A stretch of 64,000 nt of DNA from Magallana gigas (taxonomy: Eukaryota): assembly GCF_963853765.1 (NCBI RefSeq), contig NC_088862.1:4526001-4590000 (forward strand), read 5' to 3'. This document shows positions 1 to 64,000 of this stretch, piece by piece. The notes beneath the pieces are model-generated. The model was not told where the DNA came from, did not search any database, and saw only the letters and a list, made by a program, of their open reading frames with translations. The stretch's first letter is position 1, and every line of letters starts with the position of its first letter. A program made the translations under genes and the position numbers.

Positions 1-13564: not shown

Positions 13565-14339
13565 ACTGTAGTAATTTTGTTTGTATTGTGAGACCCATAT
13601 GATTGTATATCTATTACAAATAATTCAACTGCAATACTCCGTAGAGCAAATATATATTCAAAACTGAAGTATAGTCAGAATTCTATTGTTACAGTATAAC
13701 AAGTTTTTTACTCAACTGAACTGTCAATCATTTAAAGGTTCAATGAGCTTTTCTGACTACCTGAAAGCGGCTTCTACCTGAACTTTTTCAGTACTTTTTT
13801 ATAAGTTGGTAGGAGTTGAAAAGGTTACTTTTTAAATTATTAAGTTAAATAATGTCTTCGCCAATAGTAGAATAAGGTGATTTGATAAATAAATAGTTAG
13901 ATCTAAACTATTAACTAACAGAATAAGGTGAATGTAAAATGTATAATGTTAGAAAAAAAAAAATCTCTGTTTTTTGGAGCATCTTAATGTATTGCTCAAC
14001 ATTTTCATTCATTTTACTGCGTACATCACCTGTGGCTAAAATAGTCTGTAGAATAATGTCATTGAGTGATCAGATCTATCTACTAATTAATGGGAATGTC
14101 TGTAAATCACCTGTCACTGAAAGAATGGAATCGTGTGTAAAAGTTATGTACATCATCGGCATGTCAAAAGACTTGTGTTGGAACCATTCATTCTCTATGC
14201 GTATTGATTGAATATAATATACCACCGTCCTAACGGGTGTTATTTTACAGAAATGTCTACGACATACCATTCAATGACCCTGCTATATACCAGTGAAGAC
14301 CTGAATTGAACTGCTGTATAAGGACTTATTTTATGCGAG

Positions 14340-14580
14340 TACTGTTAAGATTCCTCATTAAACGCAAGGAATTAATATCTGCGTAAATAATGACAAGAAG
14401 CTTCCCTTGCAGTGATCTCAAAATCTCGCATTTATTTTCTTTTATAGCTGTATATACTGTATGGAATCATAACAAAAGTTCAGTGCTTAGAATTTTATGA
14501 TATTGTTGATATTGTGATTCGATACAAGATTCAGGCTTGCAAAATTAACTATTCGCATAAAATTAGGAGTTATTTATAAA
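14340..14580 (+). mobile_element. MITE, family B, decayed
   Basis: actgttaagattcc...gcaaggaattaatatctgcg, similar to the 18344 copy. Confidence 0.55.
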
Positions 14581-16476
14581 TATATATAAATATATAATTG
14601 GTTTATATCAAATTGCAACATATAATAACTTAGCGAGCATAAAACTGTTGTGATTGCTATATATATCATAAAACATTAAATGTTTTTGAAGTTAAAATAT
14701 ATAATTTTTATACATAATTATATGTATGTACAAAATTGAAAAAGGCAGAGCAATTACATTTTTAGATAAAATAACAATTTTAAAAAATTAAGATATTTCA
14801 TGCAGAAAATAAACTCTGTCGGTCAACTGATGCTACTAGCTACATGACTAAATAGCCTATAAATTATATTACTACTAGTACCCAAGAAGAAGAAAATATG
14901 AAAATATGATCATTTTTATGCATTCAAATGATGATAGATGAAAACGATGATTAAAATAATTATGATAATAAATGATTAATAAATGATAGTGACATAAAAA
15001 ATTATGATAATTTCGAGATAGCAGACAACAATATTGATGATCATTGTGGTTGAATTATGTGAGATTATAGGTGTAAATTTTACACCCCTCTCTCTTTCTC
15101 TCTATCTCTCTCTCTCATGGAAAAAGCTATCATTGATCATATTGATTGTGGTAAAAAAAATTTAGTACATGGAAAATCTCTATTACACTCGCAGCAAAAA
15201 GTAAAAAGAAAATGAGGTTATTACTTTTTTCATGTATAAGTTTCTTGCCAGTTGATTCAATCAATACCGATGAGATGAATCAGTGCATGCTTCTCCAACA
15301 TTTGAGTCAGTGTGCATTGAAGAAAATAGACAACATAAATGCAGATTTTCCACGGGAAAAAACCATTTACTTCTTAATAAATCTGCACGTTATTGGTCTG
15401 TAACGAGATGGGAAGTTAGTCTCAGGGAGACTTATGGCTTCTGTAATGGACCATTTTGCATCATGGTGTATTAAACGTTTGTTTCTGTAGTGGGCTGAAG
15501 TTGCAGTTTTTTTGACAGCACTCAAACACTTGAGTGAGACAGATTTACGGCAAATTGATGCTTCAGATATTATCAGTGTTGTATGAAGGTATTGATTAGA
15601 TGTAACTTTATTATATGGTCTAGAAAAAAACTATCAACCCAAAACTCTCCGTCTTAAAAATGTTTTAGATTGTAGCTAGACTCTCCTGTATAAGTCGAGA
15701 TTCAAATCATATATATGATTATTGATATGATTCATTTCTGTTGATGGGTTTCATTTTGCACTTAAAAGACTCCTAGTTTGTACAATTATGATCAATCAAT
15801 TGATAAACTGTAAATCACCTTTTATTCATGCACAAGAAAATTTCATGAGATATACAGGAACCTATATATGTCATTGCAAATCTTTTGTATTTGTTATTTT
15901 TGCCGAAAAAAAAGCTCAACTGTGAAAAATATTTGCTACAAACATTTTTATAACCATTAAATAGCTAAATAAAGTTGCCTCAATAAAAATTTGATTAATT
16001 AAGTTGCGTGACAATTAAATAAAATCAAAGACAAAGTAAGATATTACCTTCAGTTGTTACCATGGTTACTCCAGGGAACTAGAAAAATTATTACACACTG
16101 ATGATAATGAGGCCTGCAATCTATAGCTTGTATGGTCTGAACAATAAAATAAGTTTACATTAAAAATCTGTTAATTCCAGATTATTTCGAAGGCATGTTT
16201 CTCTGAACGTTGAATAAATGAGACCTTTGCTTCCTTGATATTGAAATAATTTAAGCTAACGAAAATAAAGCTTGACCATTTATGATTCTAAGAAGAAAAA
16301 AAATATGTGAAAAACTTTGCGTTCATTTTCCATTTAGAACAATTACTGGTTTTTCAGAGTTTTATGGATACCCTATAATTCAGACTTAAATCATTGTCTG
16401 GAACATGAACATTATTACAGTCTGCACAATTCTCACTTTCAGTACTTTGATTTTTAAAATTTTTTATATTTTACAG

Positions 16477-49524
<33,048 letters not shown>

Positions 49525-50586
49525 ACTGAATCCATTATCAGAGTGTATTAAACAGTGGCCAAAATTTTTATTTGTCTTTTGTTGAAAGCTAGTATAAATA
49601 TGGGTATTTTGTATACTGATTTCATACTTTTTCTGTGAACTGTTATTATCTTATTAAGTTTGAATTATGGGGAAAATGTTGATATGAACTAGCAATTAAA
49701 AAAAATCTCTCTGTTGCACTGCTTAACTATGTGTGGCTATAGAAAAAAATAATGATATGCAGGAACTAGGTAAATCTCTGTATGAGAATAACAACATTAA
49801 CAATGGTAACATGTATATGAGGCTATGAATGTTGCATCCTGTATTTTGAAGTGTTAGATTTTTTAGTAGACCAAGAAAAAATAAAGCGAAATAAACCTCA
49901 ATGATTTATGTTTATGTTCCTGAAACTAAAGAAAGGAGGACAGTGTCTCTATTTCTGCTTGTATCTGTCTGCTTGCGAGTTTACATGTATCAAAGAGAAG
50001 ACATAATATCCAATTCAATATCAGTGAAGGATCAAGGTCACTGCTTTGAGGCTCATAGAAGCATAACAGCACATCCAGATGTCAGCTTGAACTTCCCGAT
50101 TCATAGCTTTTAAAATAGAACAACTCCAATAAAATGCATCTTCTAATTATCAGAAATATAGTATAACCATCGACGTTACAAGTATTCAAAGCAGTACAGG
50201 AACAGTTAGTTTCCTCTGACCATCACAGAATGTTAATGAAGTTCCATCAGAAAAGACAATTTCAAATTTACGTTGGCTTTCACGAACACATGACGTAACA
50301 TGTTCCTAGGAACAAAAAATGTTTTATTGACATCAAATCGGTGAAAGAGAAGGCCTAAACAAACAGTGTATGCTTCGTTAATGTGTGGTCTTTGCATGCC
50401 TCTTTGAATACCCACGGTCATTCTCGCTTAGTGCCTTTCCGCCAACTCAATGGTTTTGTCTAATTTTTATGAATATCGTTTTAAAAATTTAATCCATGCA
50501 CCGATTTAAAAGCGTTTTTTTTTCAGTATGAAAACTAAGATCATGTTTTGAAAACACACTATTCATGTATTTGCATTCGTAGGCAA

Positions 50587-50633
50587 TGACGTGATTGGTT
50601 AGATTTCCTTTATAACAATGTGGAGGAGCCAAT
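50587..50633. promoter_or_regulatory. Paired CCAAT boxes with CRE-like TGACGT; possible promoter of the methyltransferase gene
   Basis: tgacgtgattgg (50587-50598) and gagccaatcag (~50626-50636) in a CpG-richer intergenic patch. Confidence 0.25.
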
Positions 50634-51131
50634 CAGATCGGATATGAATTATTTACTTAAAATAGGGAGGATTCAGCGAGTTTACCCACGCTTAAATATC
50701 CGAAATTATTTGCAGAGATAGAATATTTTACCGCGCATTCTAATCAAGCATGCGTGTCGCGCATAACGTTTGCACCCCATTACATACCTAGGTAATACTG
50801 TCATACATGTGATAAGAAGGCAATATCGATCTTGCAAATAATTTCATTTCTCAAAGCGCTATCTTTGTTTTAATTACCCACAGTTTAGGACGGCTGATCT
50901 TTTGTTTGTTTGTTTGTTTGTTGTTTTTAACCCGTCTATTTCATGTAGCATAAGCCAAATATCTGTCTGTCAAAAAATAAACCCCAAAAATGACCTACAT
51001 ATGCTACTGTGTGTTAATAGGTTATTGAATTCCAGGCCAATTACATTTAAAAACACGTTATTAGTACCGATCACTTTGAGTAAGTCGATTGCACTTACTA
51101 AAGGCAAGTTTATACGAAGGTAAATATATGA

Positions 51132-51280
51132 NNNNNNNNNNNNNNNNNNNNNNNNNNNNNNNNNNNNNNNNNNNNNNNNNNNNNNNNNNNNNNNNNNNNN
51201 NNNNNNNNNNNNNNNNNNNNNNNNNNNNNNNNNNNNNNNNNNNNNNNNNNNNNNNNNNNNNNNNNNNNNNNNNNNNNNNN
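51132..51280. other. Assembly gap
   Basis: run of N. Confidence 1.
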
Positions 51281-52164
51281 AAACAGGAAAGTTTAAATCA
51301 TTCAGCAAAATTACGGATAAGATTTCTATATTTGTTATTGAGAATAGGTGTATATTTGGATTTATTAGTAAATCTTCTATTAAAATTTAGTTTGAAAATG
51401 TGTGTGCGGCATGTTCTGAACGTATACATGACCGTATATACGTGTTCCTCGAAGAAAACATTTAATCCTAGCTATCATAATAGGATTAAAACTAAAATGA
51501 TCCGACACAATTATTTCAATGACTTTAGCCTGTATGTTTTGACAATTTAATCGGTGTACTTTGTATTTTCTGGTTGTACGCGGGTGGTGGGGGTCTAGTG
51601 CATATATACATGTACTTTAGTCCAATGTACATAACTCCCAGTGACTCGACAACAAAAAAAAAAGGGGGGGGGGGGGGGTGCCAAGATTACATTTTGAGGC
51701 AATATCCCTTTATTTTCATATAGACTAGGTAATGAAATAAAAGTTAAACATTTCCTAATACACTTTGTGTTAATAAGTAATTATAATATATAATGTCAGA
51801 CTGTATATTTAGGTGAGACTGTTAATTTAGACAAATTTGATCAGCGTATTTCTAGTTTCACTTTTACAAAGTGCTGTATTTGAAATGACGTACCAATATC
51901 TTTTTCAAAACATTGACGTTATGTTAGGTAATATAACGATAAAGTTCGAAATATCTTGGTCCGCGCTACTATATTTTCAACATAGCTGAGATTGAATTCT
52001 TCCTATACAAAATATACTATAAGTCTCTGAATATTTTAACTATTATTCACTCTTTTTATTATTTTAGAGAGTAAAGCCCTTTTCTCGTTTGAGATAGTAA
52101 AGATTCGTAAAAGCGCTTTGAAGTGAGTAATATACATGTTCGTATCATGTGACCAGGGGCGACA

Positions 52165-53091
52165 ATGAAATTTCCCCGTCGATTGGCCTCCCTCACCCTC
52201 CTAATTATGGGAGGGTTATACTTTCTGATTAACTCGCAGTGTCTGAGTAAGAAACGCAAGATTCTGGAAGGTGATGAAGTCTTTGGTAAAGTATTGACGA
52301 ACGAGAATGGTGTTTGGTATGACGAGGAGGAAATCTGCAATTCACGTTACAATTTTGTGCGCACGCAACTCAAGATGGAGAATTCCCTAGATATTTTCGT
52401 TTATCCTACATCAATTGACAAATGGGTTTCGGGGAGGATCATTAGGGAAGGAAAGTGGGAGGAAGACCATATCCAGAATATATACCGAATCCTGAAGTCC
52501 GATCCTTCTATTATTTTTCTGGACATTGGAGCAAATGTGGGCGTGTTCGCCTTGACAATGGCCAAGTTGGGTAACCAAGTGGTGGCGATAGATGCATTAG
52601 GTGATAATGTGGGACGAATCTGTGCTTCCATGAAAACCAATAACCTCAAAGACAGAATGTCAATCATTCATAATGCGCTGTCATATACTCGTGAAAAAGT
52701 GTCCCTTGGGAAATTTCATCTCAACGTGGGCGGGACCTTTATCAAACAGATGGGCGTGTCAGCAAACAGTGACGTCATCGTGATTGACACCATATTGCTG
52801 GACGACCTCTTAGATTTGTACAAGTTCAAAGGTCGTCGTGTCGTCATCAAAATGGACGTGGAGACGTTTGAGGCGAATGTTTTAAAAGGCGCGTTCGAAT
52901 TCTTTAACAATGTTCGCGTGGAATTCGTGTTAATGGAATTCATGGCCCATAAAGGAAAGGAAAGTGGGGACTTCATTGTGCAATATTTAAAGGATTTTGG
53001 ACTGGAGCCCGATGTGTCAAATAGCAACCACAGTACGTGGCCTATGGACGTTATGTTCAGAAAATCAAGTGCTGTCCACAGTAAACGTTAA
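52165..53091 (+). CDS. FkbM-family (Methyltransf_21-like) SAM-dependent methyltransferase with N-terminal signal-anchor, 308 aa, intronless CDS
   Basis: Long ORF with SAM motif IFLDIGANVGVF, VVAIDA and IKMDVETFEANVLKGA; hydrophobic LASLTLLIMGGLYFLI at the N-terminus; polypyrimidine-AG at 52050-52067 suggests a 5'UTR intron. Confidence 0.88.
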   Translation: MKFPRRLASLTLLIMGGLYFLINSQCLSKKRKILEGDEVFGKVLTNENGVWYDEEEICNSRYNFVRTQLKMENSLDIFVYPTSIDKWVSGRIIREGKWEEDHIQNIYRILKSDPSIIFLDIGANVGVFALTMAKLGNQVVAIDALGDNVGRICASMKTNNLKDRMSIIHNALSYTREKVSLGKFHLNVGGTFIKQMGVSANSDVIVIDTILLDDLLDLYKFKGRRVVIKMDVETFEANVLKGAFEFFNNVRVEFVLMEFMAHKGKESGDFIVQYLKDFGLEPDVSNSNHSTWPMDVMFRKSSAVHSKR

Positions 53092-53172
53092 GAGAACTGG
53101 ATTGTTGTGCATGGCCATTTTTATACAATACACAGGGGGTCCGCCCCCTCCCCTTTTGTAGATTAAAATTTT

Positions 53173-53308
53173 NNNNNNNNNNNNNNNNNNNNNNNNNNNN
53201 NNNNNNNNNNNNNNNNNNNNNNNNNNNNNNNNNNNNNNNNNNNNNNNNNNNNNNNNNNNNNNNNNNNNNNNNNNNNNNNNNNNNNNNNNNNNNNNNNNNN
53301 NNNNNNNN
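53173..53308. other. Assembly gap
   Basis: run of N. Confidence 1.
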
Positions 53309-53807
53309 TTTGTTGTTATTTATCATTCTTATAATATTTCAAGTCTTACTACTAGAATAGCTCACAAAGGTGTCTTTAAACACCTTATATTTACATTCTA
53401 CTGTGTTTTTCCATTAAATTCCGTGATGTTTAAATGCCTCTAAATGCAACACCTATTCACTGCGTATGAATTTACATGTAATTTACATAAGTAGTTCTCA
53501 AACAGTGATTTCTATGTTATCGGTTAAAAAATGTATTTCATAAATGTTGTCAAAACACCATGTTTTATAATTATTCAACAAAACAGTTGCTATATTGTTA
53601 AAAGCAACATTTCAATAGTTATTTTTCATGGATTATATTTTCATGCTCGTCGATCTCATCTCAACGGTCTCTGTGAAAACCAGTTTAAACCGGTATTGCA
53701 AATCAGCTGTTCTTGCTGTTACTAATTTACTCCCTCCGTGGTCTTCACTTTATATCGATTTATTTCAGTAAACAATTGATTTCTTCAGTAAGGGAATGTA
53801 AATATAA

Positions 53808-53962
53808 GCATTAAATGATTTATTTTTGACGTCGTCGTGTCAATAACTGCCGTCAGGTGAGCAGACAAATTATCATAACGCGCTAACGCGCGTTATTCAA
53901 TTTGGCTGCTCACCTGACGGCAGTTATTGACACGACGACGTCAAAAATAAATCATTCAATGC
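53808..53962. repeat. 155-bp palindrome with a 51-bp perfect stem
   Basis: 53814-53864 is the exact reverse complement of 53906-53956. Confidence 0.95.
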
Positions 53963-54799
53963 TATAAAAAAACTTTGGGGGCTTCCGGGGGCTTCGTCTC
54001 TGTGCTCCTACAGGGGGTCTCAAGTCAGCCCCCAGACCCTCAGTCGTTTCCGACCCCCTTTCAACATATCATGGATGCGCCATTGCAATATTAACCTCCT
54101 TAAGACGAAGATTTCTATATAAAGATAAAGGAAAACATTCAATTTTAGTATAAAATATTTGAATTTTTCCTACTCTAAATAGTTATACATGTAGTTTTAT
54201 AGTCAAAAATGTATTTAAATTTTCCAAGCAGATCTGATTGGCAATTTGTTGACCATCCAGCATCCTTTACGTATAACATTTAACTGTGCATTATTTATAA
54301 AACGTTTAGTGGCGGGAAGTAACCCCATGCAGTTAAAATCTACTAATATAGTATAGTACGTCGATTTGAATTTTCTTGAAAAATACAACCATAAGTGAAT
54401 AAAACTTTCTTTGGTTGCAAGATACAGGATTTTTTAAACAAAAAAAACGTGTGGTTTTTTTTTTAATTTGGGTCTAATTGATGCGGGTAAGCTAGCAAAG
54501 ATAGAAAAATGCATTTTTGCTGAGCTTAATATATTTCATGTAAACTGAGAAGTGCGTAAATTGTTTATTGTCGATCAGCACATTGCATAAAAGGAACGGT
54601 CAATTATTCCATATAAATCAGATTCCATTATAGAGTCACCCCCTTCATACCTGCAGGAATTATTTGATATTTTAGGTTTGGCCACTTCAGGTTCCCCTTT
54701 TCAAAAACGATGCTTCATGCCTGGAACATACATGCAATATGAATGTTACCAAAACTATACTAGATAGTCCCATATCAAGCCATGCAGTCGGTGGAGTCA

Positions 54800-55000
54800 C
54801 TGTAAACCAAATTTTATTTGCGACGACTTGAAAAACTGGTTCGCAGCAATTAATTTTCGCCACCAAGCTGTATCTACAATTGTGTTGTCTTTATGCCCAT
54901 ACATCAAGGACTAGATTGCGACGAGAAATACTAGCGACGATGGGGCTCTCGCGAACCTCGCGAATAATTTCTCGCACGCGAATAAAAGTTGGTTTAAGTA
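54800..55000 (-). mobile_element. MITE, family A
   Basis: ctgtaaaccaaattttatttgcg...gcgaataaaagttggttt. Confidence 0.7.
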
Positions 55001-56747
55001 AATATTTGATCACCAGGTAATTTCACAGACACCCCAAAACTTTTTTTAAAAAACATTTATTTAATGAACTCTACTGTAGTCGGATTTGAGTTTTATTTAC
55101 ATATGTGCGTATTAAATATCACTATCAAGTTATAAAACACATTATGATGAACTCTAGTCAAATCGATTTGAACTTTTATTACGTGTACATATGTTGGTGC
55201 TAAAGATCACCACCATCAACATGATCGATCAAGTTATCTTCTAAGAGCGTTATTAAATCATCTATGAGATGTCTGAGAATTTTCGCACCCAGCTTCCTTA
55301 CTAATAACTTATGTATCATTCATTGACAAGGGAAATTTGCAAAACTTTGATAACGTAACCTTCGTCAGAACGCACACAGTGCACTGGTAATAAACAATAA
55401 GTTGTACACAGGTTTGGTTTGTATCTAAGAATACAGTAGGATTTATAACAAATAAACAACATAATAAAAAAATTACATAATACACACATGTACATGTATT
55501 CTTCTGTTTATGTACAAAATAATTTCCAATTGATCATACAATCAAAACAATACAGTTGTACATGTATAAGAATATTATGATAGAGGGAATTGGAGGCAAT
55601 TTGGTAAAAACGATACTGAAAACATAACAATAAATCAAAATCTATAGTAACTGTAATACAGCTCTTGTAATTATGTAGCTGTTTTAAAAATATTAAACAG
55701 TTATTTATTGGGAAGATGAATGGAACCTAGCCCATTCACGAATATATTCTGTAAAGTTTGTATCGTATAGTGTGGTGGTCCATTGAAAGAGAATGCAAGA
55801 CAGGTGCCCGAGGTTATCAGGATTATAGCAAAGTCCGTGCACTGGTTACATGCACGTGTTTTCACGTACGTTCGAATTCGGATTAAACATGTCAGCTCTC
55901 AACGGTAAATTTACTTGCACGCGATATTGAAATGCAAAAATTTTCTTTAAATTTATTATCTACCTGTGTTAATAAATTAATTACCGTTTGGATTTTGGAA
56001 TTACTGTATTTTTAACATATTTATTGCATAGTATAACATATAATATGTAAGATACACAAATATTTCAACAGAAGTTCTAACAAGTGGTTTTCACCTTCAA
56101 AATATACAAAATGATTATAACTTTTACAATTAGATTTTGTATGTTGATATTTGCAGTCCATAAGATTTAGGGAAATTTAGGGAGAAATGTACATATTTAT
56201 ATAAATTTTTAAAAGTACAGATGTCAAACTAGTCGTTTTATTGATTTTTAAACAGCAGCAACTTAAAGATGCTGCTTTTCATATCATATATGTTATGACT
56301 GAATTAAATTAACGTCAAATGGCCGAGACCCACAAATGTAATACATACATACATGTATTAGTAATGTAAATGTCTAACTCAATCATTTATAATATGCACG
56401 AGTTGTTTTATAAAAGCATTTATGGGAACTTCTATTATTACCGATATCTATGTTTATTTTATATGTATATTTCACTTGTTTTGAATATAAAATCCTTTAG
56501 TTATTTTGGAATAAAAAATAAATATTGTTAGTACATGTACCGGTTCCAGGGGTTATCTTATCATGACTGTTGGGGTAAAAAAGTTACGTTGATGAATATA
56601 TTTGCACGAAAATGCAAATGCCTGTAATAAAATGCATGCAAAATGATTAAAATATATAATTTAAGCTTTCCTGTAATCTACCGGTACACACGTATTATTA
56701 CAACCGTCACAAAAACAAGTAAATTTTTAACAAACTCAAAACAATTT

Positions 56748-59700
56748 CTACATTGTCCTGTTCTTGGGCAGGAAATGCAGTGACTTTGTGAGGGTGGAGG
56801 TGGTGTGGGGGACAGAGTAGCTCTGGCTGGGGCGTATCCCCTGCTCCTCCAGCTTACCCAGGTACAGCCGATTCACGTGGAAGATGACGTCGAAGATTTC
56901 CCCCGACCTTCGACCGTCTCGTAAGGGGTTATACAAGTGTTTCTGTAACGCCTCTTTCAGGCCTTCGATGTACCAGGATAAAGCACTGTTATCTTCATAC
57001 CAGCCATATATGCCTATATAAATTTTTTAAAAAATGAGAAATTAAAAACAGTTAATAGGAAAATGAAGTACAGTACACATAGCTACTGGCTAGATTTTAG
57101 AAACTGTATCTACCATATTTTAAGCTCAAGTAGATTTGCATTACTTGACTTGTATATGGTTATGATTTTTGGGCTAATATAGGATTTCTATCTTTTTATA
57201 CCAATATCTTTTCATTCAACATTAGACAGAAGAATTGCCTTATCAAATTAAAACAGACACTACAAATATGTGTTAAACAAGAATGCATGTTAAAGATTTC
57301 TGGATTCAAGATATGATTTATAACAATACATAATATGTAAAACTTTGATGATTATAATATGTGAAAAAGTTATACATATATTAATTAGAAGTTCTATTAG
57401 TTAACTTTTGGGATAAAAAAATACACCCCACATACCAGGGATTGTAGAAACTTGACAGAGAATATCCGCCTCTGTGGGGATACTCTGTATTTCTGGCTGT
57501 AATCGGGATGAGGATGAACCAGTGTCTTTTACACAGTCAGCAATGTTGTAGGTAAAGGCTGGACACAGCTGTAATTACAACATAAATAGGTCAAGGTTAC
57601 GTACTTGCATCAAAATTCATATAGCTAATGAAGTCCTTGGGAACATAGACTACAAGTATACACTTGTATGGTAAAACCTATCAAATAAAACAGTCTCAAT
57701 AATATCATAACAGTCACAAAATTAATAAAAACATGTTTCTCTCTCTCTCTTTCTCTCTCTCCAAAAGTTTATTGTTATGTTCATACCTGCATAAAGAAAA
57801 GCTTTGGTTTCATGGCAAGTGAGGGGCATTTGTCAGCTTGGAACTGACTGATAATCTGTTCCACTGGAATCAGTTTGTCCGTCTCTCCTTCACAACACAT
57901 GACAGCGCCATCTATCCCGTAACTAAGGATGACCATCACAAAGCAGTCACAATCACTGTAGTCATTCAGAGCCGGATCCCTGGCTGCAAAGTATTCATAG
58001 TAAATATAGCACATTCAGCAAAATTAATGATCAAGAAAGTTGATATATAAAAGTTAAACACACTTGAAGATACAAATGTACGAGCCCCACTTCCTCAAAA
58101 GGTTACTGGAAGATATTGAGATTTGTAATAGTGCTACCTTGTCTATCAATACCATATGCCTGTAATAATGTCCAATAATAGCCTTCCTAACATGAAAAAA
58201 GATGCTGAATCATGGCTAGCCAGATCAACTTCTGTATAAGATATAATGCTAAATTTCTTTATGGGTTTGAAATAAAGTTTTAGTTTCAAAGAATAGCAAT
58301 AACCTCTTCCATCCTTGATACAATGTAATAACAGAGACCCCTACCATCCTTGATGATATCCATCAGCTGTGATGACGAGACGTCATTGATCAGAATCTCT
58401 TTCTGACCCCCTGACCTCCGGGTCACAGGTTCAAACGACAGAGTTTCCAGCAGGTTAGTCATGGCCGATGCATCCTTGATGGAGTCTTCTCTCTCTGGCC
58501 GCTGCCGTCTGTCCGCGTAACGCATGTTGTTAATCACTAGTGCTCTCCCTATTTTTCTGTGGTCCATTTTATATTCGGTTCCAAAGAAGACGGATTTAGC
58601 CATTGATATTGGTGCTGACACTTTTTCTCTGAAAAATCAGAAAACACATGTATGTTAGATATTAATTGGGATTCAGAAAGTTTTATATGAACTGTAAATA
58701 ACGTTGTTCCACATTGTTATGATTGGATATGAAACATAGAAGACCCTGACCCAGAAGTTTGTATTCATGTGCATTGAAAAATATGCTTAAAAGACAAATA
58801 AAATATATTTTCAAATCCTTGATCCCTCGTACAACATTTCAGGGCAGCATTATACAAATGTTGTGAGGTTTTCCCTGTTTCTTTTAAACATGCAAAAAAT
58901 TTTCATTCCAAATAATTTCTACCTCTGTTTAATTGTACAATTTTTATGGCATAATAAAGTGAAAACATTTTGTAGCTGATGAATAATAAAAATTGATAAA
59001 TTGTTCTAGGTTTACAAGTTGCTCATAGGTCATAAGTTCCTTTGTAAAATGCAGCTCAGGCCATGGTAGCTGGTATAGTATCAGTACAACATAGAACTCA
59101 AAACTAGTTGTTTACCGGTTTGTACTTGAAGGATAGATGGCTTTGGTTCCTGACTGGTGCACAGCATCTTGTTTTTCTGGTTCCTGTGTCCTACTTGAGG
59201 AAGCTTTGATCCCCGAGAGAATTTCAGAGTGATCGTCAGAGACCATATCAATGTCATTGCTATCGTTATCCACAAACATATATGGAATTTGGAACTGATT
59301 CCTTGGGAGATGCTCTGTCTCCCCAAACGGTGACACCAAACTGGCATCAACCTTGGAAAAGGATTTCTTCCTCCCATCAAAAGGACCTATCAATCAAAAT
59401 ATACTAGACTAAGTCTCATTACAATATAAATCACAAATTTGAGCTTTAAGAAAAATTGCAAATGCATAGAGAACACACATATTTTCTCTGCTGCATTATG
59501 AAAACACTAAACACGGTAATAACTTATTAAGAAAACAAATATTGTGGGTTTTTTAACATTACCTTAATATATATATTTCTACATTATAAAAATTGAAAAA
59601 AAATTCAACATAATAAATTCATATATCCCTTGACAGTCTCATGCTGCTTGCAGCTATCAGAAATATACATGTATACTATTAGAGAGTAACCAAGTCGGTG

Positions 59701-60614
59701 ACAGTTGTAAATGTATAAATTTATTTTAAAACCATAATAGTTTAAAAAAAGAAAATTCTCAGTGCATCCGAAAAACAAATGAGTGAGCACTAATTAAACT
59801 CTTTTTTTCTATCATAATTTTCCATAGTCCTCTGTGGGTCCGCACATTCCGGTTCAAGTCTACATGACCTATTGACCCCTTCCCCGGCCCTTTAAGTTAC
59901 ATTTGCGAGGTTTGGAAGTTTGCATTTTCTACATGACAATTTTCCAGAGGTTGGGTCCTGGTACCAATTGACCCCCCCCCCCCTTTAACTTTAAGTTACA
60001 CTGGTTACTGGTTAATTTTGGGGGAATCAAGTGAAGTCATACCCAAAATGACTCGTTTCGGACTCGTACCCAAACAAACTTGTATCGACCAATCCACACT
60101 TTAAAAAAGTTATGTCCCTTGGCCGATCCATTTCAGATGTGTAATTTGATTGCCCCAGGATATGGCAACCCACACATTGAAGAAATAAATTAAATTCAAG
60201 AGATTTTATCACAGATCGCTCAAATATTTGGTAGCATAAAGAAGAATAAAGATTGGTTTTTCCCTTTTGACCTTTCCGTTGACCCTGCAAAGGGAAACAA
60301 CTTTTGCAAAGTGTGGATTGGACTATTCAAGTGGTCCTGTCCTACCAAAAACTGTGTGGGTAATGTTAATAAAGGAAAAACTGATTAAATATCTGCCTAA
60401 GCCAGTTATTAAGCCGACAGCTGTTTGGTGAATTGAAGATCTTAAATTAAATTTTAACATTTAAGAATTAAGTCACAAAATATGAAAAAAGTATCTTAAT
60501 ATAAAATTTACAAAAATATTAAAACAACTTACTATTTGATCGTCCGAAGTTAGTGTATCTTGTAGTTGTACAACTACACGGGAGATTTGGACAGTCAACT
60601 TCTATGTCACCCAT
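56748..60614 (-). CDS. Effector-type caspase-like protein (peptidase C14A fold), ~410 aa, probably catalytically dead
   Basis: Minus-strand exons 60614-60533, 59386-59116, 58628-58345, 57983-57787, 57568-57436, 57013-56748 join in frame (1233 nt, all GT-AG). Caspase motifs: YKMDHRKIGRALVINN, CDCFVMVILSYG, KPKLFFMQ, IPTEADIL...STIPG, SWYIEGL, STLTKSLHF. The first exon (Kozak aatcATGG, GTAAGT donor) is the least certain. Confidence 0.88.
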
Positions 60615-60767
60615 GATTAATAGCGATGAAATATTCGATAAATTCTGATGTACGGTTCTTTAGTTCAGATAATATTAATATATATTCAATACAAGAAACT
60701 GGCCAATGATTACATTTGAAAACAATTTTAGCATAGAAATTTTCAAAAACGTAACCAGGTAACGTTT

Positions 60768-60779
60768 GAAAGCGAAAGT
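60768..60779. promoter_or_regulatory. IRF-binding element (IRF-E) upstream of the caspase-like gene
   Basis: GAAAGCGAAAGT matches G(A)AAA(G/C)(T/C)GAAA(G/C)(T/C); 154 bp 5' of the proposed ATG. Confidence 0.4.
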
Positions 60780-61645
60780 AGAATTACAATATACATATAC
60801 AATACGGCCCAACAACCCAATAGTTTCCCCCTTTAGTAGTTAAAACAGATCCACCTGAAGATTTTACATTATATTGATCAAAAACTTATCCAAATGCCCC
60901 TAAACAGACATACGTAGTTTCGTTTAATTTCGACATACGGAAGTTGTTCACGTCGGTACCAAGGCGTTTCGGCGCTAATACGTTTCGCCGCCCGCATCTT
61001 GATACGTAAACAACCGACGATGCGACAATCATACTTTTTTGAACGACTCTGTTCATTTGTTTATTTATACAAAATTCAAAACTTAAAAATACAGTCTGCG
61101 TTTAAATATTATATGAAGGGACTCCGGGCCGAGTAATTATATAAGATAAAAAATATTCAGAAATGAAAAGTAATTAATCAATCACGGATGAAAATCATTA
61201 GAGAATCATTGAGAATATCAAACTTCTATCATGGAGTGAAATTTGAGTTACTGTTATGTGTTCATAAATGTTCCTTTTCCTTTGTACAAGACACTGATTC
61301 ACTTCAGTAATTATTTTATTAAATCTTACTCCTCACCTTTGATTTAATTGACCCACTCATATTGAAATTTTACTCTCGTGGTTAAGTGCTAATTTCCATT
61401 GTTTTCAATTCTTATTTATATTTTGTTACACGCCATTGTCGGGAGAGAGGAATTAGGTTTCAGATTGTTCGGGTGTAGTTTTAGGATTCCCAGAAATCTC
61501 CCGTAACCGACCTAAAGTTTAAATAAAGCGTCATTTTACCAACTAGAGCATTTAGTCTTATTGTCGCCGGATATACAGAAACACCTTTTTTTTCGGTGAT
61601 ACTTCTTCCCAACCTTAGTTTTAAATATATCAAAGTTAATTAATT

Positions 61646-62290
61646 AATTCAATTCAATTCATTTATTGACAATTGCCTTGTCGGCATACAGTCATAAATA
61701 CATGTACGAGTTACATAAAACAAAAACATTAAACATAGCATGCAAAAGTTAAACATTAACTAACAAATCCACACTACAAATCTACAATGGACAAAACATT
61801 GGGTGAACAAAACTAGGTTTGTGCGAAGACTATTATTGGTATTCATGAAATTGTATAAGTGTTTGAACATTGTTGACTTTTCTTTCTAGCGTTGAAGCAG
61901 TTTTTTTTTTGTTTTTTTTAGAAAACAACATATCCTTCTAGCAGCTGTAATGCTTTTCGGATTGACAAGTTCCTTAATGGAATTGACATTTGTATATGTG
62001 TTCATATTTTAAAAAACATCATTATAATTCAATCTACATTGGTAATATTTTGAACAATACAATACGAAGTGTTTCTCATCTTTAATAAACAATTTGCAAA
62101 AATTACACAGACACTTTTCTCTTGGAATAGGAGGTATAAAATATCTAACAGTTTCAATAAATAATGAATGAGCACTGATTCTTAGTTTTGTTAGATTTCT
62201 CTTCTCTTTTTATTAGGTTTCAACACTTCTTTTAGAAACTACCAGTAAAAAAAATTGAAATAAGCTTTCACTGACTAGCTGTAAGCTGCA
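61646..62290 (-). mobile_element. Decayed 3' end of a non-LTR retrotransposon (L2/CR1-group-like ORF2 C-terminus)
   Basis: Minus frame 62200-62009 reads RNLTKLRISAHSLFIETVRY...CLCNFC...KDEKHFVLYCSKY, with an in-frame stop; tail aataaatgaa(ttgaa)n at ~61667-61646. Confidence 0.7.
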
Positions 62291-62957
62291 CAATAACAAA
62301 ACCGTGGACAGTGGATTTAGGATTTGAGGGGAAAATTTTAAAAAAAATCCTTTTTTAAAGATTTATATCTACATCTACTAAAAGTAAGTAATAAATAAAA
62401 AAATAAGTAATGTAGCACAAAATAAATCCACCCCAAAACAACTAAGAACATGTCTTCAAAATATAATTTTAAAAATGACCTTAATTCATATATCCTACAA
62501 TTAAATTACATGCAGGCGCGAATCAAGGAATTAATGTAGGGGGCGGCTGGGGTTTAAGATACCCCCTTTTAGGAAAAGTTCATCTTGAAATAAATGTACA
62601 AGTTAATTGATGAGCCATCCACTTTAAAAGATTTTTTTTTAAACAATCGTAAAGAATGATTTTGAAGGTCGATAATTATTATGATAGATACACGACCACG
62701 GATCGATGTCCCTCTTCCCTTTACTCGGGTTTAGGAATATTGAGGTTTGTCAGAGATGATTATTCATCAGAAGATTTTGAATTGAGGTAATAGATCTAGA
62801 AGGACTGTATGAAAAAAAAATTAATTTCATGCCCTTTAGAAGAAAAAAAGTGCCGAGATTTTTATGAAATCATGATATAAACTTCGGATGGTCTTGCTTT
62901 TTCTTGTTCCCTTTTCTAGTAATAAAAACAGGAGTGTGTGTATTTTTACATTCATGC

Positions 62958-63120
62958 TTAGGAGTTACAACACCGTATATGGATGTTACTCAAAAGTTAC
63001 AACACCATTTATAGAAGTTATTTAAGAGTTACAACACCGTATATATATGTTATTTAGGAGTTACAACGCCGTATATAGATGTTATTAAGGAGTTACAACG
63101 CTGTTTAATAGATGTTATTT
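62958..63120. repeat. 32-bp minisatellite x5
   Basis: agttacaa core at 62963, 62995, 63027, 63059 and 63091. Confidence 0.9.
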
Positions 63121-64000
63121 ATGTCTCTGATCCGCACATAGTAAACCGGAAAAATACGTAATATTCAAACGCTTTCATTAAAATCAATGTGAGTAATAGA
63201 CAGGTTTTAAAAAATCCATCGAATACCAAAGTATGTTTTATTACACGAAAAAAACCTTGTTAGATCTATATTACTTTTGTAGCAGAAAGAGCAACAGTCG
63301 GTAGAAAATGCTCAATGTATGCACTGGTCGAGGTATTTAATTGTACCGTGAAACAATTGTCACAAAAATAGATATATCCTATAAACTTTAAAATGATAAC
63401 ACTTAAGTCCATAGAGTATCTGTAAATCAACAGTAAAAATAGTGGAACAGGTTTGCTTGCCAATTCCTCTCCACAGTCTAGAAAGAAAAAAAAAACACCT
63501 GATACTTCAAGTACAGTTAAAAAATCTATAAAGATGCCGAAACATATCGGTGCTGAAAAGCCATGGTACCGAAACGGCCTTTGTTCTGAAGGCACACGGT
63601 AAATATAGTTTACATATGTTTACTTACGCCTACCCCCTCCCCCCATTTTATAATGATCAAATATTTATCCAGAAAATTCTCTATATTTGATTATACTTGC
63701 ATTTATTTTGAGACTTGTTTTTTACATGCTTTAAAGGTTTTAACAGAATATTTATTACTGTAGAGAGACTCGAGTTCTTATAGTTAAATACTAAATTTAC
63801 CCTACCTCAGTCAATTTCCGGCAAGTTAATTCCCTTGTGCTGGTGACTTGCAAGAAAAGTTCACATCAAACATGGTATTTGATTATACATATATATTTTC
63901 ATAGATTATTTAACAAGAACTTCATCGGTTGTTAGGCAATCACTTTGATTAATTCTTGTACTTTTGATGTTTAAATCTTGTTTTTAAACTTGAATTTCGT

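Follow-up and report, generated by a model that had tools for sequence, protein, structure and literature searches.

The window analysed here, a stretch of 64,000 nucleotides from Magallana gigas (contig NC_088862.1), carries on its minus strand a caspase gene with a six-exon open reading frame running from 60614 to 56748. Its spliced coding sequence of 1233 nt encodes 410 amino acids plus a stop codon and is assembled from the pieces 60614-60533, 59386-59116, 58628-58345, 57983-57787, 57568-57436, and 57013-56748; all of its introns are GT-AG. Exon 1 (60533..60856) comprises a 5' UTR of at least ~240 nt followed by the first coding piece (MGDIEVD...), with the ATG of the gene model at 60614-60612. 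It spans 60531/60533 to 60854/60856 in the RNA contigs X15, X17, and X19, and an orthologous transcript (L021) can be aligned as far as 60906. Exon 2 (59116..59386) encodes a low-complexity, fast-evolving N-terminal region without a recognizable domain (0 Pfam families), and the p20-like part begins in exon 3 (58345..58628), which contains R164 and is identified by its PF00656 match and its alignment with caspase-6. The p20 core lies in exon 4 (57787..57983), with Tyr234, Cys242 and the 3-residue insert that follows it, and with Q278 as the final codon. Exon 5 (57436..57568) then supplies L-C280-P-A, the intersubunit linker, and the start of the p10-like part. The p10-like subunit, including G326-W-Y328 and the beta6 strand (about residues 390-398), is encoded by the coding part of exon 6 (56748..57013), which ends in a TAG stop codon (56750-56748). 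The 3' UTR covers at least 56269..56747 and is probably longer; L021 aligns continuously from 57015 to 56269, and the X19 contig extends 1225 nt past 56400.

All five introns are removed in RNA, as seen from CT..AC joints in four runs. The joint 59384|60531 (cut +2) is present in 4/4 runs, and the remaining joints fall at 58628|59116, 57983|58345, 57568|57787, and 57012|57435. Together with the gene model, this bears out the uninterrupted 410-residue frame and preserved splicing that the first-pass annotation had described from the DNA. In the raw poly(A) reads the first mate falls on the plus strand only, which fits a stranded library made from an RNA of the minus strand. The RNA of three studies, in the contigs X15, X17, and X19, matches the window over exon 4, Tyr codon included, with 0 differences. 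Exon 2 varies between alleles, some of which carry indels, and an alternative RNA contig has 7 differences within 59161-59215. From a genome-wide search, it was evident that the gene is single copy and has its sole locus on C10, with other matches reaching at most ~48% identity in one exon; no paralogue adjoins it. Whole-protein work used the query P0151, an allele whose sole difference from the window protein is R371G, and exon pieces were used before that.

The only Pfam family found in the protein is Peptidase_C14 (PF00656; E 1.3e-30, with 107 bits where the cutoff is 21.4). A search up to E 1 gave neither a DED nor a CARD, nor any family besides PF00656, in the proteins of the oyster, Saccostrea, and Pecten. 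An AF2 model of the caspase domain built with 90 sequences reached a pLDDT of 86.7 and a pTM of 0.87, with a disordered intersubunit linker (pLDDT <50); a full-length run with 12 sequences (pLDDT 49) was set aside in favor of it. The best PDB folds in a Foldseek search were caspase-7, -6, -8, and Sf-caspase-1 (E about 1e-18, TM (target) 0.8-0.85), while the exon-5 piece by itself had no PDB match. These folds and the lack of a DED or CARD agree with the proposed effector-type assignment. A homodimer prediction scored 0.73 against 0.00 for the best of 3 controls, with contact agreement between runs of at least 79%, partner pLDDT of at least 79, and an interface formed by residues 384-400 (394 opposite 394), although this pass may stem from the predictor's memory of solved caspase dimers. 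In benchmarking, the mark used was reached by 21/30 proteins solved as one-chain pairs and by 0/23 single-chain proteins (17/29 for eukaryotes, 7/16 for animals, and 0/30 for single chains). The prediction covers self-pairing only and carries no information on heterodimers.

The active site is where this protein departs from a canonical caspase. Tyr234 of the ILSYG motif (codon TAC, 57921-57919) occupies the position of the catalytic His (SHG). In alignments to PDB entries, SYG lies opposite the SHG of both caspase-8 and a reconstructed ancestor of the effector caspases-3/6/7, and Tyr234 is also aligned with the catalytic His of caspases-3/6/8. This position is H in 71/71 His-bearing caspase domains and Y in 12/12 members of the clade to which the oyster protein belongs. 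The QACRG pentapeptide is changed to QLCPA, in which Q278 and C280 (codon TGT, 57565-57563) are kept while L, P, and A take the places of A, R/Q, and G, respectively. In the small subunit, SWR is changed to G326-W-Y328 (codons at 57005-56997). Here the PDB alignments pair SWYIEG with SWYIQD of caspase-6 and the oyster PER with the caspase-6 PER, which carries the S1 Arg; the small-subunit S1 Arg column is R in 62/71 canonical domains and E or Y in the oyster protein. The equivalent of the large-subunit S1 Arg, R164 of REDSIKDA (codon 58492-58490), is kept. The S1 Asp pocket of oysters is incomplete, with R164 and Q278 retained, the small-subunit Arg column occupied by E, and Y328 inserted. Codons and PDB alignments thus agree with the earlier reading of each of these residues. 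Besides the small-subunit S1 Arg, oysters lack the Gly at 166 and 334. Of the canonical site, the oyster protein retains the large-subunit S1 Arg, the oxyanion-hole Gly, and both the Gln and the nucleophile Cys of the pentapeptide. Within the clade, Ser233 and Gly235 are found in 12/12 members and Cys280, Gln278, and Arg164 in 11/12 each. Cys242 is invariant in the clade, and the 3 residues inserted after it have no counterpart in any of the 71 canonical domains.

Orthologues were found in Crassostrea, Saccostrea echinata, Ostrea edulis, Mizuhopecten, Pecten, Ylistrum, and Tegillarca. In the first alignment of 12 sequences both Y234 and C280 were invariant; the later 12-member clade count takes in the Tegillarca paralogue P0054 and gives Y in 12/12, with C280 and R164 in 11/12. 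The SYG clade forms 13 rows of the tree with an SH-aLRT of 99, and its inner order is oysters, scallops, and ark clam. Word-based searches returned no mussel, pearl-oyster, or heterodont orthologues, which is not evidence of absence. Intron positions and reading frame are kept in Saccostrea and Pecten. The three active-site changes named in the first-pass annotation are all real, but they differ in age: the whole clade has Tyr234 and lacks the Arg and Gly of the pentapeptide, whereas scallop orthologues still have the small-subunit Arg (GWGR). For the caspase domain, dN/dS is 0.127, 0.076, 0.106, and 0.142 in the four pairs with unsaturated dS, which are the only usable ratios because comparisons of Crassostrea with Saccostrea, Ostrea, or Pecten have reached saturation in dS; Ostrea edulis was left out of this analysis. 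The N-terminus evolves at a dN/dS of 0.34-0.67. The caspase domain is under strong purifying selection and the N-terminal tail evolves fast.

The non-caspase tails are otherwise unalignable, yet 8/9 orthologues contain an [LIV]ExD motif. Across these 9 orthologues 16 motifs are observed against 1.5 expected and 0/3000 shuffles reach 16, an enrichment that is not a count of independent events because the orthologues are related. The N-terminal IEVD of the oyster protein, pointed out earlier as an IExD-like cleavage site, belongs to this significantly enriched (I/L)ExD set, although the motifs could serve some other purpose. Two other candidate features were rejected. SAPI, which precedes the domain as a candidate IAP-binding motif, is not shared by Saccostrea or Ostrea, and YNIAD, as a clade-wide processing site in the linker, is confined to oysters and missing in scallops.

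The gene itself has been catalogued. Vogeler et al. (2021; BMC Genomics 22:80, PMC7836458) listed it as 'Cg3/7-like': clustering at 90% identity groups the window protein with XP_034310204 and XP_034310205, and their caspase domains differ only in a few allelic residues. Other records of the same gene are the NCBI 'caspase-7' XP_011428235 and UniProt K1QZ69_MAGGI. In that paper, Cg3/7-like is listed as a lone gene apart from the clustered Cg3/7-like A-H and is described as the sole member of its group with a conserved histidine (PMC7836458). The sequence under the Cg3/7-like accession reads VVLSYG, that is, Tyr, and the published statement appears to be contradicted by it. The same paper reports several oyster caspases without His or Cys as possibly inactive, names a His-to-Tyr change for another oyster caspase, Cg3A, and does not settle whether species besides C. 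gigas have the group (PMC7836458). The orthologues found beyond C. gigas, in further oysters, in scallops, and in an ark clam, answer this last question. Searches of the literature by accession (XP_011428235, K1QZ69, XP_034310204/5) found no paper, nothing specific on the Cg3/7-like group was found in papers on C. farreri, M. coruscus, or lophotrochozoan caspases, and Qu et al. (2014) concerns other caspase genes. The gain in knowledge is incremental, with oyster caspases lacking the dyad previously reported and the gene catalogued in 2021.

Transcription, correct splicing, and strong conservation from oysters to scallops and ark clams show that this gene encodes a real, conserved protein that is maintained, most likely a pseudo-caspase, as a "dead" or rewired enzyme. 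A decaying paralogue that is still transcribed, or a Tyr that is an artefact of assembly or allele, might have been suspected, as His-to-Tyr is a single-base change and the oyster has many caspase duplicates with degenerate sites. This is refuted, and we give it next to no credence: TAC is present in the RNA of three studies, and Crassostrea variants covering the site read SYG in 49/49 cases (QLCPA and GWY in 44/44). Moreover, Tyr is shared by all orthologues, those of ark clams included; Saccostrea and Pecten have an unbroken reading frame and the same intron positions; the caspase domain has a dN/dS of 0.08-0.14; and the gene is single copy. The best explanation of the whole, which we regard as reasonably probable, is an effector-type regulatory pseudo-caspase and not a conventional Asp-directed protease. 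Without its His the protein would most likely not act as such a protease, given that caspases are established to need the His-Cys dyad. A regulatory role without proteolysis is what we infer, with the predicted canonical dimer interface and the enriched (I/L)ExD motifs as pointers. Such a protein would probably use the canonical beta6 interface to pair, either with a second copy of itself or with an active caspase, and its tail motifs would probably make it a substrate or competitor of initiator-type caspases that prefer (I/L)ExD.

The near-invariant Cys280, Gln278, Gly235, and Arg164 of the clade are unusual for a fully dead active site. The paralogue cluster on C2 has lost the Cys too, unlike the caspase on C10, and the two observations together leave room for residual or altered chemistry. 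It is conceivable, if improbable in our judgment, that Tyr234, Cys280, and the Cys242 insert, a combination fixed in orthologues of three bivalve orders (oysters, scallops, and ark clams), make up a new functional site on the caspase fold, which could be a Cys-dependent enzyme with non-canonical chemistry or specificity, a covalent or redox sensor, or a substrate trap. In one alternative the protein would still be an enzyme, with Cys280 as nucleophile and with Tyr234, perhaps aided by the Cys242 insert, carrying out proton transfer, or else conferring another specificity or a role as a redox or covalent sensor. This enzymatic alternative, to which we likewise assign a low probability, draws on the same retained residues (Ser233 among them), on a Tyr234 that is fixed without drift, on the invariant Cys242 and its insert, on the strong purifying selection, and on the truly dead C2 paralogues without Cys. 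Set against it are the degraded canonical groove, in which the pentapeptide Arg and Gly are gone and oysters have lost the small-subunit S1 Arg, Gly 166, and Gly 334 as well, and the His-Cys dyad that all characterized clan CD peptidases use, as is also stated in PMC7836458. An unlikely alternative is a decoy substrate or sink, whose (I/L)ExD tails and caspase-like surface would soak up initiator caspases, IAPs, or pathogen caspase inhibitors with no dimerization needed. The enrichment of [LIV]ExD, retained in 8/9 orthologues despite the fast evolution of the tails, speaks for it. However, a decoy made of tails only has no need for a caspase domain with a dN/dS of about 0.1, one Crassostrea orthologue has DIKVD for DIEVD, and there is no conserved IAP-binding-type neo-N-terminus, since SAPI is not kept in Saccostrea or Ostrea.

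To our knowledge, regulatory dead caspases are limited to a few cases, c-FLIP, CASPS18, and CSP-2/3. Like the oyster protein, c-FLIP(L) has a caspase fold kept by selection without a working dyad, and it pairs with an active caspase (PMC7586951). However, c-FLIP is a caspase-8 paralogue with tandem DEDs and without the Cys, whereas the oyster protein has no DED, is effector-like by fold, and keeps its Cys. A precedent for a decoy caspase without DEDs is Aedes aegypti CASPS18, described as an effector-type protein that is missing its own catalysis and is regulatory, enhancing its paralogue CASPS19 (Bryant et al., 2010, cited in PMC4840389). The partner of CASPS18 is a closely related, co-expressed paralogue, whereas the oyster gene stands alone in its genome, with neither a second copy nor a close paralogue; being common to three bivalve orders, it is also far older. 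Caenorhabditis elegans CSP-3 lacks the whole active-site region, in contrast to the oyster protein with both of its subunits, and its anti-apoptotic role failed to reproduce (PMC3591282).

The apoptosis and immune gene repertoires of oysters are very large. Control of apoptosis plays a central part in how oysters respond to OsHV-1 and Vibrio, both of which cause heavy losses in aquaculture. Being single copy, expressed, and ancient, with Cys kept and His lost, the gene offers a clean handle on how non-catalytic caspases tune cell death in lophotrochozoans. A His-to-Tyr change with the Cys kept is likewise found in Cg3A-type caspases that carry SYG (L002 of the same genome, Dreissena P0022, and Haliotis P0211). 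These differ in lying on a separate branch of the tree and in keeping QAC, and in Dreissena SWR too; the change may for these reasons have arisen independently in the Cg3A-type branch. The tree places two changes, with its starred branches compatible with one origin.

The caspase-like gene lies on the minus strand, and joining its six exons, all flanked by GT..AG (coding part of exon 1, 60614-60533; exon 2, 59386-59116; exon 3, 58628-58345; exon 4, 57983-57787; exon 5, 57568-57436; coding part of exon 6, 57013-56748), yields an open reading frame of 1233 nt (410 codons plus stop) from the minus-strand reading of 56500-60900. The uninterrupted 410-aa frame described in the first-pass annotation was thus recovered, and so were its motifs, all on the minus strand and with the codon positions it had given exact: Tyr234 of ILSYG (TAC, 57921-57919), Cys280 of Q278-L-C280-P-A (TGT, 57565-57563), G326-W-Y328 (57005-56997) and R164 of REDSIKDA (58492-58490). 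Searched in six frames, the complete 564-Mb assembly contains a single copy of the gene: its own exons occur on C10 only, and other caspase genes reach at most 48% identity in exon 4. Peptidase_C14 is the sole Pfam family, both in exon pieces and in the full-length allele P0151 (E 1.3e-30), which differs from the window protein by R371G alone. The N-terminus of about 130 residues returned no Pfam domain, in agreement with the reported lack of a DED or CARD. An AlphaFold2 model of the domain alone has a mean pLDDT of 86.7 and a pTM of 0.87, with disorder confined to the intersubunit linker, and its closest PDB folds are caspase-7, caspase-6, caspase-8 and Spodoptera caspase-1 (E ~1e-18, TM-score by target 0.8-0.85).

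Within this caspase fold, the catalytic site deviates at the positions first noted. Exon 4 aligns over its full length to caspase-8 and to a reconstructed ancestral effector caspase-3/6/7 (E down to 3.6e-12), with SYG sitting on their SHG, and in an alignment of 90 caspase-domain sequences position 234 is His in 71/71 canonical (His-type) domains. The pentapeptide of those domains is equally regular (Q 65/71, A 60, C 68, R or Q 41 and 24, G 68) and reads Q-L-C-P-A here, with the Cys kept. In the exon 3 alignment P-E-R164 sits on the P-E-R of caspase-6 that carries the large-subunit S1 Arg, which is therefore retained as proposed. The small-subunit Arg is indeed lost in the oyster: exon 6 places SWYIEG on SWYIQD of the caspase-6 small subunit (a weak match, E 0.12), and the column that holds R in 62/71 His-type domains is E329, with Y328 an inserted residue.

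It had been allowed that the Tyr could be an allele or an error. When four RNA runs were mapped on 56400-60900 as reads and contigs, exon 4 showed no differences in the contigs of three studies (runs X15, X17 and X19), nor did the QLCPA stretch in those of X15 and X19. Among 50 distinct protein variants in Crassostrea clusters, SYG is present in 49/49 covering the site, and QLCPA and GWY in 44/44 reaching those motifs. The RNA of three studies and the 49 variants show that it is neither. All five predicted introns were seen as RNA joints (57012|57435, 57568|57787, 57983|58345, 58628|59116 and 59384|60531), ending CT..AC on the plus strand and hence GT..AG on the gene strand; coverage is high in exon bins and low in intron bins. 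First mates of the raw poly(A) run cover the exons on the plus strand only, the pattern expected for minus-strand RNA in a stranded library. Of 11 coding differences listed, six are synonymous and five non-synonymous, four of the latter in N-terminal exon 2. This region (59116-59386) is highly polymorphic within C. gigas: alleles among cluster members P0162, P0176 and P0188 differ by indels of 8 and 12 aa and by an additional 2-aa insert, and one RNA contig carries seven differences (four non-synonymous) within 55 bp of it.

Word-based and exhaustive protein searches recovered relatives in two further Crassostrea-like transcript sets (P0001, P0153), a Saccostrea-like transcript (P0004) and a scallop-like transcript (P0010), as well as in Saccostrea echinata, Ostrea edulis, Mizuhopecten yessoensis, Pecten maximus, Ylistrum balloti and Tegillarca granosa. 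Word-based searches gave no mussel or heterodont orthologue, which is no evidence of absence. A maximum-likelihood tree with 43 caspase domains, built by a quick method and unrooted, groups 13 SYG sequences in one clade (SH-aLRT 99) within which the oyster, scallop and ark clam sub-clades are each supported at 99-100. Tyr234 is invariant from oysters to ark clam. The simplest reading of these sequences is that the His-to-Tyr change is older than the split of the three orders, which dates to the early Palaeozoic. Caspase-domain intron positions are unchanged in Saccostrea and Pecten.

An unexpressed pseudogene with a dN/dS near 1 had been named as one outcome that would undo the annotation. The RNA is spliced, and pairwise Nei-Gojobori dN/dS over the caspase domain, where more distant pairs have saturated dS, is 0.127 for the window protein against P0001 (dS 0.33; bootstrap interval 0.07-0.21), 0.076 against P0153, 0.106 for P0001 against P0153 and 0.142 for P0004 against Saccostrea. 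These low values exclude a decaying pseudogene and show strong constraint on the caspase domain, against 0.34-0.67 for the N-terminal region.

Y234, G235, C242, C265, C280, R161, R164 and a KPKLFF block were scored as invariant in 12 aligned sequences. In the set of 12 clade members that includes the Tegillarca paralogue P0054, the counts for the active site are 11/12 for Cys280, Gln and the large-subunit Arg and 12/12 for the Gly after 234, with Tyr fixed throughout. The invariant Cys242 is followed by a three-residue insert found in 0/71 canonical domains. In the small-subunit column scallop orthologues retain Arg (GWGR), and they have the canonical Gly at both 166 and 334, whereas all three are replaced in oysters; the substrate groove has therefore been degraded stepwise, further in oysters. 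The long retention of Cys without His is the sole feature that a plain dead enzyme leaves unexplained, and because of it we keep, as a rather improbable alternative, an active site of altered chemistry.

Most likely, the protein would be a non-proteolytic regulator that pairs via the caspase dimer interface and may be recognized or cut by upstream caspases. Residues 128-410 passed a homodimer test (score 0.73 vs 0.00 for the best of three controls) whose mark was reached by 21/30 proteins solved as one-chain pairs and 0/23 single chains and, on eukaryotes, by 17/29 pairs (animals 7/16) and 0/30 single chains. The runs had at least 79% contact agreement and a partner pLDDT of at least 79, and the predicted interface, residues 384-400 with 394 facing 394, is the canonical beta6 two-fold interface. 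Since solved structures of caspase dimers exist, the pass may stem from their memorization by the model; it indicates a predicted likeness to such dimers, not binding. Regarding upstream caspases, those of initiator type prefer (I/L)ExD-type motifs. The non-caspase tails of nine orthologues, unalignable between oysters and scallops, hold 16 [LIV]ExD motifs vs 1.5 expected (0/3000 shuffles reach 16), a tally that is no count of independent events because the sequences are related, and 8/9 have at least one. Crassostrea, for example, has DIEVD at residues 3-7, Saccostrea and Ostrea have SLEIDG, and scallop N-termini carry several copies of DLETD; the C-termini of scallop orthologues P0156, P0157, P0158 and P0010 end alike (…DLDVDTG, …DDLETG, …DLETDTG, …HLETG). 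Recurrence at varied positions in fast-evolving tails suggests a maintained short motif.

Such a regulator might inhibit, as c-FLIP does at high dose, or enhance, as CASPS18 does. c-FLIP has DEDs and the oyster protein has none, which places it outside the c-FLIP type; similarly, CASPS18 of Aedes has a close paralogue as partner, while the oyster gene has no close paralogue. Pseudo-caspases or decoy caspases are nonetheless already known as a kind from c-FLIP(L) (PMC7586951), CASPS18 and C. elegans CSP-2 and CSP-3, with CASPS18 described as having no catalytic domain of its own and as an enhancer of CASPS19 (PMC4840389).

The gene itself is also already published. Its 90%-identity clusters include XP_011428235.1 ('caspase-7 [Crassostrea gigas]', 410 aa), K1QZ69_MAGGI and XP_034310204.1/XP_034310205.1 (392 aa), which share the caspase domain save a few allelic residues and vary by indels at the N-terminus. 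Supplementary file 1 of Vogeler et al. (2021; PMC7836458) gives XP_034310204 the name 'Cg3/7-like'. The paper calls the p20 active sites of the 'caspase-3/7-like' group 'highly diverse', remarks generally on oyster caspases without the dyad and records that in a different gene, Cg3A, His is changed to Tyr. The text of that paper (as distinct from its figure) has Cg3/7-like retain the conserved p20 histidine, but this accession (P0176) reads VVLSYG, with Tyr at the site and no His nearby. What is new from sequence comparison is the Tyr at this gene's catalytic position; its place as the ancient member, present in one copy, of a group of orthologues found in at least Ostreida, Pectinida and Arcida; Tyr234 invariant in the group with Cys280 in 11/12 and the clade-specific Cys242 insert; and the strongly constrained domain with (I/L)ExD-enriched tails. 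Orthologues in Pectinida and Arcida answer the question left open in 2021 of whether the group is oyster-specific (PMC7836458).

Other oyster caspases carry SYG as well. Six tandem paralogues on C2 (18.76-18.97 Mb; L009, L010, L011, L012, L014 and L020) have LSYG at the His position, followed by the same CC/C-x-D feature. The exon that follows ...FMLQ in them begins (L)EAVPY, which means that they have lost the catalytic Cys too. They are probably 'Cg3/7-like A-F' of Vogeler et al. (2021; PMC7836458). A second molluscan caspase-3-like group with SYG (L002, C7:42592546-42592710; P0022, Dreissena polymorpha; P0211, Haliotis rubra) keeps QAC and, in Dreissena, SWR, and fits the Cg3A description there. 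It lies on a branch separate from the main SYG clade, and His-to-Tyr therefore appears to recur in molluscan caspases.

Some observations concern the ends and intron 1 of the gene. In UniProt, the older gene model K1QZ69 (435 aa) has the N-terminus MRAAKRISAETPWYRREQLPYVEIKRNY, a small minus-strand ORF (60878-60997) that precedes the ATG at 60614; unlike it, newer gene models and orthologous transcripts begin at MGDIEVD, and the extended start is probably a 2012 gene-model artefact. In intron 1, about 300 bp (60024-60330) stand out in all four runs by very high RNA coverage of both strands, with numerous variant positions and loose ends; the stretch resembles a dispersed repeat or transposable element whose RNA comes from many loci elsewhere, outside this mRNA. 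Downstream of the stop, an X19 RNA contig (2449 nt) extends 1225 nt past 56400 (56269-55175, minus strand), a length that would mean either a 3' UTR of at least 1.5 kb or read-through into adjoining sequence. Candidates for the poly(A) signal are found at 56458, 56242, 56025, 55957 and 55709.
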